DNA of 64,000 nt from a virus. Numbering within the stretch: the first letter of the stretch is position 1; each line of letters opens with the position of its first letter. The position numbers were made by a program, and so were the translations under genes. The notes under the pieces were generated by a model. It saw only the letters and a list, made by a program, of their open reading frames with translations. It made no database searches and was not told where the DNA came from. Location: the IMG/VR virus record IMGVR_UViG_3300032163_000011, positions 5,416 to 69,415 of that record; one strand, given 5' to 3'. This document shows, piece after piece, positions 1-64,000 of the stretch.

Positions 1-3000
1 CTCATTGTTACCAGCAAAATTCTCAGGCTTGCCCTGTCCTTCAATTATCTTGGCGGCAACATCCTTGCCGATGTGGTTCTCAAGTTCTTTCTCAGGGATA
101 GCCTCACCAATTAAATTTCCCCGGCCATCTTTCTGGTAACTGAGTTTATATGTGCCGTCAGGGTTTTTCTGATAATCCAAACCATCAATTTTCTTTGAAA
201 GATCATACCGCTGCTTAACCATATCCCCATTAACGACCATCACCCCGTCGTAGCCGTTCTCGGCGGCGTACCGGATGGCCTGTTTCAGCGCGACCTCGTG
301 CCAGCTCTTGGCGAAGGGGAGAGGGGGCGGTCCATTTTGGGCATTGGCGATATTTTTATCGTTTAATTCTCGATATTCCTGACGTTCTGCTTCGGTAAAT
401 TCACCTGTAGCAATTTTTTCAGAAAGCCTTTTCCATCTATAAAATTCTTCGTTTGTAAATTCAACCTTATACCCCTTACTCCTCCCCTCCCTGGCCCAAT
501 CGCTCTGTGTCTCCGTGACCACCAGGAACTTCTTCCCGGTCTTGGGGTCAACGTAGTCGGCCAGGAAGACGTGGGCGAAGCGATTTACGTCCGCGGCGGT
601 GTCGCCGTAGGCGTGGGCGGAGGGAACACGGTAAAGACCTTCCGGTTGATTCCCTGGAATAGCCCCACGTTCAAAATAATCTTGTGCCCTCTGCCTTGCT
701 TCGGCCTCAGAATGACCAGCGGCAAATCCGACCCCTTCTGCATTGACGGCCAAAAACCATTCACCATCTCGAATGATTTTAAAATCAGGATGAGGGATAT
801 TAGCTGGCAGCGTCAGCAGCATCTCCCGCCGGTTGGTGAAGGACTCCGGCAGGTCGGTTAGGTAGGACTGGAATTGGGTGGCACCAGGGAATGGACCTTC
901 CCCAGCAGGACTTTCATTCTCAGTTAAGAAATTACGCTTCTCCACCACCTTAACCCGGACCTCACCCTCCTTCAGCTTGTCCAGGATTTGTTGCTTCGTC
1001 ACCGTCCCCTTCTGTTCCCGGAGCCAGGGGATGATACCGGACACCTTGAGTTCGTCAGCCTTGAACTGCCCCTTGGCACCCCAGCCCTCGATGAGTTTAG
1101 CCAGGTCTGCCCCGGTGCCCTTACCAGGGAGTTTTATTTCCAGGTGGTTCTGCATCTGGGAGAAGAAGACAGGGCCGTACCGGCGGGCTTCCTCGACGGA
1201 ATACCTCTTACCATCGGCCGGCAACGGAATGTCGAATAGCCCCCCACCGCCCCCGCCAAAGAGGCCCTGCTGCCTTCCGGGAGTCGCCGCACCGCCGAGT
1301 TTCTGTTGCTCTGCTTCAGACAGGCCAGAGCGCACCATCCGGTGGAACATCTCCGGATCGGCCACCATGTTGGCGACTTGATCGTTTTCGGCTTTGGGGA
1401 AGGAACGGAGGACCTGTGAGGCTTTATCCCGGTCGATGTCGGGATACTCGCCCTGAAGTTCGGTGAGGCGGGTTTCTAACTTTGAGGTTGGCCTTTCCTG
1501 GGCGCTAAGGCCAGGGGCAGCCTCTTTGACGGAGTATTTGGTAGTGGACCCTCCGGGGCCGGTTGGTAATTCTCCAGGGGCGGCAGGTGCGGGTACTTTT
1601 CCGCGTACTTTTGCTCCAGCAACTTGGCCAAGTCCGGCGGCGTCGCGGTCGGATTCGAGGGCTTGAGGGAGTCTGGCATAAAATTCTTCCTTGACCTGAG
1701 TTTTGTTACCGCTCTCTTGTAATTTAGCGGCAAACTCTTTAAAAAGCAAGTTGGTTTTGGAGCCTGGCACAAAGGCGGCCTTGTCCAAAACAGCTAACCC
1801 AATGGCTGCGTCGTTGGAAATCTTCTCGTTGATCTTGGGTTTTATCTTGTTGCCAGCCTCAATTAACTTCTGCGCTTTGGCGCTGACAGTCTTAAATAGA
1901 TTCTTTTCATTGGCCAGTTTCTTTGCTGCATAAGTCATCAGATCAGAATTTTCACTGACCAAGTTGGCCTTGGCAAAATCCTCGAACTCTTCCCCTAAAA
2001 TCGGTTGCCTGGTAGGCACCACCTTCGAGAACTCAGCAAACCGAATATCGTTCTTCAACTTCTCATCGGAAATAGAGATATTTCCGTTCTTATCCGTGTG
2101 CTTCTTCTGGATTAATCTATAAATGGCCTCCTGGGCATCCGGGTTACCAGGGAGTTGTTCGCCGATGATGGCACCCTTTGGAGCGGGGAAGTCACCCTTA
2201 GCAACCGCGGTAAAAATGGGCTCAGAGAGGTTGGCCAACCCGGTGGCAATCAGGGTATGCTCGGAATTAAGATCAATGCCATTTTGGCTTAGGTCTTCAA
2301 TCGTGAGACCAAAATCCCGGATAGCCTTGGCCGAATCCACCACGGTCCCGGTCCGCTGGCGGATGTTGGTCAGGGCCGCGGTGGCACGGGCCTCTTCCAC
2401 GGTGAAGACATTGCCATCGTAAATCCGTACCCCGTAGCCACTGACACCCACCCGGTCCCCGGCGGTTATCCGGGAATGGCCATCCATCAACTCCACATGG
2501 CCATCGGGATAGCGGTACAGGGATGTCTCTCTGGCCGCCTGAGCATCCCATTGGGATTTGTTCTTGACGTGGGCCAGGGCTTGGCCGGCCCCGGTTTCGG
2601 CCATCTTGTGCTGCCAAACATCGGGGTTAAGCTGGATCTGATCACGAGGGAAGTTGTCATGGTAGGAGACGCCGGAGGTCTCCGGTGCCACCCTCTCCCC
2701 GGAGACCATCCGTTCGCTGTCAGTCCTCAGACCTTCCGGGGCCCTCTGATTGGAACCGAACTTCTGAGTAAACTCTTCCGGGGTCCTGGGAGCTATCGCC
2801 TGGGGGAGTTTGCTTCTCTTCCCCTTCGCCTCAACCGGGGCGGGGATGGCCTCCTCCAATGCCCCAGGCACCGCTGGCGGGGCGATCTCCTCCGGGGCCG
2901 TGGTCTTTATTACCCCGTACTTCTCCGCCAAGTCGGGATACGCCTCGAAGTGGCCTAACTCTGAAGATTGTTCGTGAGTTAATCGTCCAGTAGAAAGATA

Positions 3001-5049
3001 ACGGTCAACTTCCGCTTTGTGGGTTTTTGTAGCTATTTCAATTTCTCTCTCTGATTTTGCATTTTTATATTTAAGGTACTCAGACAAAGATTTTTCATAA
3101 GTTGACTTGGGTATTTCGGAGGTCTTTATTGACACTCCGGGAATAATGACCCCACCAGCTTCTTCGGCAGGCCGGGCCAAGTTCTCCGCCTCGGCTCCAG
3201 ACGACCCCATGGGTGCCATCGGGCCTGTAGGCTCCGGAACGGCTGCCTTGGGTTTTGCTTCACCCGCCGGCGTCGGCGAGATACCCACCGTCCCCCCACC
3301 GCCAGCCCGGGCCGGTGCGCTGGAAGGAGGTTCTTCAGGAGGCGGGGCCTTGGCCTTGGTCGGCTCCGGAGCGGCGGTGCCCGGCAAGGAGGTGGAACCG
3401 GGAGGGGGAGCCGCCGCCCCAGGCGCCGGTGTCTCTGTGGCAACACCCCGTCCCATGGGCTGATCTATAATTCCAGCCGGGGCCGGGGTTACCTCTTTCT
3501 GCTGCTCCGTGGCCAGGGAAGACATCTCCGGGAATTCTTTCAGGGCCGTGTCAGCGTCGCCCTTCTGGTAGAGATCATAGAACCGCTCGGCCCGGGCTTG
3601 GTCGCCGATCTGGGGCACCAGGGCCCGAACTGCATCAGCTTGGTTCGCTTGACCTTCGATAGTCTCCCCCAACTTCCCGCCGAAGATGGCCTCTTTCTTG
3701 GCTTCAGGGGTGAGGGTGGTCACCTCTGGGGTTTTACCAAAGGCAGATTCCCCGGTCTGGTCCACCCCATATTTCTGAGCGATAGTCTGGAGATCCTGTT
3801 GAACCTTTTCAGCCACCGCGGGGTCAGGAGCCGGAGCGTTCGGGTCTTCCTTGACCTTGCCCTGAAAGACATCCATCACCTCTTTAAATTCGTCATCACT
3901 GAGGTTGTAGTCCTTCTTAAATTTATCCACCCAGCGGCGCATCAATTCCTGTTGCGGTTGCCCCCGGGTGCCGAACATGTGGGTGCCGTAGCCTACCCCA
4001 AACTGCACGGCCAGGGAAACCGGGTCACGGTCTCCGCCGATGGCGCTGGCTCCCATCATAGCGGTTCCGGTTGCCAAGCCTTCCAGTTGCCGCACCAGGT
4101 AAGGATTAGAGACTACCTTAGCGAAGGGCAAGGATTGGGCGACAGTGAACAGGACCGCCGAAGGGATCGACCCCTTAGCCGCCTCCAGCATCGCCGCCGG
4201 ATCATGTCCTTGCGCCGTGGTCTTGGCCGAATCCACCAAGCCAAAAGTCATAAGGTTGGTAGCAAATTTCTGTAAAAAGGTCGAGGCCCCGCCACCGCCG
4301 CCAGCCATCATCATCGGGGCGAATCCGGCCAAGCCGCCAATAATCTTCCCCGGCATGGTGACATATTCATCACCTTCCCCGGACATCGGCAAACCAAGTT
4401 GCGAACCCTTCAGGAAGGCGCTCCCGGCCTCCTTGACCTTATCGGAAATACCCCACCACGACTGCGGCCCGCTGGTGACATCACCGTGTTTGATGAGGCG
4501 TTCCGGAATGGACAGAAGATTTTCCAAGCCTTGGACTACAGTTTCCACGCTCCCCACAATAGGTTCAAAGAAGCCACGAGTGACCTCCGGGATGTTCTTG
4601 GCAACCCTCTCGGCTGTGGTTTCTGGTCCTACAGGAACGCCCGGAACCGGAGCAGTGGCCCCCGGTAACACACCTTGGGGCTGTTCGGGAGGAGTCACTT
4701 GGGCGGGCGAAGCCGCTGGTTCTTCCTGTCTCCCGCCGAAGTCAGGAATGGCTTCCGCTGGACTCGGCGACATGGCCGGCTGGCGAGGCGCGATGGCCGG
4801 GGGCAGATAGCCGCCCATAGGCCCAGGGACCTTCTCGGGCGGCTTCGGTGCTTCCTCAACCGGCGCGGCCGCTGCAGGCGCAGGCGCGGGCTTGGCCGAC
4901 AGTATGCCCTCAAACTTTTTCACCAAATCAACAGGGGGAGCGGCCTCACCAGGAGGCGGGGTGCCACCGGGTTGCGGGGCCTCCTGCTGTTTAAGGATAC
5001 CCTCAAATTTGGCGATTAAGGGGTTATCATTCTGCTGTAAGTCGGCCAT
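1..5049 (-). CDS. Giant virion/ejection-type 'polyvalent' protein (>1680 aa, runs off left edge) with a ParB-like domain
   Basis: Absent from the ORF track because no stop lies in the window. ATG at 5049 (MADLQQNDNPLIAKFEGILK); spot-checked segments at 1-30, 300-810 and 2460-2520 read in the same frame. Motifs LYRYPDGHVELMDGHSRITA (ParB-like DGHxR) and PFAKSWHEVALKQAIRYAAENGYDG. Confidence 0.8.
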   Translation of the reverse strand, partial: MADLQQNDNPLIAKFEGILKQQEAPQPGGTPPPGEAAPPVDLVKKFEGILSAKPAPAPAAAAPVEEAPKPPEKVPGPMGGYLPPAIAPRQPAMSPSPAEAIPDFGGRQEEPAASPAQVTPPEQPQGVLPGATAPVPGVPVGPETTAERVAKNIPEVTRGFFEPIVGSVETVVQGLENLLSIPERLIKHGDVTSGPQSWWGISDKVKEAGSAFLKGSQLGLPMSGEGDEYVTMPGKIIGGLAGFAPMMMAGGGGGASTFLQKFATNLMTFGLVDSAKTTAQGHDPAAMLEAAKGSIPSAVLFTVAQSLPFAKVVSNPYLVRQLEGLATGTAMMGASAIGGDRDPVSLAVQFGVGYGTHMFGTRGQPQQELMRRWVDKFKKDYNLSDDEFKEVMDVFQGKVKEDPNAPAPDPAVAEKVQQDLQTIAQKYGVDQTGESAFGKTPEVTTLTPEAKKEAIFGGKLGETIEGQANQADAVRALVPQIGDQARAERFYDLYQKGDADTALKEFPEMSSLATEQQKEVTPAPAGIIDQPMGRGVATETPAPGAAAPPPGSTSLPGTAAPEPTKAKAPPPEEPPSSAPARAGGGGTVGISPTPAGEAKPKAAVPEPTGPMAPMGSSGAEAENLARPAEEAGGVIIPGVSIKTSEIPKSTYEKSLSEYLKYKNAKSEREIEIATKTHKAEVDRYLSTGRLTHEQSSELGHFEAYPDLAEKYGVIKTTAPEEIAPPAVPGALEEAIPAPVEAKGKRSKLPQAIAPRTPEEFTQKFGSNQRAPEGLRTDSERMVSGERVAPETSGVSYHDNFPRDQIQLNPDVWQHKMAETGAGQALAHVKNKSQWDAQAARETSLYRYPDGHVELMDGHSRITAGDRVGVSGYGVRIYDGNVFTVEEARATAALTNIRQRTGTVVDSAKAIRDFGLTIEDLSQNGIDLNSEHTLIATGLANLSEPIFTAVAKGDFPAPKGAIIGEQLPGNPDAQEAIYRLIQKKHTDKNGNISISDEKLKNDIRFAEFSKVVPTRQPILGEEFEDFAKANLVSENSDLMTYAAKKLANEKNLFKTVSAKAQKLIEAGNKIKPKINEKISNDAAIGLAVLDKAAFVPGSKTNLLFKEFAAKLQESGNKTQVKEEFYARLPQALESDRDAAGLGQVAGAKVRGKVPAPAAPGELPTGPGGSTTKYSVKEAAPGLSAQERPTSKLETRLTELQGEYPDIDRDKASQVLRSFPKAENDQVANMVADPEMFHRMVRSGLSEAEQQKLGGAATPGRQQGLFGGGGGGLFDIPLPADGKRYSVEEARRYGPVFFSQMQNHLEIKLPGKGTGADLAKLIEGWGAKGQFKADELKVSGIIPWLREQKGTVTKQQILDKLKEGEVRVKVVEKRNFLTENESPAGEGPFPGATQFQSYLTDLPESFTNRREMLLTLPANIPHPDFKIIRDGEWFLAVNAEGVGFAAGHSEAEARQRAQDYFERGAIPGNQPEGLYRVPSAHAYGDTAADVNRFAHVFLADYVDPKTGKKFLVVTETQSDWAREGRSKGYKVEFTNEEFYRWKRLSEKIATGEFTEAERQEYRELNDKNIANAQNGPPPLPFAKSWHEVALKQAIRYAAENGYDGVMVVNGDMVKQRYDLSKKIDGLDYQKNPDGTYKLSYQKDGRGNLIGEAIPEKELENHIGKDVAAKIIEGQGKPENFAGNNE

Positions 5050-5060
5050 CTTTTAGGCTC

Positions 5061-6113
5061 TTAGAAACCTGGGGTTTCGTATCGTTGGTCAGGAGACGGT
5101 GCTGCTGCCCGAGAACTCTGCTGCAACTGCGGGGCAAACTTCAATATGACTTGCCGATAATGCTCTGGACTCTGCTGCTTCAGATCGCTGAGTTCCTGGG
5201 CATTGAAACCGAGTTTATGTGCATCCAAAGCCGCTTGGTTGAACAGCGGCTCAAACTGCCGTACCTGAATATTTTCGTGGTAGCGATTCTTCCCCTCCCC
5301 CGGATGGTCCTGTTCCCAAGCTCTGGCATCGGCGTAATCGGCGTGAGCCGCTTCATTTTCTTTGGGAACCGACCCCCCAAACATGGACTTATAGTATTTA
5401 TCGAAGTTGACACCCGCCGCTGAGCGGGCCTGGGCCGCATTTTCTCTCTTTAACCCTGCAAGTTTTTCATCCTCAACAAGGCCCTGTTTCCGCCATAATT
5501 CTCCATGGCTGGGCGGTTCCTTGGTGGCCTGAATTTCCGCGAGCGTCTGCCCCGGAGCCCGGTAGCCGCCAAATTTTCCCTCCACCGCTTCCCGTGCCCC
5601 GGGCTGGGCCTCCACCGGCAAGTTCTCGATGGCCACCAGGTTCTTTCCCTTCTCGAACCGGTTCGAGGCCTGGCCAGCCTGCAATGGGGTAGCAAACTCC
5701 TGCAACTGCGGCCCCCCGGTGTCGGTGGCGAAGGTCTGCCTGGTGCCCCGGATGACCCCTATGGGCGCAGGCGCGCCGGCCCCGGCATTGTAGGCGGTGG
5801 GTTCGAGGCCCCCGACCAGGTTGGCGCCCTTGACGCTGCCAGTACCTTCTCCGCCAGCCGGGACCCCCCCGGGCCACCCGCCTGTTGGCCGGTAATGGGT
5901 CAGGGTGCCAGAGCCCTTGATAGCAGGATCGGCACCGGCCCTTAACGACTGATCCTCATGCGCCCCGGCGATAAGGGCCTGTCCGCGTATCTGAGCGGCA
6001 GCGTGTTCCCTGGCCGCCGCCACTTGACCCGCAGCAGCAGCTTCCGCTTGGGTAGGGTTGCCGAAGGCGGCTCCCTTAATATCGGTCGTTCCACGAGTGT
6101 CGTACCACGCCAT
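5061..6113 (-). CDS. Putative internal virion/ejection protein
   Basis: 350 aa, Ala/Gly/Gln-rich, RBS AGGAGG, directly upstream of the giant protein. Confidence 0.55.
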   Translation of the reverse strand: MAWYDTRGTTDIKGAAFGNPTQAEAAAAGQVAAAREHAAAQIRGQALIAGAHEDQSLRAGADPAIKGSGTLTHYRPTGGWPGGVPAGGEGTGSVKGANLVGGLEPTAYNAGAGAPAPIGVIRGTRQTFATDTGGPQLQEFATPLQAGQASNRFEKGKNLVAIENLPVEAQPGAREAVEGKFGGYRAPGQTLAEIQATKEPPSHGELWRKQGLVEDEKLAGLKRENAAQARSAAGVNFDKYYKSMFGGSVPKENEAAHADYADARAWEQDHPGEGKNRYHENIQVRQFEPLFNQAALDAHKLGFNAQELSDLKQQSPEHYRQVILKFAPQLQQSSRAAAPSPDQRYETPGF

Positions 6114-6116
6114 GGC

Positions 6117-7172
6117 TTAATCCTCCTTCTCAGTGTCGATCCCAAAAAACATCAGGGGGACGATCACCCACTTGTCCTTATCAAAGGCCTTTTCCTCTGA
6201 CCCTTTTGTATCGTCATCTTTCCAGGTCTCAGTTTTTTTGTCCGATTCTATGTCTTTTAATACCGCAACCCTATCGTCCACGCGGTATTCAGCAAAGTCA
6301 GAGGGCCGGACATCCTTGATCTCGTTTTTTCGCCACTGCACCGTGTAGGTGGGATAAGGCCGATCATCCGTGGGGTCCTGTATCTCCTTAATCACCGCCC
6401 CGGACAGGTAAACGGTATCCGCCCAATTTCCACTAAAGAGGAGGGGAGAACTTTCCTGATCCCACCAGGGTTTGTCCGGCATCAGGCGGACCCCCAAGGC
6501 TACGAATTCGCCAGGATAAGGGAATTTGGCCGGGTTGCCATTTATTTTCTCCGGGAAAGGGACCCGTACCCACCACTTCAACCCTCCGGGTTCTGGTTCC
6601 CCTTTAAGCCCGTCAATCCAGCACATGGCATATTGGGTGTCCAGGTACATATAAGTTAGCAGGGTGCGAACATCCTCGTACCCTTCAAAAAAACTATCCG
6701 GCATTGGTGAGGTGGGCTGGCCCTTGCCATCCTGGACCGGCAATTTCCCCGCTTTGTAGGCCGCCCGAGCGGAGATTTCCCCCACCAGCACCATCATTTC
6801 CGTGCACTCCATAGGGAAGCCGCAAAGAAAATCTGCGAACCCCATCACCCCCTCGCCCCCGGTGCCCTTATCTGAAAATTGAGATTCCTCGCCATATTTC
6901 TTAATTTCAAACCGTCCCAGGAAAAGAACCCGATCCTTATCAATATTAATAGGATAGATTTTAAAACGGTCGAAGAATTTATCCAGAGAATCCCCGGCCT
7001 GTGTTAAAAGGTCATCCATTTGCGGCTCTTTTCTGAAAAGCCAATAAGTAGCTTCGGGCCAAACTTCTCCAAACGAAGTATCGAAGCCATTTTCAGGGCT
7101 GGAACTTAAAAGGCCTAAATTATCATCTGCCATCTGTCTTAACCCTCCTTCTGAATCCACATATGATCCCAA
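6117..7172 (-). CDS. Hypothetical virion-module protein
   Basis: 351-aa ORF packed in the late operon; start may be MADDNL at 7133. Confidence 0.6.
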   Translation of the reverse strand: MGSYVDSEGGLRQMADDNLGLLSSSPENGFDTSFGEVWPEATYWLFRKEPQMDDLLTQAGDSLDKFFDRFKIYPINIDKDRVLFLGRFEIKKYGEESQFSDKGTGGEGVMGFADFLCGFPMECTEMMVLVGEISARAAYKAGKLPVQDGKGQPTSPMPDSFFEGYEDVRTLLTYMYLDTQYAMCWIDGLKGEPEPGGLKWWVRVPFPEKINGNPAKFPYPGEFVALGVRLMPDKPWWDQESSPLLFSGNWADTVYLSGAVIKEIQDPTDDRPYPTYTVQWRKNEIKDVRPSDFAEYRVDDRVAVLKDIESDKKTETWKDDDTKGSEEKAFDKDKWVIVPLMFFGIDTEKED

Positions 7173-8314
7173 GCCGTGTGAATCTGAAACTTATGTTGAC
7201 TACCGTAAACCGCCGCCTGGGCCGCATTGACCAGGATTGCCATGGCGGCCCGCGCAGCCGCCATGGAGACCCTGTTGGCGCTCTCGGCGGCAGATACGGC
7301 CACACGGCCATCTGCTTCCGATAACAAAAGTCCTGCTTCCACTCCGGTCGCGGCAGTAGCCGCTGCCTTTTCTGCCGCTGCCACCGCCACGGTGCTCGTC
7401 GCCTCATCCACTACCACCTGGGCCCCTATCACCTCAGCACTTGCCAACGCCGCAATGGCCCCCACGATTATTGACTGGTCCGCAGCCCTGATGCCTTCTG
7501 TGGCGGCTCGCTGCTCCCATAATGCCAACATATCAGCCAAGTGTTGACCAATAATACCGAAGGCCTGGTCAATCCCGGCACTTTCCACCGCCAGAGTGAT
7601 GGCCGATATTTGCTTGGTGACGGCCTCAGCAAAGAGCATGACCACATCAGCCTGTAGTTCAAGGCTCTCTGCCTGGGTCATGGCTATTTGCACCTGCGCT
7701 TCAACGACCTTCACAGCCGCTTCTTCTGCCCCGATGTTAGCCATTAAGGCCCGCACTCCGGCCTTGGCCACTTCCAGTTTTTCCTTGGCGAGGTCGGCCT
7801 GGACCATGGCCTTCTGAATACCTTCGATTTCGATCTTGACCCCGATTTCCTGGACGCGTACCGCCTCTTTTTCCACCCCTAATTGATGTTTGGCGGCTTC
7901 GGCGACCAGTTGGGACACTTCCGCCTGGCCGGCGAATTCCCGCGCCGCCATGAGCAGACCCCGAACCTGGGCGTCATAGACCCGGGCGGCAAAGAGAACA
8001 TTATCCGCCCCGATCTTTAGGGCAATTCGTGTCCGCTCCGTTGCCGCTTTCTCCGTAGCCAACAAATTACTCTGATCTACTTCAGCCTGGGATTGGACCA
8101 CGCTTTGGTCACGTTCGTATTCCTTGACCTCAAAGACCTCATCAGTCATGGCCAGATACGATTCCACCTCAGTCCGGTATAAATCATTGAATAGAGACTC
8201 ATCTTCGGCCAGGGGTGTTCCGACCAACAAGCCGACCCAAATGGTGCCGTTACGGCTCCTGGTACGCTGCTGTAATTCGCTTTTGCTGTTAGGGTCTGTG
8301 GAAATCATAGCCAC
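7139..8314 (-). CDS. Coiled-coil Ala/Glu-rich virion protein
   Basis: 391 aa, helical composition, operon context. Confidence 0.6.
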   Translation of the reverse strand: MAMISTDPNSKSELQQRTRSRNGTIWVGLLVGTPLAEDESLFNDLYRTEVESYLAMTDEVFEVKEYERDQSVVQSQAEVDQSNLLATEKAATERTRIALKIGADNVLFAARVYDAQVRGLLMAAREFAGQAEVSQLVAEAAKHQLGVEKEAVRVQEIGVKIEIEGIQKAMVQADLAKEKLEVAKAGVRALMANIGAEEAAVKVVEAQVQIAMTQAESLELQADVVMLFAEAVTKQISAITLAVESAGIDQAFGIIGQHLADMLALWEQRAATEGIRAADQSIIVGAIAALASAEVIGAQVVVDEATSTVAVAAAEKAAATAATGVEAGLLLSEADGRVAVSAAESANRVSMAAARAAMAILVNAAQAAVYGSQHKFQIHTAWDHMWIQKEG

Positions 8315-9523
8315 CTACTTCGCAATATATTTGTACGTCATAGAATCCACTTCAGTAAAGATGTTCTGCACGCCGCTGGCATTAACCCTACCCTTTTCGG
8401 AGACACCTACTGAATTGATACTGGCCAGAAGCGGCCCAAGTTCCGACGCGATGATGCCGGCCTGACCACCGCTTTGCTTCAAACTTGCCGCTACTCGATT
8501 CAGGGTGTGATCTAATTCAGCCTGCCACCGAATACCGACTCGGGTAATCTCGGCCCCTTGGCGAATGCCGATAGCCGACTCCCGGGCGGCGGTTTGGGCA
8601 AGTTGTACGGTTGTCCGGCTGGCCGTCCGGGACAACTCCACCGCATCTGAAGCCCGAACCACGGCATCCTTGGCTATCTCATAGCTCAATTCCGCCCTTT
8701 TAATGGCACTTTCAGCATTTGCCTCAGCCAGTTTTAAAACGTTTTTCTGGGACCCCAGGTTCTCGATTGCCTTTCTGTTTTCTGCATCCGTGGTTATAGC
8801 AGCGGCCAATTCTGTTTTGGCGGCAGCCTTTTCCCCATAGATTGGAATCATACTTTGTTTAATTGCGGCAACTTCCGCTTCCGCGGTGACCACCTGTTCC
8901 AGAGCGGCGGCCCGGGCAGTTTCAGCCGACAATACCAGATTCTCAGCCGCTATCACCTCGTAGATTGCAGCAATAATGTCCAGTCGCGCCTCGGCAGTAG
9001 CCAACTGAGCGGCTAACAAATTCGTTTCAGCCCCCAAGGTGGACCGCTCGGCAGCGATCAGGGCTATTTGGCTATCTGTCACCTGCTGCTGCGCTGTTGC
9101 CTTAGCCGTGATGATGGCGCCTTGGCGCCCTTCAATCTCAGCCTGGAGCCGTTCCACATCAGCCCGCTGACCCTCCTTCAAGACCTCTTCCTCGGTCTGT
9201 TCGATGCTTACCTGATTCAAAATTTGCTCACGGTAGAGTTCCATCGCCAGCTTGGCGACCGCCACCGCTAACTTCAACTGAAATTCGGTCAACTCGAAAC
9301 CCCGGCCCCGCTCTTCATCATAGAGCTTCCCATTGGCCTCAACCAAGGCCTTCTTGGTCTTGGCACCCACCACCAGGAGTTGCGACAGACCTTCGCCGGT
9401 GACCGCGGGGAAGCCCCGGGCGGCAGAGTCATCCAGAATCGTGTCCCGGGCCTCCAGATATTTATCCATCTCTTGGTTGGTGGCCAGGGCCCAACGGGCG
9501 CTTTCATGGCGATCATATTCCAT
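8315..9523 (-). CDS. Coiled-coil Ala/Glu-rich virion protein
   Basis: 402 aa, helical composition, abuts the downstream gene. Confidence 0.6.
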   Translation of the reverse strand: MEYDRHESARWALATNQEMDKYLEARDTILDDSAARGFPAVTGEGLSQLLVVGAKTKKALVEANGKLYDEERGRGFELTEFQLKLAVAVAKLAMELYREQILNQVSIEQTEEEVLKEGQRADVERLQAEIEGRQGAIITAKATAQQQVTDSQIALIAAERSTLGAETNLLAAQLATAEARLDIIAAIYEVIAAENLVLSAETARAAALEQVVTAEAEVAAIKQSMIPIYGEKAAAKTELAAAITTDAENRKAIENLGSQKNVLKLAEANAESAIKRAELSYEIAKDAVVRASDAVELSRTASRTTVQLAQTAARESAIGIRQGAEITRVGIRWQAELDHTLNRVAASLKQSGGQAGIIASELGPLLASINSVGVSEKGRVNASGVQNIFTEVDSMTYKYIAK

Positions 9524-9526
9524 GAT

Positions 9527-10882
9527 TTACCTCTTGTTCAAAGGCAAGACCGCTATTTCAAGATGTGACAACTGCTCGAAATCCACGATATCCAGAGTGA
9601 ATAGCTGGGATTCCAAATCCCGACTGACCACGACCCGGCCCCCGTTATCCTCCGGTATAAAGGTCCCTTCACCAGTATCCGCCTTGACCCGGACCTGGGC
9701 GCTGTCCCCGCACCTTCCCAGGTGAACACTCCGGAGCCTCTTGTGCTTTTCGCTGGCAAAATTGGTGACCAGTCTGACCCCTGGGTGGATCGACTGGCCA
9801 TCATCATCAGGTCCGCCCAGGAGATAGATGCCATCCGGACCAGCAGCATATTCCCGGCCGCGGTAGCGGGCATAAGAGTTGAAGTTGAACCCGGAGTAAA
9901 CGGAGGCGCCGAACTTATTCCCGGTAAGCACCCATGTTTCATAGGTCTCGACAGCTTCGGCCAGGGACCCGACGATCACCCCGCCCTGGGCGATGACCGC
10001 AAAAATCGCCGGAGTGATGCAGGCGAACCCGCCGGCCCCGGAAATTTGTACCTGCACTCCGGAGGTGGTGACCGCAAAGACCTCCGGTTGATCGAGAGCC
10101 ACCACCGCATCGCCGGAGATGACAACCCCGCCGCTGGCGATGACCGCGCTGACCAAGGTGGCCGGGTCGATGAAACCAGCCACCTGGAGCCGGTAATACC
10201 CCACCTCCACGCCGCCGGAGGCGACTACAGCGTAAATTGTGGGGGAGATAGGTTGTACGAACTGCGGAGCGCCACTCCCGCCAACCTGGACGCCGCCAGA
10301 GGCGATGAAAGCGGTGACCGTGGGTGCGGTAACGTCAACGAACCTGGCGACACCCTGGCCACCAAGCTCCACTCCGCCCTGGGCGATGACCGCATAGACC
10401 ACCGCCTCTATGAGAGCCGTTACTCCGGCCCCGCCGACCTCAACTCCGCCAGTGGCGACAATGGGGGCTGAAACTATAAAACTTACATCTCCGGCCCCTG
10501 AGACTTCTGCACCACCGGAACCGACGATCACCGCCGTAGTCCATGCAGGCGGCTGGATAACAATCCCTACGGTCCCGATAACCCCGGCTCCGGAAACCGC
10601 CACCCCGCCAGAACCGACAATTTGAACGACAGTCCAGATGGTCGGCGGTATGGCCGCACCTGTAAAAAAGACCGTCCCGGCCCCGTCAATCTGCACCCCG
10701 CCCGAGCCCACGACAGCAAAATCAAGGATTAGAACTTCAACTTGGGCCAGAAGTTGGGTAACCTTGATCAGGGGGGGGCTATCAGTCTCCACCTGGGAGA
10801 GGGCTTGCGTCACCTTGATCCGCGGTGTCGTGTCCGTCTCTACCTGGCTGAGAACCTGATTGACCTTGATTCGATTCGTCAT
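9527..10882 (-). CDS. Repeat-rich tail-associated protein
   Basis: Three N-terminal IKV(N/T)QxL(S/A)QVE repeats, then about ten (I/V)xxGGVx(V/I)(G/S)G repeats; C-terminal FNSYARYRGREYAAGPDGIYLLGG domain. Confidence 0.65.
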   Translation of the reverse strand: MTNRIKVNQVLSQVETDTTPRIKVTQALSQVETDSPPLIKVTQLLAQVEVLILDFAVVGSGGVQIDGAGTVFFTGAAIPPTIWTVVQIVGSGGVAVSGAGVIGTVGIVIQPPAWTTAVIVGSGGAEVSGAGDVSFIVSAPIVATGGVEVGGAGVTALIEAVVYAVIAQGGVELGGQGVARFVDVTAPTVTAFIASGGVQVGGSGAPQFVQPISPTIYAVVASGGVEVGYYRLQVAGFIDPATLVSAVIASGGVVISGDAVVALDQPEVFAVTTSGVQVQISGAGGFACITPAIFAVIAQGGVIVGSLAEAVETYETWVLTGNKFGASVYSGFNFNSYARYRGREYAAGPDGIYLLGGPDDDGQSIHPGVRLVTNFASEKHKRLRSVHLGRCGDSAQVRVKADTGEGTFIPEDNGGRVVVSRDLESQLFTLDIVDFEQLSHLEIAVLPLNKR

Positions 10883-10891
10883 GGCGTCCCT

Positions 10892-11866
10892 TTAAGCCGC
10901 AGACTTCATGCCGATTTCCAGAGCATTAATTTCCGTGTCCAACCACACGCTGGAATCCAAGGGATTTTTTTCCCACAACTTATAAACGCTCTTGGCCGTG
11001 GTAGTGGGCACCGCATTATTGCCCCCAACGTAATCCACTCCACCACTGCGAATGGCCAGCTTCAGGTTCAAGGGCGTCGGTGCCCCCTCCTGGATACACT
11101 GCGCCTGGACCTGGAGGCTTTTCACATTGGCGATCACCCCGGCCAAATCGCTGGCCAGATATGTGTCCAGAAGATCATCCGTATTGGTAGCCACGAAATC
11201 GGCGGCGCTGGCCGGCCTCTCATCCACGCAGGTGTAATTGTTTCCCGTGGAGGGGGTGAATTGCGTAGTATTCCCGATGGCGTTAGGAACGATGGCCTGG
11301 ACCGAAGTATTGCCGATCCAGTTGGCATCATCGACGACCACATCGTCGTATAAAGCCGCACCAACGCCGCTTGCAAGTCCTAACCGAATGTTATCAATTT
11401 GTACCGACGAAGCAGTGGTATTTCCGGTAAAGTTTATAACGTAACTACCATTGACCTTTACCTGGAAGTATCCTGCCGAAGCATGAGGTTTATATCTAAC
11501 CTCGATTAGATATACAACATTCATGGTTAATGCGGTAAGTGCAGATGCCAACAAAGTGCCAGTTGTATCTCCTGCATACGCTTTTAGTATTGCGGTGGTG
11601 AGGGCTAACTGAAGGCATCCCAACACAGTAGTCCCATTTTTAAAAAAAATTACCACCGCTCCTGCTGTGCTTGGTTTGAATTTAAAAGCGCAATAATACT
11701 CATCGGCAGCAGGTAAGTTTTTATCTATACTGGCCGTAGTGCCTTGGCTAAGACAATAGGAACCAGACATGCCAGCAGGAGCCGCAATCACCGTTGGAGT
11801 TCCTACCCAGGCATCCCACAGGTCCATCTGCCCCGACTCGAAACCATCTATGAACACCCTAGCCAT
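10892..11866 (-). CDS. Tail-associated protein (beta-sandwich/lectin-like)
   Basis: MARVFIDGFESG start, LYDDVVVDD motif, 324 aa. Confidence 0.6.
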   Translation of the reverse strand: MARVFIDGFESGQMDLWDAWVGTPTVIAAPAGMSGSYCLSQGTTASIDKNLPAADEYYCAFKFKPSTAGAVVIFFKNGTTVLGCLQLALTTAILKAYAGDTTGTLLASALTALTMNVVYLIEVRYKPHASAGYFQVKVNGSYVINFTGNTTASSVQIDNIRLGLASGVGAALYDDVVVDDANWIGNTSVQAIVPNAIGNTTQFTPSTGNNYTCVDERPASAADFVATNTDDLLDTYLASDLAGVIANVKSLQVQAQCIQEGAPTPLNLKLAIRSGGVDYVGGNNAVPTTTAKSVYKLWEKNPLDSSVWLDTEINALEIGMKSAA

Positions 11867-11878
11867 GGTCGTATCTCC

Positions 11879-12997
11879 TTATGTGGCTCCAGGCCAAAAG
11901 CCCGCAGTCTGAAGTTCTTCTTTGGTATGTGGGCGCGTATAAAACTTGATTTTGCTTGGATCTGTTTCATGAATACTATCAGGTTGCCGCCATGACCAAT
12001 GATTTATATTCTCATTATTAACCAAATTAACCGAGAATTTATCTTGATACTTAAACTCAGGAAATTCAAGGAAATAACCCCTTTCTCCTTCCCAAACAAA
12101 TCCTTCATCTATATCAAGGGGCGACATACCGCTATGACTTTGACCAAGCGCCTTTACTTCTTCATATAATTTTTTGGTATAAGGAGCCGCCAACACGCTA
12201 ATCATCGTAACATCATAAAACCATTCAGTCCAACGACCATCTGGATATGAAACCCAATATAATGTTCCAGGGGTATAGATTGAAAAGCTTCTATTTCTTG
12301 CACCAATGGCTTGAAAAATATACATAATAGGCCCGACTATAATAAGCCATTCAAAATATCTCTTGTCATTATAAACTGTTGATTGAGTATCATATTCCCA
12401 TGGCCCCGGACCAATGACTGTTGTTTCTATTCCTGTATCACAGATTACCTCCGATTCATTAACCAAGCCAAGGTCCATCCCGTCCGGACCCTTGCCTTCG
12501 CTATCTAAATTTCCATACATTTCCCCCTGTTTACTGCATTGGAGATAAAGTTTATGAGCTTCATCATCATAGGCTTCCAGCATCATCCGGATAATATCTT
12601 CCCCGATCCGGGGAATGCCATCCAAAAAGCCCACCACGGCAAAGGGTTTGCCATCCTGAAGCATCACCTTCACTTCATCATCAACCCGAAAACTCATCCA
12701 GGCGTTCTCAAAATATTTCTCATCCTGATTAATGTCCTGGGCTTTATGGTCCTCAGTGTCCCAATACTGCTTCCGTGGGTGATAAAAGAGGGGGATGAAG
12801 TCGGACTCTCCAACCCCCTCAATCTCCACCTTCACCATTGATTCAACCCTGAAGGGATCATCCGGATTATCAACGGCGGGACGCTTAAAATCCGTGATAA
12901 CCCCCTTGGCATAGCTCACCTGGCAGACCGTTGGGAAGTCCGGGTGATCAATTCTCCAGCTATCCGGAGATTTTTCGACGACGGCCAGTTCGGTCAT
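11879..12997 (-). CDS. Hypothetical virion-module protein with AT-rich C-terminal part
   Basis: 372-aa ORF; composition shifts at about 12560. Confidence 0.6.
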   Translation of the reverse strand: MTELAVVEKSPDSWRIDHPDFPTVCQVSYAKGVITDFKRPAVDNPDDPFRVESMVKVEIEGVGESDFIPLFYHPRKQYWDTEDHKAQDINQDEKYFENAWMSFRVDDEVKVMLQDGKPFAVVGFLDGIPRIGEDIIRMMLEAYDDEAHKLYLQCSKQGEMYGNLDSEGKGPDGMDLGLVNESEVICDTGIETTVIGPGPWEYDTQSTVYNDKRYFEWLIIVGPIMYIFQAIGARNRSFSIYTPGTLYWVSYPDGRWTEWFYDVTMISVLAAPYTKKLYEEVKALGQSHSGMSPLDIDEGFVWEGERGYFLEFPEFKYQDKFSVNLVNNENINHWSWRQPDSIHETDPSKIKFYTRPHTKEELQTAGFWPGAT

Positions 12998-13108
12998 AAG
13001 TTACTGTCCAAATGACAATTTATATGTTATAAAAAATGAGCCGAGACGCGGTGCGTGAACACCGGCCCGGCTCTCCCCAACACACCAACCTGATAGGAGG
13101 TCGGCACA

Positions 13109-13711
13109 ATGAGTGATTCCCAGTTTACCAATTCCCCTGAGATTTTCAAGCCAATTCCAGGCTTCCCCGGTTACGAAGTGAGCGATCAAGGACGGGTTAG
13201 ATCCTATTGGAAAAAGGAAGGTGGTCGCCATTCTGGAACAAAGTGGTCTGAAGCTGTAAAGCCGAAGTGGTGTATAACGGCCACGCCTCAAAGAACCCTT
13301 AAACCAACCTTGCGCCTTGGTTATCCCACGGTTACCTTGGCGAATGATGAAAGACACTCGCCCATTGGGATTCACCGCCTCATTCTGTTCGCTTTCGTAG
13401 GGCCATGCCCCCCTGGTCAAGAGTGCCGTCATAAAGACGGTATCCCTGCCCATTGCTTCCTTGATAATCTTCACTGGGGGACGCGTAGTGACAATACCTA
13501 TGACAAATTTAAGCATGGATACACTTGCCGTCCCCCAAAGTACGAAGGCGAAAATCATCCTATGGCGAAGCTCACCAGCGACCAGGTTCTTAAAATTCGT
13601 GAACTTTATGCCCATGGTTATCGCCTATGCGAACTTGGAAGAATGTTTAAGGTGTGCCCTCAAACTATAAAATCCATTATCATTGGTAAGATATGGAATC
13701 ACCTACCTTAA
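13109..13711 (+). CDS. NUMOD4-HNH homing endonuclease, antisense to the late operon
   Basis: EIFKPIPGFPGYEVSDQGRVRS (NUMOD4); IHRLILFAFVGPCPPGQECRHKDG...NLHWGTRSDN (HNH); C-terminal helix-turn-helix; RBS GGAGG. Confidence 0.9.
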   Translation: MSDSQFTNSPEIFKPIPGFPGYEVSDQGRVRSYWKKEGGRHSGTKWSEAVKPKWCITATPQRTLKPTLRLGYPTVTLANDERHSPIGIHRLILFAFVGPCPPGQECRHKDGIPAHCFLDNLHWGTRSDNTYDKFKHGYTCRPPKYEGENHPMAKLTSDQVLKIRELYAHGYRLCELGRMFKVCPQTIKSIIIGKIWNHLP

Positions 13712-14668
13712 TTATGCTGTTGACAGCGAAAAACGAGGTAAATATGTCAGTTTTTGACCCGCGGCGGTAATCGCGTAGGGGCCCGGGCTCGGGAAGACCT
13801 CCACGAACATCAACTGCTGGTGGGCGTCCGGGACCGCCGTGCCGGTGTTGCTTTCGGCGTATTTCGTGGTCGCCAGGGAATCGACATCAACGTGCAGGGC
13901 ATCATTTCCGGACCCGGTGATCTTGGTGGTGGTCTTGTTGTCGGCGACGGTGTAACCTGTGCCCGGGGCGATTATGCCAAAGGTGACCACAGCCCCGGCG
14001 TTCACCGTCAGGACAATGCCCTTGCCTCCCGAAGCGTCAGTTTGGTTAATCGCGAAGATGTCGCCGACGGCATAACCAGTTCCGCCCGCCCCGGTAGAGC
14101 CGAGCGAAGTGGCATTAATGCCGCCAAGGATGGTGATTTCCTCGTTGTCCTGGAAAGTACCGGTCTTGGTCTTGATGTAGAGGTTGCCGGCCGCGGTCCC
14201 GGCCGCCCAGGTGCCCGTGCCCTGCAATTCGACCATGGTGACGATGCCGGTGGCATGGCTGGTGCTGCCATAGACGACATCGCCAACCTTGATCTCCACC
14301 GCCCCGGCGTCGAAGGGCAGGACCCAGGTGTAAGCGAAGATCCCGTAGGCGGTGGCCAGGTCGGCGGCGTCGGCAGCCGCAAAGTTCCATTCCTGAGCCA
14401 CGGCCCCATACTGACCCTCGGCTTTGCCGGCGGCGTTGGTCTGGACGAACCATTTATTCGCGATGGCCGCATCTTCAACCAGGTCGTTGCTCAGGGGAAT
14501 TGGGGCGTAGGTCCGTCCCCCGGTGGCGAGCCATTCGGTTAAGGTGGAAAATAGGGTGCTGCCATCAGGAATGATGGAGGTTTTGAAGAGGCCCAGGACC
14601 ATGGCCTTCCCCTTGAGGATCGCCTTCAACATCTCTTTTTCGCCTTGATTCGGAACGTAAATTGACAC
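13712..14668 (-). CDS. Virion structural protein
   Basis: GTG start at 14668 after AGGAG (VSIYVPNQGEKEMLKAIL); GGTGYAVGD and PGTGYTVAD repeats. Confidence 0.7.
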   Translation of the reverse strand: MSIYVPNQGEKEMLKAILKGKAMVLGLFKTSIIPDGSTLFSTLTEWLATGGRTYAPIPLSNDLVEDAAIANKWFVQTNAAGKAEGQYGAVAQEWNFAAADAADLATAYGIFAYTWVLPFDAGAVEIKVGDVVYGSTSHATGIVTMVELQGTGTWAAGTAAGNLYIKTKTGTFQDNEEITILGGINATSLGSTGAGGTGYAVGDIFAINQTDASGGKGIVLTVNAGAVVTFGIIAPGTGYTVADNKTTTKITGSGNDALHVDVDSLATTKYAESNTGTAVPDAHQQLMFVEVFPSPGPYAITAAGQKLTYLPRFSLSTA

Positions 14669-14693
14669 GGTATTTCTCCTTTTAAATTTATTC

Positions 14694-14942
14694 TTAATCC
14701 TGCGCGGTGACCTCAATCCCGGGGATGATCCCCCGCACCGTCAAAGACATCGTGGGGTTCATCACGCAACGCTCTTCCGCCAGAACAGCCTTGATCCGCT
14801 CCGCCGCCCGATGCTCCCGAGCTATTCGGTCGGCCTGAAGCATGGCCTTCATTTCTTCCGGAAGGGGAGGAACTTTGGATACCATCGACGGCCGCAGTTC
14901 GGTGGGGCCTTTTACCGTTTCCAACCTTTTCTTGTCAGGCAT
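14694..14942 (-). CDS. Small hypothetical protein (possible fibre chaperone)
   Basis: 82 aa, RBS AGGAG, follows the tail fibre gene. Confidence 0.55.
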   Translation of the reverse strand: MPDKKRLETVKGPTELRPSMVSKVPPLPEEMKAMLQADRIAREHRAAERIKAVLAEERCVMNPTMSLTVRGIIPGIEVTAQD

Positions 14943-14957
14943 AGAATCTCCTTTAGT

Positions 14958-16565
14958 TTAATGCACCACGCAGACCGGATCAGGATCAGCGCCAGTGCGG
15001 TAAAAAGCTCCTGCTGTTAAACCAGCGGCTATTGCAGCGGCATTGTTGGCATAAGCTGGTAATCCAGCAACATATAGTTGGCCTGAAAGTAACATTTGGC
15101 CAGTAGCTCTATTAATATAGATTGATGTGCCAAGATAAACATCGTTATCATCAAATCGGTTGAGAAAGAAATTAGAACCTGCATTCCCTCCAGATTCAGG
15201 CACATCATTAATACCATGTTCAAATCTACGACTGCCAGAAGTCTGATAACTGGTAAATCTATAATTTCCAGCAGCGGCATTGACCACGAGTGAAGTATTC
15301 GTTCTAATAGTTCCATTTACATCAAATTTTGCTCCCATTGATGTAAATCCAACACCGACACTACCATTTTCATCTATTGCCAATCCGTTTGTGAAGTTTG
15401 ATGAAAAATTATCAGTTGTATGTTGAAAAAGAATAAATCCGTCTGTTGAACCATTTATTGTAGAGATTATACGCCATTGTTTTCCTGAACCACCATTAAA
15501 ATGATATGCTTGGGTATTAACACTTGTAACATAAATACCAGTACCTGCTATTACCCCATTTACATCTAATAAGAAGACAGTTGGTGTTTTTCCGATGCCG
15601 ACGTTGCCCGCCGTATCCACCCAAACCGCTTGCGGTGAGCCATCAGAAGCCCAAAGTGCGGAGTGTTTGTGGCCGGGGTCAAGGGCTGTTCCCCAGGCGT
15701 CGTTCCCGCCCGTGCCCCCGTTGGCCACGGGCAGGATGCCGCTCACATGAGTCGTCAGCCCCACCTTGCCCCAGGCTGGTGCCGTAGAGACCCCGGCAGA
15801 GATGAGGACATTATTGACCGCCGCCGCCGCCAACTTCGCCAGGGCAGCCGTGGTGCTGGCATAGATCAAGTCACCCACGACATAAGGGACCAGCGAGTCC
15901 GGAAGGACATCGGCTTGATAGGCAAGTTTTTTCCACTGGACCTCACGAAAAACCGCGCTGACGATGGCCCAATCATCGGAAGTGCTGAAAGTCCAGTCCA
16001 TGTGTGTGTCGGTGGTGTCGGTCTTGATGAGATATTGCCCGCCGTCGCCATAGGAGCCGTCATCTACGTCGTAGAGTTGGGTTCCGGTTCGTCCGGAAGG
16101 GTTCCAGGTAGTAGCCCCGGAGCCGATAGCAGCTACGATCACATCACCAGAGGCCAGACCGGTGTGCGTGGGGCCGGTCGGGTCGGGGCCGGTGCCAGAA
16201 CCTATATCGGCGGTGCGTAGTTGCGTTTGATACCCCGAGGCGGCTTTATAAGACGAAGCCTCGGCGGTGAAATACACATTGTTATCGTCGGGAATATGAA
16301 TGGTAAGGGATGAACCTGTGGGTGGATTGAGCAGATACCATAACTCAACGGTAGTTTCGCCGCTGCTGGCTTGAGCATTGGTGCTGGCCTGGGTCAGGGC
16401 GACGCCGTTGTAAGTCGGGGCGCCACCGGTCCTGGCCGTCAGGCCGTCCACCACGATCCCCAGGACCAGCAAAGTTGCCCCGGCCCCGCAGGTGTAGCTC
16501 AGATCCCGGCCCGCGGCATTGGCTCCCCTGGCCAGGTTGGCTTTGGTATCGTAGGTATGGGCCAT
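14958..16565 (-). CDS. Tail fibre / receptor-binding protein
   Basis: GILPVANGGTG, GNVGIGKTP...LLDVNG and GSVGVG...FDVNG fibre motifs; AT-rich distal part. Confidence 0.8.
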   Translation of the reverse strand: MAHTYDTKANLARGANAAGRDLSYTCGAGATLLVLGIVVDGLTARTGGAPTYNGVALTQASTNAQASSGETTVELWYLLNPPTGSSLTIHIPDDNNVYFTAEASSYKAASGYQTQLRTADIGSGTGPDPTGPTHTGLASGDVIVAAIGSGATTWNPSGRTGTQLYDVDDGSYGDGGQYLIKTDTTDTHMDWTFSTSDDWAIVSAVFREVQWKKLAYQADVLPDSLVPYVVGDLIYASTTAALAKLAAAAVNNVLISAGVSTAPAWGKVGLTTHVSGILPVANGGTGGNDAWGTALDPGHKHSALWASDGSPQAVWVDTAGNVGIGKTPTVFLLDVNGVIAGTGIYVTSVNTQAYHFNGGSGKQWRIISTINGSTDGFILFQHTTDNFSSNFTNGLAIDENGSVGVGFTSMGAKFDVNGTIRTNTSLVVNAAAGNYRFTSYQTSGSRRFEHGINDVPESGGNAGSNFFLNRFDDNDVYLGTSIYINRATGQMLLSGQLYVAGLPAYANNAAAIAAGLTAGAFYRTGADPDPVCVVH

Positions 16566-16570
16566 AATTT

Positions 16571-16801
16571 TTAGACCCCGTATTTCACCTTGGCCTGCTC
16601 AATGGTTTCGGATAATAGTATCTCCAAAACCAAGACCACTTGAGGCAACGGCAACCTGGCTTCAGCGATGAAGGCCACAAAACGGTTATGGAGGAGGCCC
16701 ATCTTATCGTCCAGGGCCTCCTCATAAAGTTTGGCCACCTTCTCCAAGGCCGCAGCCTTTTCCTGTTCGGAAGGTTGCTTACCCTTTTTGGCTACTACCA
16801 T
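16571..16801 (-). CDS. Small hypothetical protein
   Basis: 76 aa, translationally coupled to the upstream gene. Confidence 0.55.
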   Translation of the reverse strand: MVVAKKGKQPSEQEKAAALEKVAKLYEEALDDKMGLLHNRFVAFIAEARLPLPQVVLVLEILLSETIEQAKVKYGV

Positions 16802-17127
16802 TATGCAATCGCCGTGCAGCCCATGAAGGCCAGGGTGTCCACCTGAAAGGCCAACTTCCCGAGTATCGGGGTCAGAAGATTCAGGGCCGTGGCGTCCGCC
16901 ACGTTGGGAATTTCCCCGTCCGGCAACAGGCCCAGAAGAGTTTGAACTTGCGCGGCGGTCAGGGCTGCGATGTTGCCCCCGGTAATGCGGCCCACGATTC
17001 TCTGTTCGGCCACGGTTAAGGCCGCCGGGGTGTTGTCGGTGTCGGCGGCCAAGATCGTGTTGGCATCGAACAGCGCCTTCAGAACCACATCAGCTTCATA
17101 CGCTAATTTCTTCCAAGTCACGGCCAT
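16801..17127 (-). CDS. Short tail-fibre-like protein
   Basis: PAALTVAEQRIVGRITGGNIAALTAAQVQTLL motif; RBS AGGAG. Confidence 0.65.
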   Translation of the reverse strand: MAVTWKKLAYEADVVLKALFDANTILAADTDNTPAALTVAEQRIVGRITGGNIAALTAAQVQTLLGLLPDGEIPNVADATALNLLTPILGKLAFQVDTLAFMGCTAIA

Positions 17128-17139
17128 GTTATTTCTCCT

Positions 17140-17572
17140 TTATTCTACGGCCACATAAAGGCCATTATCCGCAGCTTTGTAGCCCACAAAACCCTCTGCC
17201 GGCGAGTCCGGCAAAGTCATGGGAACCAAGACAATCCCCTGAAACTCTAAAGGCTCGGCCCGGCTTTCCCAATGCCCGGTAGCGGCGTTGAACCGGATGA
17301 TGTCGCCGTCGGTCGGGGCCGGAGCATCCACATTCAGCAGGTCGTCAAGGTTTAGTTCTCCCCCGATCCCCGGAGCCCCGGTTTCACCTTTCGGTCCTGC
17401 CGGCCCCTGCTGTCCGACTTCTATGGCGACCGCTTCCTGCCGGGGGTGCGATTATCGCCATTTCGGTCCTTGATTCAACTACAACAGCTTCCTGCTGCGG
17501 TGCTACGGCAACAATTTCCTCCCGGGCCTCAATCAGTACCGCCTCTGATTTAGGGGCAATAATATCGACCAC
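17140..17572 (-). CDS. Collagen-repeat tail protein interrupted by a +1 frameshift at 17442-17446
   Basis: GTG 17572 after GGAGG; a +1 shift in GCA CCC CCG gives ...IIAPRQEAVAIEVGQQGPAGPKGETGAPG...LDDLLNVDAPAPTDGDIIRFN, in frame with ORF 17140..17331. Confidence 0.7.
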
Positions 17573-17573
17573 G

Positions 17574-17939
17574 TTATGAAACCTCCACGCCGCCCGCCGC
17601 CGCCTCATCCCGGGTGACCGTGCCAAGAATTTGCACCGCCCCCTCAATGTAATTCTGGCGTAAACCGTGGGTATCGGTCAGCACCAAGTCCCAACAGGCC
17701 TGGCTATCCTGGAGTAATATGGTCTGCGTATCGGTCAGGCTGATAACGATGCTGCCGATGAGCGGGTCAATCGTGGCCTGGAAAGTGACGATCAAACTAT
17801 CCCCATCTTTACCGGACCTCATTTCCGCCTTGGCAGAGTAACCGGTAAGGTCCATGGCCGCGCCCCGGCTCTTCAAATAAAACGTCTGAGAGAAGTCCCG
17901 ATCCCGGTAGATGGTCAAGTCGTGGGTTGCAGGTTTCAT
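17574..17939 (-). CDS. BppU-like / tail-anchor Ig-like protein
   Basis: DLTIYRDRDF...MDLTGYSAKAEMR...GSIVISLTDTQT...WDLVLTD...IEGAVQI pattern. Confidence 0.7.
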   Translation of the reverse strand: MKPATHDLTIYRDRDFSQTFYLKSRGAAMDLTGYSAKAEMRSGKDGDSLIVTFQATIDPLIGSIVISLTDTQTILLQDSQACWDLVLTDTHGLRQNYIEGAVQILGTVTRDEAAAGGVEVS

Positions 17940-19216
17940 TAGACGAGTGCCCCCAAACTAATAATTGAAGTCATCTCTTCATCCACCTCATTCGGCAACC
18001 CGGATTGGGTCATCACCACCTGGGGAATCCCGGATAAATACCGGAACAGCCCGGCTCCTCGCTGCCGCATGGAGATCGTCAAGGCGGAATTGGTCATGTG
18101 AGTGACTGTGCCGCCGTGGCTGCCGGTGACGAAACCCGTGCGGGCCATCCATATCGGTAGCGGCATTTGAGGTCCCTTGGGCCGGAGTAGGCCATCCAAG
18201 GCGGTCATAGAACCGGGGACCTGGGCGATAATCAAAGTACCAGGGACGGCTCCGTCAGCAATCCGGTCCACCTTCATCTTCTTTGGGCTCGTCCCGGCCA
18301 GAAACCAGGTGGAGGTCAGGGAGTTGACAAACATCCCCTCGTTCACCGGGGCCACCATCACCAAGTCTTCCATGAAAGGCAGGTAATTCCCCCTCTTGAA
18401 CCATTCATATTCGCCGGGCTCGGAGAAGTAGAGATTGCGCCCCGAGACCCCCCACATACGCCCGTGCGCCTGGCAGAAATGGGCAAAAAGAGGAGGAGGG
18501 ATCACGCTCTGGGTAAGAAGGGGCCGGATGGTGGGGGCCTGGGCCGTGATTTGGTCATAACTATCCCACAGCGCCAGAAAGAGTTTTCCGCCGTCGGGAT
18601 GGGTGATCCAGGGGGTCAGGTCGTCTTCCAGATTATTTAGCTGAATCCCACGGGAGAGTCCTTCCCAAGCGATCTGCGTTAAGGGTCCGTTGCCACTCTG
18701 TCGCCCATCAGAAGCCGCTCTGGTGTAGGCGAGAGAGTAACGCCCGGGGGGCAGGTCGCCCGCCACCAGGTCGATGTCCGGGGCTACAGGAGGGTCTTGG
18801 CCCCAGGCCTCCACCTCCCCGGTGAGCAAGTTGTAAATCCCGTTCCAGTAGATGGACGAGCAGAATATCCGGTTGTTGACCTCGGCGTAGTTCATCTGGG
18901 CCCGGGGGCCGACCGAAGCCAAGGCCGTCATGGTCGTTCCCTCTACCCGATACAGAACCTCGTCCACCACCACCAGAAAGACGCTCAGGCCTTTCTCTTC
19001 GCCGGCCAGGGAATGAGGACCGGAAATAGAAATCTCTGCGGCAAATCCGCCCCGAGGCCGAACCACGCCGCCGTCCGTCACATCGGCGTTCACGATGAGG
19101 TGGGGGGTGGTGCGTCTCTCTTTGTCCAGGAAGTAAGCAGGGGCTTCCGGCAGGTTATTCATGCCGTTGATGCCGTACGCGGTGACCGGCTTATTGGGTT
19201 TAATAGAAGCCGCCAT
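17939..19216 (-). CDS. Putative tail nozzle / DNA-stabilisation protein
   Basis: 425 aa, GMNN start motif, GRMWGVSGRNLYFSEPG; follows the adaptor gene. Confidence 0.6.
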   Translation of the reverse strand: MAASIKPNKPVTAYGINGMNNLPEAPAYFLDKERRTTPHLIVNADVTDGGVVRPRGGFAAEISISGPHSLAGEEKGLSVFLVVVDEVLYRVEGTTMTALASVGPRAQMNYAEVNNRIFCSSIYWNGIYNLLTGEVEAWGQDPPVAPDIDLVAGDLPPGRYSLAYTRAASDGRQSGNGPLTQIAWEGLSRGIQLNNLEDDLTPWITHPDGGKLFLALWDSYDQITAQAPTIRPLLTQSVIPPPLFAHFCQAHGRMWGVSGRNLYFSEPGEYEWFKRGNYLPFMEDLVMVAPVNEGMFVNSLTSTWFLAGTSPKKMKVDRIADGAVPGTLIIAQVPGSMTALDGLLRPKGPQMPLPIWMARTGFVTGSHGGTVTHMTNSALTISMRQRGAGLFRYLSGIPQVVMTQSGLPNEVDEEMTSIISLGALV

Positions 19217-19895
19217 AATACCTGCCTGGACCTATGGGGTCCCGGCCACCGTGGCGCCGGGGCGGGTTATAGAGTTTAGCCAGATAGAATTTCAGATTAG
19301 TTGTTTCCCTTGCCAACTCTCCCTGCCAATACTGGAGGGGTTGGAGGCTGCCGCCTTCCACCAGGTCGATGAGTTTCTGATAAGACCTGACGATCACCTT
19401 GGGGATGATCACCCGGGCGTGGAACTCTGAAGGAATGAAGTTGGGTGAATCTTCCGGTTTTACCAAAACCGTAGGCTTGCGATAATACCAGAGGTAGATG
19501 GTTTCCGTGGCCCGCGGGTAAACCCCGACCTTCAGGGTCCCGTTATCATCCCCGGCCGCCACCATGCGCACATGGTCCTGGACTTCATCGTGCGCCAGGT
19601 TCGCCCGATCCAAACAACTGAAATCCAGGGGCTTCCTCTGGTGGTCCACCCTGATATGAGCATAATTGCTGTCAGCGGCCCGGAAAATCCTCTTGTGGAA
19701 GTCCGCCGGGGCAGCGAAAAGCCAGGTGTCGTCGGTAACCGGGAAGGAAGTGGCCTGCGCAGTCTTTAGAGTAGGGAACTCAAGATCAGCCGCCAGTTCC
19801 AAGATGGCGTTGTTGAGCCAGCCCTTGAACTTCGGGGCCAGGCTCTTATCCTGGATCTGCTGGACCAACTCGTCTTCCAATTCCTGCAAGGTCAT
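19200..19895 (-). CDS. Head-tail adaptor protein
   Basis: MTLQELEDEL...WLNNAILEL...VYP...YYRKP...IPSEFH podovirus adaptor-like pattern. Confidence 0.7.
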   Translation of the reverse strand: MTLQELEDELVQQIQDKSLAPKFKGWLNNAILELAADLEFPTLKTAQATSFPVTDDTWLFAAPADFHKRIFRAADSNYAHIRVDHQRKPLDFSCLDRANLAHDEVQDHVRMVAAGDDNGTLKVGVYPRATETIYLWYYRKPTVLVKPEDSPNFIPSEFHARVIIPKVIVRSYQKLIDLVEGGSLQPLQYWQGELARETTNLKFYLAKLYNPPRRHGGRDPIGPGRYYGGFY

Positions 19896-20034
19896 GGCGT
19901 GCCCCCTTACTTCACCTTCGTTCTGGTGGCTGCGAAGCCAGCCTCCAGGTCGTCCTTCTTGTTCTCAACCTGCAGGGCGATTCCAGTCGTCCATGGGTGC
20001 TTCTACAGCTTTGGATGAACCTGTTGTAGCCATC

Positions 20035-21297
20035 TCAAACCTCCTTCCACCAAAGAGCGCCAGGTCCAGATGACACCCCTTCTAAATCGTCAAAATACTG
20101 ATTTACGGCTTGCTTAACCCCGGGATATTTAGGATCGGTATAGTCATGGCCGCAGATTAAGCGCCGAGTCCTGGGAGCCCAAAGTTGCAAATCCTTCATC
20201 ACCATGTCGTAATCATGGTTCCCGTCGATAAAGACCATATCCACCACGGGCGGCAAGCTGTCAGAAGCCGCCGCCTCGCTGGTCATTCTGCGGGCGTGAA
20301 GGTTGGGGAAATGCCCAACATTCTTTATGAAGTCGTCGTAGGTGTCCTTCCCGGCCAAAGATTCGTCAATGATCTGGCCTTCGTTAAAGGGATCGACAGC
20401 GTAAACCGGACCCTTACAGCCGGATAAGAGGGCATAAGTGCTCCTGCCCTTGTAGCTGCCGATTTCCACGATGGAGTCCATCTTCTGAGCCTTGTCGTAG
20501 AGCCACCGGAGTTCCGGTCGGCTCATCCAGCCTTCGATTGCGTCTGCCTTATCGACGGGACCGGCCATGAGTTCCCTGTAAAATTTGGGCATAAGCTCGT
20601 TGACCCGCCAAGCCACAAGGCGCTGCTGCAGTTCATCGAGCTTCTGGTCCAGCGGCAGCAGATAGTGGTGGAAGAAAAATCCACCGCCTTCCTTATAATT
20701 TGTCGCCAGGACCTTCCGAAGATCGACATACTTCAGGCCGTACTTGGCGATGTTCCGGCTGAGAAGGTAGTCGTCAATGAGGTGGGGGGCGGTAACGACA
20801 CCGCCCACCAGTTCCGCCACCGATGGCTGGATGTTGGCAATCGCTTCAACCGGCGTGAGATCGTCAGGCGGTTTCCAGAGGTCGATGCACAGATCGCTGG
20901 CTATGGCCAGCCAGTTGCCCGAACTGATGTGGCGCCCGTCTCGACGGAAGAACCGGTCGGACCTCCACCTGGCGGGAGCGAAGTCCGACCCGAAGTGAGC
21001 CACGGTGTCCCGGTCCAGGATCGAAGTCAGGTCCGGGGTGTCCGGGTGGACGAGGGCATCGGAGTCGATGTAGATGTTCCAGTCGTTCTCCATCTGCTGG
21101 GCCAGTTCGTAGATTTGCAGCTTCTCAAAGGTCACCGGCCACTCGGGAAACTTCCTCTCGCTGATGACATGGAAATCAGCATCAATCTTGCAGGCGTAGG
21201 CCTTCAAGAGAGGGTAGGTGAGCGCCGTCATCTCAGGCGAGTACCCGTCCACGTTCAGGGTAAAGACGGTCTTCTTGACTCTTTTCTGCCAAGCCAT
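20035..21297 (-). CDS. Fused GT-A glycosyltransferase-like / class I SAM methyltransferase (Methyltransf_24-like)
   Basis: N-terminal EKLQ...IYIDSDALV (DxD); C-terminal IEGWM...IVEIGSYKGRST...VFIDGNHDY...ICGHDY. Confidence 0.8.
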   Translation of the reverse strand: MAWQKRVKKTVFTLNVDGYSPEMTALTYPLLKAYACKIDADFHVISERKFPEWPVTFEKLQIYELAQQMENDWNIYIDSDALVHPDTPDLTSILDRDTVAHFGSDFAPARWRSDRFFRRDGRHISSGNWLAIASDLCIDLWKPPDDLTPVEAIANIQPSVAELVGGVVTAPHLIDDYLLSRNIAKYGLKYVDLRKVLATNYKEGGGFFFHHYLLPLDQKLDELQQRLVAWRVNELMPKFYRELMAGPVDKADAIEGWMSRPELRWLYDKAQKMDSIVEIGSYKGRSTYALLSGCKGPVYAVDPFNEGQIIDESLAGKDTYDDFIKNVGHFPNLHARRMTSEAAASDSLPPVVDMVFIDGNHDYDMVMKDLQLWAPRTRRLICGHDYTDPKYPGVKQAVNQYFDDLEGVSSGPGALWWKEV

Positions 21298-21304
21298 CGG
21301 ATAT

Positions 21305-21469
21305 TCATCCTTTCTGATCGCCGCGCCCCCTATCGAAGATAGGAGGCGGCTTCTCCAGGTCTGCCCCGCACTTGGGGCAATACCTGTCGCCTTGCTTATA
21401 AATCCGAGGGTCGGGCCTGAAAATCAACCCGCACTTCGGATTCGGGCAATGGACGATAAAATCAGTCAT
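21305..21469 (-). CDS. Small zinc-ribbon protein (54 aa)
   Basis: Own translation: MTDFIVHCPNPKCG...YCPKCGADL; below the ORF-track cutoff. Confidence 0.65.
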   Translation of the reverse strand: MTDFIVHCPNPKCGLIFRPDPRIYKQGDRYCPKCGADLEKPPPIFDRGRGDQKG

Positions 21470-21472
21470 AGC

Positions 21473-22066
21473 TTAGACCGTGACCGTATTCTCGCTCAGG
21501 GTCGTCTCTTTGGGTTTGGCCGCGGGCCGGCCACCGGCCTTCCCGTGCTTCCCCTTCTGAGCCGCCTTCTTGTTGGCCGCCATGGTGGAGGGCTTATTGA
21601 TGACCCCCTTGATGTGCGGCGGGGTCTTCTGGCCCGCCTCTGCCGCCACGGCCTCCAGCCTTTTATTCAGGCCAGCCATGGCAATCATCAGAAGCGGGGC
21701 GTTCTGTAAACACTCAACGAGATCATCCGGCTTTTCCACGAAACTGCCATCCTCGAAGCAGGGGTAGCCGTTGCTGTCGAACATGATCTTCGACAGGGGT
21801 TTATCTTCATCCAGGTGGCGGTTCCGAAACCAGTTCAAGGCTCGGTCTCGAATCGGCCTCATGTCGGGGGTGCAGAGGATTTCGTTGATCTCGTCTTCGC
21901 TGCTGAAGGGCAGGCCGGTGATGTTAATGAAGGCCCCGTTGGTCAGGAGGGCGACATGGCCGCCCCGCTGGATCTCCTTGCCGGCCTCGTTCTGCTTGCC
22001 CACCACGACCCAACTCTGCTCCACTTCGAGCAGACCAAAAGCCTTCGTACCGAGAATCTGTCCCAT
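21473..22066 (-). CDS. Hypothetical protein with basic C-terminal tail
   Basis: 197 aa in the late operon. Confidence 0.6.
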   Translation of the reverse strand: MGQILGTKAFGLLEVEQSWVVVGKQNEAGKEIQRGGHVALLTNGAFINITGLPFSSEDEINEILCTPDMRPIRDRALNWFRNRHLDEDKPLSKIMFDSNGYPCFEDGSFVEKPDDLVECLQNAPLLMIAMAGLNKRLEAVAAEAGQKTPPHIKGVINKPSTMAANKKAAQKGKHGKAGGRPAAKPKETTLSENTVTV

Positions 22067-22096
22067 GGTGTAACTTTCCTTTCTTTAATGAGATGT

Positions 22097-22122
22097 CACG
22101 CTCCACCTTGCGATGGAGCGTG
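22097..22122 (-). terminator. Intergenic stem-loop
   Basis: CACGCTCCA-CCTTGCGA-TGGAGCGTG inverted repeat between genes; no U-tract directly after it on the minus strand. Confidence 0.4.
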
Positions 22123-22125
22123 GTT

Positions 22126-22731
22126 TTACTCGCCGATAACCATCAGGTCGAGAGTCGTAGCCCCCGGGGCCACGCTCCCGAGTTCCACCAGTTGCGCCGC
22201 CGCTCCGGTGCCCCCGGTGACGGCGTGGGTATGGTTGGCCAGGGCTTCCATCGTCACGACCTTATTGGCCAAGTTGCCGGTGGGTGCAGCCACATCCACG
22301 ACAAGATTACTGACCACGTTCGCTGCTACCGTGCCGTCGTGTAGATTGGCAGACGGGGCGGCGATGGTCAACGCAGCCGCCGCCACATTCCCCGTGGGGG
22401 TGCCGGCAGAGGCCGCGACAATCCCCACCGCCCCGGCGTCGGCGGCTACCTGGTAAATCCGAATGGTGCCGAACGGGGCCAAGGTACGCACCGTCTTATC
22501 GTATTTATAGACGTACCCGGTCCCAGGGGCGGGGGTGACGAGGATTCGCTTGATCGCTTTTTTGAAGGCCCCCAACTGGCCCATGTTGGGCAGGGGGACG
22601 CCGTAGGTCGGATAGAGCAAGCTGGCGGGCCATGAGATGCTTGGAAAACTCACCAGCGGCATCCCGGGGGGGTTATAGGAATCCCCCGCGGCCAGCGTTA
22701 CGGTGACATTGGCTTGAAGAATGTCAGGCAT
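22126..22731 (-). CDS. Putative capsid decoration / head fibre protein
   Basis: 201 aa, two genes downstream of the capsid gene; GYVYKYDK...TIRIYQ...LVEL motif. Confidence 0.55.
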   Translation of the reverse strand: MPDILQANVTVTLAAGDSYNPPGMPLVSFPSISWPASLLYPTYGVPLPNMGQLGAFKKAIKRILVTPAPGTGYVYKYDKTVRTLAPFGTIRIYQVAADAGAVGIVAASAGTPTGNVAAAALTIAAPSANLHDGTVAANVVSNLVVDVAAPTGNLANKVVTMEALANHTHAVTGGTGAAAQLVELGSVAPGATTLDLMVIGE

Positions 22732-22798
22732 AGTTATTTCTCCCGCAGAGGGGTCCCGGCTTATCCCAGGACCCCTTTTATCTCAGTTGAGCCCGGTG

Positions 22799-23746
22799 TT
22801 AGGCGAAGGCGTCGTTTACCGCGGCCTTCTCCGGGGTCCGGTTGACCAGATAGGGCATAACATCCTCGGACTCGGCCCGGCTGTGCCAGCAGAAGAACGG
22901 CTGGTAGGTGCCCGACACGGAACCGGCGGCCAGACTCAGAACCTCTATGGCCACCTGATCCCCCGGTTCGATGTCGGCGACACCCTTGTCGGACACCCCC
23001 GTATAGGGCGCCACGGCCTTGACCAGTTTGTTGTCCACATCGCAGACATACTCGAAGCCCACCTTGTCCCCATTGGTCAGAGTGATGCTCGCCAGGAGCA
23101 CCTTATAAGCCCAATGCAGATTGCCCACGGTGTGGCTGACAATCGACTGGTCGTGGAGGTTATACTTCGTCAGCATGTCGTTGAGCTTAGCGATGGCCCC
23201 GGCCAGGGTAGTCACCGGGGTAGCGTTGGCCAGTATGAGCGCACCGGATTCACCTTCCTCGGCGATGTGAAAGACCCAAGCAGATTCGAGTTCTGCGTCA
23301 GCTTCATGCGCCGCGTAGGCCGTCTGGAGCAGGTTGACGCCCACCAGGAGCCCCGCCAGGTCCCCTTGGACAACGGCCGCCATAGTCCCCGGGAAGTTCG
23401 TGGTGTCCGGAACTTTGACCGGCCCGTGCATGGTGGCATCGGCGGCGTGAGCCCGCATGGCCACCAGCAGGCTGTTATACATGTCGATGGCGCTGGGCAG
23501 ATCCACGCAGATCAGCCCCCGCGGGTATTTGTAAAGGCCCAACTGGGCATTGGTGGTCAGGCTGACAAACGCCGTGACCGGGTTGAAGCCAAGACGGTCC
23601 ACGCACATCGGCTCCTTGGCGGTCTTGACGGAGAGGGGGAGAACCCCCAGCACGGCACTCAAATTGACTGCCGCAGCCCCGCCCTGGCCCACATCGGAGT
23701 TGGCCCCGTCCACTACTATTCTGTCGTAAGTTCCATATTGACCCAT
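22799..23746 (-). CDS. Putative capsid-associated protein with three His-containing helical repeats
   Basis: Immediately after the capsid gene, RBS GGAGG; repeats NSLLVAMRAH, NLLQTAYAAH, NDMLTKYNLH. Confidence 0.6.
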   Translation of the reverse strand: MGQYGTYDRIVVDGANSDVGQGGAAAVNLSAVLGVLPLSVKTAKEPMCVDRLGFNPVTAFVSLTTNAQLGLYKYPRGLICVDLPSAIDMYNSLLVAMRAHAADATMHGPVKVPDTTNFPGTMAAVVQGDLAGLLVGVNLLQTAYAAHEADAELESAWVFHIAEEGESGALILANATPVTTLAGAIAKLNDMLTKYNLHDQSIVSHTVGNLHWAYKVLLASITLTNGDKVGFEYVCDVDNKLVKAVAPYTGVSDKGVADIEPGDQVAIEVLSLAAGSVSGTYQPFFCWHSRAESEDVMPYLVNRTPEKAAVNDAFA

Positions 23747-23780
23747 GTTCTTTTACCTCCTGAAGATGGCTGACCTCGAC

Positions 23781-24710
23781 TTACAGAGAGTCGAGGCGGA
23801 TGATCTTGGCTTTCCCATCATCCGCTGAATCCCATACAGATCCAATGCCGATGATGCCGTACCAGGCGCAGGCCTGCGAACGCCCGAAGTCCGACTGATA
23901 GTTGGTATCCAGGCGGAGGTGCGGGGTCTCCGCGGTGATTCTCGCCACTGCGTCGTCACCGAAGATCACGGCTTGGCCCAGGTAGGACGAGGCGCCGGCC
24001 ACATTCGAGAAGGCCAGGGCCCGGTTGCATTCGACCCACCGAATCCGCTCGGTCATGCCCATCTCGCCCTTGAAGACGAAATCGCCCTTGGACAGGTACT
24101 TGTGCCATTCCTGCCAGTAGCGGTCCTGCTTCAGGCTCCGGAGGTTCTTGTTGGCCGAAATGCCCACGAAGTTGTCACCCTCGTAGGGCGGGCAATGAAT
24201 GGTGTCCCGCAGATAGTCGGCCAGGATGGTGCAATGGTCGAAGGTCAGGCCCGCGGTGGCGATGGCCCCCGGGGTCCCGTCGGTGGCCCAGGTCCCGCCG
24301 GTGAGGCTGGTGGGGGTGAAAACCAACTTGACCGCGAGGGGGTCCATGAAAGCCGCGGCGCTTTCGGTGTCCAGGGCCTCCTCCATCTGGGTTTTGAGGA
24401 GTTTCTGGAGTTCGTCCTTGATGTTGAATTTTCCCAACCGCAGCATCAGGTTGGTATATTCAACGCCTTCGCCCATCTCCATCACCTTGATGATCCGGTT
24501 GCCGAAGGCCGTTTTCCGGATGGGAATACGGTTGTTCTCCTGCAGCCGCGAAGAGACGGAGTTGGGAAGGCGCTCGATGTGCATGATGTTGACGCCTTCA
24601 CCCGCGTTCGGTTTGAAGTTGATCCCGTGTGCATGGGTAAAGGGCGCTACGATGGTAGCGCCGGCGGCCACCTTCCTCAGATCATTGCTGAGTTGGTGGT
24701 TCTTATAGAT
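23781..24710 (-). CDS. Major capsid protein (N4-gp56-like), exon 2
   Basis: IYKNHQLSNDLRKVAAG...EMGEGVEYT...FKGEMGMTERIRWVE...DFGRSQACAWYGIIG; no ATG or RBS of its own; spliced product 324 aa. Confidence 0.88.
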   Translation of the reverse strand: MYKNHQLSNDLRKVAAGATIVAPFTHAHGINFKPNAGEGVNIMHIERLPNSVSSRLQENNRIPIRKTAFGNRIIKVMEMGEGVEYTNLMLRLGKFNIKDELQKLLKTQMEEALDTESAAAFMDPLAVKLVFTPTSLTGGTWATDGTPGAIATAGLTFDHCTILADYLRDTIHCPPYEGDNFVGISANKNLRSLKQDRYWQEWHKYLSKGDFVFKGEMGMTERIRWVECNRALAFSNVAGASSYLGQAVIFGDDAVARITAETPHLRLDTNYQSDFGRSQACAWYGIIGIGSVWDSADDGKAKIIRLDSL

Positions 24711-25375
24711 CGGCTCATCCCCTATGTCGCCAAAGGGGCCGGACTATACCATGACCTCAAGTTTGCTCAAATCCAATACACTTGAGGCCGCCCTTGGTAG
24801 TCTCTGGAAGCTGAATCGCTTTTGTTTGGCGGCCGTTAATAGTGCCTTGGTTTCATCACGCCGCTGATTAATCAAATCAGCAACTTCCCGGTTCCGGGTA
24901 TGAAAGGCAACTTCATTTAACCGCCAATCCAAATAGTCGAGTAAAATCGTGGCTTGTTCTTTCTTGGTAGTGAAGTAAGGTAACAGGTGGTTGAGTATGC
25001 GTTGAATGCTCCTCATTCCAGTTACCTCCAGACTTAACTGCTCTTTCCATACTTCTTTTGCGAACTTCGCATAATTTATATGGAAGGGGGTATTCCATTG
25101 TACCAAGATGGTGGTAATACGCTGAATCATATATGGACAGGTAACTTTCACGGCCAATTTTAATTGACCCATGCCACGAGCATTATTCCCGTGGATACCA
25201 AAAGAACCCTCTCCATCCATAATGCCAGCAAGCCACGCACGATTTGCGATTTCATCTCTGCTGATTGACCCCACCTCAACATTTTCACTCTTCGGTAGTT
25301 GAGGATACACGGGTGATTCCAGCACATTCAGGCTTTTCATCGTAAAGTCACCTCTACGCGCGGCGTCTATAGTTC
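24711..25375 (-). mobile_element. Group I intron (665 nt) in the major capsid gene
   Basis: Exon 1 ends CGGU, pairing with intron GCCG (P1, U.G). Intron UAUAGA pairs with exon 2 UCUAUA (P10). P AAUGUGCUGGAA, Q AAUCAGCAG, R CAGAGACUAC, S GGUAUAGUCC, terminal G. Splicing restores the frame (AAIG/IYKNH). Confidence 0.9.
24744..25340 (-). CDS. Intron-encoded single-motif LAGLIDADG homing endonuclease
   Basis: AWLAGIMDGEGSF motif; LLPYFTTKKEQA. Confidence 0.9.
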   Translation of the reverse strand: MKSLNVLESPVYPQLPKSENVEVGSISRDEIANRAWLAGIMDGEGSFGIHGNNARGMGQLKLAVKVTCPYMIQRITTILVQWNTPFHINYAKFAKEVWKEQLSLEVTGMRSIQRILNHLLPYFTTKKEQATILLDYLDWRLNEVAFHTRNREVADLINQRRDETKALLTAAKQKRFSFQRLPRAASSVLDLSKLEVMV

Positions 25376-25420
25376 ACCGATTGCGGCATCAAATTCCCAA
25401 GTCATAGCATCGCCAGGCAT
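25376..25420 (-). CDS. Major capsid protein, exon 1 (MPGDAMTWEFDAAIG)
   Basis: RBS GGAGG upstream of ATG 25420; unspliced frame stops 3 codons into the intron. Confidence 0.85.
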
Positions 25421-25439
25421 GGGTTATACCTCCGAGTAA

Positions 25440-26477
25440 TTAAAGTGTTCGTTCCCTTTGAACTGCATCAAAGTCGTCATCCAGGGAACCCGGGGTAGCC
25501 TTCGCTGGCTTTTGGGGCGTTCTGCGCCCCCCGAGTCCCAGGACTGAGTTATTAGTTTGTGTCCGACGAGCCGCCGCCTCCCGCTCTTGTGCTGTCTGAG
25601 CGGTTCTTCCGAGGCGTTTCTGAGTTTCGGCGATCAGCCAATCCGTGGCCTCTTTGGGTTTTCCCCATAACTCCTTGGGAATTTTCTTCTCCAGTTGGTC
25701 AAAGATCAGGTACTCCGCCGTGTCCTCATCTCTCACAGCCAAACCAGCCGCTTCGGCGGCATCAAGGGCCTTATCCCAGGCTTTTTGCTGGGCCGATTTC
25801 TTGTCTTCTTCGGCCCTCGCTGCTTTGCTGGCGGTCTCCTTGGCCTCGATCTTCTGGTCAATGAGTTTGTCCAGTTCGGCTTGGTTAAGGGTGGATGCTC
25901 CGATCCCTGCTTCCATGAGGGCTGCGGCATTGGCCTCGGCCCACGCGTCGGCGACCTGATCGTCATACTCCGGGTCGGTGTCATCCAACTGCTTGATCGC
26001 CGCGACGGCCTTTTTGTTCGCCACTTTCGCGACTTCTTTGAGTTTGGCTTTGCGCTCGTCGTCGGTTAATACCTTGACCTCTTCGGCAGGCTTCTCCGGG
26101 GGCTTTGTGGCGGCCTCAAGTTTTTGCTTGAGTTCGTCACGCTCTCGCTCGATGTCGGCGGCCTTCGTGGTGGCCTCGTGCATCTTGCGCTCGGCTTCGG
26201 CGTGAGCTTTTTCGGCCTCCTCCTGGCTTTTAAACCTTGGTTTTGTTTCGCCAGGCTTCGCCTCGCCCTCACCCTCACCTTCGCCCTTGCCAGCTTCAGC
26301 CTCCCCTTCACCTGGGCCAGCTTCCCCTTCTGCCTCTCCGCCCGTGTCCGCAGGATGACCGGTCAGTAAACGATGACCAAGTTCATCATCCATCGGGGTT
26401 TCTTGGGCCGGGATGACTGCCGGGGCTACCTGGGTATCCAGTTGGGTGTCTTCGCCAGCTAAGTTTTCGCCTGCCAT
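25440..26477 (-). CDS. Capsid scaffolding protein
   Basis: Acidic coiled-coil protein (RFKSQEEAEKAHAEAERKMHE) directly upstream of the capsid gene. Confidence 0.75.
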   Translation of the reverse strand: MAGENLAGEDTQLDTQVAPAVIPAQETPMDDELGHRLLTGHPADTGGEAEGEAGPGEGEAEAGKGEGEGEGEAKPGETKPRFKSQEEAEKAHAEAERKMHEATTKAADIERERDELKQKLEAATKPPEKPAEEVKVLTDDERKAKLKEVAKVANKKAVAAIKQLDDTDPEYDDQVADAWAEANAAALMEAGIGASTLNQAELDKLIDQKIEAKETASKAARAEEDKKSAQQKAWDKALDAAEAAGLAVRDEDTAEYLIFDQLEKKIPKELWGKPKEATDWLIAETQKRLGRTAQTAQEREAAARRTQTNNSVLGLGGRRTPQKPAKATPGSLDDDFDAVQRERTL

Positions 26478-26565
26478 GGTCGTTTCCCTTTCCGTGACGG
26501 TTATCCTTGCGGGCCGCCAGATGTCATATTCTCAACCGTTATCCCTAATGGGGCGGCGTGAGTTC

Positions 26566-26919
26566 TTATTCGATGAAAGCCGATAAGCGTGGCCCCAACT
26601 TCCTACGGGCTACCTTCTCAGCTATGATCGGCTTGAACTCCAGGGTATTTCTGACAGCCATGATCGGGGCTGCCAACGCCTGACAGACCGAATCGGCCTC
26701 CGCCAGTTCCAGGAGTCGGTTGCGGTAACTTTGCAACCACACCTTGAGCATCTGGCTGTTCTGGTGCAATTCGGCGGTAATCTGCCAGGAGTCCATGATG
26801 GTCTTCTCCAGTCTGGAGACGACCTTGGCCCGCTCCTCGTCCACCTTGGGGACCCTGGGCCGGCCTGTGGTCATGTCAATATCGACGCCACTGGAGCCCA
26901 TAGGCTGATCAGCACTCAT
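26566..26919 (-). CDS. Hypothetical protein between portal and scaffold
   Basis: 117 aa, ATGA overlap with portal. Confidence 0.65.
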   Translation of the reverse strand: MSADQPMGSSGVDIDMTTGRPRVPKVDEERAKVVSRLEKTIMDSWQITAELHQNSQMLKVWLQSYRNRLLELAEADSVCQALAAPIMAVRNTLEFKPIIAEKVARRKLGPRLSAFIE

Positions 26920-28922
26920 TGGACCTCTCCTGGGGCCGGTTCCTGCCCAACCGCCCCGGCCTGCGCTGTATAGAGGCCGGCCTGCGCCTCGTTGGCCAAC
27001 CCTTCGCCCCTGGCCTTCTCTGCCAGAGCAGCATCCTTGGCGGCCTTGGCTTCAGCTCCTGCCGCGGTGGCGGCCTCGGTCCCGGCCTGATGGCCGACCT
27101 GCGCTTCCTGCTGCTCCTGCTGGGCGTCGTCGATGGCCTTAGCCCTATTCGGGTCGATGAGAATGCCTTCGTCTTCGAGGTTGAGCCGCTTTTCCAGCGA
27201 CTTCAGCAAGGCGTAGGGTTTGATGTACGGGATGAAAGTGTTGCCCAATTCAAACAGGGGGAGGATCAATTTCGAGATGGCGTTGATAATCTCCTGGTTA
27301 CGCATCAAAGAGGCAACACCGGAGACCTTGAAAGAGCCGGAGGTGAGATGGGGCATCCGCAGGCCGGTGGGCTCATCATTATCCCGGTATTTATTGGCGA
27401 CCTCCTCACCCATCATCATCGCCAGTTCTTTATAGGTGAGGTTGATGGCCACCGTCTCATAGCCGGCCACGATAGCGTTCAGGGCCCCGTCCTCCAGGTT
27501 CTCACCCATGAGGCCCACCACCGTCATGGACTGCTCCAGGTTTTGGGACGACTCCGTGGCGGTCACTTCGGCACGGTAGCCGGGGAGACCCTGGGCGGCA
27601 TAATTGATCATCACGCCTTCCTGGAACCTCTGATCCCCAAAATTCATGTTGGCCAGCACTTCACCGGTATTGGACCGGCGATCCACGGTGCGCACCACCT
27701 GTTGGCCCTGCTGGGTCCCTTGGGTCAGCCATAACTTCCCGGGGTAATCGTCCAGATCGTCTTGGTCCTGCAAAGAAGAGAGGTCAATTTCCGAAGCCGG
27801 GTTGACGATCCAGTTGAGATTATCCACATGCAGGGAGAGCAGGGAGCACATCATGTACCAGAGGCTCTTGATGCCCTGCAGGAGGGACCGGCCATCGAAG
27901 CGAAGTAGGTGCGGCAAAGGGGAAAAGCCGACCCCGGGCCAGCGCAGGGAGGGGTAGGGGCTCACCTTGGGAAGCCGCACCACCCGGTTGCCGACCACGG
28001 TGAAGGTGGAGTTGGGGAGCAATAATTCACCCCGTTTATCCAGAGTCGTGCCCCAGAACTCCGAAGTCAGTACCTTGGTGCGGAATTTGGATTGCTGCCA
28101 GAGCATGTCCTGGCGCCGCTTGATCTCTTCTGGTTCGAGGTCGGGATTGTCCTTCGCACTTCCCCAGGAGCCCCCGGGCCCGCATTGCGGGATGTTGAGC
28201 ATCTGGCCCGACTTCTCCATTTCCTTCAGGTCGTAATAGTCAAGCCATTCCTGGTGAATCCAATACATGCCGCTCTGGGGTGACCGGCTGAGGGCGTCGG
28301 GGTCCCGCTGGATATGCCAGGGGGGCACCAGTATGTATCGCAACCCCTTCCCCGGAATCCATTGCGGGATCATATCCATGGACTGCCCCACCGCGGCCCC
28401 CATCCCCGTGGCGTCGGTGAACTGAATGGGGAAGTTGGAATAACTCCGGGACAACATCAACTCCATGAGTTTCCGGATGAAGTCGGCGTCCTCTTTGTTT
28501 TGCTCGTTTTCGATGCTGAGAAATTTTGGATCGAAGGCTTTCCGCACAATGGCCAAGAAGAATTGGACCGAAGAGTACGGCTTGGGCACCACCACCCGGG
28601 ACTGCCAGGATTCTTTCAGCGTGTAGGACGGGGGCTCTTTCTCGTTGTAGATTTCCCAACACTCCTGCTGCTGCTCCCGGATGGGCTTCATGCTGTCCGT
28701 GGATATATTGACGCAATCGTCCAGGAAGCGAACGAAGTGAGTCTCGTCCTCACCGGCGTAGGCCTGAGCCGCTTCTTCCCGCTCCTTCAACTCTTTCTGG
28801 TCCATGTCCTCATTAGTTTTCGGCTGAGAGGACTTCACCTCAAGCTGATTGCGGGAGGCCTGGACTGCGACGGCCGGGTCTTCTATGGGCGGGTCTTCTA
28901 TGGGCGGTTTGACTCTGGGCAT
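26916..28922 (-). CDS. Portal protein
   Basis: 668 aa; WQSRVVVPK, YPGKLW, TATESSQ motifs; located between TerL and scaffold. Confidence 0.85.
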   Translation of the reverse strand: MPRVKPPIEDPPIEDPAVAVQASRNQLEVKSSQPKTNEDMDQKELKEREEAAQAYAGEDETHFVRFLDDCVNISTDSMKPIREQQQECWEIYNEKEPPSYTLKESWQSRVVVPKPYSSVQFFLAIVRKAFDPKFLSIENEQNKEDADFIRKLMELMLSRSYSNFPIQFTDATGMGAAVGQSMDMIPQWIPGKGLRYILVPPWHIQRDPDALSRSPQSGMYWIHQEWLDYYDLKEMEKSGQMLNIPQCGPGGSWGSAKDNPDLEPEEIKRRQDMLWQQSKFRTKVLTSEFWGTTLDKRGELLLPNSTFTVVGNRVVRLPKVSPYPSLRWPGVGFSPLPHLLRFDGRSLLQGIKSLWYMMCSLLSLHVDNLNWIVNPASEIDLSSLQDQDDLDDYPGKLWLTQGTQQGQQVVRTVDRRSNTGEVLANMNFGDQRFQEGVMINYAAQGLPGYRAEVTATESSQNLEQSMTVVGLMGENLEDGALNAIVAGYETVAINLTYKELAMMMGEEVANKYRDNDEPTGLRMPHLTSGSFKVSGVASLMRNQEIINAISKLILPLFELGNTFIPYIKPYALLKSLEKRLNLEDEGILIDPNRAKAIDDAQQEQQEAQVGHQAGTEAATAAGAEAKAAKDAALAEKARGEGLANEAQAGLYTAQAGAVGQEPAPGEVQ

Positions 28923-28926
28923 TTAT

Positions 28927-29172
28927 TCACCTGGGGAAAGGCATCTTGGTTAATTCGCCGGTCGGGGTGTTCACGACGGGCCCCACCGCTGCCCCCGTGG
29001 TCACTGCTTGGGCCAGGGTGGGTGGCCCGCCTACTGTCCCAGGTGCGGGACCTGCGGGGGCAATCGGAGCAGCCGGAGCGGGGGTAAGCGCATCACGAAC
29101 GGCATTAACAGGGGTTGCCCCGGTTAGCCATCCCGCTGTCTTTTTGGTGGCACCTACTAAATCATCAGCCAT
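28927..29172 (-). CDS. Small Pro/Ala/Gly-rich protein
   Basis: 81 aa, ends NTPTGELTKMPFPR. Confidence 0.55.
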   Translation of the reverse strand: MADDLVGATKKTAGWLTGATPVNAVRDALTPAPAAPIAPAGPAPGTVGGPPTLAQAVTTGAAVGPVVNTPTGELTKMPFPR

Positions 29173-29181
29173 GACAGCCCC

Positions 29182-29454
29182 CTAAAATTTCTTCTTCGTC
29201 AGGTTACCCGTGGGGGTCTGTTTAGCTTGCATCGGGCCTCTACCTGCCCCCGGTCCATGTGGTCCAGGACCCATGCCCTGTCCAGGAACATGGTTTGGCA
29301 AGCCCGTCTGAGGGGTGCTGGCGAAATCTTTGGCGCTCTTCTTGCTCATGCCCTTGGCTGCCTTGGCCACTTCCGGGCTGGCGGCCTTCTCGCCCGTCTG
29401 GGCGGCATGGACCATCCCCATGAACTGCTGCTGCGCTTTCGATTTTGCGGGCAT
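29182..29454 (-). CDS. DUF3008-like small basic protein
   Basis: MPAKSKAQQQFMGMVHAAQTGE...KDFASTPQTGLP. Confidence 0.7.
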   Translation of the reverse strand: MPAKSKAQQQFMGMVHAAQTGEKAASPEVAKAAKGMSKKSAKDFASTPQTGLPNHVPGQGMGPGPHGPGAGRGPMQAKQTPTGNLTKKKF

Positions 29455-29456
29455 CT

Positions 29457-29705
29457 TCATTTCTCCCATTGAATTTGGTCATAACCCCGACGATAGGCCT
29501 CGGAGGTATGCCGGGCACACGCCAGGTCGCCAGTCGGTCTCGGGGGTTCTCCAGACCAACCGTTCTCCGGGATGGCAAACCGACCATCCACGATGTTCCG
29601 GAAGCCCTCCCGGCCCACATTGTTGTTAGCCTCGTCCCGGCCCTCGAAGACCTGTACCTCTTTCCAGCCGGCAAAGCCGGAAGTTCTGTCGTCCATGCCC
29701 ATTAC
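29457..29705 (-). CDS. Small hypothetical protein
   Basis: 3' part of ORF 29457..29837 (MGMDDRTS...SEAYRRGYDQIQWEK), starting at the terL end. Confidence 0.5.
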   Translation of the reverse strand, partial: VMGMDDRTSGFAGWKEVQVFEGRDEANNNVGREGFRNIVDGRFAIPENGWSGEPPRPTGDLACARHTSEAYRRGYDQIQWEK

Positions 29706-31138
29706 CGCATCCCTCCCATTCCATAACTTCTGGCCCGGTTGAGGGCCTTGGCTGCCCGGGCCTGCGTTTTCCGTTTCGACACATAGGAAATTTTGGAAGG
29801 AAGAAGAACGCACACCGAACTGGCCCAGGCATCGCACGGATGGCTGGCCTCGTCTTTGTGAGGGACGCTACTGGTGCGCTTTCCTTGGTTGTTGAGGTGG
29901 TAGTGCCAGGAACCGGAGAGGCCCCGGTCCAGGATCCGGTTGTCGGCCGAGAGCAGGATCATGGGCTCACCCCGGGCGTCGGAATCCCGCAACACAGACC
30001 GGATGTGCCGCTCGATCATCGACCACTCTCGGGGGCCCGGCTCAAAAAAAGCACCAGGGAAGAACTTCTCGACCTCCCTGGCCGCGCTCTTCAGCTTGTT
30101 AGACTGGTCCATGTTCTTCATAGTGGGATCACCACCGATCCGCCAAGCCTTGGCCTTGCCCTTCCACCGCGGACTTTCCAGGAGGGGGATGACCTGCAAT
30201 TCCATGAGGGTGATGATGTCGGAACCGGAGAGTCGGACGGTATCCAGGAAGATGAGGCGGTTCATGTTGGTAATCTGGCCCAGGACACAGCTTGGGTTTG
30301 ACCAAGAATCGAAGAAGGCGAAGGACACCAGGCCCGGGGCCGGGATCAAGCGGTTGGGGGAGAGGTGGCGCTGCTGATTGTAGCCCGGCGTGACCGGGGC
30401 GCCCGGGTCGATTTTGGCAAACTTGCCCAGGACATAACGGTCGTAAGAGGCCTTGTCGTTCTCGTACATCTTCATGGCGGCCTGGCGGGACTCGTCCTTG
30501 AGGTGAAAGTTCTCGCCATAGGGCACATGCCAAACCTTTTTCCGGATGAGGGGGTATCTGGCGTCGATGTCGGGTTCTTCGATGAAACGCCGGTAGGTCC
30601 AATGGTCTTCATCGGCCGGGTTCATATCCACCAGCAGCCGGCCCGGGGTTCCGGTGTGTCTGACGCATCGGATAACCGAGTTGTTGTAAACATCTTCTGA
30701 GAGCCCGGCGTTCACCCTGTCGGCGGTGGCCATGGGGGCGGGCTCGTTGAGCCAGATCAGGGACCAGGCCGAGGAGCCCTGTAATTTTCCCAAACTGGCC
30801 GAGTCGTCCAGGCCGAAGAGATCCACCTGAATCCGCAGGCCATTGACGTTGATGGTCAGTTCCTTAAATTCGTTCTTGAAAGCGATGGCCTGGGGACAGT
30901 CTTGAAAGAACTCTTGGAAAGAAGGGACGATACTCAGTTTGATGTTTTCCAGGGTATCTCGAATAATGGCAGCCCGGATAGGCTGACCACAACGCTTCGC
31001 ATGGCTTAATAAAGCACCAATACAACCAAAGGTCTTACCCTCCCCTAATGAAGCGATAAGAATAGTGATGGTTTCGTGCGAGTCGATGAAGTTTTTTACC
31101 GTTGGAGAGAAGACAATTTTCCGCTCGGTGCTACCCAT
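29702..31138 (-). CDS. terL: Terminase large subunit
   Basis: Walker A ASLGEGKT, Walker B LIWLNE, DMNP coupling motif, nuclease motif SHPCDA. Confidence 0.85.
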   Translation of the reverse strand: MGSTERKIVFSPTVKNFIDSHETITILIASLGEGKTFGCIGALLSHAKRCGQPIRAAIIRDTLENIKLSIVPSFQEFFQDCPQAIAFKNEFKELTINVNGLRIQVDLFGLDDSASLGKLQGSSAWSLIWLNEPAPMATADRVNAGLSEDVYNNSVIRCVRHTGTPGRLLVDMNPADEDHWTYRRFIEEPDIDARYPLIRKKVWHVPYGENFHLKDESRQAAMKMYENDKASYDRYVLGKFAKIDPGAPVTPGYNQQRHLSPNRLIPAPGLVSFAFFDSWSNPSCVLGQITNMNRLIFLDTVRLSGSDIITLMELQVIPLLESPRWKGKAKAWRIGGDPTMKNMDQSNKLKSAAREVEKFFPGAFFEPGPREWSMIERHIRSVLRDSDARGEPMILLSADNRILDRGLSGSWHYHLNNQGKRTSSVPHKDEASHPCDAWASSVCVLLPSKISYVSKRKTQARAAKALNRARSYGMGGMR

Positions 31139-31250
31139 GCCTTCTTTGTTACCCTCAAAAATAAAAAAAGAAAGGGCCAACTTCGCCCTTGATTAATTTT
31201 ATTATCCATACTATTTGTGTTGAAATTATACGGTAGGGGGTTTATTTCCT

Positions 31251-31445
31251 ATGAAAAAGCTAAATGTGCGGGGACCGGGGAAGTTGAAGCAAACAACGGT
31301 GATGAAAGTGCGTAATTTCGGGGGATCGTTCTATATTTGCCTGCCAAAATACTTTTGCGATCAAACCAATATCAAGGCTGGCGATCCAATGGTATTAATT
31401 TTTGGGGAGAGTTTACGAATAACGCCAGTGAATAAGGGGGAATAG
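31251..31445 (+). CDS. AbrB/MazE/SpoVT-family DNA-binding protein
   Basis: KVRNFGGSFYICLPK...NIKAGD...LRITP; lone plus-strand gene in an AT-rich spacer. Confidence 0.8.
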   Translation: MKKLNVRGPGKLKQTTVMKVRNFGGSFYICLPKYFCDQTNIKAGDPMVLIFGESLRITPVNKGE

Positions 31446-31446
31446 A

Positions 31447-31659
31447 CTATTTTGCTACTACCAGCCACTCCCCGAAAAGAAGCAACGGAGCCGGGATGCG
31501 GGCTGGAATACCCGGGCTCCATTGCCAGCATGGTTTCTCGTTTTCGACAAAAATAATCCCGTTGTCTGATCCGATCAGTGCCCCTACCGGCACCGCCATC
31601 AGGGCAGGATCGTCCTGAATAATTTTCATGGCTTCAAGGAAGTTCATCTTCATTTTCAT
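31447..31659 (-). CDS. Small hypothetical protein
   Basis: 70 aa, MNFLEAMK start. Confidence 0.5.
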   Translation of the reverse strand: MKMKMNFLEAMKIIQDDPALMAVPVGALIGSDNGIIFVENEKPCWQWSPGIPARIPAPLLLFGEWLVVAK

Positions 31660-31930
31660 TTTCCAAAGTAGCTACATATAAACCACGGTTCGGATCAAAC
31701 CTCGGACCATGCCGGGAACATAGCGAATGAAAGAGGGTGGAAAGAACAGCGATGAAGTACCCCACCACCTGTTTTCTCCCGGAGAAAACAACGAAAGTCT
31801 CGCCAGCATCGGTGCGGGTGAGATTGACATCGACGGAATCTGGCACCCGAATAGCATATAGGTGATTCGTACCGAGTCTGTGGCTTGCATCCGGGTCAAA
31901 AAGAATCTCGAACTCATTGTAGTTGGGCAT
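31634..31930 (-). CDS. Hypothetical protein
   Basis: 98 aa, ATG start. Confidence 0.5.
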   Translation of the reverse strand: MPNYNEFEILFDPDASHRLGTNHLYAIRVPDSVDVNLTRTDAGETFVVFSGRKQVVGYFIAVLSTLFHSLCSRHGPRFDPNRGLYVATLENENEDELP

Positions 31931-32229
31931 GGTAGATTTCTTCCTGGGAGAAGGAGATGGATTTAATCATCATTAGCTTTATTGTTTATAAAGTGGCGGG
32001 CCCTTGGTATTTCCCCTAATTACCGTTCTTCGCTGCATTACAGCGGTCCCTCCGGCAAAGAAGTTGAATGGAAAATCGCGGGCCCATAATTATTAGTTCC
32101 AGCAGCCCCACACCCCGTCAATTCCGGTGAGCAGCACCATAAGGTCCTGGCATTGCTTCCAGAAGACGTAACTTCCCATAAACCAGACAATCGGTTCTTT
32201 AGGAGGCCACATTCTATATTCGTTCAAGA

Positions 32230-32436
32230 TCATTCGTTCCGAGCTATGGACGCGTTGGCCCACATCACCGACTCTTCAATCTTGGTCAGGGCCAGGGACC
32301 GCTCCCGGGACTCAGGACAGAAATCCATAACCATCTGGGCCAGACTCCTGGCCTTGCTCCGCAATTCCTCATAGCGGCGCTGTTGGTCTCCCTTGGGGGC
32401 ATGGTAGGTGAAATTGTTCTCCAGGCTGTAGGGCAT
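32230..32436 (-). CDS. Acb2/Tad1-like helical-hairpin protein (candidate anti-defence signal sponge)
   Basis: FTYHAP...CPESRERSLALTKIEESVMWANASIARN. Confidence 0.7.
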   Translation of the reverse strand: MPYSLENNFTYHAPKGDQQRRYEELRSKARSLAQMVMDFCPESRERSLALTKIEESVMWANASIARNE

Positions 32437-32440
32437 TGAA

Positions 32441-32662
32441 TTACTCCTCCTTGGTGGTGGGGTACTGGTTCTTGATCTTGGTCAGGAAGAACTTGCCGGC
32501 CGAGATCCCGTACAAGAGTTCCTCATAGACCTCGTGGGGCACATTTTCGTACCGGTAAAGCCCGCCTTTTAGGAACTTTATGAACAGTATTTTGTTCATG
32601 GGATCGTAACCGACACTATGGAGAAGAGTTGAATCGACAAGATTCATCGGGCAGGTTGACAT
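32441..32662 (-). CDS. KTSC-domain protein
   Basis: VDSTLLHSVGYDP...LYRYENVPHEVYEELL...SAGKFF...IK. Confidence 0.85.
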   Translation of the reverse strand: MSTCPMNLVDSTLLHSVGYDPMNKILFIKFLKGGLYRYENVPHEVYEELLYGISAGKFFLTKIKNQYPTTKEE

Positions 32663-32826
32663 GACTTTTCCTCCTTCGGGTTGTGGATCGGGCAGCCGGC
32701 CGTGATCACGAACATCTCGTAATCGCAGTTGATCCCCCGGCCCCAATGGTTGTCAATAATGGAGCACAAGCAGCCCATATCTCGGGCCTCTTCGCTCCCA
32801 GGGTAAGGCATTGGGTATTCTTTCAT
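32644..32826 (-). CDS. Small Cys/His protein
   Basis: PYPGSEEARDMGCLCSIIDNHWGRG...CPIH. Confidence 0.6.
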   Translation of the reverse strand: MKEYPMPYPGSEEARDMGCLCSIIDNHWGRGINCDYEMFVITAGCPIHNPKEEKSCQPAR

Positions 32827-32983
32827 TTGATAATCCCTTCCTGGACGAGGAATGTTCGGCCCACGCGATGTAACTCCTCATCGAAGAGCCCCTTGATCAG
32901 GAGACTGAGACGGCGCCATTGGTCCGGCCTAATCCGGTAGAGCCGGCCATCGCAGTAAATGACGGCTGGCTTAGAGAATTTGC

Positions 32984-33385
32984 TCATGGCCGTACCAAAG
33001 TCTTCCCACTATTCTGCGGTATGGTCACCAATGCCCGGAGGTCCTGGAGGTGGGCCTCCTTCGCTTCCAGGAGACCCTTGAGTTTGGCTGCGCCTTCGCT
33101 CTTTATCCCGATGGACTCCGCGGAGTTGAGGAAGGCCTGAAAGAATTGCTCTAACTCTCCCCTCGAATTGGTTTCAAAGGTGGCCTTTTGAATAAGCTCG
33201 TAGTCTCCCAACTCCCGGAAGACCAGCGGTTCGGCTATAAAGGTTTTGCCATCCCGGATAAGCATTATTACCAAGCGGTGATGGCGCCCAAAGAACTCTT
33301 CTAAACTTAGCCTGATCTCGTACATCACCACCTCCATCCCGTAAGGCTCATCTGTAAGATCCCGGCGTGGACCTGCCGGAGGCAC
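32984..33385 (-). CDS. Hypothetical protein
   Basis: 133-aa ORF; probable start at 33325 after GGAGG. Confidence 0.55.
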   Translation of the reverse strand: MPPAGPRRDLTDEPYGMEVVMYEIRLSLEEFFGRHHRLVIMLIRDGKTFIAEPLVFRELGDYELIQKATFETNSRGELEQFFQAFLNSAESIGIKSEGAAKLKGLLEAKEAHLQDLRALVTIPQNSGKTLVRP

Positions 33386-33536
33386 CGGCCATTCTCCCGG
33401 TCACGGTTGAACTTGCCCCCGTAGCTGCGCTTGATCTTGATGGCCTTGGGTCCCCGGGTAAATAGTCTCATCAGGGAGGCCGTCCACCGCGCTGCGTCCG
33501 AGTAAAACCTCTGTCCTTTTCTCATCGGTTCTCCTC

Positions 33537-33998
33537 TTACTCAAACACCCTGGCCATCCGGTTCTGCTTCTCCAAATACTTTATGCGCCTATAGTACCGC
33601 TCGAATTGGGCCGGACCATCCCCCGTGTTATATTTCCTGAGCGCGGCCCGTAGGCTACCTTCCCTTCGGAGGTGACCCGCCAGAGCCTTGATCCCGCCCT
33701 CGGCGTTGCCGCCAGGCGTGTTGGCCCGGGGCACTTTGCAGCCGACATAGATACCAAAGGGTAGCCAGTAGTTACCATGTCGGCCGAACCGGAAGCGGAC
33801 CTGCTTGTTGCTGCCTTCGGCCTCGGCCAGCGCCAGGGACAGATTAGGGTCAACGTGATAAGCCATCGAATACGCCTTTACCAAGATCATCCACTCCGGC
33901 ACGGTCATTCCTTGCGGCTGGCTGGAGGCCAGAGTGGGGTTGAAGGTTAATGTCAAGGACAGCCATAGGGCTGCTGCCGGTAAAGATAACGGTGTCAC
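33537..33998 (-). CDS. Secreted lytic-transglycosylase-like protein
   Basis: Signal-peptide-like N-terminus; YHVDPNLSLALAEAEGS, NAEGGIKAL, AALRKYNTG. Confidence 0.65.
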   Translation of the reverse strand: MTPLSLPAAALWLSLTLTFNPTLASSQPQGMTVPEWMILVKAYSMAYHVDPNLSLALAEAEGSNKQVRFRFGRHGNYWLPFGIYVGCKVPRANTPGGNAEGGIKALAGHLRREGSLRAALRKYNTGDGPAQFERYYRRIKYLEKQNRMARVFE

Positions 33999-34061
33999 TC
34001 AGGCATTTTGCAGGGTGCCAGCCCTTTACTGCGGTTAAAGTTCATCATGTTGTCCTCCACC

Positions 34062-34244
34062 TTAAAACAATCCTTGGTTCACTGCCTTCACCCGGGCCTC
34101 AGCGACGGGGATGCAGTCGCCGTCGTTGTCCAGGCCCACCGCCCGGCGCCCCATGGCCTTCACCGCCACCAGGGTCGTCCCGGAACCCATGAACGGATCC
34201 AGGATGATGTCCCCCGGCCGGGAGCCGATGGCGATCTGACTCAT
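34062..34244 (-). pseudogene. C-terminal remnant of an N4/N6 DNA methyltransferase
   Basis: SRPGDIILDPFMGSGTTLVA...GRRAVGLD only; in-frame stop just upstream and no catalytic DPPY part. Confidence 0.7.
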
Positions 34245-34924
34245 CTAAGAACCACCACCGGCACCGTCGTCCTAACCCGTTGCGCCTGCCGTGCATCATT
34301 CCAAGCTACCCCGATGCCCAGGGCGCAGAGGAGGAAGAAGGCGATGAGAAGGCCGATCAGATAATTCATATCTTGTTCCTCCAGGTCTTCTCTGGCTTCC
34401 AACCCTCCGGATATTCCAGATCCAGCGCCGGCATCGGCTTCCCCGTCATCATGTCGATCCGGTCAGCCTGGAAGGCGCATGTCTCCTGGATCGGCGGATC
34501 TTCCCCGATGTCGCAGGTCCCGTCTTCGTTCGCCCAGAAGCAACGGCAGGATTTACTCACCAGGAGCCTCTTGTCCCCAGAGCAGGTGGTCGTCGAAATG
34601 TTTTTGAAAAATGGCGATGGCCGGCACAGAGGCAGGAAAAACTTTATGGTGCCAACCCTGGACACCCAGCGGGCAGTCCCCCACCGCGTCGATCAGGACA
34701 TAACAATGGGTCAGTTCGTCCTCGATCACGAATCGCACTTCCTTGATGATGCTTGAGCATTTTCCCATGTCATTTACTCCTCCCCGGGTCCTTGTGGACC
34801 CCAGCCTCTTTGCACTCGTAATGGTTGTTGACCGGCACCCCCTCCAAGCATGTATCCCGGCAAGGCGTTCGCCCTGTCGATTCTTTCATGCGCCTCCCGG
34901 AGGGATTTCAGAAAGTCGGGCTGG

Positions 34925-36031
34925 TCAGCCATCGTGGTCTCGCATGAAAGCCTTGATAAATTCCGCCCCTACTTCCGGCGAGATGGCATTACCCGCGGCG
35001 CGCAGTCGTCCCACTCTTGCGGGAACCCTAACAGCCAAAGGGGAAAGGCCGGGTTTAGTTGGCCTGAACTTCCCGTCCCGGCAGGGGAGCCATTCGCAGG
35101 AGGACCAGAAATTTGAGCCGCTTCGTTGATTGAGAATTGTTTCTTGCTGCCGCTCGGCCTCTTTCTCGCCAAGGGATCGCTGCTGGTCCTGCCCCCGCTG
35201 CCCGAGTGCATGTCCGGTGTCAGCCACGGCGCACACTCCGCCATTTTCCTCCGGTACTGCCCCGAACTCTGGCCGTGGCTGGCTTCCGAGGTTGGCGCAC
35301 TCATCGGCGTCGGCCAAGGCGCTATGCTCCTGGCGATCTGGTCCATCCCCATCTCGTGCTTCCGGTCTCCGCCCCGGCTCCTGAAGTTGTCCACTTGCGG
35401 TGTCGGCCACGAGGCCAGTTGGGCTTGCTCCCCGAGGTAAATTGGAACCGTGTTCTGGTTCGCATTTCGCTTCCGGAAGGCCGCACATTTCTCCATCGTT
35501 GCTTCGTCCCTTACCCGATCTACCGAAGTTGGCGTGGCCCACGAACCACAATCGCTGCCTGATGTGGAACGCACCGACGCCCGCAGCGCACAAATCAGCC
35601 GCCCCAACGGCGTAACCCTCACCCTCCAAGTCATCCGAAACAAGGTCAAGCCACTCAAGGGCAGCCTTGCTCGCAACCTGTTCTCCAAAGATGACTGGAG
35701 GCCGGCAGACCCGGATGAGGTGAAACCAGTACGGCCATAGGTGCCGCTCGTCAGCAAACCCCGCTCCCCGGCCTGCCGTGCTGAAAGATTGGCAAGGGCA
35801 GGATCCGGTCCAGACGGCTTGGCCATCAGGCCACCCGGCGAGGCGTAGGGCGTAAGGCCACCCCCCAATCCCGGCAAAGAAATGACATTGGCTGTATCCC
35901 ATAAGCTCGGCTGGCGTGACATCCCTCACATCCCTCTCGTCCACTTCGCCCGGCGGAATATGACCCGCCTTAATCAGCTTCCTCAGCCACTTCGCACAGA
36001 ACGGGTCGATCTCGTTGTAGTAGGTCGTCAT
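34925..36031 (-). CDS. C5-cytosine DNA methyltransferase, main chain (permuted motif order)
   Basis: YYNEIDP precedes FFAGIGG; GSCPCQSFS, GEQV, HIRQRLWFVG; C-terminal RLRAAGNAI (motif X). Confidence 0.88.
   Translation of the reverse strand: MTTYYNEIDPFCAKWLRKLIKAGHIPPGEVDERDVRDVTPAELMGYSQCHFFAGIGGWPYALRLAGWPDGQAVWTGSCPCQSFSTAGRGAGFADERHLWPYWFHLIRVCRPPVIFGEQVASKAALEWLDLVSDDLEGEGYAVGAADLCAAGVGAFHIRQRLWFVGHANFGRSGKGRSNDGEMCGLPEAKCEPEHGSNLPRGASPTGLVADTASGQLQEPGRRPEARDGDGPDRQEHSALADADECANLGSQPRPEFGAVPEENGGVCAVADTGHALGQRGQDQQRSLGEKEAERQQETILNQRSGSNFWSSCEWLPCRDGKFRPTKPGLSPLAVRVPARVGRLRAAGNAISPEVGAEFIKAFMRDHDG
34969..35922 (-). CDS. Overlapping alternative-frame methyltransferase partner chain (true start uncertain)
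   Basis: Nested in the MTase ORF; four W(P/A/L)TP repeats and GQLNPAFPLWLLGFPQEW (motif IX-like). Confidence 0.65.
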   Translation of the reverse strand: MSRQPSLWDTANVISLPGLGGGLTPYASPGGLMAKPSGPDPALANLSARQAGERGLLTSGTYGRTGFTSSGSAGLQSSLENRLRARLPLSGLTLFRMTWRVRVTPLGRLICALRASVRSTSGSDCGSWATPTSVDRVRDEATMEKCAAFRKRNANQNTVPIYLGEQAQLASWPTPQVDNFRSRGGDRKHEMGMDQIARSIAPWPTPMSAPTSEASHGQSSGQYRRKMAECAPWLTPDMHSGSGGRTSSDPLARKRPSGSKKQFSINEAAQISGPPANGSPAGTGSSGQLNPAFPLWLLGFPQEWDDCAPRVMPSRRK

Positions 36032-36588
36032 CTATTTTTCATAAATGCCTTGTACCGGGCCGGGTTGCACCACCGCCGTACCAGCGCCCGCCACTCTTTT
36101 GTCTCTCCACAGCCGAATAATTCCTCCCTTCCCGGTGCCGCCGCACCCCCACAGCCTCAACCTTCCCCCTAATCTTCCACACTCCCACCATCCTGTCAAG
36201 TCTTTATGTCATCCCGACAGATATTTTGTGAAAAAATTATTGGGATTTCACAATCAAGGGGGGCCTCCCCTCAATGAACACCCCCCTTCCCCGGCGAATT
36301 TTTTACTATTTTCCTCGCATTTTATTCCAAATATTATTCCAGAATTATTCCTCAATACCGCCGCACCCCCATGGTTGTCACTCTTTAGAGGATGTGTCTC
36401 TTTGTCATATAAGTTTTTGGAGAAAAATGTCGGTGGGACTCATTGAATAACATAGGGGGGCCGGTACTCGGTCCCCGGGTTCGGGCTCGGGCCGGGCTGG
36501 ATGTTGGCAGGGTGGATCGCCAGGCCGGAGCGCCGAGACCGCCTGACCACGGCTTGAGGGATGATGGTAGGGGCTCTTGATAGGGTTA

Positions 36589-36683
36589 GTGGATACTTAA
36601 TCCATTAGTCGGTAATAAATAGAATAGTCTTATCAAGTAGATGGCATGGCGTCGAAGCGCTGCGAGTAGGTCGGCGAGTAGGT
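36589..36683 (+). other. Second att-like site (core plus arm tandem) for the phage integrase
   Basis: GTGGA-TACTTAA-TCCAT versus attP GTGGC-CTACGAA-TCCAT; GCGAGTAGGTCGGCGAGTAGGT at 36662-36683 is identical to 58383-58404. Confidence 0.65.
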
Positions 36684-36691
36684 CGGCTCCT

Positions 36692-37396
36692 CTAATCCCT
36701 TATCATGGCAGGCGCCGGAAGCATGGCTTGAGGCTGCGCCAACTTGCCGGGCTCCTTGATCTCCCCAGTTTCCTCCTCCCCCTGGCCGGTGATGATGAGC
36801 GTGATTCCCCCGGCACCCTCTATCACCTCACGCTGCAAACCGAGGCACTTTGCCGCCAGGCCGTAAGCGTCTGTCAATTCCTTGGTGGTCCTTGCCTTTT
36901 GACACGCTTTAAGAATGCCTTTAGCAACTGCAATTTCCCCCAAACCCACAGCACGAAAGATTTTCCGGTGATCTTCCGCCTGCTCCTCATATTTTTGGAG
37001 TATTTTCTTCGCTAATAGATATTTGTAAGTATTCGTTCCTACCTGATAACCACTCATCGACATAGCCTTGATGATACGAAATTGCATAACAAGGTGATAT
37101 TCCAGGAATTTTAGCTCTTGAGGAGTCATTTTAGATTTGGTATCATAAATATCTAATATATCTCTATTTATACCATTCCCTTTATTATATATATTATATA
37201 GATTAGAGTTTGCATCCTTAGAAGTTGGCTTAGTGGCTGTGGCTGTGGATTTGGGGCGTCCTGGGGGGCGTTTGGGTTTTGAGGTGGCCGGTTTGGGTTT
37301 AGGTGGTCTGCCTACTGGCCGTTTTTGGGAAGCTGCGAAAAAGTCAATTTCGGTCTCTTTAATCTCTTCGGTGTCGGTTTTGGTTTGGTTGTCCAT
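36692..37396 (-). CDS. terS: Terminase small subunit
   Basis: MTPQELKFLEYH...AMSMSGY...LLAKK TerS-type helix-turn-helix; N-terminal AT-hook-like GRPPK and GRPK. Confidence 0.6.
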   Translation of the reverse strand: MDNQTKTDTEEIKETEIDFFAASQKRPVGRPPKPKPATSKPKRPPGRPKSTATATKPTSKDANSNLYNIYNKGNGINRDILDIYDTKSKMTPQELKFLEYHLVMQFRIIKAMSMSGYQVGTNTYKYLLAKKILQKYEEQAEDHRKIFRAVGLGEIAVAKGILKACQKARTTKELTDAYGLAAKCLGLQREVIEGAGGITLIITGQGEEETGEIKEPGKLAQPQAMLPAPAMIRD

Positions 37397-37498
37397 TATA
37401 ATATCTCTCCCATGTATATATATATTATATATAGGGTTTGGTCAGTTTCCCGGTTTCGGCCATAAACCGAGGCTCTGAGACTGGCCAGGTTGAGCGAT

Positions 37499-38095
37499 TT
37501 ACCAGGGGGCAGGGTTAGCGGCCATGGCCTTTTTCATCTTTTTCTTCCGTTTGGCTTTATCCCGGGCGCGGGCCCGGACCTCACCGCGGTCGATCCCCTG
37601 GAGGTGGTCCCGCCTGGCAAGGTCGGCCAGAATCAGACCGACCGCCTTACCATCATCAGCTTGAAACTCAAGAGGCGCTGCGGGCCATAGGCGCCGCGCC
37701 AGGGTAAGCGGTGAATCTACCGCGGGCCCGCCGAATTCACTTTGCTCTAACCTCTTTTTCCATTTGAAGAGGCCCGCAACCGCCTGCCAGGTGGCCGGAG
37801 CTATTAAATCGAATTCCAGGCCCGCCGCCATAAGCCAGCCTTGCCAGATACCGAAATTAACCATGAGGTTCCCGGCTCGTGAGAATTGGTTATCTATTCC
37901 GGCGCCGGTCTGCGGTAGGTTGATGTCCTCAAGATAGGTCTTAACCCTTAACCCCTTCATCATCAATAATATATTCTCATATATATATATAGGGTTTTTG
38001 AGGTTCCAACGGTGCGCCGCGACGAATTGACCGGCACTGTCAAGGATACCGATTCCGCCGGTTTGCCCTGGGTCAATTCCCATGAAGTAATTCAC
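37499..38095 (-). CDS. RuvC-like Holliday junction resolvase
   Basis: FMGIDPGQTGGIG...YLED...NFGIWQG...IAPATWQ...DDGKAVGL. Confidence 0.8.
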   Translation of the reverse strand: MNYFMGIDPGQTGGIGILDSAGQFVAAHRWNLKNPIYIYENILLMMKGLRVKTYLEDINLPQTGAGIDNQFSRAGNLMVNFGIWQGWLMAAGLEFDLIAPATWQAVAGLFKWKKRLEQSEFGGPAVDSPLTLARRLWPAAPLEFQADDGKAVGLILADLARRDHLQGIDRGEVRARARDKAKRKKKMKKAMAANPAPW

Positions 38096-38257
38096 TGCAA
38101 AATCCCGTTTTAAATTAATTTATTTTATTTATTTTCCTATTTTTTTTGGGCATCTGTCAATACGACCCAGTTTAACCACAGCTTTCCCCAATAATCAAGA
38201 GCATTTATGGCATATCAAATTATTTTCGGTTTTTTCTCTTTTTTTAGTTATGTCCTA

Positions 38258-38286
38258 TTGACATATCAGTCAGGCTGTCATATAGT
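38258..38286 (+). promoter_or_regulatory. Sigma70-type promoter of the early operon with an embedded inverted repeat
   Basis: TTGACA-17 nt-TATAGT; TGACA...TGTCA inverted repeat spans the -35 and spacer. Confidence 0.8.
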
Positions 38287-38329
38287 TACCTTAACAGCTT
38301 GATAAACCACTAACCCAGGAGGGATGACG

Positions 38330-38503
38330 ATGAAAACAGGCCAACGGGTAATGATTTATCTTGACCCATTAACCGAACAGAAACCAGAGGATGAAGCTAT
38401 TTTAATGTCCAAAGTGACAGAGGACCATGACACGGAAACGTGGCGAGTTGTCTTTGTTTCTGATGCTTTTCAGACCACGCGGACAATTAAAAAGACAGTT
38501 TAA
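38330..38503 (+). CDS. Small early protein (57 aa)
   Basis: Own translation MKTGQRVMIYLDPLTEQKPE..., RBS AGGAGG. Confidence 0.65.
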   Translation: MKTGQRVMIYLDPLTEQKPEDEAILMSKVTEDHDTETWRVVFVSDAFQTTRTIKKTV

Positions 38504-38659
38504 CCCTATCACCAGGAGGCCCCGGTTATGACGCTGCGAGAGTTAATCAGGATTTTGATCGAATCTCCCCTTTACTGGGGCTTGAGCGTCCGGGAGCGGT
38601 TGACGTTGGCCCGGTTGCCCTTAACCTATTCACCCAAATTTCAGGGAGCTTAAACAATC

Positions 38660-39244
38660 ATGGGAGAATACATCACCACCAACAACGGCAACAAAATCAA
38701 GCTCGGGACTTGTGAACATCTTATGTATGTCCGCAAAGATGAGGTGGAGTCAGAGGCGCTGGTTAATTCTGCGATCCGGGAATACTTGGACCCTAAATGC
38801 AGTTGGATTTATCGCTTTCCCTGGCCCCAGGAAGACGGCCAGATGATCGCGTGCGCCGGCGAGCGTGAGCCGTTCGACTATGGCCACTTCGTCTTTGCCT
38901 GCGACGACCTGGAGGTTGAACATCAGGAAATCGCTAAACACGTTTCGGCCGGTCACAGCTATGGGCTTAACGTCATGATCCCCTGCCCGGCTGGGAAAGA
39001 TTTCAACCTCAAGCGGAGTTTAGGCGACACCTTTCACCCCTTCCGCATCATCGGGGAAAGGGTCAAGCCGGGGCAATATTACACCGTTTTCGCCTGCGGA
39101 TACTGCGATCAATGGTTTTCTCTCGAAGAGGAAGAGGGGATAGAGAAAATCCGCCAGGCGATCCTGGCCTGTGAGCCACGAGAGGAAAGAGATAAGCCCG
39201 ATACCTGGTACAAGAAAGTGGTGGCCAGGCTCAGGGCCAGATAG
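38660..39244 (+). CDS. Early hypothetical protein (Cys-containing)
   Basis: 194 aa; MGEY...IKLGTCE...CGYC. Confidence 0.7.
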   Translation: MGEYITTNNGNKIKLGTCEHLMYVRKDEVESEALVNSAIREYLDPKCSWIYRFPWPQEDGQMIACAGEREPFDYGHFVFACDDLEVEHQEIAKHVSAGHSYGLNVMIPCPAGKDFNLKRSLGDTFHPFRIIGERVKPGQYYTVFACGYCDQWFSLEEEEGIEKIRQAILACEPREERDKPDTWYKKVVARLRAR

Positions 39245-39337
39245 TGAGGGGGAACCCATGCACCGAATCCTAACCGACATTCGAGTAATTTTGCTTGGCG
39301 CGGTGATCCTGGTAATCCTGGCGATCTTAACTGACAA

Positions 39338-39763
39338 ATGAAGGAGGTGGAGACGATGACCAAAGATCAAACCAGACGCGAAATCTCTAAGATGAAACCA
39401 GGGATTTTGGAATATCTGGAGAAAGAAACTGATAAGACTACTCCAGAAAAGGGCGGCGCCTGCCGTTGCCGGGCTAACCGTGGCGAGTGGTCCTATATCG
39501 TGAAGGTGAACAAAGTTTCTGTATCGGTTGAAGATAATTGGGGCAATGAAGGCCCTAACTTCTCCCGAACTGTGAAATTTACGGACATCAAAAGTATGAT
39601 GAGCGCCGCCGAAGTGCAGGAGAAACGCGAAGCCGGATTAATTGCCGAAAATGCTTATAAATCGGCTTTTTGGTTATTTGACAGTCTCGCCCCTTCTTCA
39701 AAACAGCCGGAAGAAATCAAGCCGGAAAAGGAAATTGAAGCGGAAAGGGAAAACCCGGCTTGA
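39338..39763 (+). CDS. Early hypothetical protein
   Basis: RBS GGAGG; stop lies in the hairpin base. Confidence 0.65.
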   Translation: MKEVETMTKDQTRREISKMKPGILEYLEKETDKTTPEKGGACRCRANRGEWSYIVKVNKVSVSVEDNWGNEGPNFSRTVKFTDIKSMMSAAEVQEKREAGLIAENAYKSAFWLFDSLAPSSKQPEEIKPEKEIEAERENPA

Positions 39764-39817
39764 CTTCTCAGGGTAGGCCGGGGCCGCAAGGCCCTGGCCC
39801 GCCTTGAGCAGTTAAAC
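39758..39817 (+). repeat. Intergenic long hairpin A (attC-like ends, GCAA loop)
   Basis: GCTTGAC...GGCCGGGGCC-GCAA-GGCCCTGGCC...CTTGAGCAGTTAAAC. Confidence 0.7.
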
Positions 39818-39839
39818 CTACGAATGGAGGATTAAAGTC

Positions 39840-40118
39840 ATGGCAAGGAAAACGGCACAGACCGAACCCGGCGAACCCCAGCGCACCAAGCACTTGAACG
39901 CTGACCAATGCAAGGTGGCCGCGGCCAAAATCAGCGTAGAGCGCCGGAGTTATGAAGCTGATGTCGCCCGGTATGCTCAGGCCCAATTTCACAGTGATCC
40001 TTTCCTGGGCTCATTTCTTCCGATCTGGCCCGCGGATTATGACCTGTGCGTCGAAAAGATCAACCGCCTCTATCACCCGGAAGAGGCTGAGCTCATCATC
40101 GCCGGGCTGACAGCGTAG
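39840..40118 (+). CDS. Early hypothetical protein
   Basis: 92 aa, RBS GGAGG. Confidence 0.65.
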   Translation: MARKTAQTEPGEPQRTKHLNADQCKVAAAKISVERRSYEADVARYAQAQFHSDPFLGSFLPIWPADYDLCVEKINRLYHPEEAELIIAGLTA

Positions 40119-40127
40119 GAGGAGACC

Positions 40128-40280
40128 ATGCAAATCATGTGGGAAAAAGGCCAGCAAGGCGTCTGGTGGGTATTTTTGCTTCTTGAGGAAGGAGTAGAAA
40201 GCGTCATGTTTTGGAACCTTAACCGGATACAGCATACCTACCCATGGCACAGGGTTGACCGTTATCCGTTTCCTGTTTAA
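40128..40280 (+). CDS. Small early protein (50 aa)
   Basis: Own translation MQIMWEKGQQGVWWVF..., RBS AGGAGG. Confidence 0.55.
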   Translation: MQIMWEKGQQGVWWVFLLLEEGVESVMFWNLNRIQHTYPWHRVDRYPFPV

Positions 40281-40326
40281 CCCCTGAACCCTGGCCCCTA
40301 CGGGAGCCGGGCTTGAGTGGTTAAAT
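40275..40326 (+). repeat. Intergenic long hairpin B (attC-like ends, TACG loop)
   Basis: GTTTAACC...CCTGGCCCC-TACG-GGAGCCGGG-CTTGAGTGGTTAAAT. Confidence 0.7.
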
Positions 40327-40348
40327 AATAAGCGATGGAGGATTAGTT

Positions 40349-40924
40349 ATGGGCTCACCGGAATCATCGGCAAATATCAAATTTCCAGTATCTCAGATAG
40401 ATCAAGAGATACGGGAACACCTGACGGATTACTATGGCGTCAAATTTAACGCGGATGGCAGTCTCACGGAAGACGTAGGGCCGTGGGACACGGAAATAGA
40501 GGTTGAAGATGGTCTCTTTTTCATGCACAACAGCCAGGCCCGCGACGGAGAGTTCTCGGACCTGGAAATCCTGCTCATCGAAAAGGGAATCCCCTTTGAC
40601 CGGACCTCTTACATGGAATGGCAATGCCCGCCGCGGTGTAGGATTTTTCGGCCTGCTAATTCAAATCTCCTGGGTCGCGGCAACCTGGTGGATCTTGACA
40701 TTCGCATCAACCTGGATGCCGACGCCTACGAGCCTGTGGTGAGCGTAACCAAAATCCGGGAGATCATCAAGAGAGGAACGGCCATTGATGAGACCGAAGA
40801 AATGCAGGATGAAGTTGACCGAATTGGCCTAATAGCCTATCAGAAACTCATTGACTTGCTGGCCTACCTTGACGAAATCGTTCCCCCCTGCCCGCCCCTG
40901 GCGGATTATGTGAAGGAGGGTTAA
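40349..40924 (+). CDS. Early acidic hypothetical protein
   Basis: 191 aa, RBS GGAGG. Confidence 0.7.
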   Translation: MGSPESSANIKFPVSQIDQEIREHLTDYYGVKFNADGSLTEDVGPWDTEIEVEDGLFFMHNSQARDGEFSDLEILLIEKGIPFDRTSYMEWQCPPRCRIFRPANSNLLGRGNLVDLDIRINLDADAYEPVVSVTKIREIIKRGTAIDETEEMQDEVDRIGLIAYQKLIDLLAYLDEIVPPCPPLADYVKEG

Positions 40925-40926
40925 TC

Positions 40927-41142
40927 ATGTTGGATAACATTGATCGTGAAAAGCGCGCCGGAGAAGCATTAAGGGCTTATCCCGGATTTGAAGAAGAGGA
41001 TATTTCCTCTTCAATCGTGGACTTGGTGTCGGACCTGCTGCACCTAGCCCGGAGTTTGGACATCGAACCGGACTACATCATCCACATGGCGACGATGCAC
41101 TACGACGCCGAAGTGGAAGAAGCCGCGCTGGGTGCGCCATGA
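40927..41142 (+). CDS. Small acidic early protein
   Basis: IVDLVSDLLHLA...MATMHYDAE. Confidence 0.65.
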   Translation: MLDNIDREKRAGEALRAYPGFEEEDISSSIVDLVSDLLHLARSLDIEPDYIIHMATMHYDAEVEEAALGAP

Positions 41143-41474
41143 AATCCTTGGCCCACGTCCTTGCGGGGCGATGGTGCGTAAACGCGGGGGCCGTGCTCAA
41201 GTGGCTCAAGGCCCGGCATATCGAAAAAATAACCGACCTTATGCGCTTTGGTTTTCCTCACAGCGTAGGAATGGAAAAGGCGCTTGCCGACTTTTGGGAG
41301 TTTTCGACATGAAAACCGCCCTAATCGTATGCTGGCTAATTTTCCTTGGGCTGGTGGCCTGGGGCGGATGGGAAAAGGGGAAATAACCCCATACCCTAAC
41401 CCTTAACCGGGGAAGATCGGCGCTCCTGGGGCGTCTCAAGAGGCCGATTTTCCCCGAAATGGAGGAATTAAGGA

Positions 41475-41705
41475 ATGAAATCACATTGGCTTGATTACTC
41501 AGAACTTCCGGCTTATTTGGGGCTGTGCAAAAAAAATCTATCTGATGATGATGCAGGCCCCAACTATGCGGGAGAAGCTATAACAAACTTCCCGGCAGGA
41601 GTAACTTGCCCGAAATGCCTACAACTGCTACGCGAACGCCAAGCAGAAGGCAGGCCCCCATTTGGAACAGGAGCACCCCAGCGTAAAAAACAGCTTGCGG
41701 CTTAA
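41475..41705 (+). CDS. Small Zn-binding early protein
   Basis: H...LC...VTCPKC, RBS GGAGG. Confidence 0.6.
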   Translation: MKSHWLDYSELPAYLGLCKKNLSDDDAGPNYAGEAITNFPAGVTCPKCLQLLRERQAEGRPPFGTGAPQRKKQLAA

Positions 41706-41942
41706 CCGCGAACCGGGGGAGACCCAGCGTCTCCCCCATCCCTCAAAGGATTATCACATGACCGCTAAATGGGATATGCTGGCAAAAATTGGAAGGGTTG
41801 AGGCAATAATTACCTTCGATGACGAAAATACTCTGAACATCGACATCTATCGATTAGGGGAATCAAAAACCGGCGATGCAATAGCTACCTTTGAAATCGT
41901 CCTTGATGATTCTACTTCACCAAAAGGAAGGGTTACGCTCAC

Positions 41943-42149
41943 ATGACCGCCAAGCAATTCACCCGCCGCCGACAAAAACTCTACCGGACGCAGATTCAAG
42001 CCGCAGAGGCCCTGGGAGTCAAGAGAAATACAATAACCATGTGGGAGACCGGCAAGAACCCGGTGCCCCGGTGGGCTATAAAATTTTTGGAGTGTCTTTC
42101 TGCCTCCGTCCAGTACGCGCCCAAAACGGCAACCGGCTCCGTCCAGTAA
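41943..42149 (+). CDS. XRE-family HTH protein
   Basis: TQIQAAEALGVKRNTITMWETGKNPVP. Confidence 0.85.
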   Translation: MTAKQFTRRRQKLYRTQIQAAEALGVKRNTITMWETGKNPVPRWAIKFLECLSASVQYAPKTATGSVQ

Positions 42150-42267
42150 ATTACGGTTGTGTCCTGGCGATAGAATACCCCTACAAACGCGCCAGACTCA
42201 TTCTAAGGTTGATTTGGGGACGGGTGAATGGTAAGGGTAAGGGTAAAATACGAAATCCAGTAACCAT

Positions 42268-42296
42268 AAGGCCCGGAGAAATCCGGGCCTTTTTTC
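42268..42296 (+). terminator. Rho-independent terminator of the early operon
   Basis: AGGCCCGGA-GAAA-TCCGGGCCT followed by a T run. Confidence 0.85.
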
Positions 42297-42326
42297 TTGT
42301 CCATTTTACGTCCAGTAAATCCAGTC

Positions 42327-42614
42327 TCACTTCTGATTCAACGCCGCCTTGAACCCCGGCGACGCCCGGAACAAGATACCCTTCCGGGCCGGGACCTTGA
42401 CCTTCTCGCCCTTCTTCGGGCCGTTCATCACCACCGTTTCCCGGGCCTTACGATCCCGCGCCGTGAACACCCCGAGACCGGCGAAAGTAAACCGTCCGGT
42501 ATCCATCAACTCCGTGATGACCAGATCCCGAACTGCCTGCAGGGCCCTCTTGGCCGCTGCCTTGGTGATTTTTGCCCGAACTGCGATTTCCTCAATCTGC
42601 GTTACCTGCATCAT
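42327..42614 (-). CDS. HU/IHF-family DNA-binding protein
   Basis: AGLGVFTARDRKARE...GEKVKVPARK...FRASPGFKAALN. Confidence 0.9.
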   Translation of the reverse strand: MMQVTQIEEIAVRAKITKAAAKRALQAVRDLVITELMDTGRFTFAGLGVFTARDRKARETVVMNGPKKGEKVKVPARKGILFRASPGFKAALNQK

Positions 42615-42629
42615 GGCTTGTCTCCTTTT

Positions 42630-42851
42630 TTAGTTGTGGCCGGTGTCTGCCGGGTCATTCACTTTTTGCGGGGGCTTCCGATAGCCTCCCGTGACAAATT
42701 TTCTCGCGTGGTTTTGAAGGCATATCTCTGAACAAAAATCAAACTCTTGTTCCAAAGAAAGCCTGTCGTTTATGTCCGAGTCACGCCTGATAACAAGAGG
42801 CGGTCGCCCTTTGAATTTGCGCTTACATGCGTCGCATTGATAAAATCTCAT
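42630..42851 (-). CDS. Small Zn-finger protein
   Basis: CDAC...DFCSEIC. Confidence 0.6.
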   Translation of the reverse strand: MRFYQCDACKRKFKGRPPLVIRRDSDINDRLSLEQEFDFCSEICLQNHARKFVTGGYRKPPQKVNDPADTGHN

Positions 42852-42854
42852 TCA

Positions 42855-44201
42855 TCATCCCTCCGTCCAGTTCCCAAACGTCATAAATTCCTTCCTGTAC
42901 GCGGCCTTAATCCGTCCCGTGGGGCCGTTGCGCTGCTTCGCTACTCGGATTTCGGCCATCCCCTTGTCCGGAGAGTCCTCTCGGTACACCTCGTCTCGGT
43001 AAATGAACATGACCACATCGGCATCCTGTTCCTGGGATCCGCTTTCCCGCAGATCGGCCAGTTGCGGCCGCTTGTTGGGGCGGGCTTCCAGGTTCCGGTT
43101 TAGCTGGCTCAGGGCGATGACCGGGAGGTATAATTCTTTCGCCAGGGCCTTGAGGGCTCCCGAGATTTCCGAAATTTCCTGCTCCCGGCTCCGGGCCCCC
43201 TTGTATTTCGCCAACTGCAAATAATCCACAATCACCAGGCCGATGTTTTGCCGGGACTTCAGGCGCCGGCAAAGGGAACGGATTGCCAGAATACTCATGG
43301 CCGGCTTGTCGATGATGAAGATCGGCAGGTCCAGCAACTCGCCGGCCGCCGACTGCAGACGGGCCCAACCGTCCCCGTCCAGCCTGGCGCTGCGCAAGTG
43401 GTAGGCGTTAATCCCGCCGACGCTGGCCAACTGGCGCTGCACCAACTGTTCCTTGGGTTGCTCCATCGAAAAGAAGGCCACGGGCACTTTAGCAACTTTA
43501 GCAGCGTGATAGGCGAAGCTATTCAATGCAAGTGCGGTCTTGCCCATTGAGGGCCGGGCCCCCACCAAGATCAGGTCGCCGTTCTGCCAACCGCCGGTGA
43601 TGGCGTCCAGGTCGGTCAGACCGCTTGGCACCCCCAAGACCCCTTTCTTGTGCTGCCAGATTTTCTCCAGGCGCTCCACCACGGGCGGGACAATATCCGA
43701 CTCGGTGTAAACCGCCTGGACCTCCTGGCCGTCCTTGATCTGGTAGATTTTTTCTTCGGCAGCGTCTATGAACTCATCGACATTATCCACCGGGTCAAAG
43801 CATTTACTGGCGATTTGCTGGGTGGCATCCAGTAGGCGCCGGAGCATCGCCTTCTCTCGGACGATCCGGGCATACCGAGTAAAGTTCGTTGCGAATCCAA
43901 CCGCTTCAGATAACGCGGCCAAATAAACAGGCCCACCGCATTCCTCTAATTGGCCCCGGTCTTTGAGATATTGGGTGACGGTGACCAGATCAACCGCTTC
44001 TTCAATCCCATAAAGATCGGTCATGGCAAAAAAGATTTTACGGTGTTTAATTTGGTAGAAATCTTCCGTGTCAAGCAACTCTACCGCCTCGTCCATTAAT
44101 TCCGGCCTGATAAATAAAGACCCCAAGGCAGCACATTCAGCCTCTAAAGACGCAGGAGGAGTATATATTTTATTTTGCTCGTCTTTTTCTTTGGTTTTCA
44201 T
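42855..44201 (-). CDS. dnaB: Replicative DNA helicase
   Basis: GARPSMGKT, VIVDYLQL, ALSQLNR, DLRESGSQEQDADVV, AKQRNGPTG. Confidence 0.97.
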   Translation of the reverse strand: MKTKEKDEQNKIYTPPASLEAECAALGSLFIRPELMDEAVELLDTEDFYQIKHRKIFFAMTDLYGIEEAVDLVTVTQYLKDRGQLEECGGPVYLAALSEAVGFATNFTRYARIVREKAMLRRLLDATQQIASKCFDPVDNVDEFIDAAEEKIYQIKDGQEVQAVYTESDIVPPVVERLEKIWQHKKGVLGVPSGLTDLDAITGGWQNGDLILVGARPSMGKTALALNSFAYHAAKVAKVPVAFFSMEQPKEQLVQRQLASVGGINAYHLRSARLDGDGWARLQSAAGELLDLPIFIIDKPAMSILAIRSLCRRLKSRQNIGLVIVDYLQLAKYKGARSREQEISEISGALKALAKELYLPVIALSQLNRNLEARPNKRPQLADLRESGSQEQDADVVMFIYRDEVYREDSPDKGMAEIRVAKQRNGPTGRIKAAYRKEFMTFGNWTEG

Positions 44202-44790
44202 TTATTCTCTCTCTGTTTTGTTGAGCATAAGACCGTCTTTTATCGTTGTTGATAAGACGGTACCTTTTCAGTCTTTCCTTCCGACACTCTGGATGAATAA
44301 AAGACCCTCGGCTGTGTTTAACTAAATTATCTAAGGAATCATACTCCTTGCACTCTACACATTTCCACCAGTCGGCGTGGCCACAAGACCTAAGTGCTCT
44401 GGTTCTTTTGTGAAGTAGAGAATAGTATGCTTGATCTTGGCAAATGACTAATTGTTTAATGGTGTGATGGTGTATCACCACCTCACGCGGTAATGGTTTA
44501 CCGAGGGCACTTTCAGCTATAAGAGTATGTAAAAAAACATACCCGTGCCCATGCGCCCTATGATGTTTTGGCATAAGAATATCTAAATAACCACGCTCGC
44601 GTCCTTTTTTACCTACCTGAGAAACGCCGCCGTTCCAGTTATGGGGTGCTTGGCCCTTCCACTTCAATTTTGCCCAATGACCGACGATAAATTTAATAGG
44701 TTGCCCTTTGACCCAACCAAGTTTTTTATTCGTTTGTGGAGCCAATCTCGTTCTTTCGCCGCAACCGCATTGGCAAAAACCCAAGTTCAA
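44170..44790 (-). CDS. HNH endonuclease (CQCGCG N-terminal type)
   Basis: CQCGCG; GYVFLHTLIAESALGKPL...VVIHHH...LVICQDQAY. Confidence 0.75.
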   Translation of the reverse strand: MNLGFCQCGCGERTRLAPQTNKKLGWVKGQPIKFIVGHWAKLKWKGQAPHNWNGGVSQVGKKGRERGYLDILMPKHHRAHGHGYVFLHTLIAESALGKPLPREVVIHHHTIKQLVICQDQAYYSLLHKRTRALRSCGHADWWKCVECKEYDSLDNLVKHSRGSFIHPECRKERLKRYRLINNDKRRSYAQQNRERINENQRKRRAK

Positions 44791-44879
44791 AACAATGCCA
44801 CGGGGCCACCGGGCCTCGGGGCTGGCCGGCGGGGTGTAGCCGGCAGGCTGCTCTTCTGGTTTTCAGTTAGAGCGGGGCA

Positions 44880-45119
44880 TTAAATTCCTTCCCAAAGAGG
44901 ACAATCAAACTTTAATTTATCACTGCGTATATCAGGACCATCTTCCCGTTCACAATAAGGGCCAAATTCAGGGTCGTTTTTGAGATTCCTACAGGATTTA
45001 CAGGCCCTCCTTGCGGGATTCCCGAAGCACCAGGCCTCGTGAGAGATAACCGCTCTTTTGCTAATTCGATTGAAGCCGCACCCGAAGTCGCATTTGAAGG
45101 CATGACATTTTGTTGGCAC
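44880..45119 (-). CDS. Small Cys-rich protein
   Basis: GTG start; CDFGC...HEAWC...CKSC. Confidence 0.55.
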   Translation of the reverse strand: MPTKCHAFKCDFGCGFNRISKRAVISHEAWCFGNPARRACKSCRNLKNDPEFGPYCEREDGPDIRSDKLKFDCPLWEGI

Positions 45120-45123
45120 TTCA

Positions 45124-45594
45124 TCACCTCTCCAACTGCTTCTGCAGCCCTTCCAGCCCGAGGAGCGCGCCCCGGTCCTCCGCCTCCAACACCTCGGTAT
45201 AGACCCGCTCGAAATCCCGGCGCCGGAAGTCCAGGTCTTTATACTCCATTCGGTTAAACGCCTCCCAGCCGCCACAGACTTGCAGGGCTCGCACCGTGGC
45301 CGGGTCCGTTGGCCCCCCCTCGCCTCTCTCCGCAGCGATGATGAGTTGACCCCACCGCTCCGCCGCCGTCGGCCGGCCCTGGTTCCGTAGAGCCAAGACC
45401 ACTCCTTTGAGTTCCGCAATTTTAGGAAACCATTTACAGGTATCGAGGCAGTTATCTACGGCAACCTCAAATTCCTTGTCCGTTAAACCCCAAAGCCGAT
45501 CTCGGTAAGCCTCTATGGTGGGCTGGGTCAAACTTACATCAGGATAACCAGACGCGAGTTTGAACATCCCTTTGATAAAAGTTTCTTCGGTCAT
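45124..45594 (-). CDS. Helicase loader/inhibitor-like protein
   Basis: AVDNCLDTCKWFPKIAEL...TAAERW...CGGW; follows the replication initiator. Confidence 0.7.
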   Translation of the reverse strand: MTEETFIKGMFKLASGYPDVSLTQPTIEAYRDRLWGLTDKEFEVAVDNCLDTCKWFPKIAELKGVVLALRNQGRPTAAERWGQLIIAAERGEGGPTDPATVRALQVCGGWEAFNRMEYKDLDFRRRDFERVYTEVLEAEDRGALLGLEGLQKQLER

Positions 45595-46466
45595 TCTCCA
45601 AGCCTCCGTTCGGCATATTTTTTAAGACCAGGGAGTCCCTTGGGTGCATTTGAAGGGCCTCCCCCACCATCATATTTGCCATCCAAGATCACCTCAGCAT
45701 GACTCACCATGAAATCAAAACTGGCTTTCCAGCCGCGGTCATTCATCCCCCGACAATGCGGCGAATCAAAGAGCCTGAGAATCACCCTCTCCCACCACGC
45801 CCTTTCAGGGTTGCGCTTCAGGGCGTCTTTGATTTTGTCCATGTCTTTAGGTTTGCGCTGGAGAGGAAGGTTGACCCTGGATAGCTCCGGAGGAGCTTTC
45901 TCGTTCCACAGCTTTGCTAAATTTTGAGGAGACGGAGCCTTCCCCCCTGGAAGGGGGGTAGGGGGGTTATCTTTTTCTTCTGTTTTTATTTCTTCTTCTG
46001 TTTCTTCTTCTGTTTTACGGGATAGGGTATAGGTATAGGGTATCAATAGGGTATCGTAATATTCCAAAAAATCCTTAATCAAAGGGCAATTATGTAATGT
46101 ATTAAAATGGTTAGCAACTCCCTTGAGTTGCTGTTTTGATATAGATTGACCCTTCCCCTCTGGATTACCTCCATCAAGGGTGGTTTTCGTCTGCCATTTA
46201 AACATCTTTCTAACCCAAACCATTGAAAACTCTGGATTATATTGAATAAACCTATACCGTACCGATAGGGTATCAATACCCTTTAAGACTGTTTTTTCAC
46301 TTAATTTGGTCTGCTTTCCGATTGATTCAAATTCAAAGAAATAGAGTCCTGAGTAGTGTCTGTAAGGGTTTGTAATAAACCAGACCAAAAGCAGCATTTC
46401 GTCTGAAGTCAATTTCCGGATTTCTGGATCAGTCCAGAATCCATCGTGAAATTGGGAATAAGACAT
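45591..46466 (-). CDS. Phage replication initiator protein
   Basis: FWTDPEIRKL N-terminus; GMNDRGWKASFDF...ILDGKY C-terminus. Confidence 0.8.
   Translation of the reverse strand: MSYSQFHDGFWTDPEIRKLTSDEMLLLVWFITNPYRHYSGLYFFEFESIGKQTKLSEKTVLKGIDTLSVRYRFIQYNPEFSMVWVRKMFKWQTKTTLDGGNPEGKGQSISKQQLKGVANHFNTLHNCPLIKDFLEYYDTLLIPYTYTLSRKTEEETEEEIKTEEKDNPPTPLPGGKAPSPQNLAKLWNEKAPPELSRVNLPLQRKPKDMDKIKDALKRNPERAWWERVILRLFDSPHCRGMNDRGWKASFDFMVSHAEVILDGKYDGGGGPSNAPKGLPGLKKYAERRLGE
45973..46282. repeat. Putative origin iterons inside the initiator gene
   Basis: ATAGGGTAT at 46022, 46035, 46046 and 46265; palindrome AGGGTAT-CA-ATACCCT; adjacent TTCTTCTGTT repeats; analogous to the ori within lambda O. Confidence 0.6.
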
Positions 46467-46511
46467 ATATTTAAAATCCCTCCCCGGCCCCCGAAGATAC
46501 CGGGATTAAGA

Positions 46512-46868
46512 TCACCATGGTACATCCGCTTCGGCTTTGCGTTCGGTCTTAGCCCCGACGAACTCCACCGTGTCCGCCACGATCTCACACCTCACGATCT
46601 TCTGGCCGGCCTTTTCGTATTCGGAGTAACTGAGTTTTCCGGTGACGCCACACCACGAGCCGGAGAAGAAAAACTTCTCCACGAACTCCGCCGTTTTCTG
46701 CCAGGTGACGATGTTGTGCCAGATGCTTTTTATGCTCCAGGTGCCATCGGCGTTCCGGGTGCTCTCCTTGGTTGCCATGCTGAATTTGCACACCGCGGTT
46801 TGTTTGGCCCCGATGTGCTTCATTATCGGATCCTTGCCAATTATTCCGCACAGACAAACCTTATTCAT
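46512..46868 (-). CDS. ssb: Single-stranded DNA-binding protein
   Basis: MNKVCLCG...DP...FSMAT...WHNIVTW...DVPW. Confidence 0.92.
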   Translation of the reverse strand: MNKVCLCGIIGKDPIMKHIGAKQTAVCKFSMATKESTRNADGTWSIKSIWHNIVTWQKTAEFVEKFFFSGSWCGVTGKLSYSEYEKAGQKIVRCEIVADTVEFVGAKTERKAEADVPW

Positions 46869-46878
46869 TGACAGCCCC

Positions 46879-47394
46879 CTACTTTATCACTGCTCTTTGT
46901 TTCATGTATTCCCAAATACACGAACTGTGGTAACAAGTTTGGGCTTTTACATGATGATATAAGTTGGCAGGATCATCATACTGCTTACAGATCCAACATC
47001 TCCTCCAGGTGGTATGGCCGCAAGCCGCAAGAGCCCTTTTTCTTCGATGGAGTAAAAGATGATACGCTTGGTTTTGACAAACAACTAACTGCTCAGGAGT
47101 GTGGTGGTGGACAACTGCTTTGGGGGGTAGGGACTTGCCCAGGGCTTTCTCAGCAATAAGGATATGTTCAAAAACATGGCCCCTATGTGCCCTGGGATGA
47201 CCAGGCATATAAACCGTAGCGTAACCAGCCTTCGTCTTTGATCTGCCGCCCTTCCAAAAGGTGCAGGACGGCCCCTTGGCGAGATTGTGGCCCAAGATGA
47301 ACTTGAGATGTTCACCCTTCGCCGCCCCATACCGCTTGTCGGTATATTTGGAGACTGGGGCCTCTTGGCCGCACCCGCATTGACACTTGTTCAT
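46879..47394 (-). CDS. HNH endonuclease (CQCGCG type), paralog of 44170..44790
   Basis: MNKCQCGCG; GHVFEHILIAEKALGKSL...VVHHH...LVVCQNQAYH. Confidence 0.75.
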   Translation of the reverse strand: MNKCQCGCGQEAPVSKYTDKRYGAAKGEHLKFILGHNLAKGPSCTFWKGGRSKTKAGYATVYMPGHPRAHRGHVFEHILIAEKALGKSLPPKAVVHHHTPEQLVVCQNQAYHLLLHRRKRALAACGHTTWRRCWICKQYDDPANLYHHVKAQTCYHSSCIWEYMKQRAVIK

Positions 47395-47603
47395 GGGGAA
47401 GGGGCTTCTTTTCTTGTGGTGGGCATAACTCTTTCCTCCTGTGAGGTGAGATGGTGTTGTTTGCAAATCAGGCACCGGTAGGCCCGAATCGGATGCGGCG
47501 TATCCAGCGCGGCGGTGTCTTTGATCTTCGCCAGAGCCATGAGCGCCCGTATCCGGCTCTTGTAACAGACCTTGCCGCTTGGGCACTCCATTACATAGGC
47601 CAT
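47391..47603 (-). CDS. Small Zn-finger protein
   Basis: CPSGKVCY...RAYRCLICKQHHLTS. Confidence 0.65.
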   Translation of the reverse strand: MAYVMECPSGKVCYKSRIRALMALAKIKDTAALDTPHPIRAYRCLICKQHHLTSQEERVMPTTRKEAPSP

Positions 47604-48334
47604 TCCTGAATTTTCTCCGGCAATTTAAGATTATCCTTGAGGAACAGACTGACTCCCGCCGCCCGGTATTGGTCAATGAGGCCCTGGACCCACTGATTTT
47701 TCGGCTTCACCGCCCCCGGCCCGGTCATGGCTCCGATGATGGCCCACTTGATTCCATCGAAGGGGATTTTATAGTCACCGACAAAATGCTGGCCCCGATT
47801 CCCAAATTCATCTTCAAATAAATAATGGTCAACGACCATATCCCCCAGCAACGGCTCATGGCTCACGAATTTTACCGCAGCATCCATCTTCAAGAGCCAG
47901 GGCAGCCGTTCATCCGCATCCGCCTGGTTCGTGACCGTCGTGCCGACCCAGCAGTTAGAGGGCCAGGGGTTGAAGTCTTTCAGGCGCTTCGGGTTTTTGG
48001 TGAGGAATTGGAAGGTGTGACGCGGGCATGTCTTCGCCTGGGCCAGAACCAGTTCAATTTGAAACTCAAATGTGGTGGGGTGAAACAGATCCCCCATGGA
48101 TTGCACGAAGATCCGTCGAGGTTTTTTCCAGTGGTGAGGTTTATCAAGCATCTCCGGGTGCCAGTGAGGGATGAACTTGCGGCAGAGATCGCAGTCCCTT
48201 AAACTCCTGGTAGCCAGTCTCCGGGCGTAACAATAGGAGCATGGCTGTGGATTCTCAGGTGTTCCTCCTGGGCCGTAACAGCCCCAGCCGAGGGGGTTTA
48301 GCGCTTCGTCAGTCCACTCTATTTTGCTGGGCAT
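47591..48334 (-). CDS. DUF5131 (Gp37/Gp68) family protein
   Basis: SKIEWTD...CSYCYA...RIFVQSMGDLF...FQFLTKNP...FVSHEPLL. Confidence 0.9.
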   Translation of the reverse strand: MPSKIEWTDEALNPLGWGCYGPGGTPENPQPCSYCYARRLATRSLRDCDLCRKFIPHWHPEMLDKPHHWKKPRRIFVQSMGDLFHPTTFEFQIELVLAQAKTCPRHTFQFLTKNPKRLKDFNPWPSNCWVGTTVTNQADADERLPWLLKMDAAVKFVSHEPLLGDMVVDHYLFEDEFGNRGQHFVGDYKIPFDGIKWAIIGAMTGPGAVKPKNQWVQGLIDQYRAAGVSLFLKDNLKLPEKIQEWPM

Positions 48335-48470
48335 GGGCGGCCTACCAGCACAGCCAGGTAATGAGGCAAGCCGAGGCGAAGATGATGAATCCCCAGGCGG
48401 GTTTAACCCACCAGGGAATGTGCTCAAGGGCGAGACATTCAATGCAGCGACAGTCCATAACGCCTCCTTT

Positions 48471-48740
48471 TTACTCTCCGGTTATTAAATCCAGGTCGAA
48501 GTTCTTACCAAACTTGATGACTTTCTCGGGCAGATGAATAACAAACGGATGGCTCAGGCCACAGGTCCGTGCCCAGCAACCAGCCACGCGCCGGTAAAAA
48601 AAAACTCCGATGTGGTCCACCAGCAGCCGGGACGAGCCTTTCTCCCATAACCCCGGACCCACCGATTTCCATTCGCAGGCCCGCAAGGTTATTTCCAGGG
48701 CGAGGCCCGGGTTTCGGCGATGGTCTTCGTTATCGGCCAC
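48471..48740 (-). CDS. Hypothetical protein
   Basis: 89 aa in operon. Confidence 0.5.
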   Translation of the reverse strand: MADNEDHRRNPGLALEITLRACEWKSVGPGLWEKGSSRLLVDHIGVFFYRRVAGCWARTCGLSHPFVIHLPEKVIKFGKNFDLDLITGE

Positions 48741-49236
48741 GCCCCGCCCCCTTTTTGGTCTCCTTCTTTTGTTTTTTGGGGCAGAGCTTACAGAGGTGCG
48801 GGAAGGCTTGCGTTAATTCAGGCCGTAGGTGGATAATATTGAGGCCGGTGAGCCGCGGATCGCCTTGGGCCCGGTCCAGGACCTTGCAGGCTTGATCAAT
48901 CCTGAATCGCTTCCGGCCAGCATTGATATGATAGATCGTGGTGCGATCACAGCCGGCGGTCTCGGCATAATCCGACGGGATGGTCATGGGTGGGGGTTGA
49001 TATTTAGACAAATCATTATCCTTATGATGATTTTGGCAAGCAGGATGTTCTATCTTATGGCAAAGCGGGCAGAGCCAGATTACTTCAAGAGGCTTTTCGT
49101 AATTCTCATGGTGAGCATGAAGGTGCTTTGGCGATTTCCCGCACTTTTGACATCTATCAGGTTTGATCAACTTACCGCTATCTACGGCAGCCTTCACCTT
49201 AACCTGGGCCAGCTTAGAGATTGGAGTTTTATTCAT
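48730..49236 (-). CDS. HNH-like Zn domain fused to an HTH
   Basis: CQKCG...HAHHENYEKPLEVIWLCPLCH; AETAGCDRTTIYHINAG. Confidence 0.65.
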   Translation of the reverse strand: MNKTPISKLAQVKVKAAVDSGKLIKPDRCQKCGKSPKHLHAHHENYEKPLEVIWLCPLCHKIEHPACQNHHKDNDLSKYQPPPMTIPSDYAETAGCDRTTIYHINAGRKRFRIDQACKVLDRAQGDPRLTGLNIIHLRPELTQAFPHLCKLCPKKQKKETKKGAGRGR

Positions 49237-49444
49237 CACTGTTCTCCGAATCCAAAAGCATGGCAGGGGGGATCCTGAGTGCCTTGGCAATCTTATTGAG
49301 GGTTTTAAACCCTCCCACGCCATTCTTCTCCCATGCCTCAATAGCCTGACGGGTAACTGGTGGCTCGCATTTCAGGGCCAGTTCGGTGGTGGTCCACTTC
49401 TGGCCCTCTCGGAATTCTTTGATTTTGTTGCCGCTGACTCGCAT
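49229..49444 (-). CDS. XRE/Cro-like transcriptional regulator
   Basis: IKEFREGQKWTTTELA...VTRQAIEAWE...TLNKIAKALRI. Confidence 0.85.
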   Translation of the reverse strand: MRVSGNKIKEFREGQKWTTTELALKCEPPVTRQAIEAWEKNGVGGFKTLNKIAKALRIPPAMLLDSENSDE

Positions 49445-49548
49445 AAGCCCATTATAGGAGGGCTTTTAGATTTTGCAACAATATTATTCCAATTAATTTC
49501 ATTTGATGGCAAAAAAACAGTTGCAATCCGGTGAAAAGCGTTTATCAT
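49445..49548. promoter_or_regulatory. Divergent promoter pair (switch region)
   Basis: Minus: TTGCAA (49478-73), 16 nt, TATAAT (49456-51), overlapped by AAGCCC-N9-GGGCTT. Plus: TTGCAA (49521-26), 16 nt, TATCAT (49543-48). Confidence 0.65.
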
Positions 49549-49882
49549 CATCATCAAGCCCCTCAATCTCCCTTCACGAGCAAGCAGGATCAGGCGACGC
49601 TGGGAGATGAAAGGCCCACTACCTCAGAGACCTATGGCTGATGGTGAAGGGTGGCGGGAACGGGGCGCAAGGTTCCACAGCCTGAGTGGTTGCGGCGAGA
49701 TAGGGTGCCCAAGCGGTGGAGACAGTCTGCCGGGAGTGAAAAACTGAGCGAGATGTCGTGAGTGTGCCGACCCTTGGAGCCTGTAAGAGTGGGCATCTTG
49801 CAATCCTTACCTCCGACCCAAGTTAATGTCTCGCCGTAGCCAACTGAGGCTGCGGGAAAAACCAGAAGGAGAGGTGTGTCTT

Positions 49883-50341
49883 ATGACCAAAGGAAAGGTA
49901 GAAGCAGTACCGGAAGTAAGGATAGAAACTGTAGCGGAAACCTTGGCCGGCGTAGCTGCCAGCCCAGAAAACCCCGCCAGCATCCAAACCGAATTTGACA
50001 CCGAAATCCTCAAGTGCATCCTGACGGACTCCGAACTCCAAAACTACGGGATCCTGGCAGCGCGGCATGACCAAGAAGTTGATCAGGCCGAATTGGAACT
50101 GACCGCGGTTAAAAGCCAGTTCAAAAACCGGATCGACGCCGCAACCTCCAAGCGGAAGGAGTTGGCCGCCAAGATTAACCAGGGGTATGAATTCCGCACC
50201 GTGGATGTCCAGATCGTCAAGGACTTCACGAACAACACGGTGACCACTATCCGCCAGGACACCGGCGTAACGGTTAAGCAGCGCACGATGACCCGGCAGG
50301 AATGCCAGCGGCCCCTGGGGTTTGGCGAGGAGGTAGCGTAA
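49883..50341 (+). CDS. Coiled-coil hypothetical protein
   Basis: RBS GGAGAGG; LTDSEL...IRQDTG...RTMT. Confidence 0.7.
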   Translation: MTKGKVEAVPEVRIETVAETLAGVAASPENPASIQTEFDTEILKCILTDSELQNYGILAARHDQEVDQAELELTAVKSQFKNRIDAATSKRKELAAKINQGYEFRTVDVQIVKDFTNNTVTTIRQDTGVTVKQRTMTRQECQRPLGFGEEVA

Positions 50342-50883
50342 AACTTCCAAGCGTGACCCAAATCCTGGCTCCGCACTCGGATTTCTCTCAGGTGCCGGCG
50401 CACCTCTTGGGCCCGGCCCAGGACCGAGGGGATGCTGTCCATGAGCTTTGTGCGCTCTACGCGAATCGTTTATGGATTCAGGAAGTCCCTGTAAAGATTG
50501 ATGGGTATTTTCAGAGCTTCAAAGCGTGGTTTGACCAGGCCGTTGAAGAGGTTATTTTGGTGGAAGCGGAGTTACGAGACGAGGACCGGGCCTTCTGCGG
50601 CCATCCCGATTTGATCGCCCGGCTCCGGGGAGACACCGGCCTCAGCCTGATTGATTATAAGACCGCGAAGCCGCTGTCAAAGGGGTGGCGCCTGCAGTTG
50701 GCTGGATATAAACTGCTGGCCGAAAAGAACGGCTACCCCATCACCCGGGTCGCTTCCCTGCGGCCCCAACAGGACGGCAGGGTCGCCAAATTCCAGGGGT
50801 ACGAGCGGACCTTGGCTTACGATGCCAGTATTTTCCTGGCAGAACTCGCAGTCTGGAGGTTTTTTCATGCAGCAACAAGATGA
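50302..50883 (+). CDS. PD-(D/E)XK exonuclease-like protein (start uncertain)
   Basis: LPSVTQIL...RGDAVH...FCGHPD...LIDYKT...LQLAGY. Confidence 0.85.
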   Translation: MPAAPGVWRGGSVKLPSVTQILAPHSDFSQVPAHLLGPAQDRGDAVHELCALYANRLWIQEVPVKIDGYFQSFKAWFDQAVEEVILVEAELRDEDRAFCGHPDLIARLRGDTGLSLIDYKTAKPLSKGWRLQLAGYKLLAEKNGYPITRVASLRPQQDGRVAKFQGYERTLAYDASIFLAELAVWRFFHAATR

Positions 50884-51751
50884 AGAACTGGATTTTTTCG
50901 CCGCCACCAAGACCCCGCCCCCCCCCGTTGAAGAACCCGAAGCCCCTCCCGTAGAGGCAGAGGTCCTGCCGGGGCTACCCGCCATCATAGAGTATAAAAC
51001 CCAGCAGGCTGTAACTCGGATCTACCAGTTCGAGCAGAAGGTCAACAGGGCCATCGCCGGCAGCAAGAAGATCGTGGCCATTCGGGATGAGGCCACCAAT
51101 GCGCTTTCAGCGACGGCGGCGTCTGAGGTCACCCGCCTCATTGAGGACATCGAGACCGTCCGGAAGCACTTCACGGCGCCTCACACGAAATTTAACCAGA
51201 AGGTGAACGAGTTCGCCAAGAAGTATTCCGACCCCTTGGGTAAGGAACAGGCCCGCCAGAAGATGATGCTGACCGGCTGGCACAACGCCCAGGAGATGGA
51301 GAAGCGCCGGAAGGAGGCGGCCGCCCGAGAGGAACAGCGCAAGGCCCAAGCGGAGGTGGACGCCGAAGCCCAAAGGCTCCGGGACGAAGCGCAGGAAAAG
51401 GTGGACAACGCCGCGGCAGAGCTTGAACGCCTAAAGACGGTCCCGGGCCTCCATGATGACCAAATTGCCGCCCTGGAGAAAACCATCGAAGAAGAATCGG
51501 TGGCGGCTGCGGCTGAGACGCCCATGGTGGCCTTCCCGGTGGTGGCGGAACAGGACAAGGTGGTGCGCACCTTGGCGGGATCGGCCTCCTTCGCCCACTA
51601 TTTCACTTGGGAACTGGAAAACATCGACCAGGTGGATCGGAAATGGCTGGTGGTGGACGACAAGAAGATCACCCAGGCGGTTAAGGGCGGGTTGAGGAAT
51701 GAATCCGGTTTCAGAATATTCGACCGGACCACGGCAAAGATTAAGGCGTGA
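50867..51751 (+). CDS. Coiled-coil recombination-module protein
   Basis: IETVRKHFTAP...; C-terminal IDQVDRKWLVVDDKKI...GFRIF. Confidence 0.7.
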   Translation: MQQQDEELDFFAATKTPPPPVEEPEAPPVEAEVLPGLPAIIEYKTQQAVTRIYQFEQKVNRAIAGSKKIVAIRDEATNALSATAASEVTRLIEDIETVRKHFTAPHTKFNQKVNEFAKKYSDPLGKEQARQKMMLTGWHNAQEMEKRRKEAAAREEQRKAQAEVDAEAQRLRDEAQEKVDNAAAELERLKTVPGLHDDQIAALEKTIEEESVAAAAETPMVAFPVVAEQDKVVRTLAGSASFAHYFTWELENIDQVDRKWLVVDDKKITQAVKGGLRNESGFRIFDRTTAKIKA

Positions 51752-52002
51752 TATGGGAAACACCAGAAAACCAGGACAAAAGACCTGTGCCCAGTGCCAT
51801 TATTGGGAAGGAAACTGGCGGGCCAAATCGAGACGAATAGCCCAGCGGTGTCTCAAGGGAGCGAGTCCCCATAAGGGCACCTTAATCGGCGGAGGTACGA
51901 CGCCTTGCCACCTATTTAAGTGGCACGATGTCGAGGGAGCTAAACCAAGGGATTGCAGATAATCGCAAATTGAGAGGATTCTATGCCCAAGGAGAGAATC
52001 GC

Positions 52003-53394
52003 ATGAGCAGTCAAAACTCTGCATCAACTCAAGAAGTAATGGTTCAAGCCTTTAAAGAAGACATGAACAAGATAGTCCCTTACCTTGAAAGCCTTCTGCC
52101 ATTCAAGGGCGGTGTTGAAAAATTTATCCAGATGGCTCGGTTGGCTATTTTGCGGGACCCAAGCCTTTTATCCTGTAACCGGAAAAGCCTGCTTTTAGCC
52201 ATCCTCTGGTGCGCCAGCAAAAATCTTGAGCCCGGGGTAGATGACGGCGCCTGGCTGATCCCGTTTAAAGGTATCGTGGTCCCGGTGCCGGCCTACAAGG
52301 GCCTGATCAAAAAGGCCACGGAAACCGAGTCGGTCAAAGATGTTCAACCCTTCCCGGTCTTCGCTAATGACACCTTTGAATACGGGTTGGGGCTGACCCC
52401 GTACATTGACCACAAGCCGCCCAAGCTGGGAGCACCCCGCGGCGACCTGATCGGCGTCTATGTGATCATCACCATGCCCGACATGACCAAGCGGTTCTGG
52501 GTCATGGACCGGGCCGATGTGGAAGCGATCCGGAATTCCTCGGCGGCTTATAAGGCCAAACCCAACGAAGGACCCTGGCACGACTGGTTTGAGAAGATGG
52601 CCATGAAGACCGTGATCAAGCAGGGGCTCAAATACATTCCCGTGAAGCCCCCCGTGCGGGACCTGCTTGAGGATGATGGCCGGATGGAGGCCGGGGAGTC
52701 CGTCGCCACGCTTCTGCGCCAGAGCGGCGCCGAACTGGATGGGCTGGAAGGAGAGGATCCGGCCGGGACCAGCGGCGAAGCACCGGAGCCCGACACCAGC
52801 GCCTTCGACAAGTTGGTGGTGGAGAAAAACCTGGGAACGATCCAGAAAAAGCACTTGGACCTCTTCCTGAAGGAAACCGTCGCTGCGCAAAAGAAAGTGA
52901 AGACCACAGTGGCACAACTGAAGGTCAAGGCTACGGGGACCATTTTACATGAGGAGTCTGGCGAGCAGGTATCACGGTTCCCCAACTTTTGGTTGGCTTT
53001 TGAGCAGTGGGAGGCCGGCAGGTTCCCGAAAAAGGAAGAACCCAAGAAGGAGCCCCCGGCCATCAACGCTGGCGGTCCCCCGCCAGGAGAAGTCCCGCCG
53101 GCAGGTGCCACCGGAGAGCCGGTCGTGGAAGCGGAAATCGTGGAGGAAGGGCCTGGTGAGGGTGAAGGGGAATCTGCGGGCGAGGGAGATCCCTGGCCGG
53201 ACGCGGCGCCTGAGCGGACCTTCGAGCAAGAGCAGGGCGACCTCTGGAACATCGTCATCCAGAAGGGCATTCCTCTCAAGGACATTATGGCCAAGGTAGC
53301 CGTCAAGAACATGGCCGACATCACGCCCGAGAACATTGCCAGCGTGAAGGCCTTCGTCACCTCCTGGGAGCCGGCGGGGAAGGGAAAGAAATAG
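52003..53394 (+). CDS. recT: RecT-family single-strand annealing protein
   Basis: SLLLAILWCASKNLEPG...AWLIPFKG...YKGLI...PWHDWFEKMAMKTVIK. Confidence 0.88.
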   Translation: MSSQNSASTQEVMVQAFKEDMNKIVPYLESLLPFKGGVEKFIQMARLAILRDPSLLSCNRKSLLLAILWCASKNLEPGVDDGAWLIPFKGIVVPVPAYKGLIKKATETESVKDVQPFPVFANDTFEYGLGLTPYIDHKPPKLGAPRGDLIGVYVIITMPDMTKRFWVMDRADVEAIRNSSAAYKAKPNEGPWHDWFEKMAMKTVIKQGLKYIPVKPPVRDLLEDDGRMEAGESVATLLRQSGAELDGLEGEDPAGTSGEAPEPDTSAFDKLVVEKNLGTIQKKHLDLFLKETVAAQKKVKTTVAQLKVKATGTILHEESGEQVSRFPNFWLAFEQWEAGRFPKKEEPKKEPPAINAGGPPPGEVPPAGATGEPVVEAEIVEEGPGEGEGESAGEGDPWPDAAPERTFEQEQGDLWNIVIQKGIPLKDIMAKVAVKNMADITPENIASVKAFVTSWEPAGKGKK

Positions 53395-53600
53395 GAATGA
53401 AAATGCGCCAGGGTGGCTGGGAAGGGGCGTCGGGGAAGATGGCGCCATGGCGTGTCGATGAGGCTGGCCACTTGCCTCGGTGAATCCCGGGCACACTTCG
53501 CGCTGAGGGGCGGTTATACGATTCGCCAGCTACGGCTTTTCCTGTCTTGGGATTTCACCGTCGCAATGCTGGCCTGCCCCAAGGCGCTTATAAGGAGACG

Positions 53601-53999
53601 ATGATGAGCGCAAGACCGAGAGTAAGACACGAGTTAAAGACTTGGCCGCAGTTTTTCCAGCCAATCTTGAATGGGATTAAGCGGTTCGAACTTCGCCGGG
53701 ATGACCGCCTGGAAAGTTTCCAGGTGGGGGATGAGTTGCTGTTGAAGGAATGGGACCCAGCTACGTTTGAACACCTCATGTCTTTGGAGCATGAACCTCC
53801 GTCCGAGGACGCTATTGAGCGATTCAAAGAAGCGGCCTATACCGGCCGGGAAGTCCTGGTGAGGGTCGATTATATTCTCTGGGCCGAAGATATTAACAAG
53901 ATCAATGCTGTTTCCAGGCCCGATAGTTTCTTGGAATCCATCGGCGGCAAGATTCTTCAGCCCGGCTTCGTCATTATGAGCGTGTCGCTGATTTCTTAG
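53601..53999 (+). CDS. DUF3850 / ASCH-like protein
   Basis: HELKTWPQFF...GIKRFELRRDDR...FQVGDELLLKEWDP...YTGRE. Confidence 0.88.
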   Translation: MMSARPRVRHELKTWPQFFQPILNGIKRFELRRDDRLESFQVGDELLLKEWDPATFEHLMSLEHEPPSEDAIERFKEAAYTGREVLVRVDYILWAEDINKINAVSRPDSFLESIGGKILQPGFVIMSVSLIS

Positions 54000-54007
54000 A
54001 GGAGACG

Positions 54008-54904
54008 ATGATGCCAGAGGCCTCACCCTGTAAATCGTGTCCCGAATGGGGAGAGGGCTTCACGGAACGCTGTCTCCCTACCTGTAAAAAGGTCGAGGAA
54101 TATCAACAAAGGGTGAGCTCCGGACAGGCGCGCTATGCGGATTGTGTCAGGGTACTTCCTTCGGCAAAGCCGTCTCCACCACCACCTCAAAAGGAACCGA
54201 AAATGAGCGCATTCGACCGACTGGTCCGTAAAGGTGAGAAAAAGACAGCTATCCTCAAGGCTCTTGATTTTTTAAGTCACAAGGAAAACAACCTAAAGGG
54301 AGGTGTCACTAAGAGGGCCATCGCCGACCACTTGGGGGAGACTAACGCCGTCCTGGAATACTGGTTTCAGTTGTTGAAGAAAGAGGGCGTCATCGACATT
54401 ACTGGAGGTGGCCCCGGCGCCCCGGCCACGATCTCCTGGACCAAGAAGCCGGAAGAGACGACGAATATCAATCAAGTCGTTGCCCCAAAAGAAGATGGAA
54501 TTCTGACCGGTGATCCACCGTCCTCTGAGAGGGTGAGGGTGAAGGAGACGGCTCTTATAGAGAGGGGAATAAAACCGCCTCCGCCGGTCCATCCCTGCCC
54601 AAACCATGAAGACCGGGAACAGAAGGTCGGTAGAAATGGCAGACGCCTCGGGGTTTGTGACGAATGCTTATCGACCAGGGATTCACCTAAGAATTTAGAT
54701 CGTGCCCGTGAGGGCGGGCGTATGGTGCAATTATATTTTCACGACAAACACCTTGACCTGAAGGCGTGGCTGGATAAAGAGGCTGAGAGCAACGAGCGCA
54801 CCATCCAGCAGGAGATCATCTATCTCCTGAAACAGGCCAGGATATTCATTGAAGGCGGTTATGTGATCAGCATCGTTAAAGGACACTATGTCGAAAAAGG
54901 ATAA
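54008..54904 (+). CDS. Hypothetical protein with possible winged-HTH and Zn-binding elements
   Basis: 298 aa; TKRAIADHLG; CPNH...CDEC. Confidence 0.6.
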   Translation: MMPEASPCKSCPEWGEGFTERCLPTCKKVEEYQQRVSSGQARYADCVRVLPSAKPSPPPPQKEPKMSAFDRLVRKGEKKTAILKALDFLSHKENNLKGGVTKRAIADHLGETNAVLEYWFQLLKKEGVIDITGGGPGAPATISWTKKPEETTNINQVVAPKEDGILTGDPPSSERVRVKETALIERGIKPPPPVHPCPNHEDREQKVGRNGRRLGVCDECLSTRDSPKNLDRAREGGRMVQLYFHDKHLDLKAWLDKEAESNERTIQQEIIYLLKQARIFIEGGYVISIVKGHYVEKG

Positions 54905-55115
54905 TCTCAGCCCCCAGGTAGTTCAACTGGCTATTAATTCCTATCTGGAAGCTCTCAGGGAGGCCAAGGGCGAACGCGTGGCGGAGATGACTGATCTGTT
55001 CTACCAGAAAGGTTTCTTCTTCCTACGGACGGCAGGGTGTAGCAAGGAGGCCCCGGCGATCCCCTACCGGCTGTCTCAAATCCAAAAAATGACCACAGAA
55101 TTAGAGACCGCATAA
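54888..55115 (+). CDS. Small hypothetical protein
   Basis: 75 aa in operon. Confidence 0.55.
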   Translation: MSKKDNLSPQVVQLAINSYLEALREAKGERVAEMTDLFYQKGFFFLRTAGCSKEAPAIPYRLSQIQKMTTELETA

Positions 55116-55116
55116 C

Positions 55117-55602
55117 ATGGCCCATACCGACGCTTGTAAAATCCAAGTCACGGAATTCGTGAGGAAGTTAGCCGACAAGGGCATGTCTATCAATAAAGCC
55201 TGTGAAGTGGCTGAAAAAGAAAGTGATGGGATACCATCAGAGACAATCCGCAGGTGGTGGAAAGAAATTAAAACGCAGACTGCCGCCGAGTTGGTCAAAA
55301 ATGACCAACCTCTGCCAACCCCTGAAAATTCCCCACAAATTCAAGAAAATCAAGTTGCGGAATATGGCGGCACAAGGGACGGTGCAGGCCGGCCACCGAA
55401 GTATGCGCCCCCGAAACCATCTTCACCACCCCCAAAGCCAATCTCCTTTGCACTTGATTTCGCGACCATGGCGATAAGTCAGTTGGAAAGGATCAGGGAT
55501 GACGACCCCAAACGGGAAGATGCATTTAATGAAGTTATAAAATGGATTAACAACCAATTAAACAAGGAGAACGGAAATGGCAAGAATCCTGGAAACAAAT
55601 AA
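55117..55602 (+). CDS. HTH-containing hypothetical protein
   Basis: GMSINKAC...IPSETIRRWW; GGTRDGAGRP. Confidence 0.6.
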   Translation: MAHTDACKIQVTEFVRKLADKGMSINKACEVAEKESDGIPSETIRRWWKEIKTQTAAELVKNDQPLPTPENSPQIQENQVAEYGGTRDGAGRPPKYAPPKPSSPPPKPISFALDFATMAISQLERIRDDDPKREDAFNEVIKWINNQLNKENGNGKNPGNK

Positions 55603-56389
55603 TTATAGCAAATTTGTGCTCTCACCTTTCAACCGTAATGTGAGAAGGACTTGGAACCTTGAAACCTCCATGCTGAAATACGGGTTCCGTGATTCCGAGC
55701 CCATTGAAGTCATAAGACTTGAAAATGGGCATCTGGAAATCCAGGAAGGCCATCACCGTTTTGAGGTGTGCAAGAAGCTCGGCATCCCTGTGAAGTACGT
55801 TGAGGTTAATGAGGCCCTTCCTCGGGGAGTTAGAGCAAAGACGGTCCAACCTTGGAGTTTGAAAGACTACCTGGACTCTTATGTGAGGGCGAATCTGCCG
55901 ACGTATCTTGTGGTTAAAAAATACCAAGAAAGATCCGGTATCCCTCTTTCTTGTTGTATAAACATGCTGGCGGGAGATAGTGCTGGTAGCGGCAACTGGA
56001 GTGACCACTTCAAAAATGGCACCTACCGCTTGGTGGCTGGTTCCTCCCACGCGGATATGGTTGCAGCCATCATAATCCATTGTAAAAAACTCGGAATCTC
56101 CTGGGCTACTAACCAGATATTTGTTTTTGGCGTTTCAAAGATTATCTGGGCTGAGAGTTTTGATCTCAGCGTTCTTTTAAACAAGATAAGCCTTTTCTCC
56201 GAGCGCATGAAGAAGCAGGCGACTAAAGATGATTATGTCAAGATGCTCGATGAGATTTACAACCGCAAAAGTCAGACCAAGGTGCCCCTGGCCTTTCAGG
56301 CAGAGGAAGCCGCCAGAAAGAGGAATGTTGTGGTTCCTGGTGAAAAAGCAAAATCCAAGGTTTTCTCTGGCCCGCCCCCTGCGCCATGA
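55577..56389 (+). CDS. ParB/Srx-like domain protein
   Basis: ETNNYSKF...NRNV...IQEGHHRFEVCKKLGIPVKY. Confidence 0.8.
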   Translation: MARILETNNYSKFVLSPFNRNVRRTWNLETSMLKYGFRDSEPIEVIRLENGHLEIQEGHHRFEVCKKLGIPVKYVEVNEALPRGVRAKTVQPWSLKDYLDSYVRANLPTYLVVKKYQERSGIPLSCCINMLAGDSAGSGNWSDHFKNGTYRLVAGSSHADMVAAIIIHCKKLGISWATNQIFVFGVSKIIWAESFDLSVLLNKISLFSERMKKQATKDDYVKMLDEIYNRKSQTKVPLAFQAEEAARKRNVVVPGEKAKSKVFSGPPPAP

Positions 56390-56410
56390 GAGAATCGTAT
56401 TGGGGCATAA

Positions 56411-56887
56411 ATGACTAAGAAACCGCTCCTAAAACCTGAGCAAGTGGCAGACCTCTTGCAGTGTAGCGTTGCCACTGTGTATGGTCATGCTGCTGCCTTG
56501 GGTGGATTCTACCCAGGTCCGATTAAAATCCTAAGATTCAAAGAGGCCGATATTGTCTCCATCATGGCGGGAAAACAACAAGTGGCGCCACCAGTTCCAA
56601 TACCTGGGGAAGAGGTACAGCAAGAGCAACTTTCACACCAAAAAGGCCGGCGAACGCTGGGAGGTCCTGAAACTGGCGGAACTGGAGGCGGAAGCGAAGA
56701 CGCCACCATCGGCGAAGACGCCATCCGCTTCGGCCTCCGAGGTACTGACCCTGGAAACCCTGATGGTGAAGTACCTCCGCCTGGCCGAAAGAGGGCTCGC
56801 CGAAACGACCTTGAGTTATCGAAAGAGCGTGTTTCGCCGCTTCCTGGCTCATGTCGGGGATGGCCCGATCTTGACCTTGACCCCTGA
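56411..56887 (+). CDS. Excisionase-like HTH protein overlapping the integrase
   Basis: LLKPEQVADLLQCSVATVY...LRFKEADI. Confidence 0.7.
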   Translation: MTKKPLLKPEQVADLLQCSVATVYGHAAALGGFYPGPIKILRFKEADIVSIMAGKQQVAPPVPIPGEEVQQEQLSHQKGRRTLGGPETGGTGGGSEDATIGEDAIRFGLRGTDPGNPDGEVPPPGRKRARRNDLELSKERVSPLPGSCRGWPDLDLDP

Positions 56888-57647
56888 GCAGGTGGAGGAT
56901 TACCTGCTGACCAGCCCCTCGAACCACAATTTCAATAAGCAGCGCACCGAGATCATGCGCCTCTTTTCCTGGGCCCTCCGGCGCCAGATGGTGCCCCACA
57001 ACCCGGTCTTCCTGGTGGAGAAGTTGTCGGTCGAGCGAAAGAAGAAGGTAATCCCGGTTCCCCAGGACATGGCGAAGATCCTGATGGCAGCCGGCCCCGA
57101 CCGGCCCCTGCTCCTGGTCCTGTTCCACACCATGGCCCGGATCGACGAGATCCTGCGGCTCAAGTGGGAAGATGTGAACTTCCAGGAGAAGGCCGTGCGC
57201 CTCTGGACCCGCAAGCGCCGGGGTGGGAATTGGGAGTTCGATTGGCTACCGATGAACGAGGACCTGGAGGCGGTCCTGTGGGGCCTCTGGCAGAAGAAAG
57301 AACAGGACGAATGGGTCTTCTTCAACCAGCGCCAGGGCACCCGCTACCTCTACCGGCCAAAGCTCATGGGGACCATCTGCAAGCGCGCCGGGGTGGATAA
57401 ATTTGGGTTTCATGTAATAAGACACTTTGTTGCGAGTTATCTTTATGACATTAAAAAGATTTCTTTGCCGGTGATTTCAAAGTTACTTAGGCATAAGAAC
57501 TTATCGACTACAGAAATTTATCTCAGAGCTATTGATCCGCATTTTCGAGAAGCGATGAAACTTCTCGAAGGTAATTTTATGGAAGGATTGAGCGAGGTAA
57601 CAAATGAAAGAAATTTGGAAACCGATTCTAAGTTGTCCAGGGTATGA
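56553..57647 (+). CDS. int: Tyrosine integrase
   Basis: TMARIDEI (R), HVIRH (HxxR), LLRH, TTEIY (catalytic Y); N-terminal arm-binding domain. Confidence 0.93.
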   Translation: MSPSWRENNKWRHQFQYLGKRYSKSNFHTKKAGERWEVLKLAELEAEAKTPPSAKTPSASASEVLTLETLMVKYLRLAERGLAETTLSYRKSVFRRFLAHVGDGPILTLTPEQVEDYLLTSPSNHNFNKQRTEIMRLFSWALRRQMVPHNPVFLVEKLSVERKKKVIPVPQDMAKILMAAGPDRPLLLVLFHTMARIDEILRLKWEDVNFQEKAVRLWTRKRRGGNWEFDWLPMNEDLEAVLWGLWQKKEQDEWVFFNQRQGTRYLYRPKLMGTICKRAGVDKFGFHVIRHFVASYLYDIKKISLPVISKLLRHKNLSTTEIYLRAIDPHFREAMKLLEGNFMEGLSEVTNERNLETDSKLSRV

Positions 57648-58131
57648 AGCATCAAGTCTTGGCAGAATACGATCTTTTTGGAAATTCGTAGGTCCAGGGC
57701 CACGTTTATTAAGCGATCAACCTCAACGGATATTGGCCCGATGGTTAGATAATTGTGGATATTATAGAGTTCAGATTAAAAATGGCAATAAAACTATTCA
57801 TCGCTTAGTTGCAGAAGCATTTAGGGGGCCATGTCCGCCAGGGCAACAATGCCGGCATTTGGATGGAGTTCGTACAAATGTAGATGAAACTAATTTATGC
57901 TGGGGTACTTTTGAAGAACAAGGGATTGATAAAATAAAACATGACAACAATGGCAATAGAATCCGTGGCGAAAAACAATGGAAGGCCAAACTGACTGCCA
58001 GTGAGGTCAAAGAAATCAGAGAACTTTATACCCAGGGGGGTTATTCTCAACCCCAACTTGGAAGAATATTTGGCGTTTCTCATACTCAAATCGGTTATGT
58101 GGTTCATCATAAAAGCTGGGCGCACATTTAA
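57604..58131 (+). CDS. NUMOD4-HNH homing endonuclease
   Basis: EIWKPI...YEASSLGRIRS; IHRLVAEAFRGPCPPGQQCRHLDG...NLCWGT. Confidence 0.9.
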   Translation: MKEIWKPILSCPGYEASSLGRIRSFWKFVGPGPRLLSDQPQRILARWLDNCGYYRVQIKNGNKTIHRLVAEAFRGPCPPGQQCRHLDGVRTNVDETNLCWGTFEEQGIDKIKHDNNGNRIRGEKQWKAKLTASEVKEIRELYTQGGYSQPQLGRIFGVSHTQIGYVVHHKSWAHI

Positions 58132-58200
58132 GCGAGAAGGAAGCCGTGGCTGGAAGTATTAAATCTTGAACTCGATTTACAGATGGGTGCTACCAATTCA

Positions 58201-58454
58201 GGCGAGTAGGTCTTGGGTAGGTCTGAGCATACTAAAACCGAAACAACCACACGCCCTGGAAAGTCGATGTGCCAACCATGCTTATTTAAGGGGTTTACCG
58301 TATTGGTGTTGTGGCCTACGAATCCATGTGTCGGGGGTTCAAATCCCTCCGGGCGCGCCACTTCCAGGAATAGCGAATTTCGGCGAGTAGGTCGGCGAGT
58401 AGGTGATGAACTCCAATAAAATAATTAACACTTATCTTGTAAACTTCCTACTCG
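58201..58454 (+). other. attP: core plus arm-type repeats
   Basis: GGCGAGTAGGTC 58201-12, TTGGGTAGGTC 58213-23, tandem at 58382-58404, inverted CCTACTCG 58447-54, flanking the tRNA fragment downstream of int. Confidence 0.8.
58316..58360 (+). tRNA. 3' half of tRNA-Arg(ACG); attP identity segment, not a complete tRNA
   Basis: CT-ACG-AA anticodon loop, T arm GGGGG-TTCAAAT-CCCTC, acceptor CGGGCGC-G-CCA; no D arm or 5' acceptor strand. Confidence 0.85.
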
Positions 58455-58485
58455 GGTTCAAGAATTTTGAGGCGGGTTCAAATTA

Positions 58486-58758
58486 TTGGACGGGAGGTGT
58501 AATTTGAGAAAACAGTTCTTTTTGAAAGTATATCTGAGTTGGAATCCGCAATATCCAAAAAGAAAAACAGAGGACACAAGTGGGACCTGTGCCTTTTGCG
58601 GAGAACGCGCCAATCGAACCGCTTCACTCTACACAGAATATGGAAAATTGCTTTTTGAGGACATCTGTAAAAATTGTGCTGAGAACCTGCCCGCGCCAAA
58701 AATAAAGAACCTCAAAGAGTTTTACTCTTTTTTAGCTGTTTATCCTGAAGGGGAATAG
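58486..58758 (+). CDS. Small CxxC protein
   Basis: CAFCG...ICKNC; likely TTG start at 58504 after GGAGG. Confidence 0.5.
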   Translation: MDGRCNLRKQFFLKVYLSWNPQYPKRKTEDTSGTCAFCGERANRTASLYTEYGKLLFEDICKNCAENLPAPKIKNLKEFYSFLAVYPEGE

Positions 58759-58899
58759 GAGGCCGTCCTTCCCACTTGCAGTTGCCCCCGTTGACGATAC
58801 AGCCTGCCCGGCCCCAGAAGATGCAGAAATTGGTCAGAGCCCACGGGTAGAGGCCAGTGGGCTCAGGTATGTAGTCCGGGCAGAACATGATGACACCCC

Positions 58900-59229
58900 C
58901 TACTTCTTCCCCTTCCCCCCGCTAAAAAGACTCTCCTCATAGTCCATGTGGGCCTTCACCGCGGCCTCATCAATGTCGATGCAGCCGTTGGCGTCGGCCT
59001 CATACTTGAGAATCTTCCCGTGGGCGCTCCGGGGGATGACCTTCATCTCTTCCGGAGTGAAGTTAATTCCGTCCGGCCGGTCCCCGAGGGGCAGGTTTAG
59101 CACGGCCGCTTTTCCCATCGGGGGAAGGACCGACTTTACCGTCTGGCAGCCGGCGGTAGCGATCATAAAGAGTCCGCAGGCCAGCATCATCAACCGTGTC
59201 CACTTCTTTGTCGATCTGTGCCTTTTCAT
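58900..59229 (-). CDS. Outer-membrane spanin (o-spanin lipoprotein)
   Basis: Basic N-terminus, hydrophobic stretch, lipobox TAGC; overlaps the i-spanin gene. Confidence 0.75.
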   Translation of the reverse strand: MKRHRSTKKWTRLMMLACGLFMIATAGCQTVKSVLPPMGKAAVLNLPLGDRPDGINFTPEEMKVIPRSAHGKILKYEADANGCIDIDEAAVKAHMDYEESLFSGGKGKK

Positions 59230-59455
59230 TGCTCACCCGCCTTTTAATGGCCGTTTGCTTGACCATGAATTCATCGAAGGCCTTTTGCTTCTCGGCCTGG
59301 ACCTTTTGCTCCAGTTTAAGGCTGTCGATCTGAGCCTGCTGGGCCACGATCTTAGCCTGCATGTGGTGGTAGTTAAAGCCATAGTAGCCGCACACGCTCA
59401 GGATCACCAGGACGAGTCCGATTTTGATGTAGTCGAAAATTCCCAGGCCGAACAT
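59063..59455 (-). CDS. Inner-membrane spanin (i-spanin)
   Basis: N-terminal transmembrane segment followed by a coiled coil. Confidence 0.75.
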   Translation of the reverse strand: MFGLGIFDYIKIGLVLVILSVCGYYGFNYHHMQAKIVAQQAQIDSLKLEQKVQAEKQKAFDEFMVKQTAIKRRVSNEKAQIDKEVDTVDDAGLRTLYDRYRRLPDGKVGPSPDGKSGRAKPAPRGPAGRN

Positions 59456-59470
59456 AGCCGTTCCCTCCTT

Positions 59471-59773
59471 TTACGGTTTTGGCGTTTTTGGTCCTATGCC
59501 GTCCCCTGGTAACACAGGTGGGGCGCCACCTGCGAACCTGCTCATCAAGCCTGCTCCCAAGCCACCGGTGGCCGCGGCCAGTAGTCCCAAAAGCAATTTA
59601 ACCCCGACTTCATCCAGGCCCCTGTGGTGATAAAAAGCGTGGTAGATGAAGGCCGTAATGGCGAGCAGCACTATCGGCGTGGCCAGGATGATACTGATAA
59701 AGGCAACGATCACCGTGGGGGAGTGGACCACGCTGTTGTTGCCGCTCACAAACTCCTTCCAGAAGCCTTTCAT
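59471..59773 (-). CDS. Putative holin
   Basis: 100 aa with two hydrophobic segments, next to the endolysin. Confidence 0.65.
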   Translation of the reverse strand: MKGFWKEFVSGNNSVVHSPTVIVAFISIILATPIVLLAITAFIYHAFYHHRGLDEVGVKLLLGLLAAATGGLGAGLMSRFAGGAPPVLPGDGIGPKTPKP

Positions 59774-60258
59774 GCGAAGATGTCCTTGAACTGCGCCGCC
59801 CGGGCCAGCACATCGGCGGAATAGTCGCCGCCGGCGGTGCGGCTGTCGATGTCGGCTCCGCTCCGGAGCACCTTGGCGACATTGCCCTCACCGCAGTTGT
59901 AAGCGGCAATGGCGGCTTGTTGAGAATCGGCCTCATTAAGGTTGTCGAGGAGCCCCTGGCCGGCCAAGTAGTTATATTTTCCGGAAAGAATCTGGGCGCC
60001 CTTTTCGATGTTGGTGGCCGGGTCAGTCCAGTCGTTGGTGGCCAGCCAATCACCGAAGGAGCGGTCGTCGATCTGCATGAGGCCGTGCCCGTGGCCGGCG
60101 TCTCCAGTTAAATCCGCATCCAGGATGAGACCGAAGCGGGACTCCCTGGACAGAATCCCGGCGATGATCTCGGGGGGCCATTGATGTTTTTGGGCTGAGG
60201 CCAGAATCATGTCCTTCATCTGGCGGCACAGGTCAAATTCTTGGGCTCTGATTGTCAT
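59770..60258 (-). CDS. Endolysin, goose-type-lysozyme/SLT-like
   Basis: IIAGILSRESRFG...GDAGHGHGLMQID...AIAAYNCG...DYSADVLARA. Confidence 0.85.
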   Translation of the reverse strand: MTIRAQEFDLCRQMKDMILASAQKHQWPPEIIAGILSRESRFGLILDADLTGDAGHGHGLMQIDDRSFGDWLATNDWTDPATNIEKGAQILSGKYNYLAGQGLLDNLNEADSQQAAIAAYNCGEGNVAKVLRSGADIDSRTAGGDYSADVLARAAQFKDIFA

Positions 60259-60737
60259 CTCCCTCCCCTCCTGCTCTGTAATTCGGATACTCCAGTTTTA
60301 ATGTAGCCCACATCAGACTTGATCCCAGCGATGTCAACCGCCATATTGGTCATGCCGGTTGTGACTAAACCATATTTCTGATAAAGATCGGTAAGTTGCC
60401 TTTCATTTGCCAACGATCTTTGTTTTTCTTCGCCATGGGCCGGACAGAGTTCAGGACTCATAAGGCAATGCTCGGGGCTTGATGGAATTATTTCAACAGC
60501 AGCCCCCCCTATCTTGACAGCCCCATATTTAAGAAGCATCCAGCCCACGAAAAAAAAGAGTATCGCCACCGCTAATCCGGTGGACACCCCGCCAACCAGC
60601 ATCCCCAGCCAAGAAGCGTCGATGTGTTCGACCGAAACTTTTTGTGGCATGGACTTGAGGGCTGCCTCGCCCGCGAGTTCCGCAATGATAGGTAAAAATA
60701 GCATTGTTTCTCCCCCCGATACCTTAGCTTGGGTCAA
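60255..60737 (-). CDS. Membrane protein (holin/antiholin-like)
   Basis: One transmembrane segment plus C-terminal coiled coil, upstream of the endolysin. Confidence 0.55.
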   Translation of the reverse strand: MTQAKVSGGETMLFLPIIAELAGEAALKSMPQKVSVEHIDASWLGMLVGGVSTGLAVAILFFFVGWMLLKYGAVKIGGAAVEIIPSSPEHCLMSPELCPAHGEEKQRSLANERQLTDLYQKYGLVTTGMTNMAVDIAGIKSDVGYIKTGVSELQSRRGGR

Positions 60738-62140
60738 AACAGGTCAATCCCCCAGGACTTAAACTTCTCCAATCGGCCCAAATGCGATTTCAGGTGGTCG
60801 TGCTCCGTGCGGTGCTGCAAATCCCCGGAGATGCCGGCCATCTTAATTTCTGCCACGCGCTTGTGGCAAGCCTTGATAGCCTCTTCGGCTGTCGCTCCAC
60901 GGTCCAGGATCACCCCCAGGTAGCCGTCTGCCCCGGCGCACCGCAGCTTCCCCTTGCTGTCCTTATAGACATCGACCCACCAGGCGCCCTTGGTGTCGAT
61001 GGGGCTGTTGATCAGGTTATCCTTGATCATCGGGGCATAAAGAGCCAGTTTATCCCTCACATGGGGGAAGGGGTGCAGGGTGAGAACCTGGGAGGCCACG
61101 AAAGAACGCTCAGGCTCCGCCTTGAACTTATTCAGGAAGAAGGTGCTGAGTTTGCCCTTCTTAATCAGACTCAGGAACAGGAAGAGGGCTGAATAGCCGA
61201 AGCGGAAGGTCCACTCAAGGAACCAGACCCGCCCGCCCTTGGTGATGATGCTGTTGGCGTCCACGGGCCCCGTGTAGCCCTTCAGCCAGGGAATCTTCAC
61301 TATCAGGTTATGGACGATCCCGCTGGCGTCCTTGCAGAGGAAGACGCTGTTGGAGGCGCTGCCGACGGCGGGCCCCGTGTCCCCGTCACCCAGCTTTTTA
61401 TCTTCCAGGGTGCGGTTGGGGTGCATGACCACCCCGTCCACCACCCAAATCTCGCTGGAGACCTCCTCGCCGACGATCTTCTCCTGCAGGATGAACTTTA
61501 CGCTGTCACCCAGCCTGGCCGGGTAGGTGGTGGTCAGGAGGTCCAGGAGTTCGCCCTTGAAGTCCTCCACCTTCGTCAGGTCCAGGTCGGCGTTCCCGTG
61601 GGGCTTGAAGACCCACAGCTTATCCTTGCCGGATCCGTGCAGGAACTTGGCGCCGGCCTTCAGACTGGTGAATTCGTGGTACTCGGGGATGTCGAAGCCG
61701 CAGAGCCGGGCCAGCTTAATCCCCTCTTCCCGGTCCAATTCGACCTTCTCCGGCAGGGCACCGCCACCGATGACCTCTTTGTTCCACGGAGGCTTTCGTA
61801 ATTTATCCCCCAGGGTTCCGAACAGGCCGGGGACATTGTGGCTGATCCCAAATTTATCCAGGAAGTCAAAGGCCCGGGGGCTCTTGTCGTTGGGGAGCAC
61901 GATGTCGATAGCGACATGGCTGGCCCGCTTCACCGCTTCCAGGAGCCCGTCGTCGCCCACCCGCGGCATTAGGCCGGAGTAGGTTTTGCGATAGACCGGA
62001 TCATAAATATAGAAATCGACCGGGACGCCCTCCTTCCGGAGTTCCCAGGCGACCGGGATGGCACCGGCTTTTTGCGAGATGAAAAGCAGACTTTTTTCGG
62101 GAACGGTTCCCAAAGTGTTATACCCCCACGATCTTCGCAT
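60734..62140 (-). CDS. PurD-like ATP-grasp ligase
   Basis: ELDR...WVFKP...ILQEKIVGEEVS...EDKKLGDGDTGPAVG...LEWTFRFG. Confidence 0.8.
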   Translation of the reverse strand: MRRSWGYNTLGTVPEKSLLFISQKAGAIPVAWELRKEGVPVDFYIYDPVYRKTYSGLMPRVGDDGLLEAVKRASHVAIDIVLPNDKSPRAFDFLDKFGISHNVPGLFGTLGDKLRKPPWNKEVIGGGALPEKVELDREEGIKLARLCGFDIPEYHEFTSLKAGAKFLHGSGKDKLWVFKPHGNADLDLTKVEDFKGELLDLLTTTYPARLGDSVKFILQEKIVGEEVSSEIWVVDGVVMHPNRTLEDKKLGDGDTGPAVGSASNSVFLCKDASGIVHNLIVKIPWLKGYTGPVDANSIITKGGRVWFLEWTFRFGYSALFLFLSLIKKGKLSTFFLNKFKAEPERSFVASQVLTLHPFPHVRDKLALYAPMIKDNLINSPIDTKGAWWVDVYKDSKGKLRCAGADGYLGVILDRGATAEEAIKACHKRVAEIKMAGISGDLQHRTEHDHLKSHLGRLEKFKSWGIDLF

Positions 62141-62504
62141 TCACCTCGCCGCTGACGATGGTGGGTTTGCATTTAACCCACGCCAACGGCGTTTTGATCG
62201 AGGCGATGACGCTGCCATTGGCCCCAGAGGGATTGGTAGTGAGGTTGGTGACGATCTTCGAGGAGATCAAATCCACGCCGTCATAGCTATTGAGCGGGGG
62301 ATCGCCTTCTTTCGCACCGTCTATAATGCTGCCGTAAATCCCCACCGAGGCGTTGGCATTTGCGGAGAAGTCGATGTGGATACCCAACTTGTCCCAGCCT
62401 TTTACCCTGACCCATTCGCCATTGGAGTTTGCCGTGGCTTTATCCAGCAGGACTCCCTCCATGTTTTCGGTTGGATCTCTGAAGTTCTTGGACCCGGCTC
62501 CCAT
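62118..62504 (-). CDS. Hypothetical (virion-like) protein
   Basis: 128 aa, RBS AGGAG. Confidence 0.6.
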   Translation of the reverse strand: MGAGSKNFRDPTENMEGVLLDKATANSNGEWVRVKGWDKLGIHIDFSANANASVGIYGSIIDGAKEGDPPLNSYDGVDLISSKIVTNLTTNPSGANGSVIASIKTPLAWVKCKPTIVSGEVNAKIVGV

Positions 62505-62621
62505 GTCATTCTCCTTTGTCTTTTTGACTTAATTATGCTATAAATAAAAACAAGCCGCACCCCTGTTGTCGCAGGAATACGGCTCTGACCAAAACGCAAA
62601 CCTTTGCAGGAGGTCCACGCT

Positions 62622-62887
62622 ATGGCTGAATCTCAGGTTATCACAGCCCAGGAAATTTTCAAACCAATCCCAGGTTACTCCTTTTATGAAGTCAGTAATC
62701 TTGGTCATGTAAGGTCGTGGCGCAATAATCGCCATGGCCGAAGCAGATTCCCGCGAACCTTGCAGCCAGGTCGAACTGCTGATGGTGTTTGGACAGTCTG
62801 CATTTCTGATGATGACAAAAAAAGGAAAAGTTGGTCGGTTGGTTATTTGGTGCTTTTGACTTTCGTGGGTCCCTACCCAGAAGGACC
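62622..62887 (+). pseudogene. Truncated NUMOD4-HNH endonuclease
   Basis: EIFKPIPGYSFYEVSNLGHVRS...LVLLTFVGPYPEG; similarity ends before the HNH active site. Confidence 0.75.
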
Positions 62888-63059
62888 GGTATTCCTGGAC
62901 ATGGGGCGGCATGATCCGGGTCATGTGAATCTGCCGGGGCATATCATCCAGGAACTTATAGATCCCCAACAGATCAGATAGGGCCTCCCGGTCGCAGCCG
63001 AACCCGTCCAAAAGGAGATGCTGCCCGAACGGCGGCGTAATTTGCTTCTGAGTCGGCAT
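62887..63059 (-). pseudogene. speD: Truncated S-adenosylmethionine decarboxylase (SpeD-like)
   Basis: FGQHLLLDGFGCD...IYKFLDDMPRQIHMTRIMPP; the ESH pyruvoyl cleavage region is missing. Confidence 0.75.
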
Positions 63060-63093
63060 CCATAAACCCTCCCCATTGGTTAAAAGCTAACGC

Positions 63094-63294
63094 TTACTTC
63101 ATCGCCCGATACTCTTCCTCGGTAATCCCATGAGGCGATAACAGGGCAAGGAGGCCGTTTTCATTGTCAGATACCAGAAACTCCTTCTCGCTCCCGGTCA
63201 TTTCCCCTGGGTTGGTCACTCCGGCTCCCAATAAGGTTTCGTCTGCGACAATGGCCCAAAACAGCGGCACGGTAATGGCTCGGACTTCTCCCAT
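63094..63294 (-). CDS. Small hypothetical protein
   Basis: 66 aa, RBS AGGAG. Confidence 0.55.
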   Translation of the reverse strand: MGEVRAITVPLFWAIVADETLLGAGVTNPGEMTGSEKEFLVSDNENGLLALLSPHGITEEEYRAMK

Positions 63295-63309
63295 GATGTT
63301 GATCTCCTT

Positions 63310-64000
63310 TTAGTTAGTCGTCACCGTCAGCCATTTCTTGGTCGGGTTGACATTGCAACTATCGTGCGTCAGTTCGTAGGCCCATTCCTTCCCCGCAACC
63401 GGCGGGCAGTGGGCTTGATAGGTGCCGGATGGGGCCGCATTGTTGCCAGCCACATTGATTGTACCGTTTGCTACCGTCCGGGTGGCAAAAGAGGCATACA
63501 ACCCCTGAAGGACGGCATCTACCTGGGCTTGAGTAAGGCTGTTGCCTTGGATAGAGAGATTTGTCGTAGTAGTCCAAGCCGAAAAATCAGCAGCAGCCAC
63601 GGTTAACGGAAGCATGCCGGCAGGTAGACTATAGCAATACCAGTACGTCGGTCTCCAGGCAGACATATCAGCGCTGTTGATGACACCGGTGAAACCGGCA
63701 GGCAGATTTAAGCAATACCAGTACGTCGGTCTCCAGGCAGACATATCAGCGCTGTTGAGGACACCGGTGAAACCGGCAGGCAGATTTAAGCAATACCAGT
63801 ACGTCGGTCTCCAGGCAGACATATCAGCGCTGTTGATGACACCGGTGAAACCGGCAGGCAAATTATAGCAAAGCCAGTACGTCGGTCTCCAGGCAGACAT
63901 ATCAGCGCTGTTGATGACACCGGTGAAACCGGCAGGTAGACCATAGCATTCCCAGTACGTCGGCCTCCAGGCAGACATATCAGCGCTGTTGAGGACACCG
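63310..64000 (-). CDS. LRR-like tandem-repeat protein (5' end outside window)
   Basis: 26-aa repeats NSADMSAWRPTYWxCxxLPAGFTGV(I/L); C-cap NSLTQAQVDAVL...GNNAAPSG...WLTVTTN. Confidence 0.8.
   Translation of the reverse strand, partial: GVLNSADMSAWRPTYWECYGLPAGFTGVINSADMSAWRPTYWLCYNLPAGFTGVINSADMSAWRPTYWYCLNLPAGFTGVLNSADMSAWRPTYWYCLNLPAGFTGVINSADMSAWRPTYWYCYSLPAGMLPLTVAAADFSAWTTTTNLSIQGNSLTQAQVDAVLQGLYASFATRTVANGTINVAGNNAAPSGTYQAHCPPVAGKEWAYELTHDSCNVNPTKKWLTVTTN
63617..64000. repeat. 78-bp coding tandem repeat, about 5 units visible
   Basis: CCGGCAGG recurs at 63617, 63695, 63773, 63851 and 63929. Confidence 0.95.

What the first reader, a model, noticed from the sequence alone, without database searches (positions are those of the whole stretch)
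36584..36683. Second integrase site beside terS: attP-like core and arms but a different overlap, suggesting Int doubles as a Cre/lox-like circularisation recombinase
Seen: core GTGGA-TACTTAA-TCCAT (36589-36605) mirrors attP GTGGC-CTACGAA-TCCAT (58311-58327). The 22-bp arm tandem GCGAGTAGGTCGGCGAGTAGGT is identical (36662-83 and 58383-404) and starts 61 versus 60 bp after the start of TCCAT. An IHF-like TATCAAGTAGATG lies between core and arm. No tRNA sequence or clear left arm is present. Established: tyrosine integrases need matching 7-bp overlaps, so this site should not recombine with attP or attB but could with a copy of itself; pac often lies in or near terS; P1 circularises via loxP in its terminal redundancy. 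Inference: one integrase with two orthogonal sites, one for integration and one for circularising redundant virion DNA or resolving dimers. Alternatives are an Int-bound regulatory site or a relic. I do not know of this arrangement being described.
Basis: partly seen in the sequence, partly recalled or inferred. Interest (0 to 1): 0.88.

Follow-up and report, generated by a model that had tools for sequence, protein, structure and literature searches.

The report
Second integrase site beside small terminase
A temperate phage of sulfate-reducer-type bacteria carries, just after its likely small-terminase gene, a conserved second docking site for its own integrase; the site looks built to recombine, but its job has not been tested.

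Summary
The window is a 69-kb temperate phage with a circular map and one tyrosine integrase. Its attP holds the 3' part of tRNA-Arg(ACG).

Site 2 (36583-36685) repeats the right half of attP:
- the same 22-bp tandem arm site;
- two inverted core half-sites, GTGGA and TCCAT, around a different 7-bp spacer;
- the same core-to-arm distance (61 vs 60 bp);
- an IHF-like box in between.

A different phage (contig L251, neighbouring protein 73% identical) has the same site at the same place. Arms match 21/22 and the core block 27/29, with no indel. The DNA between is only 22/50 identical, and both core changes fall inside the 7-bp spacer. So the site is under selection, not a relic.

The neighbouring gene is a distant small-terminase relative. 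I found no partner with the same spacer in the phage and none in 83 Desulfobaccales genomes, which do hold the attP tRNA.

Best reading: an attL-like Int/IHF assembly site that recombines only with a copy of itself, circularising or monomerising phage DNA (about 0.38). The main rival is an Int-bound regulator of packaging genes (about 0.3). Termini and Int activity could not be tested. Earlier scan notes report recombinase sites beside terS on other DNA.

The parts
36583..36611 (+). Conserved core block of site 2: GGGTTA-GTGGA-TACTTAA-TCCAT-TAGTCG. Two inverted core-type half-sites lie around a 7-bp spacer (17-mer at 36589-36605).
   Evidence: 27 of 29 positions are identical in relative L251, and both changes fall inside the 7-bp spacer (TACTTAA vs TAGTCAA).
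36631..36643 (+). IHF-like box TATCAAGTAGATG between core and arms. It has one mismatch to WATCAANNNNTTR (consensus recalled from memory).
   Evidence: At the aligned position L251 reads TATCAATGCCTTA, a perfect match. The chance of an exact match anywhere in the 50-nt spacer is about 6e-4.
36662..36685 (+). Tandem arm-type sites (2 x GCGAGTAGGTCG), identical to the P' arm of attP.
   Evidence: 21 of 22 positions are identical in L251.
36692..37396 (-). TerS-like gene (234 aa). Its stop codon lies 8 bp from the arm tandem.
   Evidence: transitive match to phrog_51; Terminase_2 in the nearest Atlas clusters. It has no direct family hit.
36032..36691 (.). About 660 bp without a convincing gene, lying between the TerS-like gene and the DNA methyltransferase gene. 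It contains site 2 and a G+C-rich stretch (36455-36575).
   Evidence: only low-complexity frames. No Rfam match. No promoter-like site on the minus strand and no terminator-like site in the gap.
56553..57647 (+). The only tyrosine integrase gene of the genome.
   Evidence: PF00589 at E 6.9e-19. It is the single PF00589 match in the whole record. Its relatives sit at tRNA att sites with the same arm motif.
58202..58223 (+). P arm of attP (GCGAGTAGGTCTTGGGTAGGTC).
   Evidence: The same layout is seen in the attR sites L186, L247, L248 and L289.
58311..58362 (+). attP core (GTGGC-CTACGAA-TCCAT) running into the 3' part of tRNA-Arg(ACG), up to CCA.
   Evidence: The 45-mer is found in 22 of 83 Desulfobaccales genomes at up to 3 mismatches. 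In 7 of the 9 loci fetched it lies within a full tRNA-Arg(ACG) gene.
58383..58404 (+). P' arm tandem of attP, identical to the site 2 arms.

Best explanation
Site 2 is a working second target of the phage's own lambda-type integrase, built like an attL. Two inverted core half-sites flank a 7-bp crossover spacer, then comes a bend (IHF-like) site, then two tandem arm sites at the same distance as in attP.

Its spacer differs from that of attP and attB, so it cannot complete exchange with them. It can recombine only with another copy of itself. Two copies meet on one molecule in the terminal redundancy of a headful started near the adjacent terS, or in a concatemer or dimer. Int would then cut out a unit-length circle: a Cre/lox-type job done by the integration enzyme.

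Shown here: the anatomy, its conservation, the lack of any other partner, and its position after the TerS-like gene.

Inferred: Int and IHF binding, self-recombination, a packaging start nearby, and the benefit to the phage.
For: - Anatomy equals the right half of attP, down to spacing.
- The arm motif is the arm site of this integrase family. Tandem GAGTAGGT sites flank tRNA-derived cores next to related integrase genes in Desulfobaccales genomes, at tRNA-SeC, Arg(TCT), Arg(CCT), Arg(ACG) and Ala(CGC). One such integrase is 67.5% identical in protein over 280 aa.
- Phylogenetic footprint in L251: arms 21/22, core block 27/29, no indel between them. The spacer DNA is 22/50 and the left flank 28/53 identical. 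At a background identity of 0.49, p is about 4e-7 for the core and 3e-6 for the arms.
- The only two core changes lie inside the 7-bp spacer, as expected if only identity between two copies of the same site matters.
- A relative in another study's run (X2) aligns over 36571-36673. One of its contigs runs on after 36687 with a further GAGTAGGT.
- No other site in the genome pairs core-type half-sites with the spacer TACTTAA. 0 of 83 Desulfobaccales genomes hold the 17-mer at up to 1 mismatch. In the same genomes the attP tRNA 45-mer is found in 22 of 83.
- Only one tyrosine recombinase is encoded.
- The site follows a TerS-like gene by 8-10 bp in both phages.
- In lambda attL, IHF at H' bends the P' arm so that two Ints bridge P'1-C' and P'2-B. 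That means two arm sites and two core half-sites, as here (PMC4880445, passages read).
Against: - No experiment or read-level data: termini, redundancy and packaging mode are unknown.
- The phage has a RecT-family gene, which could circularise redundant ends without Int.
- Only the first headful of a series would carry the site at both ends.
- Lambda-type Int normally needs an attR-type partner and Xis to act on attL. That pairs of attL sites recombine is my recollection of the bent-L/straight-L work; I saw only its citation.
- 20 more distant TerS-like loci from 17 of 83 Desulfobaccales genomes show no such site. Nor does the one complete prophage with a related integrase, though it shares only the integrase with this phage.
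- Only one relative shows the core.
Confidence: 0.38

Rival explanations
1. Regulatory nucleoprotein complex. Int (with a bending protein) assembles on site 2 without recombining. There it controls packaging or late genes, for example by blocking read-through from terS into the methylase-to-terL genes, controlling a promoter in the 660-bp gap, or masking a nearby packaging start while Int is abundant.
For: - The site lies inside the leftward late/packaging gene string, in a 660-bp gap with no convincing gene.
- Conservation of protein-binding blocks with a free central spacer fits any dimer-binding site.
- An earlier scan note (e1-3071950, unchecked by me) reports integrase arm sites copied onto the packaging-operon start of satellites.
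- P4 Int autoregulation through arm repeats is a known precedent (recalled from memory).
Against: - Regulation by arm-type binding would not need two well-formed inverted core half-sites, a 7-bp spacer and the attP spacing. All of these are kept.
- The simple scan found no promoter-like site on the minus strand and no terminator-like site in the gap.
Confidence: 0.3
2. Packaging site. The tandem repeats, bend site and dyad are a cos- or pac-type recognition and cutting site read by the terminase, like cosB/cosN of lambda.
For: - Position next to a TerS-like gene.
- Repeats plus an IHF-like box plus a dyad resemble cosB-cosN (layout recalled from memory).
- An earlier scan note (e1-160643, unchecked) read similar repeats before a terS as TerS sites.
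Against: - The repeats are letter-for-letter the P' arm of attP.
- The dyad matches the attP core half-sites, including the flanking AATCCAT..GTCGG.
- The same arm motif marks att sites of related integrases in genomes whose prophages share nothing else with this phage.
Confidence: 0.08
3. Second attP for a secondary host site, or a docking site for another mobile element that uses the same integrase type.
For: The core and arms are intact and the spacer differs between relatives, as it would if each tracked another target.
Against: - 0 of 83 Desulfobaccales genomes hold the 17-mer at up to 1 mismatch. The tRNA target of the real attP is found in 22 of 83.
- There is no P arm and no tRNA-restoring sequence.
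- The true host genome may not be among the 83.
Confidence: 0.08
4. Decaying relic of an old att duplication or recombination event, without function.
For: There is no left arm. Weak extra similarity to attP lies left of the core.
Against: The protein-binding blocks are 93-95% conserved, while the DNA between and beside them is at 44-53% in a phage whose TerS-like protein is only 73% identical. Spacing is unchanged.
Confidence: 0.04

Closest known systems
Bacteriophage lambda attL (B-O-C' with H', P'1, P'2) and its Int/IHF intasome
   Same: - Two core-type half-sites around a 7-bp overlap.
- A bend site, then tandem arm-type sites on one side only.
- The arm sequence is unlike the core sequence and is shared with attP.
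The architecture was read in PMC4880445 (passages).
   Different: - Site 2 is carried in the free phage genome, not created by integration.
- Its spacer differs from the phage's own attP, so it has no attR-type partner.
- It lies next to a terminase gene.
Bacteriophage P1 Cre/loxP
   Same: - A tyrosine-recombinase site that would recombine with a copy of itself.
- It is placed near the packaging genes.
- The proposed job, cyclisation of redundant DNA or resolution of multimers, is the same. Cre's role in unlinking sister chromosomes was read in PMC7192630 (passage). Cyclisation and the pac-lox layout are recalled from memory.
   Different: - loxP is a simple 34-bp site with no arms and no accessory protein, served by a dedicated recombinase in a plasmid prophage.
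- Here a heterobivalent integrase that also integrates at a tRNA would do the job on an arm-bearing site.
Int-promoted attP x attP recombination in lambda and P22 (recalled from memory; no paper read)
   Same: An integrase recombines two copies of one phage site. It can circularise molecules that carry the site twice.
   Different: That uses attP itself. Here a separate site with a different spacer sits next to terS, 21.7 kb from attP.
P4 Int arm repeats used for int autoregulation (recalled from memory), and the earlier scan note e1-3071950 on satellites
   Same: Arm-type integrase sites are reused outside the att site, near packaging genes.
   Different: Those cases copy arm sites only. Site 2 keeps a full core with the attP spacing.

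Membership tests
Heterobivalent (lambda-type) tyrosine-integrase att site, attL-type layout | Two inverted core-type half-sites around a 6-8 bp overlap, matching those of the element's attP | tested here: met
   GTGGA-7-TCCAT against attP GTGGC-7-TCCAT. These are the only 2 perfect matches to GTGGNNNNNNAATCCAT in the window.
Heterobivalent (lambda-type) tyrosine-integrase att site, attL-type layout | Arm-type sites of a different sequence, shared with attP, at a fixed distance on one side | tested here: met
   Identical 22-mer, 61 vs 60 bp from TCCAT. The motif is shared by att sites of related integrases.
Heterobivalent (lambda-type) tyrosine-integrase att site, attL-type layout | Accessory bending-protein site between core and arm | tested here: inconclusive
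   One mismatch to the recalled IHF consensus in the window and a perfect match at the aligned place in L251. Binding was not tested.
Heterobivalent (lambda-type) tyrosine-integrase att site, attL-type layout | Integrase with an extra N-terminal arm-binding domain | tested here: inconclusive
   PF00589 covers residues 182-326, with a weak SAM-like hit at 77-131. No family covers the first ~75 residues. PDB matches start at residue 81 or later.
Heterobivalent (lambda-type) tyrosine-integrase att site, attL-type layout | Int binds and cleaves the site | not testable with these tools
   Needs footprinting or recombination assays.
Cre/loxP-type cyclisation or resolution system | Recombination between two identical copies of the site on one molecule | not testable with these tools
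   No joint at 36589-36605 appears in the contigs laid, but contigs cannot show this.
Cre/loxP-type cyclisation or resolution system | Site lies within the terminal redundancy, close to pac | not testable with these tools
   Only assembled contigs were available. The TerL is PF04466 but is only 21-27% identical to named phage terminases, and no solved terminase structure matched.
Cre/loxP-type cyclisation or resolution system | Simple site without arms or accessory factors, served by a dedicated recombinase | tested here: not met
   Site 2 has arm sites and an IHF-like box. The genome has a single tyrosine recombinase, the integrase.
attP (integration site with a host attB) | Core and overlap shared with a host sequence | tested here: not met
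   0 of 83 Desulfobaccales genomes match the 17-mer at up to 1 mismatch. As a positive control, the attP tRNA 45-mer is found in 22 of 83. The real host may be missing from the sample.
attP (integration site with a host attB) | Arm sites on both sides (P and P') | tested here: not met
   No arm-like match at up to 2 mismatches lies left of the core.
Terminase recognition site (cos/pac) | Virion DNA ends, or the start of the packaging series, map to the site | not testable with these tools
   No raw reads of virion DNA were available.

The most novel reading that the evidence does not exclude
One arm-binding integrase serves two sites that cannot cross-react. attP is used for insertion into tRNA-Arg. 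A terminase-proximal, attL-like site recombines only with itself, to circularise incoming terminally redundant DNA or to cut unit circles from concatemers. That would be a Cre/lox function without a second recombinase, with the spacer free to drift between related phages.
Probability: 0.3. Interest if true: 0.85.

Novelty: new variant of a known kind. Interest (0 to 1): 0.62.

Why it matters
If Int acts on site 2, directionality and partner choice in lambda-type recombination would be wider than the attP/attB and attL/attR pairs. An attL-like site would work without an attR partner. It would also link the lysogeny enzyme to genome circularisation or to control of packaging.

It would give a natural pair of orthogonal sites for one integrase, which is useful for genome engineering. 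It would add a case to what this scan keeps finding: recombinase sites placed beside terS.

Even on the regulatory reading, an integrase intasome placed after terS would be a new control point between lysogeny and packaging.

Tried and rejected
Searches for relatives:
- Close relatives in IMG/VR: none with the integrase or the TerS-like protein, alone or as an alignment. None with the core pattern or the exact arm tandem.
- GenBank phages, DNA search: no match.
Only L130 and L186 were similar to the window by blastn, and L141 and L208 carried arm-like tandems.
- The metagenome scan with alignment A2 returned 4 loci.
- L252, L253 and L261 have two tandem TerS-like genes and another gene order, so they were not comparable.
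- 20 distant TerS-like loci show no arm tandem or arm-plus-core beside terS. 14 of them were also checked for any short tandem repeat within 330 nt after the stop, and none was arm-like.
- The complete G001 prophage shares only the integrase with this phage. Its lack of an internal tandem therefore says little.

Other tests that led nowhere:
- The AlphaFold model of the TerS-like protein had mean pLDDT 43, so no fold search was run.
- Rfam: nothing in the window.
- The tRNA idea for the site 2 core was rejected. ARAGORN finds none, and neither strand gives a proper anticodon loop (my own reading of the sequence).
- Similarity to attP left of the core is not kept in L251, so I treat it as chance.
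- Run X2 (share 0.07): its core letters are not visible, because differences near the ends of aligned pieces are not listed. I claim no habitat from it.
- X1 may be the source sample, so it is not independent.

Literature:
- Searches for a described second integrase site beside terS or pac and for P22/P1 background gave no such description. This covers listings and abstracts only.
- Supplements are closed and were not asked for.

Full report
WHAT THE WINDOW IS

The window is bases 5416-69415 of a 69,415-bp virus record. The first 108 bases of the record equal its last 108 bases, inside a 78-bp tandem-repeat array, so the map is circular.

- Leftward genes include a Terminase_3 large terminase (29702-31180), a portal-like protein (26916-28922) and a DNA methyltransferase (34925-36031).
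- Other genes include a DnaB-type helicase (leftward) and, reading rightward, a RecT-family protein, a tyrosine integrase (56553-57647) and an HNH endonuclease.
- The integrase is the only PF00589 match in the record.

THE REAL attP

After int and the HNH gene come, in order:
- a P arm (58202-58223);
- the core GTGGC-CTACGAA-TCCAT (58311-58327), which runs into the 3' part of a tRNA-Arg(ACG) up to CCA (about 58362);
- the P' tandem (58383-58404).

ARAGORN finds no whole tRNA in the window, so this is the free attP form.

The 45-mer tRNA part is present in 22 of 83 Desulfobaccales genomes at up to 3 mismatches. It is exact at 9 places in 7 genomes among the rows listed. In 7 of the 9 loci I fetched it lies within a full tRNA-Arg(ACG) gene.

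One genome (G062) shows both prophage junctions:
- tRNA, then two arm sites, then an integrase gene 72% identical in DNA over 1107 bp (L290);
- a P-arm tandem plus the 3' tRNA part (L289).

Tandem GAGTAGGT sites flank tRNA-derived cores at other att sites in these genomes: tRNA-SeC, Arg(TCT), Arg(CCT) and Ala(CGC). The motif is therefore the arm site of this integrase family, and the host is probably in or near Desulfobaccales.

THE OBSERVATION

- The 22-mer occurs exactly twice in the record.
- The exact 10-mer occurs 5 times in the window, all at the two places.
- GTGGNNNNNNAATCCAT has exactly 2 perfect matches.
- The core-to-arm distance is 61 vs 60 bp.
- The chance of the 11 fixed core letters lying within +/-2 bp of the right distance from an arm tandem is about 1e-6.
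- Site 2 has no tRNA sequence and no left arm.

CONSERVATION

A metagenome scan with the family alignment gave 4 loci.

One locus, L251 (1811 bp, protein 73% identical), reaches 227 bp past the stop codon and carries the same site. In the alignment:

| Segment | Identical positions |
|---|---|
| Arm tandem | 21/22 |
| Core block 36583-36611 | 27/29 |
| DNA between arm and core | 22/50 |
| Left flank | 28/53 |
| terS 3' coding end | 86/106 |

There is no indel between arm and core. Against a background identity of 0.49, the core and arm blocks have p of about 4e-7 and 3e-6.

Both core changes lie inside the 7-bp spacer (TACTTAA vs TAGTCAA). The IHF-like box is kept in place and is a perfect match to the recalled consensus in L251.

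A second relative is present in a run from another study (X2). Its contig aligns over 36571-36673 at roughly 78%, and another contig runs on after 36687 with one more GAGTAGGT. Its core letters are not visible in the output.

More distant TerS-like genes (31-42% identical; 17 of 83 Desulfobaccales genomes; 20 loci) have no such site. The feature therefore belongs to this phage's close lineage.

WHAT IS NOT THERE

- No other place in the genome pairs core-type half-sites with the spacer TACTTAA.
- 0 of 83 Desulfobaccales genomes hold the 17-mer at up to 1 mismatch.
- There is no second tyrosine recombinase.
- The 660 bp between the TerS-like gene and the methylase gene hold only low-complexity frames and no Rfam family. 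The simple scan found no minus-strand promoter-like site and no terminator-like site there.

THE NEIGHBOUR

The 234-aa protein has no direct hit in Pfam, PHROGs or PDB, and its model is poor. However, 3 of 16 family members match phrog_51, terminase small subunit (best E 4.3e-10). The nearest ESM-Atlas clusters carry Terminase_2 in 17% and 38% of members. I accept 'TerS-like' as likely, not proven.

The packaging mode is unknown. The large terminase is only 21-27% identical to named phage terminases, and no solved terminase structure matched. Only assembled contigs of the runs were on hand.

HOW IT MOST LIKELY WORKS

The layout is that of lambda attL. There, IHF at H' bends the P' arm so that two integrase molecules bridge P'1-C' and P'2-B, and partners must have identical overlaps (PMC4880445, passages). 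Site 2 offers exactly two arm sites, a bend site and two core half-sites, but with a spacer unlike that of attP.

I infer that Int and a bending protein assemble on it. I also infer that the only productive partner is a second copy of site 2.

Two copies lie on one molecule in a concatemer. They also do so in a headful that starts in or near terS and runs in the direction of late transcription, which would put site 2 within a few hundred bases of the first end and again in the redundancy. Exchange would release a unit circle.

My evidence raises it by removing 'chance' and 'relic', but it does not test it. I give it about 0.38.

THE RIVALS

- Regulatory Int/IHF complex on the packaging or late genes: about 0.3. 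An earlier, unchecked scan note on satellites (e1-3071950) reads copied arm sites that way. Against it, a full core with attP spacing is more than a regulator needs.
- Terminase cos/pac site: about 0.08. The letters are those of the integrase's own arm and core sites.
- Second attP or docking site: about 0.08. No target was found, though the host sample is limited.
- Relic: about 0.04.

COMPARISON AND NOVELTY

Site 2 works most like lambda attL in build, and like P1 loxP in its proposed use. It is not a member of the loxP kind, because it has arms, a bend site and no dedicated recombinase.

Four literature searches (listings and abstracts only) showed no description of a second, orthogonal site for an arm-binding integrase beside terS.

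Earlier notes of this scan (e1-6179193, e1-3279772, e1-135490) describe separate recombinases with lox-like sites beside terS or cos in other phages. The general theme recurs. The variant here, where the integrase's own site is reused, was not among them.

LIMITS

- Only one relative shows the core.
- Int binding, recombination, termini and transcription are all untested.

Noticed in passing
record G000:C1 1-108 and 69308-69415 (window 63893-64000): The first 108 bases of the record equal its last 108 bases, inside a 78-bp tandem-repeat array in a gene. The 'linear' record is therefore a circular map broken in the repeats.
   Followed up: partly
window 58446-58492: Right of the P' tandem lies an inverted arm-like site (CCTACTCGG) followed by a block with two GGTTCAA motifs. 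The block is 95.7% identical, in the opposite orientation, to DNA just left of the P-arm tandem of an attR in another genome (L186 4205-4251). Similar GGTTCAA motifs precede arm tandems in L245, L247 and L248. It may be a site for an excision factor.
   Followed up: partly
window 57604-58131: An HNH/NUMOD4 homing-type endonuclease gene sits between int and attP and overlaps the int stop region.
   Followed up: no
window 36455-36575; L251 1720-1811; L262, L273, L274 downstream of terS-like genes: A G+C-rich stretch with GGCCCG-like repeats follows TerS-like genes in several related and distant loci. It has no open frame in the window. It may be a packaging signal.
   Followed up: no
L264 about 2110-2140 and L278 about 2105-2135: Two distant TerS-like loci share CAGCAGTAGACTACCA plus a short dyad right after the stop codon. 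This is a different conserved element at the same relative place.
   Followed up: no
L253 7322-8746; L252; L261: Some relatives carry two tandem paralogous TerS-like genes.
   Followed up: no
L287 (G002:C232) 6835-7064 and 12820-12864: A broken TerS-like gene (7 stop codons in the match, about 70% DNA identity to the window's) lies 6 kb from an orphan 3' part of tRNA-Arg(ACG) that has no arm sites. This is probably a decayed prophage of this lineage at the same target.
   Followed up: partly
L250 (G001:C34 about 129466) and L246 (G004:C59 about 101167): A second type of att-like junction uses the same GAGTAGGT tandem but a different, highly conserved 100-bp arm, and ends in another tRNA 3' part.
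   Followed up: no
window 36185-36470: Two weakly similar ~65-bp segments lie about 195 bp apart in the A+T-rich half of the non-coding gap, each ending in AGGGGGGCC.
   Followed up: no
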